A DNA stretch of 47,946 nt from Pseudomonadota bacterium. GTDB taxonomy: Bacteria > Pseudomonadota > Alphaproteobacteria > Caulobacterales > Hyphomonadaceae. Position numbers and translations under genes: made by a program. The stretch covers positions 1 to 47,946 of the forward strand of contig JAYZAM010000069.1 of NCBI GenBank assembly GCA_036339715.1, given 5' to 3'. Below, piece after piece: positions 1 through 47,946 of the stretch; the stretch's first letter is position 1; every line of letters starts with the position of its first letter. The notes under the pieces were generated by a model. That model did not search any database, was not told the origin of the DNA, and saw only the letters and a program-made list of their open reading frames with translations.

Positions 1-306
1 ACAGGTCAGCTTGTAATGCCGGATCAGCTCGAGTTTCAGCAGAAGGAAATGCAGAGCTTCGAGCGGCGGAAAATCGTCCTCATTCAGCACCTTATTGACG
101 AGGAACAGCTTGTCCTCTTCCCAGCCCGGCCGGGCGAACTCGGCAGCCGCCCAGTGCACGAACTTGCGCTGAAACGCCTTGCCCTTCGTCAGGCCGATCG
201 CATCATGTTCGGCCAGATACGCCAGAAGTTTCTGAGCCGCGCCAATCATGGGCGCACCCGCAAGAGCAGGCTCATCATTCTTCACCGGCTGGAGCAGGAA
301 CGTCAT
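1..306 (-). CDS. Conserved hypothetical protein, runs off the left window edge
   Basis: Manual translation from ATG at 306: MTFLLQPVKNDEPALAGAPMIGAAQKLLAYLAEHDAIGLTKGKAFQRKFVHWAAAEF...NKVLNEDDFPPLEALHFLL, open to position 1. Resembles an alphaproteobacterial hypothetical family I recall (IGLTK-AFxRxFVHWA, NKV.NE..FPPL). Absent from the ORF track because its stop lies outside the window. Confidence 0.6.
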   Translation of the reverse strand, partial: MTFLLQPVKNDEPALAGAPMIGAAQKLLAYLAEHDAIGLTKGKAFQRKFVHWAAAEFARPGWEEDKLFLVNKVLNEDDFPPLEALHFLLLKLELIRHYKLTC

Positions 307-471
307 CGCAAATTCATCGTCAGGCTTGTTACCAAACAGGCTAACGACGAAAGCGCGGGATGCCTATTCGAGGTGTTCAAGGTTCGAACCCCGAATGTCG
401 CGCCTAACCCGAAGCAGCACAGATCGTCGGGTTTTTTCCGCTTGCAAATCAACGGCTTATATAGTTTAGTT

Positions 472-485
472 TGGCGCGAGTGACG
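472..485 (-). mobile_element. att-like site: displaced 3' end of tRNA-Asp (CGTCACTCGCGCCA)
   Basis: Minus strand reads CGTCACTCGCGCCA, matching the 3' end of alphaproteobacterial tRNA-Asp(GTC) from memory. Flanked by IHF-like AATCAACGGCTTA (447-459) and TTTCAATCACTTA (515-527) and by the direct repeat TTGGTCC(T/A)CAG (547-557, 570-580). Confidence 0.65.
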
Positions 486-744
486 TGCCACATTCCATAT
501 TTTTTATCCATATTTTTCAATCACTTACGGGAAGTGTAATCGATTCTTGGTCCTCAGCTCGGTCTGATTTTGGTCCACAGTTTTGTAGACCGCTTGAGTT
601 CGACGCCGCTCACCGGCACCGATAGCCATAGTTAACGCGGATTGTACTCCCTGCCAAATCAAGCTTGATCTATAGAACTAGATTTCACCGCTAACTACAA
701 TGCACAGAGCGCCGAAACTCAACACATCATACTAACGTCAACAC

Positions 745-2367
745 CTAGCGCTCGACCGATATCCGCATCATGCCCAGCAATCCTCCAAGAACGATATCGC
801 CGCCCGGCAGGAGGTGAATGACAGAGTAAGCGCCATTGTAAATGTGGCTATCACCAAGGCGAAGCCGTGTAACGGCTTCACCCGTCTCCCAATCAAGACC
901 TGTGACCTCCCATTTTCCGTCTACGAAACCATTGACATAGACCTGTTGGGCGCCGCCAGAAATCATGGGGACGGTTGATGGGCTCGATACAGTGGGATTT
1001 GCCCAGGCACGCACCCAGCGGTCAGCTTCAACGTCCCATTCAAACTTTTCAGCACCCGTCGGTCCTTTGCGTAGTCTACCAGACATGACAACATTCTCCA
1101 GCATTGTTGGCAATGGCGATGGCAATGTGTTGTTTACCACCAAGGCACCGTAGCCATATACCGCAACGGATTGCTCAGACTGGGCGCGCTCAAGGTCAGA
1201 CTTTCCGAAACTAACCTGAATCTGGTCGGCAATTCGACGCGATTTGGTCCCTGGCTTCTGGACGAAATCCTCTGGAATATCGTCGCGCCAGAAGGCGACG
1301 ACATTCATAATCAACTCTCCGTCCGTGATGACAACAAGTTTGTCTTCCTCGTCTCCGAAGCCCATAAGTGAGGGCGTAGAGCCTGATCCGTTGCCGAGAC
1401 TCACGCCGCCAAGTTTGCCGGTGAAGGAATCGTATTCTGATGACCACGCGCCATACCCTCTAGAGTGAAGTGTTTCCCCGTCCCAAACCAGTTTATGGAG
1501 CCTCCTATTTGAGAGAACATAAATGCCACCACCCTCATCAATGGCGATCGAGTTCGTAACCTGCTCATCGTCAGCCAACTCATGAATGATCGGTGCCTGT
1601 TCAAAATTTCGGTCTACGATGACGACAACGCCGCCCATCGTCACCAGCGCCAGCATGCCATCATAAGTCAGATTCAATCCGAACACAGCATCAGGGTCTT
1701 CCAGTGTTGGATTGAAATATTCGCGCGGCAGCTGAAAGCGGCGCTTTTCCACCAGTGGTGACAGCGGATTGCCGGGTTCGGCATCACCATAAACGACGAC
1801 ATCGTTGTTGACGACAGTGTAGAAGTCACCATTGCGGTCGACGACATTATAGATTGCTGCTCTGGCGACGACCCGCTCAACATAACGTGGATAGTTCCGA
1901 TTGAGATAGCCAAGCAGTTCAGCTTCTGAGGCCGTACTATCCATTTCGACGGCGATACGTTCAGCATCCTCGACAGACATGAAGGGTTGACCTTCCACAG
2001 GCAGAGCATTGATCAGTTGAAACTTGCCATCGCTAATCAGGATTTTGGAGATACGATTATTGTTGGCGGAGATGGCCACCTGCTCACCTGAAGGATAAGT
2101 TGGTAATTGCATAAGCGTGAGGTTCACCAACCCTGCCGGGACCCTTTGAATACCCTCATCATCAATCTCGTGAATACCGACCGGCCCAGCAAACGGAAGG
2201 GAATCCTGTTGAGCCGGATTAAAATGCGTGGTGGCAAGCTCGCTGTCCACCAGATTTGGGTTCATTGGAGGAAACTCCGGACCCGACGCATCAAAGACTG
2301 GGATAGTGGAGCATGCACCAAGCACGGCTACGATTGCGACTGCAGCAGCAGCGATATGAGGTTTCAT
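745..2367 (-). CDS. Uncharacterised lipoprotein, 540 aa, probably beta-propeller-like
   Basis: Lipobox VLGAC after a hydrophobic signal, RBS GGAGA, beta-rich repeats and motif GSGSTPSLMG. Lies directly downstream of the quinohemoprotein ADH. Confidence 0.75.
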   Translation of the reverse strand: MKPHIAAAAVAIVAVLGACSTIPVFDASGPEFPPMNPNLVDSELATTHFNPAQQDSLPFAGPVGIHEIDDEGIQRVPAGLVNLTLMQLPTYPSGEQVAISANNNRISKILISDGKFQLINALPVEGQPFMSVEDAERIAVEMDSTASEAELLGYLNRNYPRYVERVVARAAIYNVVDRNGDFYTVVNNDVVVYGDAEPGNPLSPLVEKRRFQLPREYFNPTLEDPDAVFGLNLTYDGMLALVTMGGVVVIVDRNFEQAPIIHELADDEQVTNSIAIDEGGGIYVLSNRRLHKLVWDGETLHSRGYGAWSSEYDSFTGKLGGVSLGNGSGSTPSLMGFGDEEDKLVVITDGELIMNVVAFWRDDIPEDFVQKPGTKSRRIADQIQVSFGKSDLERAQSEQSVAVYGYGALVVNNTLPSPLPTMLENVVMSGRLRKGPTGAEKFEWDVEADRWVRAWANPTVSSPSTVPMISGGAQQVYVNGFVDGKWEVTGLDWETGEAVTRLRLGDSHIYNGAYSVIHLLPGGDIVLGGLLGMMRISVER

Positions 2368-2420
2368 TTGTTGTCTCCCAGAGTGACAGATTTGTACTGG
2401 TTTAGCGAATTGTCAGAATA

Positions 2421-4586
2421 CTATTCAGCTTGAGACGTCGACTGTTGCTCGTCTTGAAACGCCATCCAGGCTCGAGAGAGGATGAAATCCTCAATATCAT
2501 CGACTTCCTGTTGGCTTAGGCGGCCGGCGAAGTTGGGCATGCCAATCGCTTCGCCGGCCCCTTGAAGGAGGAAAGCATCAAAAGTGTCTATCCCGAGAGT
2601 CGCTGACTGCCTCAGATCGGGGAGCGTTCCGGACGAAATGGCCGCGCCGCCATGGCAGACACCGCAGAATCGACCGTAGAGGTCTGTGCCCCGTACAACC
2701 GCTTCAGCCGAATGCGGCTGTCGCGCTGGCTCAGGCGTTGCCTTCTGCGGAAGCGCGGCGACGTTTAGCTCGCCCTCTCCGCCAAGTTTGAAGGCAAGTA
2801 CATGGCCTTCAACCGGGCCTCCTGTCTGCCCGACATAGAAGCCGGCGAGCAAATTGGCACCACTGCCCCAACCAGCTGATACAGCAACATACTGCTCGCC
2901 ATTGACCTCATACGCCACAGGTCCACCGACCATTGCGACACCAACCGGATACGACCACAGTTCTTCGCCTGTTTTGGCGTTGTAAGCATTGAAAACGCCG
3001 CTCGTCGTGCCTTGGAATACCAGATCTCCAGACGTTGTCAGCGTACCTCCATTCCACATTCGCTCATGCTGAACACGCCAGACTTCTTTCTGAGCTACCG
3101 GATCCCAGGCAGCAAGATGTGCTTGGACAAGTTGGCGCAGAAGTGTGCGACGTGCTTCTTCTGTTTCCGGTAATGCGTCTGTCAGGCTGACACCGATATT
3201 GAATGCGTCTCGGTCAAAGCGGGCAATCTCGCCCTCGATCTGATCGGAATAGAGGAAAGGAACATCTTGTGCGGGAATATATACCAGCCCTGTTTCCGGA
3301 TTGAATGACATGGGGTGCCAGTTGTGGGCACCAAATGGGCTGGGTTTGACGAGCGCAGGTCCACCAGACAGATAGCGCGCCTCGGGGTTTTCAACAGGAC
3401 GCCCGGTCTCCATATCGATATGTGTGGCCCAGTTAATGGGAACAAATGGCTCTGCGGAAATAAGTTCGCCGCTTATTCGGTCGATGACATAAAAGAAGCC
3501 GTTTTTCGGCGCTTGCATCAGCACCTGACGAAGCTCTCCCTCGATCTCAAGATCAGCTAGAATGATATTCTGCGTAGCTGTGTAGTCCCAAGTTTCGCCC
3601 GGCGTCGTCTGATAGTGCCAGACATATTCTCCTGTGTCTGGACGTAACGCGACGATTGATGACAGGAACAGATTGTCGCCGCCGTCCGGGCTTCGTACTT
3701 TCTGATTCCAGGGCGAGCCGTTTCCAACGCCGATATAGAGGAGGTCCAGTTCAGGATCGAATGCCATGCTGTCCCAGACAGTCCCGCCACCGCCCAGCTT
3801 CCACCATTCGCCTGTCCAGGTCTCAGCAGCCATCTCGATGGCTTCGTTTTCGAATCCATTATCCGGATTTCCCGGCACAGTGTAGAACTTCCCGGCCTGT
3901 TCACCTGTTTCAGCATCATAGGCTGCAACAAATCCGCGAACGCCGAACTCACCACCGCCATTTCCGATGATGACCTTGCCTTTCACAATGCGAGGCGCCC
4001 CTGTGATCGTATAGGGTTCTTCGAGCGGTACAGTACGGGTCTCCCAGATCTGTTCGCCTGACTTTGAATCAAGAGCGATCAGACGACCATCCAGCGACCC
4101 GAATATGACCTTGTCGTTATAGACAGCCACGCCGCGATTGACGACATCGCAACAAGCATGTGCGCCCTTTGATCGGGGAACCTCCGGATCGTAGCGCCAA
4201 AGAATTTCTCCTGTGGCAGCATTAAGCGCCAGCACTTCGCTCCACGAACCCGTAGTGTACATGACACCATCAACAATGATCGGGGTTGCCTCTACGCCAC
4301 GATAGCTGCCAAGCGGTGCCGCCCAGGCAAGATCCAGCTGGTCGATTGTTTCCAGATTAATGGCGTCAAGCGCGCTAAACCGCGTTTCTGAAAACGTGCC
4401 ACCATGAGTAAGCCAGTTATGTGGTTCGCCTGCGGCATTGAGCAAACGTTCCTCATTGATCCCCTGGGAGGCTTGTGTGGAAGCGTCGCCAGAGTCGACC
4501 GCCCCTCCACAGGCAGCCAGAAGACCGATCGTAGCGCCCGTCAGAATGACTTTCAGCGCTGTAGCGGGCATTTTTTTGCCGTTCAT
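2421..4586 (-). CDS. PQQ-dependent quinohemoprotein alcohol dehydrogenase (type II), lipoprotein
   Basis: Vicinal Cys in ACCDVVNRG, Trp-docking repeats, WDYTATQ active-site segment, C-terminal heme motif CGVCH, lipobox LLAAC. Confidence 0.93.
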   Translation of the reverse strand: MNGKKMPATALKVILTGATIGLLAACGGAVDSGDASTQASQGINEERLLNAAGEPHNWLTHGGTFSETRFSALDAINLETIDQLDLAWAAPLGSYRGVEATPIIVDGVMYTTGSWSEVLALNAATGEILWRYDPEVPRSKGAHACCDVVNRGVAVYNDKVIFGSLDGRLIALDSKSGEQIWETRTVPLEEPYTITGAPRIVKGKVIIGNGGGEFGVRGFVAAYDAETGEQAGKFYTVPGNPDNGFENEAIEMAAETWTGEWWKLGGGGTVWDSMAFDPELDLLYIGVGNGSPWNQKVRSPDGGDNLFLSSIVALRPDTGEYVWHYQTTPGETWDYTATQNIILADLEIEGELRQVLMQAPKNGFFYVIDRISGELISAEPFVPINWATHIDMETGRPVENPEARYLSGGPALVKPSPFGAHNWHPMSFNPETGLVYIPAQDVPFLYSDQIEGEIARFDRDAFNIGVSLTDALPETEEARRTLLRQLVQAHLAAWDPVAQKEVWRVQHERMWNGGTLTTSGDLVFQGTTSGVFNAYNAKTGEELWSYPVGVAMVGGPVAYEVNGEQYVAVSAGWGSGANLLAGFYVGQTGGPVEGHVLAFKLGGEGELNVAALPQKATPEPARQPHSAEAVVRGTDLYGRFCGVCHGGAAISSGTLPDLRQSATLGIDTFDAFLLQGAGEAIGMPNFAGRLSQQEVDDIEDFILSRAWMAFQDEQQSTSQAE

Positions 4587-4683
4587 TTTGTCCTCCCGGA
4601 CACCCCAGTGGATGAGGTTCTGGATTTTTTCTCATACCAAGCAAGATTGCACTGGAACGGCGAAGTTTCTCAAGCCCCGCGCA

Positions 4684-4702
4684 ACGCCAATGTTCCGTCA
4701 TT
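4684..4702 (-). promoter_or_regulatory. Putative AraC operator, copy 1 (plus strand ACGCCAA-N5-CGTCATT)
   Basis: 98 bp upstream of the ADH start. Same motif at 9197 and 17004. Confidence 0.55.
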
Positions 4703-4744
4703 TTGTGCCAGCGACAAAGCCTGGGACACCTACTTGCAACGGAT

Positions 4745-5851
4745 CTAGTTGCGGGTTTTCAACTCCTTGAGCAGCTCTTGCTGGTGCTGACCATGCTCAG
4801 GTGCTGGACCGGGGATTGCCTGCACGTTCGATTGGAAACGCGGGGCCGGAACAGCCTGAACATAACCCTGGCTGTTTTCAAAGATTCCGCGCGCCAGATT
4901 ATGAGGGTGCAAAGGTGCACTGATCGGACTTTCCACAAGGCCAAAGCATGCATCGGTCCCCTCTAGTAAGTCTTGCCAGTATGCAGATGGTTCGGTTGCG
5001 AAAAGAGCACGAAACTTCTCTGACTGCTTCGACCAGCTATCACGATCATACTGGTCTTCGAAGTCGGGATCGCCTGTAAGACCGAGGCGCTGTAGAAGTT
5101 CTGCGTAAAATTTCGGTTCTAGCGCGCCAAGCGTGATGTCACGCCCGTCTGCACAGCGATAGGAACTGTACCAAGGGGAATCATCCAGAAAGCCGCGCCC
5201 GCGCTCGGCTTGCATCATGCCGCTGGGCAGCAAATCGAAGATGAGGTTCATCATATGCGCCGACCCATCGACAATCGCTGCATCAATCACATCGCCCTCA
5301 CCGGTGGCTCTGGCCTTTAGAATGCCCGCGAGAATGCCAATCGTCAGATAGTTCGCACCGCCGCCAATGTCCCCGACCAAGCCTGGTGGCGGCAGTGATC
5401 GCGTTCCAGTTGGGCTTGCAAACCAGGCAGCTGAACTGACGGATACATAATTGATATCATGTCCAGCCGCCTGGGCGAGCGGTCCCGCCTGCCCCCAGCC
5501 CGTCATGCGACCAAAGACAAGCTGTGGGTTCCGCCCCAGACAAACTTCCGGACCAAGGCCCAGGCGTTCCATCACTCCCGGCCGCATGCCCTCGATCAGG
5601 GCGTCCGCCGTCGCAATCAGATCCAGCGCGACCGCGCGGTCTTCAGAGTCTTTCAGGTCCAGAGCGATCGAGCGCTTGCCTCTTTTCAGAATGCCGACAG
5701 GCAAAGTCGATCCCGGATCGGAGCCCTTGGTCTTTCGCTCTATGAGAACGACATCCGCGCCCAGATCGGCCAGATGCATGCCACAAAAGGGCGCCGGCCC
5801 AATGCCCTCGATTTCGACAATCCGAATGCCCTGCAGAGGCCCTTTAGACAC
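4745..5851 (-). CDS. CaiB/BaiF class III CoA-transferase / alpha-methylacyl-CoA racemase family
   Basis: GPLQGIRIVEIEGIGPAPFCGMHLADLGADV, EGMRPGVMERLGLG, AGHDINY, GDIGGG. Confidence 0.92.
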   Translation of the reverse strand: MSKGPLQGIRIVEIEGIGPAPFCGMHLADLGADVVLIERKTKGSDPGSTLPVGILKRGKRSIALDLKDSEDRAVALDLIATADALIEGMRPGVMERLGLGPEVCLGRNPQLVFGRMTGWGQAGPLAQAAGHDINYVSVSSAAWFASPTGTRSLPPPGLVGDIGGGANYLTIGILAGILKARATGEGDVIDAAIVDGSAHMMNLIFDLLPSGMMQAERGRGFLDDSPWYSSYRCADGRDITLGALEPKFYAELLQRLGLTGDPDFEDQYDRDSWSKQSEKFRALFATEPSAYWQDLLEGTDACFGLVESPISAPLHPHNLARGIFENSQGYVQAVPAPRFQSNVQAIPGPAPEHGQHQQELLKELKTRN

Positions 5852-5857
5852 GGGACG

Positions 5858-7015
5858 TCACCTGAACGCCGAGACGCCCGTCAGGCTCCGCCCGATAAGG
5901 AGTTTCTGGATCTCAGTCGTTCCATCCGGAATGGGTGCGATCATCGCTTCGCGGGCGAGGCGCTCGACAATGAACTCCTTCGTGACGCCATTACCGCCGT
6001 GAATCTGTACTGCCTGGCGCGTTGCACTGACAGCGATTTCGGTACCGTACCATTTTGCCATTGCGCACTCCTTGTCGCAGCGCTGTCCGGCGTCAATCAT
6101 GCCCGCTGCGCGCAAAGACAACAGGCGCGCCGCATCGATCTCTGTGGCCATTACAGCTAACTTTTCTGCAATGAGCTGGTGGCCGGCAATTGGTTTGCCA
6201 TGCTGCGAACGGTCGATTGCATATTTTATTGACTCATCAAGCGCGCGCCGCGCCATGCCATAGCCCCACGACCCGACGTGAACTCGCGCGCGTTCGAACA
6301 GGGTGAGCGTGTTCTTCAGACCCGAGCCTATTTCACCGATAGTATTCTCGACCGGAACGCGCACATCATCGAGAAAAACCTGTGATGTTGATTGTCGATT
6401 GAGCGCGATCTTTGGAATACCGCGGACTTCATAAGGATGCTCATTGCGATCGAGCAGGATATGGGTCAGTTCGTTCTCGCCAGTTCGGCAGGTGCAGATG
6501 AAAAAATCTGAGTACTCACCATTGGTGATCCATGTTTTCTCACCAGAAATCACCCAATGGTCACCATCTCGCACAGCCCTGGTTTTCGCCGCCGCGACAT
6601 CCGAACCGACATCCGGCTCGGAAATGCCGACAGACGCAAAAAGTTCCCCCGCCAACAATCTAGGCAGGTAACGTGTCTTGATGTGCTCCGGCGCGAGTTT
6701 GACCAGCATCGACGCTGCGCTGCCATTAACAAGTGCGGCTATCGCCAAGTCTCCCGAACTATAGGCAAGCTCTTCAATTAGTTGAACGTGCAGCTTCCAG
6801 GACAACCCCAGCCCGCCGGCAGATTCCGGCTGTGGGGCGTTGACGAGACCAAATTCTGCCAGCTTTTGCGTCCAGCTTTGCATTTTGTCCTTTGGAACGA
6901 AGTCTTCCCCATGCGCAGCCAGTTCCGGCTCCAGCTGCTCATCAAGATAGCGACGCAGGCTTTCGATTGCGGCGAGCTCAGCCTTGTCAAAGAAAATATC
7001 TAATCCCCCAATCAT
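5858..7015 (-). CDS. Acyl-CoA dehydrogenase
   Basis: ISEPDVGSD, GEKTWITNG, QIHGGNG, IPDGTTEIQ. Confidence 0.93.
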   Translation of the reverse strand: MIGGLDIFFDKAELAAIESLRRYLDEQLEPELAAHGEDFVPKDKMQSWTQKLAEFGLVNAPQPESAGGLGLSWKLHVQLIEELAYSSGDLAIAALVNGSAASMLVKLAPEHIKTRYLPRLLAGELFASVGISEPDVGSDVAAAKTRAVRDGDHWVISGEKTWITNGEYSDFFICTCRTGENELTHILLDRNEHPYEVRGIPKIALNRQSTSQVFLDDVRVPVENTIGEIGSGLKNTLTLFERARVHVGSWGYGMARRALDESIKYAIDRSQHGKPIAGHQLIAEKLAVMATEIDAARLLSLRAAGMIDAGQRCDKECAMAKWYGTEIAVSATRQAVQIHGGNGVTKEFIVERLAREAMIAPIPDGTTEIQKLLIGRSLTGVSAFR

Positions 7016-8268
7016 GCATTTGCCCTCTTGAAAATGTTGACCACAGCAACACCCTCCTCAATGCCAATTAGGCCGCCGCTGTTTTCGTGGATAGCGTGTC
7101 GGGCACCATCAACCTGGCGCTTTCCAGCTTCGCCGCGTAATTGGGTGACAAGCTCATGAATTTGCCCCAGCCCGGTTGCGCCGATGGGGTGGCCTTTGGA
7201 CTCCAGCCCGCCAGACGGATTGATCGGGATTGAGCCGCCAATCGTGAAGTCCCCGCGTTCCGCTGCCGGGCCTGCTTCACCGATCGGAACTAACATCAAG
7301 TTCTCGGCGTGCATCAACTCACCAATCGCGGTTGCATCGTGCACCTCGGCAACGTCCATGTCTTCTGGTGAAAGGCAGGCCATTTCATACGCCCTCTCAG
7401 CGGCAATTCGCGCAACATGGCGTTCCGGTGCATCGGCGCTGCGCGCGGGGTTTCCACTTGCAACGGCGCTGGCCATAACCTGGACGGCTCGTGACGTAGT
7501 GGCACCAATCTTCCTCAAGCCTTCCTCATTGCAAAGGATGACCGCTGCAGCACCATCCGAGATCGGTGAGCACATTGGCAGCGTCAAAGGGTAAGTGATG
7601 GGAGGTGCTGAAAGAATTTCATCAATCGTGTAAGGCTGACGGTATTGCGAATACTCATTGTGCTCTGAATGCTGATGATTTTTCGCGGCTATCGCAGCAA
7701 TCTGGCGCTGAGTCGTGCCATAGCGCTTCATATGGTTCCGGCCGAACGCTGCGTAGATTTTCATGAATACGCTATAAGGGCGTTCAGATTCCGATCCCTC
7801 CGGTTCGGCAACACCTTCGCCCAACTGGAGAAGCCTTTTGGCATTCTCCTCAGGTGTCTCAACATCCCAACCGCCATCGAACACAGCGAACATCCTCGCC
7901 TTGTCAGGCACGTTCATTTTCTCGACACCCGCCGCCAGGACAACGTCCTGCATACCAGCCTTAAGCGCCTGAACAGCAAGGTGAAAGGAGGATGAACTGG
8001 ACGCACAGGCGTTTTCAATATTGAATGCGGGAATACCTGTCAGCCCGATCTTGCTGAGCGCAACCTGGCCAGGAACAAAGGTTTGTCCCTGCAAGAACCC
8101 TTGGGTCGCACTGGAATGGTAAACTGCCTCCACGGCGGCCTTGGTGCAGCCTGCATCATCCGCCGCACGCAAAATGGCGGTGTCCAGCAATTCAGAAATA
8201 CTTGCTTCCAGATGCCGCCCGAAATGCGTCATGCCGACGCCTACAATATAAATCTTACTATCCGACAA
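7012..8268 (-). CDS. SCP2-type thiolase family protein
   Basis: NIENACASSS, EVHDA, INPSGGLESKGHPIGATG. TTG start. Confidence 0.9.
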   Translation of the reverse strand: MSDSKIYIVGVGMTHFGRHLEASISELLDTAILRAADDAGCTKAAVEAVYHSSATQGFLQGQTFVPGQVALSKIGLTGIPAFNIENACASSSSSFHLAVQALKAGMQDVVLAAGVEKMNVPDKARMFAVFDGGWDVETPEENAKRLLQLGEGVAEPEGSESERPYSVFMKIYAAFGRNHMKRYGTTQRQIAAIAAKNHQHSEHNEYSQYRQPYTIDEILSAPPITYPLTLPMCSPISDGAAAVILCNEEGLRKIGATTSRAVQVMASAVASGNPARSADAPERHVARIAAERAYEMACLSPEDMDVAEVHDATAIGELMHAENLMLVPIGEAGPAAERGDFTIGGSIPINPSGGLESKGHPIGATGLGQIHELVTQLRGEAGKRQVDGARHAIHENSGGLIGIEEGVAVVNIFKRANA

Positions 8269-8295
8269 GACTCTCTCCCCATCTACAGATGGCCG

Positions 8296-9102
8296 CTACT
8301 GGCCTGAATATTTCGGTGTTCGTTTCTCACTGAAGGCTGAAAGCCCTTCGAGGAAGTCAGCGGATTTTGCATGCGCTTCGAGATGGCGCATTTCCAACGC
8401 GATGGCTTCGCGCGCGGACAAGTGTGCGCTTCCGGCAACCATCTCCTTCATACGCTGAAGTACAAGCGGGCTTTTCTCCGCCAGCTTTGCAGCAAGCGCC
8501 TCTGCAACCGATGACAAGTCGTCATCCTCAACAACTTGGCTTACAAATCCGGCTTCACGAAACGCTTCCGCCGACCAATGATCGCCGGAGAATAGGAGAT
8601 AATTCGCTTTCTTTTCGCCAACATACCTCGGCAAGAGAGATCCCCCGCCGCCCGGCAGAACACCAAAATTGGAATGGGCGTCGCCCAGCCGCGCACTGCG
8701 CGCCGCCATCACGACATCGCAGGTCATGGCTAGCTCCAGTCCGCCGGCCAAAGTCAATCCATTGAGCGCTGCAATTGTCGGCTTCGGCAAAGCACGAATA
8801 GCCAAAAACACGTTCTGAATGTCGCGAAGGAAGCCAAGAAACCCGGTATTGTCACCAGCCTGAACTTCCCCCAAAACGCCCTTCAGGTCAGCACCGCAGC
8901 AAAAGGCGCGCCCGCTCCCAGTGATAGTCAGCACTCGAATCTCATCGCGCTCGGCAACATCTTTCACACATTGCGCAAGTTCATTCACCATTAGAGCGGA
9001 CAGTGCATTCATGCTGCTCGGACGCGTCAGGGTAATTCGTGCACACGAATCTTCCGCCTCAAATTTCAGGGTTTCAAACGACAATTGTCCAATTCCAAGC
9101 AT
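8296..9102 (-). CDS. Enoyl-CoA hydratase/isomerase family protein
   Basis: AFCCGADL, AGGLELAMTCD, crotonase C-terminus (AFSEKRTP). Start placed at ATG 9102 with GGAG upstream; the ORF extends to 9150. Confidence 0.9.
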   Translation of the reverse strand: MLGIGQLSFETLKFEAEDSCARITLTRPSSMNALSALMVNELAQCVKDVAERDEIRVLTITGSGRAFCCGADLKGVLGEVQAGDNTGFLGFLRDIQNVFLAIRALPKPTIAALNGLTLAGGLELAMTCDVVMAARSARLGDAHSNFGVLPGGGGSLLPRYVGEKKANYLLFSGDHWSAEAFREAGFVSQVVEDDDLSSVAEALAAKLAEKSPLVLQRMKEMVAGSAHLSAREAIALEMRHLEAHAKSADFLEGLSAFSEKRTPKYSGQ

Positions 9103-9196
9103 TGGGCCGCGTTCGCTCCAAAACTTGGCCCGTTCCAGATGAGGCTTCACTTTATCGGGCCAGAAAACTTATTGAACATCAGACGCATGTCACCGT

Positions 9197-9215
9197 GCGC
9201 CAAAGCGTCGTCAGT
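9197..9215 (-). promoter_or_regulatory. Putative AraC operator, copy 2 (plus strand GCGCCAA-N5-CGTCAGT)
   Basis: 95 bp upstream of the hydratase ATG. Matches copies at 4684 and 17004. Confidence 0.5.
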
Positions 9216-9250
9216 CGAGCCGCCCAAGGCAATGCAGAGCTCTAGCGATG

Positions 9251-10348
9251 TCAGCTATCGTCCAGCTGGCGCTCATTCTCGAGGAATTCCTGCGGGGACT
9301 GCCCCGTTAACCGGCGAAACGCACGGGAGAAATTGCTGGGGTCCTTGTATCCCAACAGATACGATATCTCCTTGATGGACCGACGACCTGTCCGCAAATA
9401 GCCGATAGCGAGATGCTGGCGAACATCGTCGAGCACGGTGTTGAAGGTTGTGCCCTCATCCTGCAATTGGCGCTGAAGACTTCGGTTACTTGTATTTAGC
9501 TCTCTTGAAACCGACTCCAGGGAGACAGCTCCATCCGGTAGCATTTCGACAATCGCCGCCCGGATCCGCGGAATAATTTGTTGTTCATCGAACCGGGCAA
9601 TGTATTCCATCGCAATCTGGTCATTCCTTCGAACAATGTCGGAATTCGCGCCGCGCAGCACGCGCGTATAGTCCTTCTCGGCCACATGCAGCTCTAGACT
9701 GTCGTGACCATATTCGATCGGACAACAGAAAAAGGCATCAAATTCATCCATCGCGACCTTACCAGGTTTCGGACGACGCATTCTTACCAAAACAGGAGAA
9801 TAGTCCGCTCGGTAAACCATTCTGACGAAGCGAAGCACCGTCGCCAAAAAAACATCCTGGCGGACCGGCGGCACGTCTTCCTTGAGTTCAATGGAATGAA
9901 TGAGGCACCCCTTCCTGATTTCAGACCTTGTCTCAGCAGAATGAGAAATTAGCCTGAAAAAACGATCAAACCGGTGGAAGAATGTTTCCAGCGTTCGGCT
10001 TGAGAACAATGAATACCCAAGCGCATGCATTGAGCCGGGCGTATTTCGCTCGGCCAGCTTCAGCCCGATCGTCTCATCACCTGTCGCCTCTACGATGAGC
10101 TCAATGAAGCGACTGAATCGTCTAGACCGCACCCTGGCATTCGGGTCCTGGAGAATATCAGGATCAACTTCCGCACGCCGCAGTAGATCTGGTACATCAA
10201 TGGAAAAGTCAAATTCGTCCAATATGGCCACAATCTGTATGAGCCAGGATGCAATGACTGACCGCGTCTCACTCAATTCTGGTTGCGCCTTACCTGATGA
10301 TGTGTGGTTCAAATATCGATTGTCCTGTACGACCGTCTTCGATGACAA
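9251..10348 (-). CDS. AraC-family transcriptional regulator (long N-terminal ligand-binding type)
   Basis: C-terminal double HTH: SNRSLQRQLQDEGTTF...SIKEISYLLGYKDPSNFSRAFRRLTGQSP. Exact start uncertain. Confidence 0.92.
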   Translation of the reverse strand: MSSKTVVQDNRYLNHTSSGKAQPELSETRSVIASWLIQIVAILDEFDFSIDVPDLLRRAEVDPDILQDPNARVRSRRFSRFIELIVEATGDETIGLKLAERNTPGSMHALGYSLFSSRTLETFFHRFDRFFRLISHSAETRSEIRKGCLIHSIELKEDVPPVRQDVFLATVLRFVRMVYRADYSPVLVRMRRPKPGKVAMDEFDAFFCCPIEYGHDSLELHVAEKDYTRVLRGANSDIVRRNDQIAMEYIARFDEQQIIPRIRAAIVEMLPDGAVSLESVSRELNTSNRSLQRQLQDEGTTFNTVLDDVRQHLAIGYLRTGRRSIKEISYLLGYKDPSNFSRAFRRLTGQSPQEFLENERQLDDS

Positions 10349-10401
10349 GCTTTATCGGTTCATGACGGTTTGTCCAATTTTTGAACAGGATTGTACACGC
10401 T

Positions 10402-12072
10402 TCAGCCAATACTGCGGACCTGGCCGCCCCAGTATTTCTTACGTACATCCTTTCGCAACACCTTACCAACGACGCTCAGAGGCAGTTCCTCCACGAACAA
10501 CACGGATTTTGGTGTTTTGAAAGATCCGATCTGCTCTTTTACATAGGCAATCAGGTCAGATTCGGCCACCTCAACAGAGTCGTTAAGGATGACTTCCGCA
10601 TGTACAGCCACGCCCCATTCTTCGTGGGGAACACCCACAACCCCGGACATCAAAAAGCCAGGATGGGAGTTGACTGCGGCCTCAACCTCAGTCGCATAGA
10701 CATTGAAACCACCCGTGATGATCATGTCCTTCTTCCGATCAACCAGGTAGCAATATCCGTTTTCGTCCGTATATCCGATATCCCCTGACTTCCAGTATCC
10801 GTTGACGAATTCCTCCTTCGTCTTCTCTGGATTGCCTTCATAGCCAAGACAGGTTGAGCGCGATCGCAAATAGAACTCGCCGAGTTCGCCTACAGGAACT
10901 GGATTACCGTCATCATCGCAAACCGACAGTTCGATCCCGGTTGAGCGTCGACCCGCGGACGCGAGTCGGCCTTCAGTCTCAGCGTCCACGATATGATCTT
11001 TCTTGCTTAGGCAGAGGGTTGCCGCCAGATGTTCCGTGGAGCCGTACACTTGTGTGAATATTGAACCGAATCGCTCAACCAGGAGCTTGGCCTTGGCCGG
11101 GCTCATGGGGGCCGCGCCATACAACACCGTGCGCAATGAGGATAGGTCATACTCTCGTGCTTCGGGCATTTCCAAAAGGCGGTACGCCAGAGTCGGTACG
11201 ATGAAGGCGTGAGAAATCTTCTCTTGCTGGATATAGCGGCACCAGTTCTCCAGACTGGGCTCGTTCATTGTGACCGTGCAACCACCGCTGAACAGAACCG
11301 GCAAAAGCATCATACCGCTGCCATGGCTAATGGGAGCTATATGCAGCATGCGGCAGCCATCGAAGAAATCCGGGTCTGGAAGTGTCAGGAAACTATCGCG
11401 GCACCCCAGAATGTTGTCGATTGAATACTTCGCGCACTTGCTGTCACCAGTCGTGCCTCCTGTAAAGCGCATGAGCACGACGTGCGTTCGATCATCGATT
11501 TCAATATCTGTGTTCTCTGTCGACGCGTTCGCCAAAAGATCGGGAAGGGCCAACACGCCTGAATATGGCTTGACCAGAGCATCCATCACAACAATCTGAA
11601 TGCCGCGTTCGGTAAGCGGGCCAGCATGGGAGGCCAGGAGGTCATTCTCGATGAACGCGACTTTGGGCTTGACGATGTCGATCTGGCCAAGATGCGTTTC
11701 CAGGCTGTCGAGGTAGTTGGCATGACAACATGTTGCATAAGCTTTTGCAGCTGACCCCCAATGGAACAGGGAGAGATTGTCATTTTGCAGCATACAGACA
11801 TATCGGTCGCCCGCGCCGAGATTCAGGTTTCCATTGAGAATATGTGCAATCTGATTGGTTATGATGTGATAGTCACGAAAACTCAGCCGGCGGCCACGCT
11901 CAAGATTCACAATCGCCTCACGATCTCCGAAGGATTCCGCGAGCCCTTGCATGACACGGCTGTAATTTACCCGCCCGCCTTCTGTCGAAACCAATGCTGC
12001 AGCAGAACTTGGAGCGACGTCAACAGGCATCAGTTCACGGTCATTGCGCTTTTTTGAGAAAATTCCGAACAC
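10402..12072 (-). CDS. AMP-binding acyl-CoA synthetase/ligase
   Basis: FTGGTTGDSK, YGSTE, SGDIG, DRKKDMIITGGFNVY, GKVLRK. Confidence 0.93.
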   Translation of the reverse strand: MFGIFSKKRNDRELMPVDVAPSSAAALVSTEGGRVNYSRVMQGLAESFGDREAIVNLERGRRLSFRDYHIITNQIAHILNGNLNLGAGDRYVCMLQNDNLSLFHWGSAAKAYATCCHANYLDSLETHLGQIDIVKPKVAFIENDLLASHAGPLTERGIQIVVMDALVKPYSGVLALPDLLANASTENTDIEIDDRTHVVLMRFTGGTTGDSKCAKYSIDNILGCRDSFLTLPDPDFFDGCRMLHIAPISHGSGMMLLPVLFSGGCTVTMNEPSLENWCRYIQQEKISHAFIVPTLAYRLLEMPEAREYDLSSLRTVLYGAAPMSPAKAKLLVERFGSIFTQVYGSTEHLAATLCLSKKDHIVDAETEGRLASAGRRSTGIELSVCDDDGNPVPVGELGEFYLRSRSTCLGYEGNPEKTKEEFVNGYWKSGDIGYTDENGYCYLVDRKKDMIITGGFNVYATEVEAAVNSHPGFLMSGVVGVPHEEWGVAVHAEVILNDSVEVAESDLIAYVKEQIGSFKTPKSVLFVEELPLSVVGKVLRKDVRKKYWGGQVRSIG

Positions 12073-12129
12073 AGAGACTGTCCTCCCTTTTGTCTACACC
12101 ACCCTAAGATTGCTGCGTACAGGATCGAT

Positions 12130-13554
12130 TTAAAGCAGCTTTTTAAATAGATTCAGCAACCAGCCCGTCTTCGAAGAATAGGGAGGCAGCAATTGGCTAA
12201 GCACACTGATCTTCGATTGTGAGAACACCGGCTTCAAATGACTGAACCGCTCGAAACTTCCCGGCCCCAAATAGGATCCGATCCCGCTTTGCCCGATGCC
12301 GCCAAATGGAAGACGGCGCTGGAAGACGTGCATCACCGTGCCGTTCAGGGTCACGCCGCCAGCATGGGTTTCGCCAAGGATTTTTCGTCGACCTGCACTG
12401 TCTTTACCGAAATAGTAAAGTGCCAGTGGCCGCTCGCCAGCATTGATGTACTCGATTACTTCGTCTTCCGTACGATAGGTCAGGATCGGCAGAATCGGCC
12501 CGAAAATCTCTTCCTGCATCAGCCCCATATCGCTTGCAACATTGGTCACAGCCAGCGGGGCTATTCGATGAGCAGCCTCGAACATGCCATCGCCACTGCC
12601 TGCGAGATTGGTCACTCCGGCACCTTTTGCGCGGGCGTCTTCAACCAGTCCCCGCAAACGGTCAAACTGCCGGTGATTTATAATGCTTGTATAGTCCTGA
12701 TTGGCTTCGATCTCGCCAAAACACTTGTGCACCTGCCTGGCGAGCGCTGACACAAAGTCTTCTACACTCCCTTCTGGAACGAATGCGTAGTCGACACCGA
12801 TGCACGTTTGTCCTGCGTTGAGGAGCTTGCCGAAAACAAGGCTCTGCGCGACTTCTGGAAAATGAGCACTTTTATCAATGATAATGGGGCACTTGCCGCC
12901 AAGCTCAAGCGTCACTGGTGTCAAATTGGCTGCGGCCGACTGGGCGACTTTTTTACCTGTATTGGGCGAACCGGTGAAGAGAATATGATCGAATGGAAGA
13001 GACGTCATCTGCTGCGCGACATCCGGGCCGCCGATTACCACTGCCATCTCTTCTTCTGAAAAATACTTGCGAACAAGACGCTGCGAAATTTCAGCTGAAT
13101 GAGCCGAAATTTCACTTGGCTTGGCAATAATCCGGTTGCCAGCCGCCAACGCACCCGCCGCACCGGCGAATACTGTGCCATAGGGATAGTTCCAGGTTCC
13201 GAGAATGCCGACGACACCAAGGGGTTGCGGAATTAGCCGCGAAGATCCCGGCAATCCAAACGTGTCAGTTTTGACACTGCGCGGCTTCATCCAGTGTTTT
13301 AAATGGCGCCGTGCAAATTTCACATCCGACAGAACCAGCATGATGTCTGTCAGGATGGTTTCATACCGGCTGCGTATTCCGAAATCAGCCGTAACCGCGT
13401 TAATGAGTTCGTCTTCATGCGTCTCGAACATTTTCCCAAGACGAGCCAGCAGGTCCATCCGGGTTTCATAGCTGCAGGACACCTGCTCTCGCGTGAGGGA
13501 ACGCTGCAGGGTGAATATCCTCTCAAGCTCGGTGATGCCGGTTTCAATCCCCAC
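12130..13554 (-). CDS. Aldehyde dehydrogenase, class 3 / coniferyl-aldehyde dehydrogenase-like
   Basis: WNYP, FTGS, LELGGKCP, NAGQTC, EEIFGP, PFGGIGQSG. GTG start overlaps the upstream stop. Confidence 0.9.
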   Translation of the reverse strand: MGIETGITELERIFTLQRSLTREQVSCSYETRMDLLARLGKMFETHEDELINAVTADFGIRSRYETILTDIMLVLSDVKFARRHLKHWMKPRSVKTDTFGLPGSSRLIPQPLGVVGILGTWNYPYGTVFAGAAGALAAGNRIIAKPSEISAHSAEISQRLVRKYFSEEEMAVVIGGPDVAQQMTSLPFDHILFTGSPNTGKKVAQSAAANLTPVTLELGGKCPIIIDKSAHFPEVAQSLVFGKLLNAGQTCIGVDYAFVPEGSVEDFVSALARQVHKCFGEIEANQDYTSIINHRQFDRLRGLVEDARAKGAGVTNLAGSGDGMFEAAHRIAPLAVTNVASDMGLMQEEIFGPILPILTYRTEDEVIEYINAGERPLALYYFGKDSAGRRKILGETHAGGVTLNGTVMHVFQRRLPFGGIGQSGIGSYLGPGSFERFSHLKPVFSQSKISVLSQLLPPYSSKTGWLLNLFKKLL

Positions 13555-14327
13555 TATCTCGCCCTCAAACGTGTTGCCGCATCGAGGCGAATTGTTTCAC
13601 CATTCAAGTATCCATTCTCGACGATGAACTGGCATGCGTGTGCAAATTCCATGGGGTCTCCGGCGCGGCGTGGCGCCTCGACAGTGTCGACCAGTGAAAC
13701 GACCACCTTCTCACCCAGACTCTTCACCATCTGTGTCAAAAACAGCCCCGGTGCGATCGCGTTGACACGGACGCCGACGGCTCCGAGTTCCCGCGCCGCC
13801 GGCATGTTCATACCGATCACACCCGCCTTGGACGCTGAATAGCCGGCCTGACCTATTTGCCCTTCATAGGCGGCACCGGATGACACATTGATAACGACTC
13901 CCCGCTCGCCCAGATCGTCTGGTGCGTTCCTCGCCATGACGGCGACGCATTTACTCATGACGTTGAACGTGCCGACGAGGTTGACCATGATCACCTTGGT
14001 GAACTTGTCGAGCTGACAAGGGTTGCCGTCCCGGTCGAGAATTTTGGTCGGTGCCGGAATGCCTGCCGCGTTGACAGCAATCTGAATGGCCCCGAATTTC
14101 TCGACGGTATTTGTCACCGCATCCGCAACCGATTGATCATCGGTCACATCGACCTTGAAGAACTGGCAGACCTTGTTTCCAAGTTCGCCACAGAGCGCGT
14201 TTCCTGCGACTTCGCTCAGATCGAAGAGCGCGACGCGTGCGCCCTGCTCAACAAAACTGCGCGCCGCAGCAGCGCCTAGTCCAGAGGCACCACCTGTAAC
14301 CACAGCGACTTTTCCATCGAGTTTCAT
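13554..14327 (-). CDS. SDR, 3-hydroxyacyl-CoA dehydrogenase type II (HSD17B10-like)
   Basis: TGGASGLG, ERGVVINVSSGAAYEGQIGQAGYSASK, YLNGETIRLD. Confidence 0.92.
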   Translation of the reverse strand: MKLDGKVAVVTGGASGLGAAAARSFVEQGARVALFDLSEVAGNALCGELGNKVCQFFKVDVTDDQSVADAVTNTVEKFGAIQIAVNAAGIPAPTKILDRDGNPCQLDKFTKVIMVNLVGTFNVMSKCVAVMARNAPDDLGERGVVINVSSGAAYEGQIGQAGYSASKAGVIGMNMPAARELGAVGVRVNAIAPGLFLTQMVKSLGEKVVVSLVDTVEAPRRAGDPMEFAHACQFIVENGYLNGETIRLDAATRLRAR

Positions 14328-14378
14328 GTTCGCAAGCTCCTGACCTGCTATTGTCAGCTTTCAACTGCTCAAGTCTGG

Positions 14379-14410
14379 AGCAGCCTCCCTTCGATGGAAA
14401 GGAGGCTGCT
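14379..14410 (-). terminator. Intergenic stem-loop after the TonB receptor (terminator or mRNA stabiliser)
   Basis: AGCAGCCTCC-N12-GGAGGCTGCT, 10-bp perfect stem, no strong U tail. Confidence 0.55.
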
Positions 14411-14419
14411 ACAAGACGA

Positions 14420-16882
14420 TCAGAAATTTATACGGCCTTCGGCACCAATCACGCGCGGCTCTTCGATCCAGCCAACATACACGCCCGGGCTGAGTGGCGC
14501 GTCGACCGAGGCGGTATAGGTGGCTTCATCGGTTAGGTTGCGACCGAATACACGGAATTCGTAGCGGCCAAACTCCACCCCGACATGAGCATCGAATTTC
14601 GTATATCCTTCCTGAAACGCGTTCGGGTCGAGGTCGCCATCCAGGAACATCTCGTCCTTGAAGTTGGCTCCAATCCGGGCATTCAGATCGAAATTCTCGA
14701 AACTGCGATTGAAGGCGAGATAGACGTTACCACTGAACTCGGGCGCAAAGGCCCCGCGTTCGCCGGCAAGGTCCTTGGTACCCACACCTGCAGAATCCGG
14801 GCATGTGCCCAAGCCCGTTTCGATCACTGAACACCCTGCCCCTGGGAAGGACTGGAATTCGTGATCGAGATAGGCGAACGCACCGCCAATCTCGATTTCG
14901 TCGCTGAGAAGGAACTGGCCATCAAGTTCCAGCCCCTGCACTTGAAGTTCAGCCGCGTTCCCAACCACGAAGCTTGTCCCACTCCACGAGGTTACCTGCA
15001 GGTCTTCTAACTCGCTTCGGAAAATGATTGCCCCGATGCGAGCACGGTCACCCATGAACTGGTGCTTGATACCAGCTTCCCAAGCCGTGACTTTCTCATC
15101 CTCAAATTCATGACCCGGACGCGGGCTCCCATCCGGTTCCGCCGTGTCAGGACTGAAATTGTAACCACCAGATTTATAGCCAGTGGAATAGGAAATATAG
15201 GCCGACCCGTTGTCAGCATACTGCCAGCGCAGTTTTACAGATGGATCAAGATGATCTTCTGTTCGCGTATCGTTGAGGTCAGCAGCAAAGCGGTTGAGCA
15301 ATGCGGCAAAAGTCGTTGCAGAGTTCAATCCATCTGCACCCCCAACAGTAGCGGCGGCGGTTAGATATTCGGTTAGATCGGCAGACCCGATCGTGTCTGC
15401 GGGTGTGACAAGGCCAACGAAGTCTCGGGGTGTGCCGGCTCCAACAACAACACTCTTATCGATGCTCTTCTCATCTTCGGAGTAACGCAAACCTAGTTCA
15501 AGTGTGACGCTGTCGGTCAGGTCAATGCCAAGCTCGCCAAAAAGCGCAATCGTTTCGGCTTGTTGATCGAAGAAAGTGCGTTGAGCAACGTTAACAATAC
15601 CGCCGGGCAAAATCGATGTTGGCAAAACGCCAAATGTGCCATTGAACGCCGTTGTCTCTTCAATATAAGCATCCTGGTTTTCATAATACAGCCCGCCCAA
15701 GAAATTTATGCGCCCATCCCAGTCTGTGGCAATGCGAAGTTCCTGGCTAAACATGTCCAGTTCTTCTTCATCAAGATTGTCAATGAAGCTGACAGGCAGA
15801 AAATCCACATCGTGATGTTGAGCGAAATCGAAAGAGGAGTAGCCAGTAATCGAAGTGAGGGTAAAGTTATCGAACTCCCATTCTGCCTTCACAGATCCGC
15901 TCAATGATTCAGTTGTCTCCGTGTCGGAGATTGGAGGATCGCCGACACGGAATGCGGGATTGCCGCTGAAGCTGACATAAGCGGTATCGCCAGTAGAAAC
16001 TCCAAAGTCTGGATGAAGCATTTGTGAGAGCGCTATCGTGCTAGGCGTCGGCAGGCGATCATCAATCGCATTAATGGTAAGCTCCTTACCGACCCCGTCC
16101 ATTTCAAGATAGCTCAGTTTCGTCTCAACGTTTAAACTCTCCGTTGGTTGCCAGGCGAGCGTCGCCCGGGCGAACATGTCTTCGCGCTCGGCTTCGTCGC
16201 GATCAAAGACACGGTTCTCAACATATCCGTCAGTTGTCGTATAACGAATTGCCAACCGGCCTGCCAAATTATCCGCCAAGCCCGCGGAAAAGACGCCCGA
16301 GTAGCTTTGCGTATTGAATTCTGGTTCCCAGGCGACACCGACCCAACCATTGAGTTCTTCCCCGACTTCTGGCGAGGCCGTTTCAAGCTTGATCGCGCCA
16401 GCAACCGTGTTCTTACCGAATAGAACGCCTTGGGGCCCACGCAGAACCTCGACTTGCTGCAGGTCGAACTGGGACTGTGAGAATTGGCGGCTGCGCGGCT
16501 GATAAACGCCATCCACATAAAGGCCAACCGATTGCTCGAACCCCTTGTTGATTCCGGATCCGACACCTCGGATAAAGATGTTCGAGGTTTGCGCTCCCCG
16601 ACCGACCTGCAGGCCCGGCACGCGCGCGGAAATCTGCTCAAGGTTCGTGACCCCTTGCGCTTCCAGCTCTGCTCCGGAAACGGCGGTCACGGCCACCGGC
16701 GCATTGATCAGCGTCTCGTCCCGTTTACGTGCCGTAACAGTCACTGTTGTCAGTCTTGCTTCCCGCTCCGCTTCTGTTTCGGCAGGGACATCTGCCACTT
16801 GCCCATAGGCCGGCGTGGCAAGGGCAATGGCGATCGGCAAAATTGCTGCGCCGCTCAAATTGAGTCTAAACTTCTGGTTCAT
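14420..16882 (-). CDS. TonB-dependent outer-membrane receptor
   Basis: Signal peptide, TonB-box-like TVTVTARKR, plug motif VEVLRGPQGVLFGKN, C-terminal Phe. Confidence 0.95.
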   Translation of the reverse strand: MNQKFRLNLSGAAILPIAIALATPAYGQVADVPAETEAEREARLTTVTVTARKRDETLINAPVAVTAVSGAELEAQGVTNLEQISARVPGLQVGRGAQTSNIFIRGVGSGINKGFEQSVGLYVDGVYQPRSRQFSQSQFDLQQVEVLRGPQGVLFGKNTVAGAIKLETASPEVGEELNGWVGVAWEPEFNTQSYSGVFSAGLADNLAGRLAIRYTTTDGYVENRVFDRDEAEREDMFARATLAWQPTESLNVETKLSYLEMDGVGKELTINAIDDRLPTPSTIALSQMLHPDFGVSTGDTAYVSFSGNPAFRVGDPPISDTETTESLSGSVKAEWEFDNFTLTSITGYSSFDFAQHHDVDFLPVSFIDNLDEEELDMFSQELRIATDWDGRINFLGGLYYENQDAYIEETTAFNGTFGVLPTSILPGGIVNVAQRTFFDQQAETIALFGELGIDLTDSVTLELGLRYSEDEKSIDKSVVVGAGTPRDFVGLVTPADTIGSADLTEYLTAAATVGGADGLNSATTFAALLNRFAADLNDTRTEDHLDPSVKLRWQYADNGSAYISYSTGYKSGGYNFSPDTAEPDGSPRPGHEFEDEKVTAWEAGIKHQFMGDRARIGAIIFRSELEDLQVTSWSGTSFVVGNAAELQVQGLELDGQFLLSDEIEIGGAFAYLDHEFQSFPGAGCSVIETGLGTCPDSAGVGTKDLAGERGAFAPEFSGNVYLAFNRSFENFDLNARIGANFKDEMFLDGDLDPNAFQEGYTKFDAHVGVEFGRYEFRVFGRNLTDEATYTASVDAPLSPGVYVGWIEEPRVIGAEGRINF

Positions 16883-17003
16883 ATATATCCTCCCAAGAGC
16901 CCTTTTGTGCTCCGTGTTTCCGTTCCCCGCTATGATGCATAAGGACGCGAAAGTAGATTATGAAATCTGGTGAAAGATCGCTCTGTTAGAGTCATACCAG
17001 TTC

Positions 17004-17022
17004 ACGCCAACAGATCGTCATT
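17004..17022 (-). promoter_or_regulatory. Putative AraC operator, copy 3 (plus strand ACGCCAA-N5-CGTCATT)
   Basis: 122 bp upstream of the receptor start. Half-sites identical to the copy at 4684. Confidence 0.55.
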
Positions 17023-17091
17023 CCGCGATACGAGAGGGCCTTATCCTGCTCAAATCCTTCCATGCCCGACATCCGCGATCGTCCGACCAGA

Positions 17092-17158
17092 TGACCTAGC
17101 CCCCTGAACAGCCTAGTTCTATAATTAAAACATGGCTGCAGTTCAGGGGGCTACGTCA
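17092..17158. mobile_element. 67-bp miniature element / IS-end scar with 18-bp terminal inverted repeats (TG...CA, IS3-like ends)
   Basis: Left end TGACCTAGCCCCCTGAAC; right end reverse-complements to TGACGTAGCCCCCTGAAC (17/18). No target-site duplication visible. Confidence 0.7.
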
Positions 17159-17323
17159 CTCGGATATGGCGATATCACCCCTCAAGGGCATTACCCTCAA
17201 GCCGCCGCCGCGTTCGAGGCGGTCATTGGTGTTCTGTATACGGTAATATTGTTGTCTCGGTTGGTGGGCATGTACGGAACTCGCACCGCAACGAAACCAT
17301 CGAGCCAGCGCCTGCTCGTGTGA
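17159..17323 (+). pseudogene. 3' remnant of a potassium-channel (Ion_trans_2) gene
   Basis: LGYGDITP filter plus one TM helix (AFEAVIGVLYTVILLSRLVG). The 5' part is replaced by the inverted-repeat element. Confidence 0.75.
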
Positions 17324-17388
17324 AATGTATCCATACTTCCGAATCAAGACTTCTGAACCGAGAATTATGATGGGTCCATTTCTCCCGT

Positions 17389-17772
17389 CTAGGCGGCCGG
17401 CTCAGTCGCGGCAGACATTTTGCTGCTCACCTGCTCATTGAAATATTCCAATCGCCTCTGCCCCAGCGCATGCGCGATATCACGCTCCCCCTCAGGAATA
17501 GGTTCGGTCCGCGTAAGCCAATAGTACACAAAGTGCGACAGCGTGGCGTAAGTGTAGGCCAGGTCCTTTTCCATATTCGCCTGATGCTGATCGAAGGCGT
17601 CCATGCGGGCGAGCAAACGCTCTTCCAGCACTGAACGCGCTTCTGGATCGAACCATGCTCTCAGTGCGTCTTCAACGATCGCCGTTTTTGTCACTCCTGG
17701 CTTGTCAGCTGCCTCACACAGTTGCGCATAGAGCTTTGTTGAAATCCGTATGTTGACGCGCGGCTTTCCCAT
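17389..17772 (-). CDS. CopG/ribbon-helix-helix protein of Tn4371-like ICEs
   Basis: N-terminal RHH (KPRVNIRIS...TKTAIVEDAL). Sits directly after traG, as in this ICE family. Confidence 0.8.
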   Translation of the reverse strand: MGKPRVNIRISTKLYAQLCEAADKPGVTKTAIVEDALRAWFDPEARSVLEERLLARMDAFDQHQANMEKDLAYTYATLSHFVYYWLTRTEPIPEGERDIAHALGQRRLEYFNEQVSSKMSAATEPAA

Positions 17773-17776
17773 CGGC

Positions 17777-19741
17777 TCAGAACCCCGGAAGGACGTCAGG
17801 ATCGCCGCGATCTGCCGCTACGGCGCGTCTTACGGTTTCCAGATTTTGATCGCTGGTCGGATCAATCTCATCGTCTATGTTGGCGTCAGCACTTGGCTCG
17901 CGTACGCATTTTTCACGCGTATCATCATTCGTGTACTCAGGTTCTCTCGTCCGTTTCAGTGACACACTATCGGGTTGTCCGATATCTTTCTTAGCCTCCG
18001 GCTCCTGGAACGGCGGGGCCGCAACAATGGATGTCCATTCGGCGTCACATGCTTGGCCGCTCCATTCGACTGGCGCTGGTGACAAGACGCGTTTGGTGAA
18101 ATTTCGGTCCTTGAAATATCGCAGCTTCTGCGCGTGTGCGGGCGGCGCACCTGACACCATGACAATTTCATCCGATGCAGCCAGCTGCATGACCTCACCC
18201 GGCGTGATCAGAGCGCGCTGAGTTTCTTGTCGCGAAACCATCATGTGGGAGAGCCAAGGCGCTAGCCGATGGCCGGTATAATTTTTCTGGGAACGAAGCT
18301 CGGTAGTCGTGCCAAGGGCATCAGAGACACGTTTGGCTGTGCGCTCATCATTGGTCGCAAAGGCAATTCGGACATGGCAGTTATCGAGGATCGAATTGTT
18401 CGGCCCGTAAGCCTTTTCGATCTGGTTTAGGGATTGCGAGATCAGATAGGCCCGAATGCCATAGCCTGCCATGAAGGCGAGCGCACTTTCAAAGAAGTCG
18501 AGCCGTCCGAGCGCTGGAAACTCATCCAGCATGAAGAGGAGTTTTCGGCGGTTCTTTTCGGGCAAGTCTTCTGTCAGCCTGCGTCCAATCTGATTGAGGA
18601 TCAGCCGGATCAGCGGTTTCGTCCGTGAGAGGTCTGACGGGGGGACGACCAGATAGAGCGATAGCGGGCTCTCCTCTTCGACCAGGTCCTCAATGCGCCA
18701 GTCCGACCGGCTGGTGATTTCTGCGATCACGGGGTCACGATAAAGCGACAGGAAACTCATAGCCGTGGACAGAACCCCGGAGCGCTCATTCTCTGATTTG
18801 TTGAGAAGTTCTCGAGCGGCCTGCGCAACTATCGGATGCACCCCTCTCTCCCCCAGATGAGGCGTTGTCATCATGATACGGAGTGTGACGGCGAAGGAGC
18901 GTTTCGGATCGGACAGGAACCGCACGCAGCCGCTGAGTGTCTTGTCTGCTTCTGCATAAAGCACGTGCAGGATGACACCGACGAGCAAGGCATGTCCGGT
19001 CTTCTCCCAGTGGTTTCGGCGCTCCAGCGAGCCTTCAGGGTCAACCAGTATGTCAGCGATGTTCTGAACATCGCGTACTTCATGCTCGCCGCGGCGCACG
19101 CCCATAAGTGGATTATATTTCGGGGATCGCCGGTCGGTTGGATCAAACCGCACGCATCGGGAAAATCCGGATCGCCAGCCAGACGTGAGCTCCCAATTCT
19201 CGCCCTTGATGTCGTGGATGACGGCGCTGCCGGTCCAGGACAACAGGGTTGGTACAACCAGCCCCACGCCCTTGCCTGAACGCGTTGGTGCAAACGCCAT
19301 GACATGTTCAGGGCCGTCATGACGCAGATAGCGCTTTTGCCAACGCCCCAGGAACACGCCTTTATCCGCAAACAATCCGGCGCGTTTCAAATCGGGTGCG
19401 CTGGCCCATCGCGCCGAGCCGTAAGTGGTGACATGGCGCTCGTGGCGACTGCGCAAGACAGAACCAATGATCGCCGCCAGAAAGCCGAGCGCCGAACCGG
19501 AGACCGCGATCAGCCCGCCACGTGCGAACACTTCCGGCGCATAGGCTTCATAGGCGTACCACCATTGGAACAGCCGCCACGGTTTATAGATTGGTGTTTC
19601 GCCTGCGATGAACCAGGGCGCGCCAAGCGCTGCCTGATGGCCAAGCGCGTCAGCGGTCATTTGTGTGGCGAGCCAGACCGCTCCGATGATCAGCGCGAAC
19701 ACCACCATGATCTGGCCAATGAGTATCTTTGTGCCGGTCAT
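17777..19741 (-). CDS. traG: Type IV coupling protein TraG/VirD4
   Basis: TYGSARWA, APTRSGKGVGLVVP, LDEFPALG. Start placed at ATG 19741 behind AGGAGG. Confidence 0.95.
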   Translation of the reverse strand: MTGTKILIGQIMVVFALIIGAVWLATQMTADALGHQAALGAPWFIAGETPIYKPWRLFQWWYAYEAYAPEVFARGGLIAVSGSALGFLAAIIGSVLRSRHERHVTTYGSARWASAPDLKRAGLFADKGVFLGRWQKRYLRHDGPEHVMAFAPTRSGKGVGLVVPTLLSWTGSAVIHDIKGENWELTSGWRSGFSRCVRFDPTDRRSPKYNPLMGVRRGEHEVRDVQNIADILVDPEGSLERRNHWEKTGHALLVGVILHVLYAEADKTLSGCVRFLSDPKRSFAVTLRIMMTTPHLGERGVHPIVAQAARELLNKSENERSGVLSTAMSFLSLYRDPVIAEITSRSDWRIEDLVEEESPLSLYLVVPPSDLSRTKPLIRLILNQIGRRLTEDLPEKNRRKLLFMLDEFPALGRLDFFESALAFMAGYGIRAYLISQSLNQIEKAYGPNNSILDNCHVRIAFATNDERTAKRVSDALGTTTELRSQKNYTGHRLAPWLSHMMVSRQETQRALITPGEVMQLAASDEIVMVSGAPPAHAQKLRYFKDRNFTKRVLSPAPVEWSGQACDAEWTSIVAAPPFQEPEAKKDIGQPDSVSLKRTREPEYTNDDTREKCVREPSADANIDDEIDPTSDQNLETVRRAVAADRGDPDVLPGF

Positions 19742-19859
19742 GGCGTGCCTCCTTGAAAGAGCAATTTGTCGTCTCCCAAGAATGATTGCTGAGACTGGTC
19801 TTGGACCAGCGGGATTCTGCGCCAATTCCCGCAGCGCCTTGCAAAGCCATCCAAGCCGT

Positions 19860-21788
19860 CTAGCGAGACAGCCCTCTGGAACGCCCCATATCCATGCTCC
19901 AGCCAATACCCGACGCGGTGCGTTTTATGGTCAGTTCTCGTCCCATTTGCCGACCAAGACTGCCACGCCATGGCACCAGCGCGAATTCCTTTGCGTTGCC
20001 AATGATCGCCATACGCCCGGCTGCAAGGTCGACATGCCCTTCGAGCTTGCCCTCAAACCGATCCCCTTTCGCCAGCTGAACAGAGGTTCGGCCTGAAGCG
20101 ACTGCGATGGTGTCCCGCTCACGCTTCAGTTCCAGAGCGCGCAGCTTGCTTTTCTGCTCTTCCATGAGTTCTGATTGGCCCGCACCCAGATAGCCTTGTT
20201 CGCGGAGCCAGATCTGCCGACTTGCTTTCAAGTCCTTCAAGGTTTGCTGCTGCGCTGCTGCATCCTCTGACAGGTCGTCGATCCATGTTTCGCCGAGGCG
20301 GTCGATCTGCATCTTCGGTGAAAGCCAGGACAGGACACTCAATTTGACGCCGCCGGATCGGCCCGCCTCATATGCCGCTGCGCGCTCCAGAAAGTCTTCG
20401 CCAATGTGCCATTCACCGGTCGCAAGGCGCTCCCCAATACCCACACGCCGCAAAGCTTCGAGCCGCCGCTTCAGTGTCAGATGATAGGCTGGTTTTGATC
20501 CGGGATCGTGGCGGGCGTGCAGGGCTTCCGACCAGATATCGCCGGTTTGCTCTGCGACCTCAGCAATGGCCTTGTCCGAGGAACGCGCCACGGCTCGCGC
20601 GCGGGAGAGCTCCACCACTGCGCCTTGCGGCGGGCGGGCGTGAACATCGACCGCTGCAGAAGGCACATGCCAGATGCCACCGTCAAAATCTTCAATAAGC
20701 AGATAGCGCGTATCGCGAAGTTCATCCTCCGGGCCATAAGCCTTCACGACCCCGCGAATGGGGGCGGCGTCTTTCGCGCGGTCCTGAACAAATCGAATGT
20801 CGGACTCTCGTTCGCCGAATTCAGCGGCAAGTGTGCGGATGATATCGCCGCGCCGTGCTCTGCGTTTTAGCTGCTCTTGCCAGCCCTGTTTCATTCGCCA
20901 GGAGAGCGTGCCGTCCTGTTCAGCCAGGCCAAGAGATTCAAGGTGCCTGATGCGCGCGAAGCGCAAGGACCGATCAAACCGCTCTTTGCTCGAGCTTGCA
21001 TCACCTAGCCTGAATGCGCCGTTCTCCAATCGCGTTTCGATCTCGGAATCGAGCCCTGTCCAGCGGTCCTGATCCACCTGCTTCTGACGCGCACCCGCGA
21101 TCTCCAATGTTCGCCTCGGTCCGAGCCGTTGCGTGGCGAGTTCTTCGGCAGCTTCTCGGAGGCCCTTTGTGAGATAGTCCCGCGCGATGACGACATCCTT
21201 CATCCGGGCGTCGCGACCCCGCACAACAATATGGGTATGCGGATGGCCTGTATTGTGGTGATCAACGGCGACCCAATCGAGACGCCGCCCGACATCCCTT
21301 TCCATTCTCGCCATCAGTTCGCGCGTGGCCTGTTTGAGGTCCCCCATACGTGCGCCATCTTCCGGCGAGACGATGATCCGAAACTGGTGGAGGTCATGCT
21401 CGCTACGCTCCAGAAATTCGCGGGGGCTGATCCCCTCCTGATCGCGATCATAAAGAATGCCTCCTTCTCCCTCGCGATCGACACCGTCGCGCTGCAGATA
21501 GCTGACATGGGCGCGAAAGAGTCCGGGACCTGCGCCGCGCGCTCTTGCGATATGCACTTTGACAATGACGCGGCGCATGTGTTGGCGAGACAAATGCCTA
21601 TGGCGAGAACCACCGGTTCGGGCCGCGCCGCCCGTGCCATAACGCGCGCCTGTAAAGGCAGACTTGCGAGAGGCTTTGGAAAGTCTCGCTCCGGCCTTAT
21701 TCAGCTGGCGTGACAAGCGCTTGCCTGCGGGCGCGCCTTGATCGCGTATACGTCCGAGCCGCGGCGTGAAGGGTCTTTCCTCGCTCAT
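19860..21788 (-). CDS. rlxS: VirD2-like relaxase with DUF3363 C-terminus (RlxS-type)
   Basis: HVSYLQRDGV (catalytic Tyr), FRIIVSPEDG, HUH motif DHHNTGHPHTHIVVRG, C-terminal FALVPW. Confidence 0.9.
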   Translation of the reverse strand: MSEERPFTPRLGRIRDQGAPAGKRLSRQLNKAGARLSKASRKSAFTGARYGTGGAARTGGSRHRHLSRQHMRRVIVKVHIARARGAGPGLFRAHVSYLQRDGVDREGEGGILYDRDQEGISPREFLERSEHDLHQFRIIVSPEDGARMGDLKQATRELMARMERDVGRRLDWVAVDHHNTGHPHTHIVVRGRDARMKDVVIARDYLTKGLREAAEELATQRLGPRRTLEIAGARQKQVDQDRWTGLDSEIETRLENGAFRLGDASSSKERFDRSLRFARIRHLESLGLAEQDGTLSWRMKQGWQEQLKRRARRGDIIRTLAAEFGERESDIRFVQDRAKDAAPIRGVVKAYGPEDELRDTRYLLIEDFDGGIWHVPSAAVDVHARPPQGAVVELSRARAVARSSDKAIAEVAEQTGDIWSEALHARHDPGSKPAYHLTLKRRLEALRRVGIGERLATGEWHIGEDFLERAAAYEAGRSGGVKLSVLSWLSPKMQIDRLGETWIDDLSEDAAAQQQTLKDLKASRQIWLREQGYLGAGQSELMEEQKSKLRALELKRERDTIAVASGRTSVQLAKGDRFEGKLEGHVDLAAGRMAIIGNAKEFALVPWRGSLGRQMGRELTIKRTASGIGWSMDMGRSRGLSR

Positions 21789-21945
21789 CGGAGGTCACTC
21801 AATCCGTGCACCAAGGAATATTCAGTAATTTCAACGCGTTTCGAGAAACGCATGCACCACAATGCTGTGCAAAGGGCGCCAAAAAACAGATGTGCAGACA
21901 AGGGGTTAGGCGCCATGTGGTGCCATAGCTTCAATCTTGCCCTAC
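21789..21945. other. Candidate oriT region
   Basis: Between traF and the relaxase. Contains MOBP nic-like ATCTTGC (21934-21940), hairpin GCGTTTC-GA-GAAACGC (21836-21851) and repeated TGCACCA/GGCGCCA/GGTGCCA heptamers. Confidence 0.5.
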
Positions 21946-22506
21946 CGGGTTCGCTTCTGATTCCCTTGCATCCGCATGTATCGCTTTGCATCCGCTTGCG
22001 CCCTGTCTGTCCCGGGCCACGAAAACGGGGATGGCGACGCCATCCAGGTCTGTTTGTTTTACGGGACCGAAATACCGGCCATCAAGCGACGCCGGATGCG
22101 GCGTCAGCAGGAAAAGCTCATCGCTTTCAAGCCGGACACAGCCATCCCACACAGGCAGGTTTCGGCCACTGGAATCGACAATCAGCGCTTCCGCCACAAC
22201 TTCATCATTGATCAGAATGTCGCGTCCGGTCCGGCAGATTTCATCGCCGGGACCCCCGGCAATCTGTTTCAATAACGGCCAGTCTTCGCCAACAAATTCA
22301 TGCTCCTGCGCCCAGTTCGCTTGCACGCTCTGGCTGGAGACGACGACCCATCGGCCAGGGGTGAAGGGCGCGTCGCTCAGCCAGTAAAGCCCTGTCGGTG
22401 CGCTCGCGGTCCGGTTCCAGATCAAGCGATCTGCGGGGTCGAGAACCAGACCGAAAAAGACAAGACCGGCGCTAAATCCTGTCATCCAAAGCGTGCGCTT
22501 TTTCAT
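21931..22506 (-). CDS. traF: S26-family conjugative peptidase TraF
   Basis: WNRTASAPTGLY, PLLKQIAG, SLDGRYFGPV. Confidence 0.9.
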   Translation of the reverse strand: MKKRTLWMTGFSAGLVFFGLVLDPADRLIWNRTASAPTGLYWLSDAPFTPGRWVVVSSQSVQANWAQEHEFVGEDWPLLKQIAGGPGDEICRTGRDILINDEVVAEALIVDSSGRNLPVWDGCVRLESDELFLLTPHPASLDGRYFGPVKQTDLDGVAIPVFVARDRQGASGCKAIHADARESEANPVGQD

Positions 22507-22745
22507 TCCGGCTTCTGCAGGCGTTCGGATGTGGACGCATAGGAATTGCGCTCTGACCAGCGGATGAGATCGGGTTTCGGATAGAAGACCCGCGCGCCAT
22601 GTTTGCGGTAAATCGGCCCGCGTCCCTCGCAGCGATAATGGTCAAGCGTTGAGCGTTTCAGCCTCAGAAATTCTGCCGCTTCCTCGACACTCAAAAGCTC
22701 CGGCCAGCCATCGTTTCGGCGATCATTTCGTCTGTTTTTCGTCAT
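22503..22745 (-). CDS. rdfS: Excisionase-like HTH protein (RdfS-like)
   Basis: LSVEEAAEFLRLKRSTLDHYRCEGRGPIYRKHGARVFY. Overlaps the traF start, as in rdfS-traF-rlxS operons. Start placed at ATG 22745. Confidence 0.75.
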   Translation of the reverse strand: MTKNRRNDRRNDGWPELLSVEEAAEFLRLKRSTLDHYRCEGRGPIYRKHGARVFYPKPDLIRWSERNSYASTSERLQKPE

Positions 22746-22811
22746 TGTACACAGTGTCCTTTCATCACTTTTGAGACGAAAGGATTGGCGGAGATTGCGG
22801 GATTTTGCAGA

Positions 22812-22838
22812 GGGAAAATGGATCACATGAATTTTCCC
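22812..22838 (-). promoter_or_regulatory. Inverted repeat upstream of rdfS, candidate FseA box
   Basis: GGGAAAAT-N11-ATTTTCCC, about 70-90 bp upstream of the rdfS start and downstream of a terminator. Confidence 0.5.
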
Positions 22839-22865
22839 CCGACGTTTTAACCAAGGAAAAAGCAT

Positions 22866-22899
22866 AAAAAAACCGCCCCGGAGAAAGCCTCCGGGGCGG
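22866..22899 (-). terminator. Rho-independent terminator after DUF736
   Basis: Minus strand CCGCCCCGGAG-GCTTT-CTCCGGGGCGG-TTTTTTT. Confidence 0.85.
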
Positions 22900-22922
22900 C
22901 GTTATGGTTGGTGTTTCGGCGT

Positions 22923-23246
22923 CTAGCCCTGCGGGTTCCAGAGGATGACGTGGCGGCCATCCTTATCCTTGACCGGGGCGAGGTTCGCATAGATTTTGCG
23001 CGGGCCGATCATCGGGTCTGCGAGGGTGAGCGAGACATATTCGCGGCCCGAAGACTTCGCGGTGCGGACCCAGCCGCCGCCAATATCGGAGCCTTTCTCT
23101 CCGGCATAGACCCTGAAATCGGGCTGTTTGTCGGCGGTCTTTTCGTCATTTTTGATGATGCGGATCGGCGTGTTGAGGCTCATCATGGCAAGTGCGCCTT
23201 CAAAGCCTGTGTCTGTTTCGCTGACATATCCAAGTGCGTTAGCCAT
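22923..23246 (-). CDS. DUF736 family protein
   Basis: KQPDFRVYAG...IGGGW...SGREYVSLTLADP...IYANL...ILWNP. RBS AAGGAG; start placed at 23246. Confidence 0.85.
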   Translation of the reverse strand: MANALGYVSETDTGFEGALAMMSLNTPIRIIKNDEKTADKQPDFRVYAGEKGSDIGGGWVRTAKSSGREYVSLTLADPMIGPRKIYANLAPVKDKDGRHVILWNPQG

Positions 23247-23275
23247 TTTCATATCTCCTTTTGGCTTCGTGTCGC

Positions 23276-23513
23276 GGGCGCCCCGATGGCTCCGTTGACG
23301 CTGACCTAAAGGGACGGCGGGCGGCAGGTCTGAACCGCGAAGCGGGCGCAGCAAAGCGGAGCACCGCCCGGTGGCGGAAATTTGATTCGCGGTGAATGCG
23401 CGTTCGGTCTTCTTCAGACCGAACAGCAGAGGAAATTTCTGGCGATGGGCGGTTTCATGGCCCGCAGGCGGTCGTCCAGGTCAGGCAAGGAAACGGGGCC
23501 GCTCGGGGCGTCC
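23276..23513. promoter_or_regulatory. Long nested imperfect stem-loop, candidate ssDNA promoter (Frpo/ssi-like)
   Basis: Nested pairs CGCCCCGA/TCGGGGCG, GGCTCCGTT/AACGGGGCC, CTGACCT/AGGTCAG, GCGGGC/GCCCGC, ACCGCCC/GGGCGGT, GAAATTT/AAATTTC, with apex GTTCGGTCT-TCTTC-AGACCGAAC. Confidence 0.6.
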
Positions 23514-23695
23514 TTCGTGCAATGCCAGAGGTGTTTGCAACTGGCAGGCACGCCAATATGTCAGGAACAAACAGGGCAGTTGGTAAGGAAACCACCCATG
23601 TCGTTTCGCGAGCTTGCTTCCGCGCCACCAACAGGAAAAGACCGCCCGGCAAAACTGCCGGACGGTCCCGAACCATGCCGCTTACGGGAGGCGTG

Positions 23696-25468
23696 TCAGG
23701 CGGCGATGGCTGTCTTTGCTTCCGGGGTTTCGAGCGAAGCCCTGTCCTCGCTGTCCTCGAACAGACCCCTGACGGCCTCCCACGCTTCGGCGGGCGGGCA
23801 TGGCGCGCCGTCAAGATAAGAGGATGGCGACTGCCGCATCCAGCGGGGCCGCCAGTCCGGGTCGGGGTCGCATCCATGCCCGGCGATGCGGTTGCGGATG
23901 ACGGATTTCTGCGCCTTTCCGGTATCGGTCAGGACAGACCGGGCCGTGGATGGCGAGGCGATTTCAGCGACCATTTCATTGATGACGCGCTTGTCGCGCA
24001 GCAAGTAAAAGAACGCCTCATCGGGCGACCACAGCGCGGCAAAATCCGTGTCCGTCACATGTGCGGCGGCTTCGACGGCGGGCGAACCTGCCTGCAGGGT
24101 TTCGCCCATTGCGACGGCGAGAACATGCAGCACCTCTTCATCACTGAGCGCCAGAAGCCGGGCGAAGGTCTCGCAAGGGTCGGCGGGAAAAGCATTCTCC
24201 GCCACCAGCGAACCGTCTTGGTCATCCTGCCCAATCAGCGCCTTGGCCTTGGCGCGGTGCGCGGCGAACTTCACTTCCCCTGCCGAAGCCGCGAGGCTTT
24301 CCGCGGTCGCTTCCTTCCGTGTGCGCTGCTGCTCAACGTCCAGCCGCCAGTTATCCGAGCGGGTGACAAGATGGGCGACGGCGAGGCGCAGCGCGACGCC
24401 GGGCGCATCGCACAGACTCGCCCTGACGGCGGCGTGACGGTGCAGCGCGACATATTCCGCCAAGGGACCGGACATTTCCGGTTTTGGGGCGGGCTTGCCG
24501 TTCTCGCCATCGCCGCCCCGGCCAAGGATACGCTCGATTTTCTCGATGTCCTTTGATGGCAGATAGCCTTCATGGGCCGTGACAGAGCCGTCATGGCGGG
24601 TCTCGATATAGACCTTGCCGCCGTCTTTCCGGCTGCGCTTGCCATGCTCCCATGTCAGGAAGTGCGCGCCCCGTTCCAGCACGACGGTTTCGGCCCAGCC
24701 CTCATTCCGGTAGCGTTCGGCCATGTCGGCGATGGCCTCATTCTGGCAAGTCCAGAACAGGTCAGCGTCCCCGAAAATGGCAGTCTCGCCGAACAGGTCG
24801 GTCAGCACGGTCCCGTCATAGGCTTCCAAATCGAACAGCGCCTTGTCGGTGGTGATGCGGCCGCCGCCTGTGAGCCAGTCTTTCAACTGCTCGCCGCGCG
24901 GGGCGTATTCGTCTTCCGCGTTCAACAGGGTCAGCCAGTCTTCCTGCTGCTCTTTTGTGGCGAGCGTCAGGGCGTAAAGCGTCCGCTTGTCGATGATTTC
25001 GGCCCTGTAGAGCGCCTTGATATCATCGGTGAGCGCCGTCAGCGCCAGCACCCGGCGCACCATGAGTTCGGTGACGCCGAAGCGCTCTGCAATCACCGTG
25101 ACGGTCTCGCCTTTTGAAGCAAGCCGGGCGAAGACGTCATATTGCAGAAACTCGTCGGCTGGAAGGTGGGTGGTGTTCTCGACAAGGGTCGCTTCCAGCG
25201 CGGCAATGTCATCGCCGGATTGCATAACGAGACAGGGCGCTTTCTGCGCCTTGCCTGTCTCCTTGGCGAGGCGTTTGAGGGCGAAGAAACGGCGGCGTCC
25301 GGCGACAACGCCATACTTGCTACCTTCCTTGCGGACCAGCATGGTCTGCAAGACGCCGCGCGACTTTATCGACGGATAGATGTCGGAAATGTCGGGCGCT
25401 TTGCGCCCGTGGCGCATATTGAGCCGGGACACTTTCATGTCGGTGATAGGGATATGTTTTAACTGCAT
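23696..25468 (-). CDS. ParB/Srx N-terminal domain protein (ICE leading-region type)
   Basis: VVAGRRRFFAL ParB box, central HTH (IAERFGVTELMVRRVLAL), DLF motifs. ATG 25468 behind AGGAGG. Confidence 0.88.
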   Translation of the reverse strand: MQLKHIPITDMKVSRLNMRHGRKAPDISDIYPSIKSRGVLQTMLVRKEGSKYGVVAGRRRFFALKRLAKETGKAQKAPCLVMQSGDDIAALEATLVENTTHLPADEFLQYDVFARLASKGETVTVIAERFGVTELMVRRVLALTALTDDIKALYRAEIIDKRTLYALTLATKEQQEDWLTLLNAEDEYAPRGEQLKDWLTGGGRITTDKALFDLEAYDGTVLTDLFGETAIFGDADLFWTCQNEAIADMAERYRNEGWAETVVLERGAHFLTWEHGKRSRKDGGKVYIETRHDGSVTAHEGYLPSKDIEKIERILGRGGDGENGKPAPKPEMSGPLAEYVALHRHAAVRASLCDAPGVALRLAVAHLVTRSDNWRLDVEQQRTRKEATAESLAASAGEVKFAAHRAKAKALIGQDDQDGSLVAENAFPADPCETFARLLALSDEEVLHVLAVAMGETLQAGSPAVEAAAHVTDTDFAALWSPDEAFFYLLRDKRVINEMVAEIASPSTARSVLTDTGKAQKSVIRNRIAGHGCDPDPDWRPRWMRQSPSSYLDGAPCPPAEAWEAVRGLFEDSEDRASLETPEAKTAIAA

Positions 25469-25514
25469 GGCGTTGCCTCCTTCATGATGTGCAGTTGGTG
25501 GGATGCCCCGTGCG

Positions 25515-25733
25515 TCAGCGCACAGGGCGGTTTTCAAGCCAGAGGCGGTAGGCGCGATGCGCCGCCCCCTCGCTCTCGAAAATGTGGAAACAGCCGCAGA
25601 CCAGCACGGCCCATGCGCCAATGTCTTCGGCGTCAAGCGATGCAAGCGCCGCGTCGAGTCGGCTGATGCGAAAGGGCGGATTCGTTCGGCAGACAAAATG
25701 TCCCCCGGACCTTTTGTTTATCTGCCTCACCAT
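25515..25733 (-). CDS. Small hypothetical protein, 72 aa
   Basis: Overlaps the ardC stop (ATGGTGA) and fills the ardC-parB gap. No recognised motif. Confidence 0.4.
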   Translation of the reverse strand: MVRQINKRSGGHFVCRTNPPFRISRLDAALASLDAEDIGAWAVLVCGCFHIFESEGAAHRAYRLWLENRPVR

Positions 25734-26671
25734 GGCGCCGCTTCCATCGCTGCGGCAGCGCTGCAGGGGTCCGGCGCGGCATAAGCGAGAATGTAATCAG
25801 CCGCCTTGGAAGCGAGCGACGCGGCGCGAAAAATGGCGCGCTTGTCCTCGCGCAATACTTCCAGCCAAGAACCGATGTAATCCGTATGCCGCACGGTCGG
25901 GGCGATGGACTGGTCCGCGCAGATGAACGCACTGGCGAGTTCCGCCACCAGTTCCTCGCGGGCGTAATCTTTGGTGCCGAATGCGCCTTTCAGGTCGCGG
26001 GCGAGGCGTTTCGGGTGCCCGGTCCAGTGGCCAAGCTCATGAAAGCAGGTGCGGTAATAATTGATCTGGTCAAAGAAAGCAGGCTGCGGCGGAACCTGAA
26101 TGAAATCCCTGGACGGAACATAATAGGCGCGGTCGCCGCCAATCCTGAAATCCGCGCCCGTCGCTGTAATCAGCGCTTCGGCGCGGGGGATAATCTCGCG
26201 CTCCGGCAAGTCGGGCGCGTTGGCGGTCAGGTCTTCGGGCAGGCCGTCGCACTGGTCTGCATTGAACACGGTATAGCGTTTGAGAAACGGCACCGTGCCC
26301 GGCGACTCGCCCGTCTCGCGCACACGTTCCCGTTCGGCTTTCGGGGTGAAGCGGTCGGCATAAACAACCGTCGTGCCGCGCTCGCCTTTGCGAACACACC
26401 CGCCAAGTGACAGCGCCTGTTTGAAGGTCAGCCATGTCTGACAGGAACGGCTTTGCTCAATCGCCGCGCCCCATAAAAGCAGAATATTGATTCCGGAATA
26501 GCGCCTGCCCGTCGCGCCATTCTCGGGCAAGCCAAGCGGAGTAGCCCCCTCCACCCCGCCCCAAGGCTGCACCCAAGGCGCGCGCCCCTGTTCCAGTTCC
26601 GCGATGATGTTATCCGTGACCTCTGAATAAAGGTCTTTCCGCGTGTTTCGTTGTCTGCGGCGCTGCGCCAT
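25727..26671 (-). CDS. ardC: ArdC antirestriction ssDNA-binding protein (DUF1738 + zincin-like domain)
   Basis: PWVQPW, YSGINILLLW, WLTFKQA, VRKGERG, FHELGHWTG, YAREELVAE. Confidence 0.93.
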   Translation of the reverse strand: MAQRRRQRNTRKDLYSEVTDNIIAELEQGRAPWVQPWGGVEGATPLGLPENGATGRRYSGINILLLWGAAIEQSRSCQTWLTFKQALSLGGCVRKGERGTTVVYADRFTPKAERERVRETGESPGTVPFLKRYTVFNADQCDGLPEDLTANAPDLPEREIIPRAEALITATGADFRIGGDRAYYVPSRDFIQVPPQPAFFDQINYYRTCFHELGHWTGHPKRLARDLKGAFGTKDYAREELVAELASAFICADQSIAPTVRHTDYIGSWLEVLREDKRAIFRAASLASKAADYILAYAAPDPCSAAAAMEAAPW

Positions 26672-26692
26672 CTCTGCCTCCTCTGACCCCCG

Positions 26693-26870
26693 CTTTTTTC
26701 CCGCAAGGCGGGGGCGGTGAGAGGCCGCTGGCCAGATGGCGTCAGGCGTGAGCGGAAGGGGTCAGGTAGGAGGCCGCAGGCACATAGACGATCTTCAAGA
26801 CGCCGCCCCCCTTCCGGGAGCGCCGCCATCTGGCATGCGCGCCTCCGCCCCCGCCTGAGAGGGAAAAAAG
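26693..26870. promoter_or_regulatory. Long nested stem-loop upstream of ardC, candidate ssDNA promoter
   Basis: CTTTTTTCCC/GGGAAAAAAG, AGGCGGGGGCGG/CCGCCCCCGCCT, GCCAGATGGCG/CGCCATCTGGC, CGGAAGGGG/CCCCTTCCG. Confidence 0.6.
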
Positions 26871-27047
26871 AAGCAAACATGCCGGCGCGCCAGCGCCGAC
26901 CGAATCCTTCACAACACTGCTTAAAAACTGCGCCAGGGATGAAAGCCCGAAGGGCCGGGACGGCGCGCAGCGATGGCCTGGTTCACGCCAGCCCGGCCGG
27001 CGAAGGCCGGGGCGCCCTTTCCTTGGTCGAACAGCCGAACACCGCCC

Positions 27048-27620
27048 TTAGAAAAAACGCCGCGTTCGCTGCTTATAGGCGCAATACTCATCCCCATACT
27101 GGCGTTCCAGCCAGGGCTCTTCTATCCTCGGAGCGAGCCAGTACATCGCTGCCCATAAAGACAGCAGAAACGTTACGCGCAAATCGTTCAAGATGATCGC
27201 CCAGCCCAGCAGACCAAGCCAGGTCACGACATAGATCGGGTTCCGGCTGAAACGAAACCAGCCATCTGTCACCAGCCCCCGCGCTTCGCCGAAGGCATTG
27301 CGCCAGCCCATCTGGATTGAGATCCAGAAGGCAAGGCCAATACCCGTGACCGCCAGCACGCCGCCGACACCTTGCCGGGCCATGGCCCCCGCATCCTCCG
27401 CCGGCTCAAAAACGAGGATGGAGAGCGCAACAAGCGGGTATAGAAACAAACGAAAAAAGGCCCAGAACGTCCGGTATTGCCAGCTCCGTTTTTCCGGAGG
27501 CGGAAAAAACTGAAAATCGCGTCGGAACAGCGATACCGCACACAGCGAAAAGATCGCTGCCGCTCCGGACACTGACAATCCGAACGCCAGCCATTCCATC
27601 CATAGGGGTGTATTGAACAC
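27048..27620 (-). CDS. Isoprenylcysteine carboxyl methyltransferase (ICMT/PEMT) family membrane protein
   Basis: LVTDGWFRFSRNPIY, EEPWLERQYGDEYCAYKQRTRRF. AGGAGG before a GTG start. Confidence 0.85.
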   Translation of the reverse strand: MFNTPLWMEWLAFGLSVSGAAAIFSLCAVSLFRRDFQFFPPPEKRSWQYRTFWAFFRLFLYPLVALSILVFEPAEDAGAMARQGVGGVLAVTGIGLAFWISIQMGWRNAFGEARGLVTDGWFRFSRNPIYVVTWLGLLGWAIILNDLRVTFLLSLWAAMYWLAPRIEEPWLERQYGDEYCAYKQRTRRFF

Positions 27621-27631
27621 AGGCGCGCCTC

Positions 27632-28084
27632 CTAAATCCAGCGCCGCGTGCGGATACGGTAGGCGTCAAACGCTTCACCGAATCTCGCCTGCAGCGCGCG
27701 CTCTTCCGGTTTGATCTGAAACTCAGTCATCAGCCAGACAAAGAGAATTGGAGCTACGAAAGCGGACAAATTGCCCATCAGAAACGCGCCGCCTGTCAGA
27801 ATGGCCGCCATGGCCAAATACATCGGATTGCGGCTGATGCGGTAAAGCCCTGTGGTGACCAGCGTGGCAGCCTCTTCAGGGGCGAGCGGATTGACGGTTG
27901 TGCGGGCGCGGATGAATGCGCCGAGCGCGAGCGCCAGAATGGCCATGCCAGCAGCGATGAAAAGCAACGCCGCCGCAGAACGCCACACGCCTTCGAACGC
28001 CAGAAAAGGCGTGACAGAGGACAGTCCCCAGCCGATCGCACCGCAGATCAGGACCTGAACAAGAGGTGGAATGCGCAGGCTCAT
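27632..28084 (-). CDS. ICMT/PEMT family membrane protein
   Basis: TTVNP, LVTTGLYRISRNPMYL, PEERALQARFGEAFDAYRIRTRRW. Confidence 0.88.
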   Translation of the reverse strand: MSLRIPPLVQVLICGAIGWGLSSVTPFLAFEGVWRSAAALLFIAAGMAILALALGAFIRARTTVNPLAPEEAATLVTTGLYRISRNPMYLAMAAILTGGAFLMGNLSAFVAPILFVWLMTEFQIKPEERALQARFGEAFDAYRIRTRRWI

Positions 28085-28726
28085 GAGGACGATTCGACCG
28101 GAGTCGCATGCGACGCGCCGGTTGTGTTCAGTTCCCGCAGGGCCTGCAGCGTGATGGCGCTCGCCGATTTCAGGAACAGGCCCGCCAGAAGGGCGGCGAC
28201 AAGCAGATCAGGCCAGGCCGTTCCGGTTAGCGCGACAACCCCGCCAGCGGCGATCACGCCGACATTGCCGATGGCGTCATTGCGCGAGCAGAGCCAGACC
28301 GAACGCACATTGCTGTCGCCGTCGCGCCAGCGCAGCAGTATCAGCACGCTCGCGACATTGGCGGACAGTGCCAGAAAGCCGACCACTCCCATGGTTGCGG
28401 CTTCCGGCGGCGCGCCGTTCATGACCCTCAACACGGTCATGCCGAGGACGGCGATCGCGATCGCTGCGAGCGAGGCGCCTTTGATCAGCGATGCAAGCGC
28501 CCGCGTCCTCAGGCTCGCCCCGATAACGAAGAGGCTGAGCGCGTAGGTCGCCGTATCGCCTGCGAAGTCGAGTGCGTCGGCTTTGAGGGCCTGAGAGCCC
28601 GACATTATCCCCGCCGTCATTTCAAACAAAGAACATGACCGCATTGATGGCGATGACGGCCATCAGAGCCCGCTTATAAGCAGGCGAAACCCCATCAAAT
28701 GTTTTGTCCTCACAGCAACCCGACAT
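28081..28726 (-). pseudogene. Short cation diffusion facilitator, frameshifted by one extra T
   Basis: ATG 28726 gives MSGCCEDKTFDGVSPAYKRALMAVIAINAVMFFV, then TGA at 28624-28622. Removing one T gives GTT GAA ATG, joining GSQALKADALDF...RSVWLCSRND. Confidence 0.8.
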
Positions 28727-28763
28727 CTTCTAATCCTATTCCCCATTGACGATTCTCGAAGAA

Positions 28764-28794
28764 ACCCTACAGTCTACAGCGACTATAGAGGCAA
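28764..28794 (-). promoter_or_regulatory. MerR (CadR/PbrR-type) promoter-operator 1
   Basis: TTGCCT, 19-bp spacer containing CTATAGTCGCTGTAG, then TAGGGT. Confidence 0.8.
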
Positions 28795-28815
28795 GACTTT
28801 TCTTTGGAGCCCGGA

Positions 28816-29256
28816 ATGACGCAGATGACCATTGGTCGTTTATCGAAAGCGGCGGGCGTGAAAGTGACAACCATACGCTATTATGAATCGATTGATTTGA
28901 TGGGCGAGCCGGACCGAAGTTCGAGCGGCCAACGGCTATATGGCGATGAGGCCGTGCAGCGTTTGTCGTTCATACGGCATGCCCGTGATCTTGGTTTTCC
29001 GATGGAGGCCGTTCGTGAAATGATTGATCTGCAAACTCAGCCGGATCAGGATTGCACGGCCGTGGACGCGATAGCCCGTGAACAGCTTGCAGATGTGCGC
29101 AAACGCCTGACGCAGCTTGAAGCGCTTGAGGCGGAGCTCAAACGGATGATTACGTGCTGCGAGGGCGGCCGGGTTGACACGTGTCGGATCATTTCAACGC
29201 TCAATGATCATAGCGAATGCATCGCAGATGCGCATGAGCGGCTTTCGACCTTTTGA
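28816..29256 (+). CDS. MerR-family metal-responsive regulator (CadR/PbrR/ZntR-like)
   Basis: MTIGRLSKAAGVKVTTIRYYE, LSFIRHARDLGF, metal-binding Cys in DC and CCEGGRVDTC. Confidence 0.93.
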   Translation: MTQMTIGRLSKAAGVKVTTIRYYESIDLMGEPDRSSSGQRLYGDEAVQRLSFIRHARDLGFPMEAVREMIDLQTQPDQDCTAVDAIAREQLADVRKRLTQLEALEAELKRMITCCEGGRVDTCRIISTLNDHSECIADAHERLSTF

Positions 29257-29265
29257 GCAAACCGC

Positions 29266-29296
29266 TTGACCCTACAGTGACTGTAGATGGTAATTC
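29266..29296 (+). promoter_or_regulatory. MerR promoter-operator 2
   Basis: TTGACC-CTACAGTGACTGTAG-ATGG-TAATTC, 19-bp spacer. Confidence 0.85.
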
Positions 29297-29396
29297 TCTT
29301 CCATTATTGAAAGCACCTCCCGATAAATTTGGATGGGCGAGACTGAATGGAACAACGACAAAGCATACGTGTAGTCTCTCAATTGAGAGCATTGTC

Positions 29397-30260
29397 ATGA
29401 GCAAAACATCTACCTCCCCAACAGCAGGCTCCGACACTTCGCTCCCGTTTCGTTACCGGGTATCAGGAATGGATTGCGCGCGAGATGCTGCCGAAATCGA
29501 ACGGGCGGCTCAATCGGCTGGTGTCGCCCCAAAAGCCGTCAAAGTTTCGGCTGCGACACATATTATGACGCTATGGGTTTCAGAGTCCCAACTTCCAGAA
29601 ATCGAACTTGGCGTCGCCAAAACCGGTTACGGCTTCGAGAGAATTGCGCCAGGCGATGATGGCCCCGCCGCCTCACAAACCCAAAAGAATCCGGAGTATT
29701 TACGCGCCCTTTGGATCGTAATTTTCCTGAACGTTGGTTATGGAATTGTGGAAATGATCGCGGGTTTTTTCGCCGGTTCACAGGCGTTAAAAGCTGATGC
29801 GTTAGATTTTGTCGGTGATGGTCTCATTACATTCCTCGGCGTGCTCGCAATCGGCTGGAGTCTTGCCTGGCGCGCTCGTTCAGCCATGATTCAAGGCGTA
29901 TTCCTAGCTTTGCTTGGCTTCGGCGTACTCGCGAATACGGTGTGGCGTCTTCTTAATCAAACGATACCTGACGCTGCCCTGATGGGCATGTTCGGGCTCA
30001 TCGCGCTCGTCATAAATGTCATCGCCGTCTTACCGCTACTCCCTCACCGAAAAGGCGACGCTAATGTCCGCGCGGTTTGGTTGTTTTCACGTAATGACGC
30101 CATCGGGAACGCGGCCGTAATTGTGGCAGCAGGTTTGGTCGCCTGGCTCGGTCACGGTTGGCCCGATCTCGTGGTTGCAGTCGGGATCGCCGGGCTATTC
30201 CTGCATTCTGCATGGGCAATAATTCGCGATGCACGCAACGACCTCAGAGCCGCAATATGA
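29397..30260 (+). CDS. Cation diffusion facilitator with N-terminal HMA-like domain
   Basis: YRVSGMDCARDA, GSQALKADALDF, NVRAVWLFSRNDAIGN. Start placed at ATG 29397, downstream of the promoter. Confidence 0.88.
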   Translation: MSKTSTSPTAGSDTSLPFRYRVSGMDCARDAAEIERAAQSAGVAPKAVKVSAATHIMTLWVSESQLPEIELGVAKTGYGFERIAPGDDGPAASQTQKNPEYLRALWIVIFLNVGYGIVEMIAGFFAGSQALKADALDFVGDGLITFLGVLAIGWSLAWRARSAMIQGVFLALLGFGVLANTVWRLLNQTIPDAALMGMFGLIALVINVIAVLPLLPHRKGDANVRAVWLFSRNDAIGNAAVIVAAGLVAWLGHGWPDLVVAVGIAGLFLHSAWAIIRDARNDLRAAI

Positions 30261-30736
30261 CCATTCAGAAGATTGGATTCATCATTGGTCTGGGCGTTCT
30301 GGCGATAGATCAACTCACTAAAGCACTTATCCTCAATATTGATGCCCTGGATAACGGTGTGACGGTCCTTCCATTCTTCAACATTGTGCGGCTCAAGAAC
30401 AATGGTATCAGCTTTGGTCTTCTAGGCAGCCTGCCTCCCTGGCTCCTTACTCTAGCCGCTCTATCGATCGTCGCGGTTTTATTCTATTGGTTATGGCGCA
30501 CCGCTGATCGCCAGATCGCAACCGCACTCGGGCTGATTACAGGTGGAGCACTCGGAAACATAGTCGATCGCGTGCGACATGGAGCGGTGACCGATTTTTT
30601 AGATTTTCACATCAATAACTACCACTGGCCCGCGTTCAACTTCGCCGATAGCGCGATTGTCTGCGGTGTCGGCTTACTGTTGATCTCTGAGTTACTCACG
30701 AAGCCACGACGGACGGATAATGCTGAACAAAAATAG
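30257..30736 (+). CDS. lspA: Lipoprotein signal peptidase II
   Basis: DQLTK, NNGISFG, GALGNIVDR, VTDFL, FNFADSAI. ATGA overlap with the CDF stop. Confidence 0.93.
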   Translation: MTIQKIGFIIGLGVLAIDQLTKALILNIDALDNGVTVLPFFNIVRLKNNGISFGLLGSLPPWLLTLAALSIVAVLFYWLWRTADRQIATALGLITGGALGNIVDRVRHGAVTDFLDFHINNYHWPAFNFADSAIVCGVGLLLISELLTKPRRTDNAEQK

Positions 30737-30786
30737 CGGCTGATTAATCTGGCCCATGCTTAATAGTTGTCGATGTAAGAATTCGC

Positions 30787-30817
30787 TTGCCCCTACAGCC
30801 ACTGTAGGGGCTATAAA
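30787..30817 (+). promoter_or_regulatory. MerR promoter-operator 3
   Basis: TTGCCC-CTACAGCCACTGTAG-GGGC-TATAAA, 19-bp spacer. Confidence 0.85.
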
Positions 30818-30823
30818 ACCGAC

Positions 30824-31261
30824 ATGATCAAATTCGATTCACTTCGCGTTGGCCTCGCAATGGCCGCCTCAGCGCTCGTAGCAAGCTGCGCCAGCTTTGC
30901 CGATCCGCTCACTGAGACGCTACAACCGCTCGGGGCCTGGGCCAGCGGGACCGACGGTGACGCCTGTGAAACCGCTCCGATTACTTATTTTTCATCGGAT
31001 GGGGTCGTGCTTGTCCTCCTCAGCGCCAAAGGGCCGGTCCATGCGATTGGCAGTTGGGACCGCAACGGCGACGTGCTGGCCATGACGCATAATGACTTTC
31101 CGCTCGATCCCAGCGGGCAATCAAAACCCGCTGTTGAACTCAGTATTATGACATTGGACGCTGATAGATTTGTCACCCGAAATGCCAAGGGCGATATTCG
31201 GGAACGCATTAAATGCAGCGAGATTGCGATAAAGACGGGTCATGACACTGAGCCGCACTAA
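30824..31261 (+). CDS. Uncharacterised lipoprotein, 145 aa
   Basis: Lipobox LVASC, two further Cys, His-containing tail. Directly behind a MerR operator. Confidence 0.75.
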   Translation: MIKFDSLRVGLAMAASALVASCASFADPLTETLQPLGAWASGTDGDACETAPITYFSSDGVVLVLLSAKGPVHAIGSWDRNGDVLAMTHNDFPLDPSGQSKPAVELSIMTLDADRFVTRNAKGDIRERIKCSEIAIKTGHDTEPH

Positions 31262-31315
31262 ATAAATGAATAGATTTAATGATTTTGACAATGAAATTGG
31301 ATAGTCGTTGAGCGA

Positions 31316-31684
31316 ATGAAAATTGTAACCGTCATATGCACCGCCAGGTTTTGGCTTGCGCTCATGTTGAGCGTGACCCTTGGTATGGGTGCAACGGCGG
31401 CCGATATTCATCCTGTGGACGCTGAAGAGATTGCCTGTATGACCGCAGACGCTGAAGCGCATCATGCCGCCGAAATCGGTGACACTGAAAATGATGATAG
31501 TGAGCAGCGTCCGGCCCACAAACATCATACTCATAGCTGCGGGCCATGCCATTTGCATATGGTGGGTATGAACAGCCTGACCTTCTCTTACGCTTTATCA
31601 GCTACATCGGGGCTTCGCCCCGGCGCAGACCAGCACGTTCCGCGCGCTGGTCCTCACGGTCTTTATCGTCCTCCGCGTGCCTAA
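31316..31684 (+). CDS. CzcI/DUF2946-like exported His-rich leader protein
   Basis: Signal peptide, HKHHTHSCGPCHLH (CxxC), C-terminal LYRPPRA. First gene before the CBA system. Confidence 0.7.
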   Translation: MKIVTVICTARFWLALMLSVTLGMGATAADIHPVDAEEIACMTADAEAHHAAEIGDTENDDSEQRPAHKHHTHSCGPCHLHMVGMNSLTFSYALSATSGLRPGADQHVPRAGPHGLYRPPRA

Positions 31685-31758
31685 CCTGACTCTCTGAATC
31701 CGCGCCTTTTGCGCGTGGGTTTGATGTCGATTCAGGTTATCACAAGGAAGAATATCCC

Positions 31759-33051
31759 ATGCCAAAATTCAAACAGGGCGCACTCTGCGTCCTGATCGCG
31801 GCTGCCTTTGCAGGCACAGCGGTCGCGGCCCCGTGCAACGGGCCAACAGGCAGCGCGCCGACCATCGTGCCCGATGCGCCGCTAACCCTCACTATGGCGC
31901 TCATGCAAATCCGTCATGCGTCCCCGGATGTCCGCCGGGCCGCACTGGAGACGCGCGCCAGCGCAGCCGAAGCCGATCAGGCTGGGCGCCGTCTTAATCC
32001 GTCAATCGGACTGGAAATTGAAAACTTCTCAGGCACCGGACCGCTCAACGGGTTTGACCAAACCGAAACCACGCTCGCCATTGAGCAGACATTCCAGCTT
32101 GGAGGTAAAAGAGCCAAGCGCGAGCGTGCCGCGCGGGCGCGGGCAGCGCTCGCCGACGCTGAATGCCGCGTCAGATTAAGAGAGACCGAGCTAGAAGCAG
32201 CGCTGCTCTATCATGACCTGATCGCCGCGACAGAACTCGCAGCGCTGGCACGGGAGTCGGCGGATCTCGCCGTGTCTTTGGCTGAAACCGTTGCGAAACG
32301 TGTTGAGGCCGGCGCGGCCGCCCCGCCGGAGCGCTCGCGCGCCGAGGCAGATGCGGCTGCACTCAAAGCCGCCGCACTTGCCGCAGACGCTGAAATTGAT
32401 CAACGCCGCTATGAACTCGCCGCGCTTTGGGGAAGCTCAACGCCGGTTTTTGCGCCCCCGCGCGCCATATTGTCTGATGAAAGTGAAATACTCTCAAAGA
32501 CGCGCGGGCTTGACGAGCACCCGGCGCTCGCCGCGGCTAAAGCTGGAGCAACAGCCCGCGACGCTGAGCAGGACGCCGCCCGCGCGGCCGGTATTCCTGA
32601 TGTCACGGTTAGTGCGGGCGTTCGCCAATTTGAAGAGACCGGCGACAATGCGCTCCTGGTCGGGGTCACCGTGCCGATTCCGCTTTTTGACCGTAACCGC
32701 GACGCCGCTCGCGCAGCGGGTTATCGCGCCGATGCCGAACGTATCAGCGCCGTCGCCGTTGAGGCCAGATTGCGGTCGCAGCAACAGGCCGCCGCCGCGC
32801 GGGTGCGCGCCGCCGAGGCCCGGCTGACGCTACTCGAACAGGAGGCGCTACCTGCGGCCCGTTCCGCCTACGACGCATCTGTTGAAGGCTACGCGGCAGG
32901 CCGGTTTGACCTCACATCAACGCTCGATACCCGTAAAGGGCTGATCGAGGCAGGCGTCAGCGTAATTGACGCGCGGCGTACCCTTAATGCGGACCTCATG
33001 CGTCTCAAAAGCCTGATCGGTGCCGCCCCGTTTAATGGAGACTTCCAATGA
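31759..33051 (+). CDS. czcC: TolC-family outer-membrane factor (CzcC-like)
   Basis: EQTFQLGGKR, VTVPIPLFDRN, GYAAGRFDL. Confidence 0.9.
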   Translation: MPKFKQGALCVLIAAAFAGTAVAAPCNGPTGSAPTIVPDAPLTLTMALMQIRHASPDVRRAALETRASAAEADQAGRRLNPSIGLEIENFSGTGPLNGFDQTETTLAIEQTFQLGGKRAKRERAARARAALADAECRVRLRETELEAALLYHDLIAATELAALARESADLAVSLAETVAKRVEAGAAAPPERSRAEADAAALKAAALAADAEIDQRRYELAALWGSSTPVFAPPRAILSDESEILSKTRGLDEHPALAAAKAGATARDAEQDAARAAGIPDVTVSAGVRQFEETGDNALLVGVTVPIPLFDRNRDAARAAGYRADAERISAVAVEARLRSQQQAAAARVRAAEARLTLLEQEALPAARSAYDASVEGYAAGRFDLTSTLDTRKGLIEAGVSVIDARRTLNADLMRLKSLIGAAPFNGDFQ

Positions 33052-34382
33052 AACAGACACATATTTTGCCAACGACCATGATGGTTCTGGCCGTGATTTT
33101 GGCGGGATGCGGCAATGCAACCCCGGATACAAATCGGGTCGCTAGCGAAACCTCCGCCGCGACCGCTGATCACGCTGATCACGATGATCATGCCGAAGAA
33201 AAAGCGGATCACGATGACCATGGCGAGACCGATCAAGATGATGAGCATGACGATCATGCGGAAAGTGACGGCGAGCCTGACGGCCATGATGATCATAGTG
33301 AATCCGAAGGCGACGTTGTAAAACTAACCCAGGACGCGGCCACTGAGGCCGGTATTGAAACAGCAATTGTTGCAGAGGGGGCGATTGCGCAATCTCTCAG
33401 CCTTCCGGCCGAAATCCGCTTTGACGCTGATCGTGTTGCCAATGTCTCGCCCAAGGTCAGCGGCGTAATTGGCAAACTCTATGCGAGCGAAGGGGATCAC
33501 GTGGCACGCGGCGATACGCTGGCGCTGATCAAGAGCCGTGAACTCGCAGGTCTGAAAGCCGCTTGGCTCACGGCGGAAACGCGCAAAGCTCTGGCCAGTC
33601 AGGCGCTGGCCCGCGAGGAAAAACTGTTTGCGGACAAGATCACCTCGGAAGCCGATTTGCAAGCCGCGCGGGCGGAATTTGAAGCTGCGAAAGCCGATAG
33701 TGACGCGGCTGAAAATGAGCTCCATGCCGCAGGTGTCAGTCATGCCGCACTGGAGCGCATTTCCACGGCGGCTGACGGCGATAATGCCAATGCCTATCTG
33801 ACAGCGCCGATTGCCGGAACGGTGGTGCGCCGCACGGTCATGCTGGGCGAAACGGTCTCAGCCGGGGATGCCGGCGCTGATCCGCTGTTCACCCTTGTCG
33901 ACGATAGTGTCGTCTGGGCGGATATTGCCGTTTACAAACAGGACATCGCCCGCATTCGCGTCGGCGCTCCTGTCGCGCTAAAAACCGACAGCGGTGAAAT
34001 CCTTGCGCAGTCCACAATTGCCTTTGTCTTGCCGGTCATCAGCGAAACGTCACGCACCGCGACGGCCCGCGTGATCGTTGACAACCCGGATGGCACACTG
34101 CGACCTGGTCAGTATGTCACGGCCGATCTCAGTGTTGGCACATCTGAGCAGGTTTTGCGCGTACCGGAAGCAGCCATTCAATTGGTTGAAGACAGACCTT
34201 CCGTGTTCGTCCCTGTCGAGGGCGGCTATGCACCGCGCGCAGTGATGACAGGCACCAAATCCGGCGGGTTTGTGGAAATCCGCTCCGGCCTACTGGCGGG
34301 TGAGGCAGTCGTGACAGACGGTGCCTTCACCCTCAAAGCTCAACTCGAAAAAGACGCCTTTGGCGATGGCCACGGCCACTAG
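33048..34382 (+). CDS. czcB: RND periplasmic adaptor (CzcB-like) with His/Asp-rich N-terminal linker
   Basis: Lipobox LAGC, DHADHDDH... tract, APIAGTV, TSRTATARV, LRPGQYV. Confidence 0.92.
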   Translation: MKQTHILPTTMMVLAVILAGCGNATPDTNRVASETSAATADHADHDDHAEEKADHDDHGETDQDDEHDDHAESDGEPDGHDDHSESEGDVVKLTQDAATEAGIETAIVAEGAIAQSLSLPAEIRFDADRVANVSPKVSGVIGKLYASEGDHVARGDTLALIKSRELAGLKAAWLTAETRKALASQALAREEKLFADKITSEADLQAARAEFEAAKADSDAAENELHAAGVSHAALERISTAADGDNANAYLTAPIAGTVVRRTVMLGETVSAGDAGADPLFTLVDDSVVWADIAVYKQDIARIRVGAPVALKTDSGEILAQSTIAFVLPVISETSRTATARVIVDNPDGTLRPGQYVTADLSVGTSEQVLRVPEAAIQLVEDRPSVFVPVEGGYAPRAVMTGTKSGGFVEIRSGLLAGEAVVTDGAFTLKAQLEKDAFGDGHGH

Positions 34383-34392
34383 GACATTTGAT

Positions 34393-37300
34393 ATGATAAA
34401 TTTAATGCACCGTATCGCCGGAGGGCGGCTGCTCGCCGCCATCGCGGCGCTCGCCATGACCCTTGGCGGATTATTCGCGTTCAAGGCGCTACCCGTTGAC
34501 GCCTTTCCCGATGTGACACCCTCACTCGTTCAGGTCTTCACAGAAACCGAAGGCCTCGCCCCAGAAGAGGTGGAGCGCTACGTGACCTATCCAATCGAGA
34601 CCGCCATGTCCGGCTTGCCAAAGCTAGACCATATGCGCTCGGTCTCAAACTTTGGACTGTCCGTCGTTAACATCTATTTTGAAGACGGCACGGATGTCTA
34701 TTTTGCGCGCCAGGTTGTTGGTGAACGCCTCGCCGAAGCGCGCGGCAATATCCCCGATGGCTTTGGTGACCCGCAAATGGGGCCGATTTCAACAGGTCTA
34801 GGGATTATTCTCTATTTCCGTCTCGAAGATGAGACCGGCGCGCGCGATCTTGTAGAAATGCGCGAAATCCAGGACTGGATCATCAAATACCAGCTTCAGA
34901 CTGTGCCCGGCGTCACCGAAGTGCTGTCACTTGGCGGTTATGAAAAGCAGTATCAGGTCAGGCTCGATCCGGACGCGCTATTGGCTTACGACATCCAGAT
35001 TGGTGATGTGATGACCGCCCTTGAGCGCGGCAACAAGACCGAAGGCGCACAATTTCTCGAAATCGGGGCCGAGCAATATACGGTCCGCGGCGTCGGACTG
35101 GCGCGATCGGTTGAAGATCTTGCGGAAATTGTCGTCAATGTCGATGATGGCCGCCCCGTGCGGGTACGCGACCTCGGTGAAATCATTGTCGGCGGCGGGG
35201 TACGCCAGGGCCTGGCCACCGCCAATGGCGAAGGTGAAGTGGTCGCGGGACTGGTGCTCAAACTCTATGGCGCCAATACGTCCGATGTGATTGCGCGCGT
35301 TCAGACACGCTTTGAGGAAATCAACAAAAACCTGCCGGAAGGCGTCAACGCCGTGCCCTATTATGATCAGGGAACACTGGTCAACAAAGCTGCCGCCACG
35401 GTGACAACGGCGCTGTGGCAGGGCGCGCTACTCGTCGCACTGGTCGTTTTCGTCTTTCTGGGCGGCTGGCGTCCAAGCCTGGTTGTTGTCCTTTCTATTC
35501 CATTTTCCGTGGGCTTTGCCTTCATCGCGATGCAATGGCTCGGCATCAGTGCCAACCTCATGTCGCTGGGCGGCGTGGCCATTGCCATTGGCATGAGGGT
35601 GGATGGGGCTATCGTCATCGCAGAAAATGTCGACCGGGGATTCCGGGAAAGCGATCCGTCTGTCGATCAGAGAGATGTTGTGGCGCGCTCGGCTGCGGAA
35701 GTCATAGCGCCGCTAATTGCGGCCGTTGCGGTGGTGATCGTCGTCTTTCTGCCGCTTTTCTCGCTGCAAGGCGTGGAAGGTAAAACCTTCCGGCCTCTGG
35801 CAGCCTCCGCGGCGCTCGCCATGACGGGGTCATTGTTCTACGCCGCGCTGATTGCGCCATCGCTCGCAAATGGGGTCATGCGTCGGAGCAAAAAGCCGCG
35901 TGAGGACCGTCCGGGATGGATTGCCCGCACGGTCAGCCAAGCCGCCGGATTCTTCGTTCGCCAGCGTTTGGCGGCGATTGCTCTGGCCGCCATCCTCCTC
36001 GTAGCGGGCGGACTGGCCGGATCGCGCCTCGGGTCTGAATTTACTCCTTCGCTTGAAGAAGGTGATGTTCTACTCCGCGTGACCATGGCACCATCTATCT
36101 CTTTGACAGAAGCGGCGGAAACGACCACCCGCGTTGAGAAAAGGCTTCTGACGGCCTTTCCGGAAATCAAGTCTATCGTGACCCGAATCGGTCGCGGTGA
36201 GGTCGGGGCCCACGCCGACCCGACCAATAGTGCGGAAGCTTTTGTTGAACTCAATCCGAGGTCGGAGTGGCGCAAAGGCTTGTCGCCGGAGAACTTGCGC
36301 ACAGCGATATCGGAAAATCTCGAAGGTGTGCCCGGTATTGTCGTCAATATCGGTCAACCTATCGCGATGTCTGTTGATGAGCTTTTGACCGGGACGCGCG
36401 CAGAACTTGCCGTGAAAATTTTCGGGCCGGACAGTGATGTCCTGTTGAAAAAGTCACAAGAGCTACAGGCCATCTTGCAACAGGTCGATGGGGCAGCTGA
36501 AGTTCAGGCTGACCAGATTACAGGGGCGCCACAACTCGTGGTGCGTGTCGATCGCGCGGCCCTCGGGCGGTATGGTCTCGATGTTGAGGACGCGCTTGAC
36601 GCCTTGCGGACCTCGGTCGGCGGCGCAGAAGCCGGCGCTCTGTTTGAAGGCGTTCGGCAATTCCCGATCGTCGTGCGGTTTCATGAAGAGAGCCGCGATA
36701 CAGCCGAAGCCATCCGCCGTTTGGTGCTGGAATCGCCGACCGGCGCACGTGTCACGCTGGAAAGCGTGGCCACTATCGAGACCGTGATTGGTCCGCGCCA
36801 GATCACGCGAGAGGATGGCGAGCGCTTTATCACTGTCCAATCCAATGTGCGGGGCCGTGACATCGGGTCTTTTGTAACGGAGGCGCAAGCTCTGACGGAC
36901 GCCAATCTTGACCTGCCTGCAGGCTACCGCGTTGTCTGGGGCGGTCAGTTTGAATTGCAGCAACAGGCCAATGCTCGGTTCGCAGTTGTGATACCAATCA
37001 CGCTCGGCATTGTATTGCTGATCCTGCTACTGACATTCGGACGGCTTAAATCGGCAATTCTCATACTGCTGAACATCCCCCTGGCGTTAACCGGAGGCGC
37101 GCTCGCACTCTGGATTACAGGCCTGCCTGTCTCGGTTCCCGCGACGGTTGGTTTCATCGCGTTGTTTGGTATCGCACTTGGCAACGGGATGGTCCTGGTG
37201 AGCTTCATGGATGATTTCGCCCGCGCCGGGCGGGACCGGGATGCGCTCGCAATCGATGCGGCTGGGATGCGCGCCAGACCCGTTCTGATGACGGCGATGA

Positions 37301-37518
37301 CAACCGCTTTGGGACTTGCGCCCTTGCTGTTTGCGACTGGCGTCGGCGCCGAAGTACAGCGGCCTCTGGCAACTGTCGTCACAGGCGGGCTTGTCTCTTC
37401 AACTCTGCTGACGCTGCTCGTGATGCCGGCATTGCATCGGTGGTTCTCGCCAAAACCTGACTCGCATCATTCGCTACTGGAAACACGGCACAACCCCGAA
37501 ACTGTGCCAGCGGAATAA
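34393..37518 (+). CDS. czcA: Heavy-metal efflux RND permease (CusA/CzcA family)
   Basis: LPVDAFPDVT, ANLMSLGG, RARPVLMTA, GAEVQRPLATVVTGG. Start placed at ATG 34393. Confidence 0.93.
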   Translation: MINLMHRIAGGRLLAAIAALAMTLGGLFAFKALPVDAFPDVTPSLVQVFTETEGLAPEEVERYVTYPIETAMSGLPKLDHMRSVSNFGLSVVNIYFEDGTDVYFARQVVGERLAEARGNIPDGFGDPQMGPISTGLGIILYFRLEDETGARDLVEMREIQDWIIKYQLQTVPGVTEVLSLGGYEKQYQVRLDPDALLAYDIQIGDVMTALERGNKTEGAQFLEIGAEQYTVRGVGLARSVEDLAEIVVNVDDGRPVRVRDLGEIIVGGGVRQGLATANGEGEVVAGLVLKLYGANTSDVIARVQTRFEEINKNLPEGVNAVPYYDQGTLVNKAAATVTTALWQGALLVALVVFVFLGGWRPSLVVVLSIPFSVGFAFIAMQWLGISANLMSLGGVAIAIGMRVDGAIVIAENVDRGFRESDPSVDQRDVVARSAAEVIAPLIAAVAVVIVVFLPLFSLQGVEGKTFRPLAASAALAMTGSLFYAALIAPSLANGVMRRSKKPREDRPGWIARTVSQAAGFFVRQRLAAIALAAILLVAGGLAGSRLGSEFTPSLEEGDVLLRVTMAPSISLTEAAETTTRVEKRLLTAFPEIKSIVTRIGRGEVGAHADPTNSAEAFVELNPRSEWRKGLSPENLRTAISENLEGVPGIVVNIGQPIAMSVDELLTGTRAELAVKIFGPDSDVLLKKSQELQAILQQVDGAAEVQADQITGAPQLVVRVDRAALGRYGLDVEDALDALRTSVGGAEAGALFEGVRQFPIVVRFHEESRDTAEAIRRLVLESPTGARVTLESVATIETVIGPRQITREDGERFITVQSNVRGRDIGSFVTEAQALTDANLDLPAGYRVVWGGQFELQQQANARFAVVIPITLGIVLLILLLTFGRLKSAILILLNIPLALTGGALALWITGLPVSVPATVGFIALFGIALGNGMVLVSFMDDFARAGRDRDALAIDAAGMRARPVLMTAMTTALGLAPLLFATGVGAEVQRPLATVVTGGLVSSTLLTLLVMPALHRWFSPKPDSHHSLLETRHNPETVPAE

Positions 37519-37525
37519 ATCACTC

Positions 37526-37563
37526 CGCCTTGGCGGTGTAATCCGCCAAGGCGTCACTTTTTT
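37526..37563 (+). terminator. Terminator-like hairpin between the RND permease and the ATPase
   Basis: CGCCTTGGCGG-TGTAAT-CCGCCAAGGCG followed by TCACTTTTTT. Confidence 0.65.
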
Positions 37564-37573
37564 GGAGACGCTT

Positions 37574-39583
37574 ATGTCACCCCCGAAACACTCAAATCAT
37601 GATCATGACACTGACAGTCATGGTCATGACCATGGCGATGTCATTAGCCGTATAGTGGGCCCGCGCGCGGAAATCATCTTTGCCGGGCTAGCTGGACTTT
37701 GCCTGCTGGCAGGCTGGCTCGGACCCAAACTTGGGTTTCTACCGGACCCCATCGGATTTGGCTTCCTGCTCGCGGCTTACTTTTTCGGCGGTTATTTCGT
37801 GCTGCGTGAGGCCATGGGTAAAATACTCAAAGGCCAGTTTCAGATCGACTTTCTGATGCTGGTGGCTGCTACGGGCGCCGCCATTCTCGGCGAATGGGCG
37901 GAAGGTGCTTTTCTTCTCTTCCTGTTTGCCATTGGCCATGCCCTTGAAAACTATGCCATGGCCCGGGCGCGCAATGCGATTTCGGCTTTGTCGGATCTCA
38001 CTCCGGATGAGGCGCTTGTCCGTAGGGGTGAGACGACAGAAACCATTGCGATTGACGAGTTAGTTGTCGGCGATGTCGTTGTGGTGCGTTCCAATGAGCG
38101 CTTGCCAGCCGACGGATTTGTGGTCAGCGGACAAAGCGCCGTCAATCAGGCGCCCATTACAGGCGAAAGCGCGCCCGTAGACAAAAGACCCGTGGCTGAC
38201 CGCGAAAAGGCAGCTGCTAATCCTGACGCGCTGAAGGCCGAAAGCCGCGTGTTCGCGGGGTCAATCAATGGGTCCGGCAGTCTTGATATAGAAGTGACCA
38301 AATTGTCGGGCGAGACGACGCTGGCCCGCGTTGTCACCATGGTGAGCGAGGCTGAAACACGCCAGTCACCGACCCAGAGTTTTACCAAAAAGTTCGAGCG
38401 CATATTTGTGCCGTGCGTCATTGTTCTGGCGGTTGTTACGTCGCTGGCCTTCCTTGTTTTGGACGAGACGGGTTCCGAAAGCTTCTACCGAGCCATGGCT
38501 GTATTGGTGGCGGCAAGCCCCTGCGCGCTGGCCATTGCAACCCCAAGCGCCATTCTCTCCGGCGTGGCCCGCGCCGCGCGCGGCGGCGTGGTGATCAAGG
38601 GCGGCGCGCCGCTTGAGGCGCTCGGACGGCTCGACGCCATCGCCTTTGACAAAACAGGCACACTGACGGAGGGCGAGCCGCGCCTAGTGGATATTGTGCC
38701 TTTCGGCGATGTCGATGAAGACACTTTGCTCAGGGTTAGCGCCGCTGTTGAAACGCTGAGTGATCATCCGCTGGCCGAGGCCGTGGTGCGCGATGCGAAA
38801 AGGCGCCTCGGATCAATCCCCGACAGCGCAACCGATTTTACAAGCATAACCGGTCGCGGTGTTTCCGCCATGTATGATGGCCAGATTGTGCATATCGGCA
38901 AATCGGCCTTGTTTGATGAGGTGGACGGCAAGCCAGTGCCCGAGGACTTGGCAGAGCGCGTCAATTCGCTGTCGGCCGATGGCCGCACAACGATGATTGT
39001 GCGCCATGGTGAGCGCTATCTGGGCGTAATCGGTCTGATGGACACGCCGCGCGAGGCCGCGAAAAGCGTCATAGCGCGGCTGCGCGACATCGGTGTGACC
39101 CGCATGATGATGATTTCGGGCGATAATCAGAATGTGGCAGATGCTGTCGCGCGAGACGTTGGGCTGGACGAGGCCTTCGGCGATCTCATGCCCGATGACA
39201 AAGTCACCAAGATCAAATCGCTCAAGCAAGGCCGCGGCGTCGCTATGGTTGGGGACGGCGTCAATGATGCGCCTGCCATGGCTAATGCGACTGTCGGTAT
39301 TGCCATGGGAGCGGCGGGCTCAGACGTTGCGCTTGAGACCGCTGACATTGCCCTCATGGCTGATGATCTTGAAACGCTGCCATTTGCCGTCGGATTGAGC
39401 CGGGCGACCAGTCGCATTATCCGGCAAAATCTTTGGGCGAGCCTCGGCATCGTCGCCTTTCTTATTCCCGCGACGCTTTTCGGTCTCGGGATCGGGCCCG
39501 CTGTCCTCATTCACGAAGGTTCAACTTTGATCGTCGTGTTCAACGCTTTGCGACTACTTGCGTTCCAGGATCGCGAGCATTGA
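37574..39583 (+). CDS. P1B-4 heavy-metal ATPase (CzcP-like)
   Basis: SPC in AASPCAL, TGES, DKTGT, GDGVNDAP, HEGS in the last TM, His-rich N-terminus. Confidence 0.92.
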   Translation: MSPPKHSNHDHDTDSHGHDHGDVISRIVGPRAEIIFAGLAGLCLLAGWLGPKLGFLPDPIGFGFLLAAYFFGGYFVLREAMGKILKGQFQIDFLMLVAATGAAILGEWAEGAFLLFLFAIGHALENYAMARARNAISALSDLTPDEALVRRGETTETIAIDELVVGDVVVVRSNERLPADGFVVSGQSAVNQAPITGESAPVDKRPVADREKAAANPDALKAESRVFAGSINGSGSLDIEVTKLSGETTLARVVTMVSEAETRQSPTQSFTKKFERIFVPCVIVLAVVTSLAFLVLDETGSESFYRAMAVLVAASPCALAIATPSAILSGVARAARGGVVIKGGAPLEALGRLDAIAFDKTGTLTEGEPRLVDIVPFGDVDEDTLLRVSAAVETLSDHPLAEAVVRDAKRRLGSIPDSATDFTSITGRGVSAMYDGQIVHIGKSALFDEVDGKPVPEDLAERVNSLSADGRTTMIVRHGERYLGVIGLMDTPREAAKSVIARLRDIGVTRMMMISGDNQNVADAVARDVGLDEAFGDLMPDDKVTKIKSLKQGRGVAMVGDGVNDAPAMANATVGIAMGAAGSDVALETADIALMADDLETLPFAVGLSRATSRIIRQNLWASLGIVAFLIPATLFGLGIGPAVLIHEGSTLIVVFNALRLLAFQDREH

Positions 39584-39696
39584 TGAAACTGAAGGTCATC
39601 TGGTGCCGAATTCAATCAAACGCCCTGGTGCCGCCAGCGCGGCTCAGTGTTTCTGACTAAAACTGAAAAGTAATCATTCACAAAAGTAGTCTACGT

Positions 39697-39936
39697 ATGT
39701 CGATGAATAATTTGCGGAACTTGTTCATTACGGGGACCTTAGCCGCCTCGCTCGCGGGATGCGCGTCGGCCCCAAAAGCTTTCCAACCATTAGATGTCAT
39801 CGAAGCTGAAGCGGTCCGTGCCGAGTGCGGACTCATCCTACCGGCTTCCAGACTCAAGAGCGGCGGAGACTTCAGGCGACGGGCATATCAGACCTGCAAG
39901 AGCGACGTTCTAAGAGAGCTTGCCCGCAATGAGTGA
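39697..39936 (+). CDS. Small lipoprotein, 79 aa
   Basis: Lipobox SLAGC plus two internal Cys. Confidence 0.6.
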   Translation: MSMNNLRNLFITGTLAASLAGCASAPKAFQPLDVIEAEAVRAECGLILPASRLKSGGDFRRRAYQTCKSDVLRELARNE

Positions 39937-39945
39937 AGACTTCAC

Positions 39946-40797
39946 TCATGCGGCACGCTGATTAAACCCCAGCTGTGCGCCGAGAAGTTCAACCAGATAG
40001 CCGCCATCCCGCAGCCCCTCCGCCTTTTTGATAATGTAGCGGATGGCGTCCCGCATGGTGCCGGTTTCATCGCTCCACTCGGCATCGACGGCCGCTTTGC
40101 CGTTGAGAACAATGGCGATTTCGCGCCGTGACATGCCAAGCTCAAGACAATCGAGGGCGACCAAACCGTCACGCAGGATTTGCGTGGTTTTGGTCCAGAG
40201 CGGCGCCTCGGGCACGCTGCCTTCCTCGATCAGGGCAAGTGCGGCTTTCTGCGCTTTCAGTTTGCGCTCATAGGCTTTGAGATCAGAGATGGTCAGTTTC
40301 ATCCGAACAGGTTCGAGCCCCAGAATCGAAACGCCGGTGCAGCGCACCTGCACGACGCAGCCCTTGCCGCGGATCAGAAGAAATTCGCGGGCCTGCAAAT
40401 CGGTAATGTGGGTGATTTGGCAAATTGGAACCGTGCTGTCCCAGATATCACAGCTTTCGCCCGGCGCCCGTGGTGAGCAGTTCACTTCCACCTGATCGGG
40501 AAACACATGCTTGTTCCAGACCGCATCGGCTTCAAACCCATTAAGGTCTGGATCGGGCATGAACATAAGGCCCCAGCGGTGAGCGAGGCGCTGCGGGTTG
40601 CGGGGCTTCAAGAGACGAATATCGGCGCAAGGCGCTTTCATTTCAGATACATCGTCGTCCGACCGCGCCTCTGCATCGCGTCTGAGGTCGGGATTGCGCC
40701 TTGCATATTCCCATGCCCAGCGATCAGGCGACAGGCGCGAAAGGTAATCGTAGCGCGCCAGGACGCCTTCCGAACTCAAGGTAAAAGTCTTCATCAT
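39946..40797 (-). CDS. FseA-like transcriptional activator (DUF6499 + DUF2285 in one frame)
   Basis: N-terminal RWAWEYARRNP matches the DUF6499 AWEFLRRN signature. C-terminal ALDCLELGMSRREIA...W...LRDGGY matches the DUF2285 pattern. Confidence 0.8.
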   Translation of the reverse strand: MMKTFTLSSEGVLARYDYLSRLSPDRWAWEYARRNPDLRRDAEARSDDDVSEMKAPCADIRLLKPRNPQRLAHRWGLMFMPDPDLNGFEADAVWNKHVFPDQVEVNCSPRAPGESCDIWDSTVPICQITHITDLQAREFLLIRGKGCVVQVRCTGVSILGLEPVRMKLTISDLKAYERKLKAQKAALALIEEGSVPEAPLWTKTTQILRDGLVALDCLELGMSRREIAIVLNGKAAVDAEWSDETGTMRDAIRYIIKKAEGLRDGGYLVELLGAQLGFNQRAA

Positions 40798-40959
40798 CAG
40801 CTCCCTTCACAGGGGAATTCAGCAAGATGAGTGCCAACCTGAAATTGAAGACTGAATTCATACGCGCAGATTACTTAATGCATGAACAGCATCTTACGGG
40901 AATAATTTGAGCATCTGATCACTATTCAAACTCTCCTCATGAGGGATTTTTACAGTCGC

Positions 40960-40983
40960 AACCTGTAGCAATAGTTACAGGTT
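40960..40983. promoter_or_regulatory. Palindrome with lux-box-like arms in the fseA/trbB divergent region
   Basis: AACCTGTA-GCAATAGT-TACAGGTT. Confidence 0.45.
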
Positions 40984-41112
40984 CGCGTTTGCATTCATCT
41001 GCAGCAGGTCGCGGGGCGTTGCTGGATATGGCCCGCAGTCCCACTCCCCGAAAATCGCATGGGCTGTCAGGCTTTGGTCACTCGGAAACGTGAGTGACAG
41101 GAGCCTTATGAA

Positions 41113-42108
41113 ATGGACAAGCCCGCGCACCAAAGCGAAACAGAAGACCGTCGCAGCGCAATGCTGCGCACCGCGTTCTGTTCTGTGGTGCGCGAAGCGC
41201 TGGAAGCGCCAGATACGATCGAAATCATGGCCAATCCTGATGGATCGGTCTGGATCGAGAAGGCTGGCATCGGCCTCATCATCTCTGAACACACTCTCCC
41301 GTCTTCCGACCGCGAGCGCGTCATCCGGCTCGTGGCCTCTGGGGTGGGAGTAGCCGCAAACCGCACCTCCCCGATTATCTCTGCTGAACTCCCCGGCAGC
41401 GGCGAGCGGTTTGAAGGGCTTCTCCCACCCGTCTCAACCGCGCCATGTTTCTCCATCCGCAAGCCTGCGACCACACCGTTTGAACTCGGCGACTATGTCA
41501 CCCAGGGCGCGCTGGCGCCTGCGCTGGCCCAAGCGCTCAAGGACGCGATTGCAACGCATGCGAACATTCTGATCGCCGGCGGCACGTCCTCTGGCAAGAC
41601 GACATTTACCAATGCCTTGCTGGCAGAGCCCTCACTACATGACGACCGCATCGTCATCCTTGAAGACACGCGGGAGCTGCGCTGCGCCGCACCCAATGTC
41701 GTCCAGCTCAGAACCCATCGCGGCAGCACCAGCCTGCAGGACCTTGTCCGCTCGACCCTGCGCCTGCGCCCCGACCGGATCATTATCGGCGAAGTGCGCG
41801 GGGCTGAAGCGCTCGACCTGCTCAAAGCCTGGAACACCGGCCATCCCGGCGGGATCACCACGCTGCATGCGAACTCCGCCCACGGCGCGCTAGCGCGGCT
41901 TGAACAGCTGACACTGGAAGCCACACCGCGCGCGCCCTTCGACCTCATCGCAGAGGCGATTGACGTCGTCGTGTTCATGAGCCGCGCGGGCGGCCAGCGC
42001 CGCGTTGAAGAGGCACTCCGCGTCACCGGCTTTGACGGCGAGGGCTACCAGACCCAGCCGCTCGTCTCCCGCTCTTTGTCCCTCGTCCAACATGGAGAAA
42101 CACTATGA
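41113..42108 (+). CDS. trbB: P-type conjugative ATPase TrbB (VirB11)
   Basis: GGTSSGKTT, LRLRPDRIIIGEVRG, AWNTGHPGG. Confidence 0.95.
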   Translation: MDKPAHQSETEDRRSAMLRTAFCSVVREALEAPDTIEIMANPDGSVWIEKAGIGLIISEHTLPSSDRERVIRLVASGVGVAANRTSPIISAELPGSGERFEGLLPPVSTAPCFSIRKPATTPFELGDYVTQGALAPALAQALKDAIATHANILIAGGTSSGKTTFTNALLAEPSLHDDRIVILEDTRELRCAAPNVVQLRTHRGSTSLQDLVRSTLRLRPDRIIIGEVRGAEALDLLKAWNTGHPGGITTLHANSAHGALARLEQLTLEATPRAPFDLIAEAIDVVVFMSRAGGQRRVEEALRVTGFDGEGYQTQPLVSRSLSLVQHGETL

Positions 42109-42440
42109 CCCTCTACACCCACCTTCAGACCGTAAACCGAACGGTTCAGGTCGCGGCCTGTATCGGCCTCGGCCTGATGATCGCCGGTCCCGCCCATGCA
42201 GCAGGCTCCGGCATGCCCTGGGAAGGTCCGCTCGATCAGATCCTGCAATCTATTGAAGGGCCCGTCGCGCGGATCGTCGCGGTGATCATCATTACGCTGA
42301 CCGGTCTGACCTTGGCTTTCGGAGAGACCAGCGGCGGGATGCGAAAGCTGATCCAGATTGTGTTCGGTCTTTCGATCGCCTTCGCCGCCACCAGCTTCTT
42401 CCTGACTTTCTTCAGCTTTGGCGGCGGAGCGCTGGTCTAG
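42105..42440 (+). CDS. trbC: Pilin TrbC (VirB2)
   Basis: AHAAGSGMPWEGPL...GPVA...FGGGALV. Confidence 0.93.
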   Translation: MTLYTHLQTVNRTVQVAACIGLGLMIAGPAHAAGSGMPWEGPLDQILQSIEGPVARIVAVIIITLTGLTLAFGETSGGMRKLIQIVFGLSIAFAATSFFLTFFSFGGGALV

Positions 42441-42694
42441 TGGCGGAAGGCTATGAAATCCCCCTCCATCGCTCGCTGACCGAGCCGATCCTGATGGCGG
42501 GCGCACCGCGCACGGCCGCCATCGCCATCGGGACGCTCGCTGCCGCGGTCGGCCTTGGGCTCCAGCTCTGGATACCGGGCCTCGTGCTCTGGACCGTCGG
42601 GCATTCAGCGGCCGTGTTCATGGCGCGGTCTGATCCGGATTTCATGGCCGTTGCGAGCCGTTCGACGCGCCACAAGGAGCATCTGACATGCTGA
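42440..42694 (+). CDS. trbD: TrbD (VirB3)
   Basis: PLHRSLTEPILMAGAPR. Confidence 0.92.
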   Translation: MAEGYEIPLHRSLTEPILMAGAPRTAAIAIGTLAAAVGLGLQLWIPGLVLWTVGHSAAVFMARSDPDFMAVASRSTRHKEHLTC

Positions 42695-45153
42695 ACTTGC
42701 GTGAATATGCCGACACACCAACGCTTCTCGCCGACTATCTACCATGGGCCTGTCTCGTTGCGCCGGGCGTCGTCCTCAACAAGGACGGCAGCTTCCAGAC
42801 GACATTCAAATATCGTGGCCCTGACCTTGAAAGTTCGACCGAGGAAGAACTCGTCTCGGTTATGGCCCGGGTCAACAATGTCCTGCGCCGGTTTGGCTCA
42901 GGCTGGGCGCTCTTCTTCGAGGCGCAGCGCCACGAGGTGCATGACTATCCGGAGGCGGAGTTTCCAGATGCGCTGTCCTGGCTCATCGATCAGGAACGCG
43001 CGCTGCAAGCCGAAGAAAGCGGCGCCCGGTTCGAGAGTGCCTACTATCTAAACCTCCTCTGGCTACCGCCTGCCGATGCGACGGGCCGCGCCGAGAAGGC
43101 GCTGATCCAGCGCGCTGAGACCGAAGATGCCGCGACCTGGCGGCACCGGCTGGAGACGTTCCAGCAGCACGCGGACCGCGTCTTCGATCTCCTTTCCACC
43201 TGCCTCGCCGAGATTGGTAAGCTAACTGACGATGAGACGCTGACCTATCTCCACTCGACCATCTCGATCAAGCGCCATCCTGTTGTGACGCCTGAGCTGC
43301 CGGTCTTCCTCGACGCCGTGCTCGCCGATGAGCCCTTCGCTGGCGGGCTGGAGCCGATGATCGGTGACGCGCATTTGCGCACGCTGACCATTCTCGGTTT
43401 TCCGGCCTCGACCCTGCCGGGCATCCTTGATGAGCTGAACCGGCAGGGTTTTGCCTATCGCTGGGCAACGCGCTTCATCGCCATGGACAAGGCCGAAGCT
43501 GAAAAAGTGCTCGGAAAGAAGCGCCGCCACTGGTTCGCCAAACGCAAATCGATCGGCGCGGTCCTGCGCGAGACCCTGTTCAATGAACAGGCGGCCCTCG
43601 TAGACAATGACGCCGACAATAAGGCGGGTGATGCCGACGCCGCGCTACAGGAACTCGGCTCCGACCTTGTCTCCTATGGCTATGTGACCACAACGATCAC
43701 TGTCGCCGATCCCGACCGGCGCGTGGTGGACGAACATATCCGCGTGGCCGAGCGCATCGTGAATGGCCGCGGCTTCACCGCAATCCGCGAGACCCTGAAC
43801 GCCGTCGATGCCTGGCTCGGGAGCTTGCCCGGTCATCCGTATGCCAATGTCCGTCAGCCCATCCTGCACACGCTGAACCTGGCCCATATGGTGCCGCTGT
43901 CTGCGGTCTGGGCGGGCGAAGACGCCAATCGACACCTACAAGCCCCTGCGCTCATCCAGGCACAGACCGACGGCACAACACCGTTCCGCCTAAATCTCCA
44001 CATTGGCGATGTTGGTCATACGCTTGTCGTCGGTCCCACCGGCGCGGGCAAGTCCGTGCTCCTGTCCCTGCTCGCCCTGCAATGGAAGCGCTACACAAAC
44101 GCCCAGGTCTTCATCTTCGACAAGGGCCGGTCCGCGCGCGCTGCAACGCTTTGCATGGGCGGCGCGCATATCGACCTTGGCAGTTCGAACGCCCCAAGCC
44201 TCCAGCCCCTGAAGGACATCGACACCGAACATGGCGCGAGTTTCGCCGCTGACTGGCTGACAGGTCTCTGCACAAATGAAGGCGTCAGCATGACGCCGGA
44301 CCTGAAAGCCCGGCTCTGGGAAGCGATCCAGTCTCTCAGCTCAGCGCCTGAAAACGAACGCACGCTGACAGGCCTCAGCCTGATGCTGCAGGACGACACG
44401 CTCAAATCGGCGCTCCACCCGTTCACGCTGGAAGGCCCGCATGGCCGCCTTCTCGATGCCGATCAGGAGAGCCTCGCCCTCGCCGATACAGTCTGTTTCG
44501 AGATGGAAGAGCTGATGCACGCGAAAGGCGCGGTCGCCCCCGTCATCACTTACCTGTTCCACCGACTTGAAGCCCGGTTCACCGGCAAACCAACGCTGCT
44601 CATCCTAGATGAAGCCTGGCTGTTCCTCGATGATCCGATGTTCGCGGCGCGCATTCGCGAATGGCTCAAAACCCTGCGCAAGAAGAACGTGTCTGTCGTG
44701 TTCGCAACACAAAGCCTGGCCGACATCGCGAACTCAAGCATCGCGCCTGCACTCGTCGAGTCCTGTCCGACACGGATCTTCCTCCCGAATGAACGCGCGC
44801 AGGAACCGCAATCGAAAGAGACCTATGAGCGCTTCGGACTCAATACCCGCCAGATCGAACTGATCTCAAGAGCCACGCCGAAGCGCGACTATTATTACCA
44901 GTCACCCCTCGGCGCGCGCGTCTTTGATCTGGGACTTGGACCCATCGCCCTCTCGGTTTGCGGGGCGTCCTCGCCGGAAAATCAGGCCCGCATGGACCGC
45001 ATCTGGGCCGAGACGGAAGGCGACGGCTTTGCTGCCTGCTGGCTGATCGAGAAAGGCCTGCCCTGGGCGGCTGAGCTGCTCACCCGCTGGCCCGGCCATG
45101 CGCCTGAAGCCGCCGATCCGATCCAATCAGTCCACGCCATCGCCGCCGAATAG
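42688..45153 (+). CDS. trbE: TrbE (VirB4) ATPase
   Basis: LADYLPWA, GPTGAGKS, LDEAW, FATQSL. Confidence 0.95.
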   Translation: MLNLREYADTPTLLADYLPWACLVAPGVVLNKDGSFQTTFKYRGPDLESSTEEELVSVMARVNNVLRRFGSGWALFFEAQRHEVHDYPEAEFPDALSWLIDQERALQAEESGARFESAYYLNLLWLPPADATGRAEKALIQRAETEDAATWRHRLETFQQHADRVFDLLSTCLAEIGKLTDDETLTYLHSTISIKRHPVVTPELPVFLDAVLADEPFAGGLEPMIGDAHLRTLTILGFPASTLPGILDELNRQGFAYRWATRFIAMDKAEAEKVLGKKRRHWFAKRKSIGAVLRETLFNEQAALVDNDADNKAGDADAALQELGSDLVSYGYVTTTITVADPDRRVVDEHIRVAERIVNGRGFTAIRETLNAVDAWLGSLPGHPYANVRQPILHTLNLAHMVPLSAVWAGEDANRHLQAPALIQAQTDGTTPFRLNLHIGDVGHTLVVGPTGAGKSVLLSLLALQWKRYTNAQVFIFDKGRSARAATLCMGGAHIDLGSSNAPSLQPLKDIDTEHGASFAADWLTGLCTNEGVSMTPDLKARLWEAIQSLSSAPENERTLTGLSLMLQDDTLKSALHPFTLEGPHGRLLDADQESLALADTVCFEMEELMHAKGAVAPVITYLFHRLEARFTGKPTLLILDEAWLFLDDPMFAARIREWLKTLRKKNVSVVFATQSLADIANSSIAPALVESCPTRIFLPNERAQEPQSKETYERFGLNTRQIELISRATPKRDYYYQSPLGARVFDLGLGPIALSVCGASSPENQARMDRIWAETEGDGFAACWLIEKGLPWAAELLTRWPGHAPEAADPIQSVHAIAAE

Positions 45154-45162
45154 GAGCCCCCG

Positions 45163-45861
45163 ATGAAACGCTTCCTTGCCTCCGCCCTCATTTGCGCCGC
45201 GCCGCTCTCCATCCTCATCGCCCCGCCAGCCGCCGCCCAATGGACGGTCTATGACCCGGCCAATCACATCCAGAACATCTACCAGGCGATCCGGTCGCTT
45301 CAGGCAGTGAACCAGCAAATCCAGCAGCTCACCCATGAAATCGAGATGCTGGAGAACATGGCGCGCGATCTGGAGGCGCTGCCCGATAGTATCGTCGACG
45401 ACATATTGCGCCGCATGCGCCGCATTGAGGAGCTGATGCGCGAGGCCGAAGGCATCGGCTACCGCGTCGAAGAAATCGAGCGCGAGTATGAAGAGGTCTA
45501 CCCGGAAGACTATGGCGCCGAACCGCCGCGTCAGGCCGTCCTCGTCGAAGAGGCCCGCGCCCGCTGGCGTCAGTCCCGCACGGCTTACCGGGACAGTCTG
45601 ACCGTCACGGCGCAGGTCGTCTCCACAGCGCGGGCTGACAGTGACAGTCTCGGCCGGCTGATCGCCGACAGCCAGTCCGCCGTCGGCAATCTCCAGGTCG
45701 CGCAGGCGGGAAACCAGATCGAGGCCCTGCAGACTGAGCAGCTGATGCAGATGGAAGCCATGATGGCCGCCCATTACCGCGCCGAGGCGCTGGAACGCGC
45801 GCGCCAGCTGGCCGAGGCCGAACGCGGCCGCGCCCGCACCCGGGCCTTCCTCGCAGAGTAG
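45163..45861 (+). CDS. trbJ: TrbJ (VirB5)
   Basis: Signal peptide, VYDPAN, SQSAVGNLQVAQAGNQ. Confidence 0.92.
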   Translation: MKRFLASALICAAPLSILIAPPAAAQWTVYDPANHIQNIYQAIRSLQAVNQQIQQLTHEIEMLENMARDLEALPDSIVDDILRRMRRIEELMREAEGIGYRVEEIEREYEEVYPEDYGAEPPRQAVLVEEARARWRQSRTAYRDSLTVTAQVVSTARADSDSLGRLIADSQSAVGNLQVAQAGNQIEALQTEQLMQMEAMMAAHYRAEALERARQLAEAERGRARTRAFLAE

Positions 45862-45867
45862 CGCCCC

Positions 45868-47184
45868 ATGGACGTGATCGACACATTTCTCGCGACCTTT
45901 ATCGCCTACATTGACAGCGGGTTCGGCCTGCTGGCGGGCGATGTCGCATACCTGTCGACCACGCTCATCGCTATCGACATTACGCTGGCAGGCCTGTTCT
46001 GGGCGCTCTCCCAGAACACGGACGTGATCGCCGGGCTCCTCAAGAAGGTGCTCTATGTCGGCTTCTTCGCCTTCATCATTGGCAATTTCTCTCTTCTCGC
46101 AGGGATCGTCTTTGACAGTTTCGCGGAGCTTGGCGTGACCGCTGGCGGCGGGACCATGACCGCCGATGATCTCCTGCGCCCCGGCTTCATCGCCAGTGTC
46201 GGTCTCGACGCCGGTCAGCCGCTCTTGGAAGAGATCAGCGACATGCTGGGGCCAATCTCCTTCTTCCATAACTTCATCATGATCGCGGTGATGTTCATCG
46301 CCTGGGCGATCATCATGGTCGCCTTCTTCGTGCTGGCCGTGCAGCTCTTCATCACGATCCTGGAGTTCAAGCTGACGACGCTCGCCGGGTTCGTGCTCGT
46401 GCCGTTTGCGCTCTGGAACAAGACGACGTTCCTGGCTGAACGCGTCCTCGGCAATGTCATCACCTCGGGCATCAAGCTGATGGTGCTTGCCGTCATTATT
46501 GGCATCGGCTCGACGCTCTTCTCATCCGTGACCGATGCGTTCCGTACCGGCGATGATGTGACGCTCGCGCAAGTCATGGGCACGGTGCTCGCCGCGATCG
46601 TCTTCTTCTGGATGGGCATCTTTGCGCCCGGCATCGCCTCCGGCCTGATCACCGGTGCGCCGCAACTCGGCGCGGGTTCCGCCGCAGGCGCGGCCGCCGG
46701 TGTCACAGCCGGAACCTATGTCGCCGGGATGGGCGGCCGCGCTGCCGTCGGCGCCGTCGCGGGCGGGGCGTCCTCCGCCGTCAAGGCCGGCGCCAGCATG
46801 GCCGGCGCGGCGCGCACTTCTTATACGCTGGGATCGGTCGCCTCTGGCGCATCCGGCGCAGCGGGCGTCGCCGCAGGCCTTGCCGGTGTCGCCCGTGCAG
46901 GCGGCGACGCTATGCGTCGCACAGCATCGCGCCCGGCTCAAGCCCTCAGAGACGCCTACCAACGCGGCAGTCAGGGCGCCTGGCGCGCCACCGGCGGGTC
47001 TGAGGCCGCGTCCATGCAAAACTCTGCCTCCGGATCATCATCAAGCCAAAGCCCCGGCTGGGCGCGGCGCATGCAGGCGAGCCAGCGCATGGGACAGGCA
47101 GGCCAGATGGCCGCGCACTCCCTGCGCGACGGTGATCGCGGCGCTTCGGGCGCAAACCCCACCCTCAGAGACAAGGACGACTAG
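45868..47184 (+). CDS. trbL: TrbL (VirB6)
   Basis: YIDSGFGLL, EFKLTTLAGFVLVPF, Gly/Ala-rich tail. Confidence 0.94.
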   Translation: MDVIDTFLATFIAYIDSGFGLLAGDVAYLSTTLIAIDITLAGLFWALSQNTDVIAGLLKKVLYVGFFAFIIGNFSLLAGIVFDSFAELGVTAGGGTMTADDLLRPGFIASVGLDAGQPLLEEISDMLGPISFFHNFIMIAVMFIAWAIIMVAFFVLAVQLFITILEFKLTTLAGFVLVPFALWNKTTFLAERVLGNVITSGIKLMVLAVIIGIGSTLFSSVTDAFRTGDDVTLAQVMGTVLAAIVFFWMGIFAPGIASGLITGAPQLGAGSAAGAAAGVTAGTYVAGMGGRAAVGAVAGGASSAVKAGASMAGAARTSYTLGSVASGASGAAGVAAGLAGVARAGGDAMRRTASRPAQALRDAYQRGSQGAWRATGGSEAASMQNSASGSSSSQSPGWARRMQASQRMGQAGQMAAHSLRDGDRGASGANPTLRDKDD

Positions 47185-47187
47185 ACG

Positions 47188-47388
47188 ATGGCTTTCAGGC
47201 GATCCTCCTCCAGCTATGGACCAAGCCCGTTTCCCGAAACGCCTTACCAGAAGGCGGGCCAGATCTGGGAGTTCGCAGCCGGTTTGCCGCAGGCAAAACA
47301 ATCCATCCGGGGGATGGATTGTAGGCGAAGAACGCCGCGGCAGCGGCCCGCAGGCTCCCGCTTCAACCCAACAAGACAGGAGGTCTGA
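47188..47388 (+). pseudogene. trbF': diverged duplicate of the first 27 trbF codons fused to a palindromic insert (66-aa ORF)
   Basis: MAFRRSSSSYGPSPFPETPYQKAGQIW here versus MAFKRSSSSYGRSPFPETPYQKAGQVW at 47392. Confidence 0.8.
47267..47359. repeat. Multi-hairpin palindromic (MITE/REP-like) element
   Basis: GGGAG...CTCCC closing stem enclosing TTTGCC-GCA-GGCAAA, ACAATCCATCC-GGG-GGATGGATTGT and GCCGC-GGCA-GCGGC. Confidence 0.6.
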
Positions 47389-47391
47389 TCT

Positions 47392-47946
47392 ATGGCGTTC
47401 AAGCGTTCATCTTCAAGCTACGGCCGCAGCCCGTTCCCCGAGACGCCATATCAGAAGGCCGGACAGGTCTGGGATGAAAGAATAGGCTCCGCCCGCGTGC
47501 AGGCGAAGAACTGGCGGCTCATGGCGCTCGGCTGTCTCGGGCTCTGCTTCGTCACCTCCGGCGCGCTGGTCTGGCGCTCGATGCAATCCACCGTCACGCC
47601 CTATGTGGTCGAAGTCGATGAGACGGGTGCGGCCCGCGCTGTGGCTCCGGCCACGACAAGCTACACGCCGACCGATGCCCAGATCGCCCATCACCTTGCG
47701 AACTTCATAGAACATGTCCGGGGGCTTTCCGTTGACCCTGTCGTCGTCCGCGAGAACTGGCTGCGCGCCTATGACTTCGTGACCGACCGCGCCGCCACCA
47801 CGCTCAACGAATACGCCTCCGCCAATGATCCTTTCGCCGATGTCGGGCGCAAATCCCGCACCGTGGACGTGGTCAGCGTGGTTCGCGTCTCGGAGGACAG
47901 CTTCCAGGCCCGCTGGATCGAGAAGACCTATGAGAATGGTGCGCTC
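47392..47946 (+). CDS. trbF: TrbF (VirB8-like), runs off the right edge
   Basis: Manual translation: ETPYQKAGQVWDERIGSARVQAKNWRLMA...PYVVEVD...DPVVVRENWLRAYDFVT. Has its own AGGAGG RBS. Confidence 0.93.
   Translation, partial: MAFKRSSSSYGRSPFPETPYQKAGQVWDERIGSARVQAKNWRLMALGCLGLCFVTSGALVWRSMQSTVTPYVVEVDETGAARAVAPATTSYTPTDAQIAHHLANFIEHVRGLSVDPVVVRENWLRAYDFVTDRAATTLNEYASANDPFADVGRKSRTVDVVSVVRVSEDSFQARWIEKTYENGAL

What the first reader, a model, noticed from the sequence alone, without database searches (positions are those of the whole stretch)
47188..47474. Synonymously recoded duplicate of the trbF 5' end
The 83-nt copies at 47188 and 47392 differ at 17 positions by my count: 13 codons change synonymously and only 3 of 27 residues change. 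This is not a fresh tandem duplication, and both copies evolved under protein-level constraint. Copy 1 follows trbL by 3 bp; copy 2 has its own AGGAGG. Options: (a) the scar of an element that targets trbF and brings a replacement gene start; (b) a junction between two ICE lineages; (c) a maintained leader or decoy peptide regulating trbFGI.
Basis: partly seen in the sequence, partly recalled or inferred. Interest (0 to 1): 0.75.

Follow-up and report, generated by a model that had tools for sequence, protein, structure and literature searches.

The report
Hairpin repeat cassette rescuing trbF start
A 77-base hairpin repeat landed in the start of a conjugation gene, and a second gene start behind it keeps the gene whole; the resulting 204-base cassette sits at the same base in several unrelated versions of this marine mobile element and likely hops between them by recombination.

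Summary
The 121 nt between the copies hold a 77-nt three-hairpin repeat of a dispersed alphaproteobacterial family (no Rfam match), a remnant of trbF's own continuation (R-I-G-S) and a ribosome-binding site. Copy 1 is the native trbF start of this ICE lineage; spacer plus copy 2 form a 204-nt cassette. The cassette sits at the same base in five ICE backbones that are not each other's closest relatives on either flank, mostly with an empty sister; 13 protein clusters show more variants. The repeat's fold is conserved (17 changes, no pair broken), its peptide is not. Best reading: in-frame repeat insertion, rescued by a second start, read through as a 66-codon decoy frame, and exchanged between ICEs by recombination in the trbF start. 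A lineage junction and a selected leader peptide are not supported; no larger parent element was found. The scan has noted hairpin repeats with duplicated gene starts in other genomes; spread of such a cassette between mobile elements is what is added here.

The parts
45868..47184 (+). trbL, upstream gene; stop TAG 3 nt before copy 1
   Evidence: NCBIfam PRK13875 above cut-off
47188..47270 (+). Copy 1: native trbF start of this ICE lineage (codons 1-27 and 2 nt), now the front of a decoy frame
   Evidence: 5 of 77 differences to empty allele L073, against at least 12 for copy 2 to any of 47 empty alleles
47188..47388 (+). 66-codon open frame through the repeat; stop TGA 3 nt before the second ATG (predicted translational coupling)
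   Evidence: 13 protein clusters of 65-71 aa
47271..47347 (+). 77-nt repeat: outer stem GTTC/GAAC (47271-47274 with 47330-47333) enclosing two hairpins (main one 47298-47322), then a third hairpin 47334-47347
   Evidence: fold z -3.84; family alignment and covariation
47347..47358 (+). Remnant of trbF's native continuation: R-I-G-S in L002 and L034 and in 9 of 14 variants, decayed to P-A-G-S here
   Evidence: profile score reached by 1.7e-5 of genome sites
47359..47391 (+). Linker with ribosome-binding site AGGAGG (47378-47383); origin not determined
   Evidence: resemblance to a trbL tail tested and not significant
47392..47474 (+). Copy 2: replacement trbF start carried with the cassette
   Evidence: first 34 nt identical in L001, L002, L057 while copy 1 of L001 and L002 differs at 11 of 34; four copy-2 lineages form one group, 91/86
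47392..47946 (+). Intact trbF (VirB8-like), cut by the contig end
   Evidence: NCBIfam PRK13872, 298 bits over cut-off 152; Pfam VirB8
47271..47474 (+). The 204-nt cassette (repeat, remnant, linker, copy 2) absent from empty alleles

Best explanation
A 204-nt cassette made of a three-hairpin repeat, a ribosome-binding site and a second trbF start sits at one fixed base of trbF in several unrelated ICE backbones, and likely moves between them by homologous recombination in the trbF start. Origin (inferred): the repeat inserted in frame at W-D/E-R-I-G-S of a trbF, and a second start with its own binding site then rebuilt a clean trbF behind it. Expression (predicted): ribosomes leaving trbL translate the 66-codon decoy frame through the hairpins and restart at the second ATG, so trbF and the genes after it stay expressed. 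Spread (inferred): both flanks of the spacer match the same 83 nt of an empty allele, so a crossover between co-resident ICEs can add or remove the cassette without breaking trbF. The fold, not the peptide, is conserved (shown by comparison); a role as an mRNA processing or stabilising signal inside the trb operon is the likeliest reason and is untested.
For: Repeat family: 23 aligned copies, 15 of 26 pairs with changes on both sides, above all 500 shuffles and all slid controls. It inserts in frame elsewhere with the same GA|GTTC junction (transposase core in L149). R-I-G-S remnant in frame right after the repeat. Same junction in L001, L002, L057, L034; L033 has the cassette but an assembly gap at its left end. 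Four-fold sites in trbE, trbL and trbF are 58-66% (L057), 49-52% (L002) and 30-35% (L034) identical to the window while the repeat is 100, 96 and 78%. The longest exact match over about 6.8 kb of the operon is the spacer in both closer pairs, 126 and 61 nt. Carriers pair with empty sisters: L105/L106 100/100, L107/L146 100/100, L060/L142 97/93. P0095 and P0096 are identical over 38 of 38 insert residues but 19 of 27 in the native part. Some empty sisters match copy 1 at the front and copy 2 further on, as a crossover inside the 83 nt predicts (L146, L106, L140). L034: 17 changes in 78 nt, 0 of 28 pairs broken, 1 of 100,000 random placements as good.
Against: Gain and loss cannot be told apart from unrooted trees; pop-out loss gives the same hybrid pattern. 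The hybrid pattern is noisy and absent in L057 against L108, where the empty allele matches copy 1 up to the junction, as a site-specific event would give. Identity between carriers begins only 5-8 nt left of the junction, short for RecA-type exchange. With 455 nt of trbF body alone a carrier clade was not rejected (p-AU 0.22). The linker does not score as a trbL tail, so how the second start arose is open. The all-open frame is only suggestive (about 2.9 stops expected, none seen, P about 0.06). No allele with the repeat in frame and no second start was found. No usable expression data. The structure tested was drawn after seeing both sequences, although RNAfold on the window alone gave nearly the same fold.
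Confidence: 0.58

Rival explanations
1. The cassette is a selfish, enzyme-less homing unit: a protein acting in trans recognises the fold, and a 204-nt circle or strand is inserted site-specifically at TGGGA of empty trbF alleles.
For: Identity blocks start 5-8 nt left of the junction in two pairs; L057 copy 1 matches empty L108 up to the junction; fold conserved with no peptide selection; the repeat's end bases pair in 36 of 42 copies.
Against: No enzyme gene lies next to the repeat in the carriers; no skipped or circular form among the contigs laid; hybrid empty alleles point to crossovers inside the 83 nt; only 4 of 94 trbF starts carry it.
Confidence: 0.2
2. The cassette was ancestral in this ICE group, is kept by strong selection as a regulatory RNA element, and was lost many times by recombination between the two copies.
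For: L034's cassette has drifted to its backbone's low G+C (49% against 61-63%), so it is old; fold conserved; hybrid empty alleles fit pop-out.
Against: It needs 126 identical non-coding nt and 34 identical nt of copy 2 across backbones with 50-65% identity at four-fold sites, while the same codons of native starts differ at 11 of 34; about 96% of trbF starts lack it.
Confidence: 0.12
3. The site is a junction between two ICE lineages.
For: Copy 2 and copy 1 belong to different allele groups; the short trbF-body tree alone did not reject a carrier clade.
Against: Both flanks of L002/L105 are sister to the same empty ICE; a carrier clade is rejected upstream and over 1.5 kb downstream.
Confidence: 0.04
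4. The 66-residue product is a maintained leader or decoy peptide that regulates trbF-G-I or poisons the secretion machine (option c).
For: Length and stop position are kept in 14 of 14 variants, 65-71 aa.
Against: Neutral ratio of changes in the repeat part; loss of the invariant glutamine in 4 of 14; the peptide ends before TrbF's membrane segment (sequence).
Confidence: 0.05
5. Assembly chimera.
For: The window ends a contig of a 57% complete genome; L033 shows an assembly gap at this site.
Against: Crossed by single contigs in three runs; present in named isolate records L056 and L057.
Confidence: 0.01

Closest known systems
Rickettsia palindromic elements (RPE) and other bacterial MITE-like repeats (review PMC2229807, passages read)
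   Same: Short structured repeat without an enzyme, found between genes and fused in frame into protein genes.
   Different: Different sequence and size (77 nt); here the in-frame allele was not found alone, the gene is rebuilt by a second start, and the whole cassette recurs across ICE backbones.
GTAG- and CGTC-tagged REPs and BIMEs (PMC3733652, passages read)
   Same: Dispersed palindromes, some intragenic, proposed to act in mRNA stabilisation.
   Different: No GTAG or CGTC tag in the consensus; 77 nt with a multi-branch fold, against 20-40 bp single hairpins; one to a few copies per genome; the paper's text does not mention Hyphomonas or Hirschia (supplements not read).
Caulobacter CIR repeats (as described in PMC2229807; the original paper was not held)
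   Same: Alphaproteobacterial repeat of about 100 nt with conserved stem-loops.
   Different: CIRs carry a GANTC site and two long arms; neither is in this repeat's consensus. Sequences were not compared directly.
Integrative elements that enter a gene and supply a new 5' end (SXT/R391 at prfC, recalled), and IMEs inserted in ICE transfer genes (PMC5704250, passages read)
   Same: Insertion in a conserved coding sequence; a replacement start keeps the gene intact; target is an ICE conjugation gene.
   Different: No integrase, no cargo, 204 nt only; no larger parent found; crossover appears to vary within the duplicated start.
Insertion with long target duplication (PMC2853133, search listing only)
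   Same: An insert flanked by a long direct repeat of the target.
   Different: The repeats here are 75-82% identical and come from different allele lineages, and the hairpin repeat lies inside the first copy, which runs on as R-I-G-S.
Tn4371-family ICEs (PMC2789088, passages read)
   Same: Host element has relaxase, coupling protein, ParB, ArdC and trbB-C-D-E-J-L-F.
   Different: Integrase and att sites were not identified in this window; that paper's text does not mention trbF.

Membership tests
RPE/MITE-like dispersed palindromic repeat (class) | Dispersed copies in unrelated loci | tested here: met
   51 copies in 49 loci examined; 4 of 150 other genomes of the class
RPE/MITE-like dispersed palindromic repeat (class) | Stable, covarying secondary structure | tested here: met
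RPE/MITE-like dispersed palindromic repeat (class) | In-frame fusion into protein genes | tested here: met
   L149 transposase core; R-I-G-S remnant in trbF
MITE in the strict sense | Terminal inverted repeats with target-site duplication and a cognate transposase | tested here: inconclusive
   Only a 4-bp terminal pairing (36 of 42 copies); no consistent duplication by eye; no cognate transposase looked for genome-wide
GTAG/CGTC REP | GTAG or CGTC tag next to a 20-40 bp hairpin | tested here: not met
   consensus; definition
CIR | Conserved GANTC site between two long arms | tested here: not met
   consensus; definition
Rfam families | Match at gathering score | tested here: not met
   window: only two chance hits, E over 1; 10 loci with the repeat: only tRNAs
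Site-specific integrative element with replacement gene start | Integrase gene or larger parent at the same site | tested here: not met
   9 of 9 loci from the pattern scans are 204/205 nt; scans need the same left end and are not exhaustive
Site-specific integrative element with replacement gene start | Excised circle or empty site in the same population | tested here: inconclusive
   no skipping joint from this ICE in 8 runs, contigs only
Site-specific integrative element with replacement gene start | RecA-independent integration | not testable with these tools
   needs mating experiments
Regulatory leader peptide | Peptide sequence under selection | tested here: not met
Tn4371-like ICE (host) | Relaxase, coupling protein and trb cluster | tested here: met
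Tn4371-like ICE (host) | Tyrosine integrase and att sites | not tested
   contig ends inside trbF; 16 of the window's longer frames scanned, none an integrase

The most novel reading that the evidence does not exclude
The 204-nt cassette is a minimal parasite of conjugative elements: a structured, gene-less unit that carries its own copy of the target's start, is recognised by a protein in trans, and homes into empty trbF alleles of co-resident ICEs across bacterial families while leaving conjugation intact.
Probability: 0.2. Interest if true: 0.8.

Novelty: new variant of a known kind. Interest (0 to 1): 0.5.

Why it matters
It shows how an insertion into an essential transfer gene can become a portable module: once the gene start is doubled, the insert is flanked on both sides by the most conserved stretch of the target and can be exchanged between ICEs without harm. 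It also points to an alphaproteobacterial repeat family, not found in Rfam or in my literature searches, whose fold is kept in place over long times; the carrier/empty ICE pair in one complete genome (L105, L106) makes its function and its spread directly testable.

Tried and rejected
Search for a fused full-length TrbF with the insert: none among longer proteins (weak by the tool's own note), none among 87 representative hits of which I read 32. Plasmid collection: 7 records, all plain trbF starts. Idea that the linker is a duplicated trbL tail: not significant. Idea that Q-I-W marks a target preference: 7 of 14 variants have Q-V-W. Idea that the patch extends into the trbF body: the empty sister L142 has the same bases, so they are native. 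Ribosome-site accessibility: folds differed among carriers, no consistent switch. Promoter and terminator scan: nothing on the + strand. RNA runs: scattered short contigs, possibly DNA, no common end; no conclusion. Linker hits in L132 and L134 are chance matches in coding DNA. Literature: searches gave no description of this arrangement or of the repeat; for I saw 20 of 135 listings, all unrelated; subscription papers are mostly not held. Paper PMC166474 was not held.

Full report
Observation. The two 83-nt stretches differ at 17 positions; 13 codons change synonymously and 3 change the residue. They lie after trbL in a trbB-C-D-E-J-L-F cluster of an ICE-like element with relaxase, coupling protein, ParB and ArdC. 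The contig ends inside trbF. Single contigs of three DNA runs cross the insert without a difference (these may include the source sample), and no joint skips it.

The spacer. The 121 nt fold well (z -3.84). Their first 77 nt match a dispersed repeat in other genomes of the family. In 23 aligned copies, 15 of 26 drawn pairs change on both sides, above all 500 shuffles and the slid controls; one helix was poorly aligned, 52% paired. Of 51 copies in 49 loci, which were picked by likeness to the window's copy, 13 abut a called tRNA 3' end, all in sense; six loci follow groEL, probably one old insertion. A model search found it in 4 of 150 other genomes of the class. In L149 it sits in frame in a transposase core with the same GA|GTTC left junction. 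Rfam has no match. In the four complete or partial host genomes with the cassette and in the window's own, a search with the L058 copy found no second close copy, so here it is ICE-borne. Right after the repeat, L002 and L034 read R-I-G-S, trbF's native continuation; 1.7e-5 of genome sites score as well, and 9 of 14 peptide variants keep it. The repeat therefore entered trbF in frame (inference). The remaining linker does not score as a trbL tail.

Distribution. Carriers: the window and six near-identical metagenome contigs (L059-L064), L002 (same DNA as the named record L056, counted once), L057 (Parvularcula lutaonensis), L034 (same as L058) and L033, which has an assembly gap at the left junction. 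That is 4 of 252 family genomes. In 394 genomes of the order, 4 of 94 trbF starts carry it, by my count of the table. The genome-wide pattern scan gave 2 hits and missed L034, so it is not exhaustive. A protein search gave 13 clusters of 65-71 aa with the same junction among 62 hits; DNA was not seen for ten of them. No larger insert and no fused full-length allele was found.

Which copy is which. Copy 1 matches the empty alleles of its own backbone: 5 of 77 differences to L073 for the window, 3 for L057; copy 2 is at least 12 from any of 47 empty alleles. Copy 2 of L001, L002, L057 and L033 forms one group (91/86, short alignment), and its first 34 nt are identical in three lineages whose copy 1 differs at up to 11 of 34. 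So spacer plus copy 2 is the unit.

Movement. Carriers are scattered on the trbL tree (44 rows) and on a tree of 1.5 kb downstream (25 rows, one duplicate or gapped locus dropped), three with starred empty sisters. One clade of carriers is rejected for trbL (p-AU 1e-7) and for the long downstream stretch (0.002), not for 455 nt alone (0.22). This rules out a lineage junction. Four-fold sites are 58-66, 49-52 and 30-35% identical in the three comparisons while the repeat is 100, 96 and 78%, and the spacer holds the longest exact match of the operon in both closer pairs, though a 95-nt run in trbL comes second in one. P0095 and P0096 share 38 of 38 insert residues behind different starts. Horizontal exchange explains this best. 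On the route, three of eight carrier/empty comparisons switch from copy-1-like to copy-2-like within the 83 nt, which fits recombination there (gain or loss); L057 against L108 does not switch, and identity begins only 5-8 nt left of the junction, which keeps a site-specific route alive.

What is selected. Between the window and L034 the repeat has 17 changes and none of 28 pairs is broken (3 compensated, 1 wobble); 1 of 100,000 random placements did as well (structure drawn by hand, nearly equal to the window's own predicted fold). L034's spacer has drifted to 49% G+C like its backbone, so these changes likely arose in place. The peptide is not selected. The frame is open to the second start in all 14 variants, against about 2.9 stops expected (P about 0.06); its stop lies 3 nt before, or just overlaps, the second ATG, the geometry of translational coupling (established knowledge). 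RNA runs gave no usable signal.

Comparison. It works like an RPE or REP-type intragenic repeat combined with the replacement-start trick of integrating elements (recalled for SXT at prfC; for IMEs in ICE genes), but it fails the tags of REP and CIR and has no integrase. My paper searches found no description; supplements were not read. Earlier notes of this scan describe hairpin repeats with duplicated gene starts in other genomes (unchecked), so the rescue pattern is not unique. The part added here is an old, diverged cassette that has spread among mobile elements of two bacterial families with its fold intact. Verdict: real, a new variant of a known kind, interest 0.5.

Noticed in passing
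L149:1350-1751 (-): The same repeat lies in frame inside a transposase core (rve) gene of another alphaproteobacterial family, adding about 19 residues, with the same left junction as in trbF.
   Followed up: partly
L041 and L124: The repeat interrupts IS6-like transposase genes (family by recalled sequence likeness), on the opposite strand in both.
   Followed up: no
L044, L054, L116, L121, L123, L126-L129, L148, L154, L156: The repeat starts directly after tRNA 3' ends in sense; the base before TTC and the base after GAA are complementary in 36 of 42 copies, a possible trace of its insertion mechanism.
   Followed up: partly
L025, L027, L029, L030, L046, L051: A copy overlaps the groEL stop codon in six species and is followed by a terminator-like hairpin; may be a domesticated 3' element.
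   Followed up: no
L034 (trbF copies): The last 35 nt of copy 1 and copy 2 differ at 1 base, and the R-I-G-S remnant is identical over 12 nt to the gene body, while the front parts differ at 13 of 42: looks like gene conversion across the repeat.
   Followed up: partly
L033:1234-1243: A 10-N scaffold gap at the cassette; the contig before it reads as an empty allele, so that sample may hold both forms, or the assembler joined two ICEs.
   Followed up: no
window 29253-39583: Metal-efflux cargo (cation diffusion facilitator, outer-membrane and fusion proteins, large efflux pump, P-type ATPase) lies between the divergent transfer regions of the element.
   Followed up: partly
window 45163-45868: No separate trbK frame of 40 aa or more lies between trbJ and trbL; the genes are 6 nt apart.
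   Followed up: no
window 39946-40797 (-): Regulator-like gene (RovC-type DNA-binding domain) divergent from trbB.
   Followed up: no
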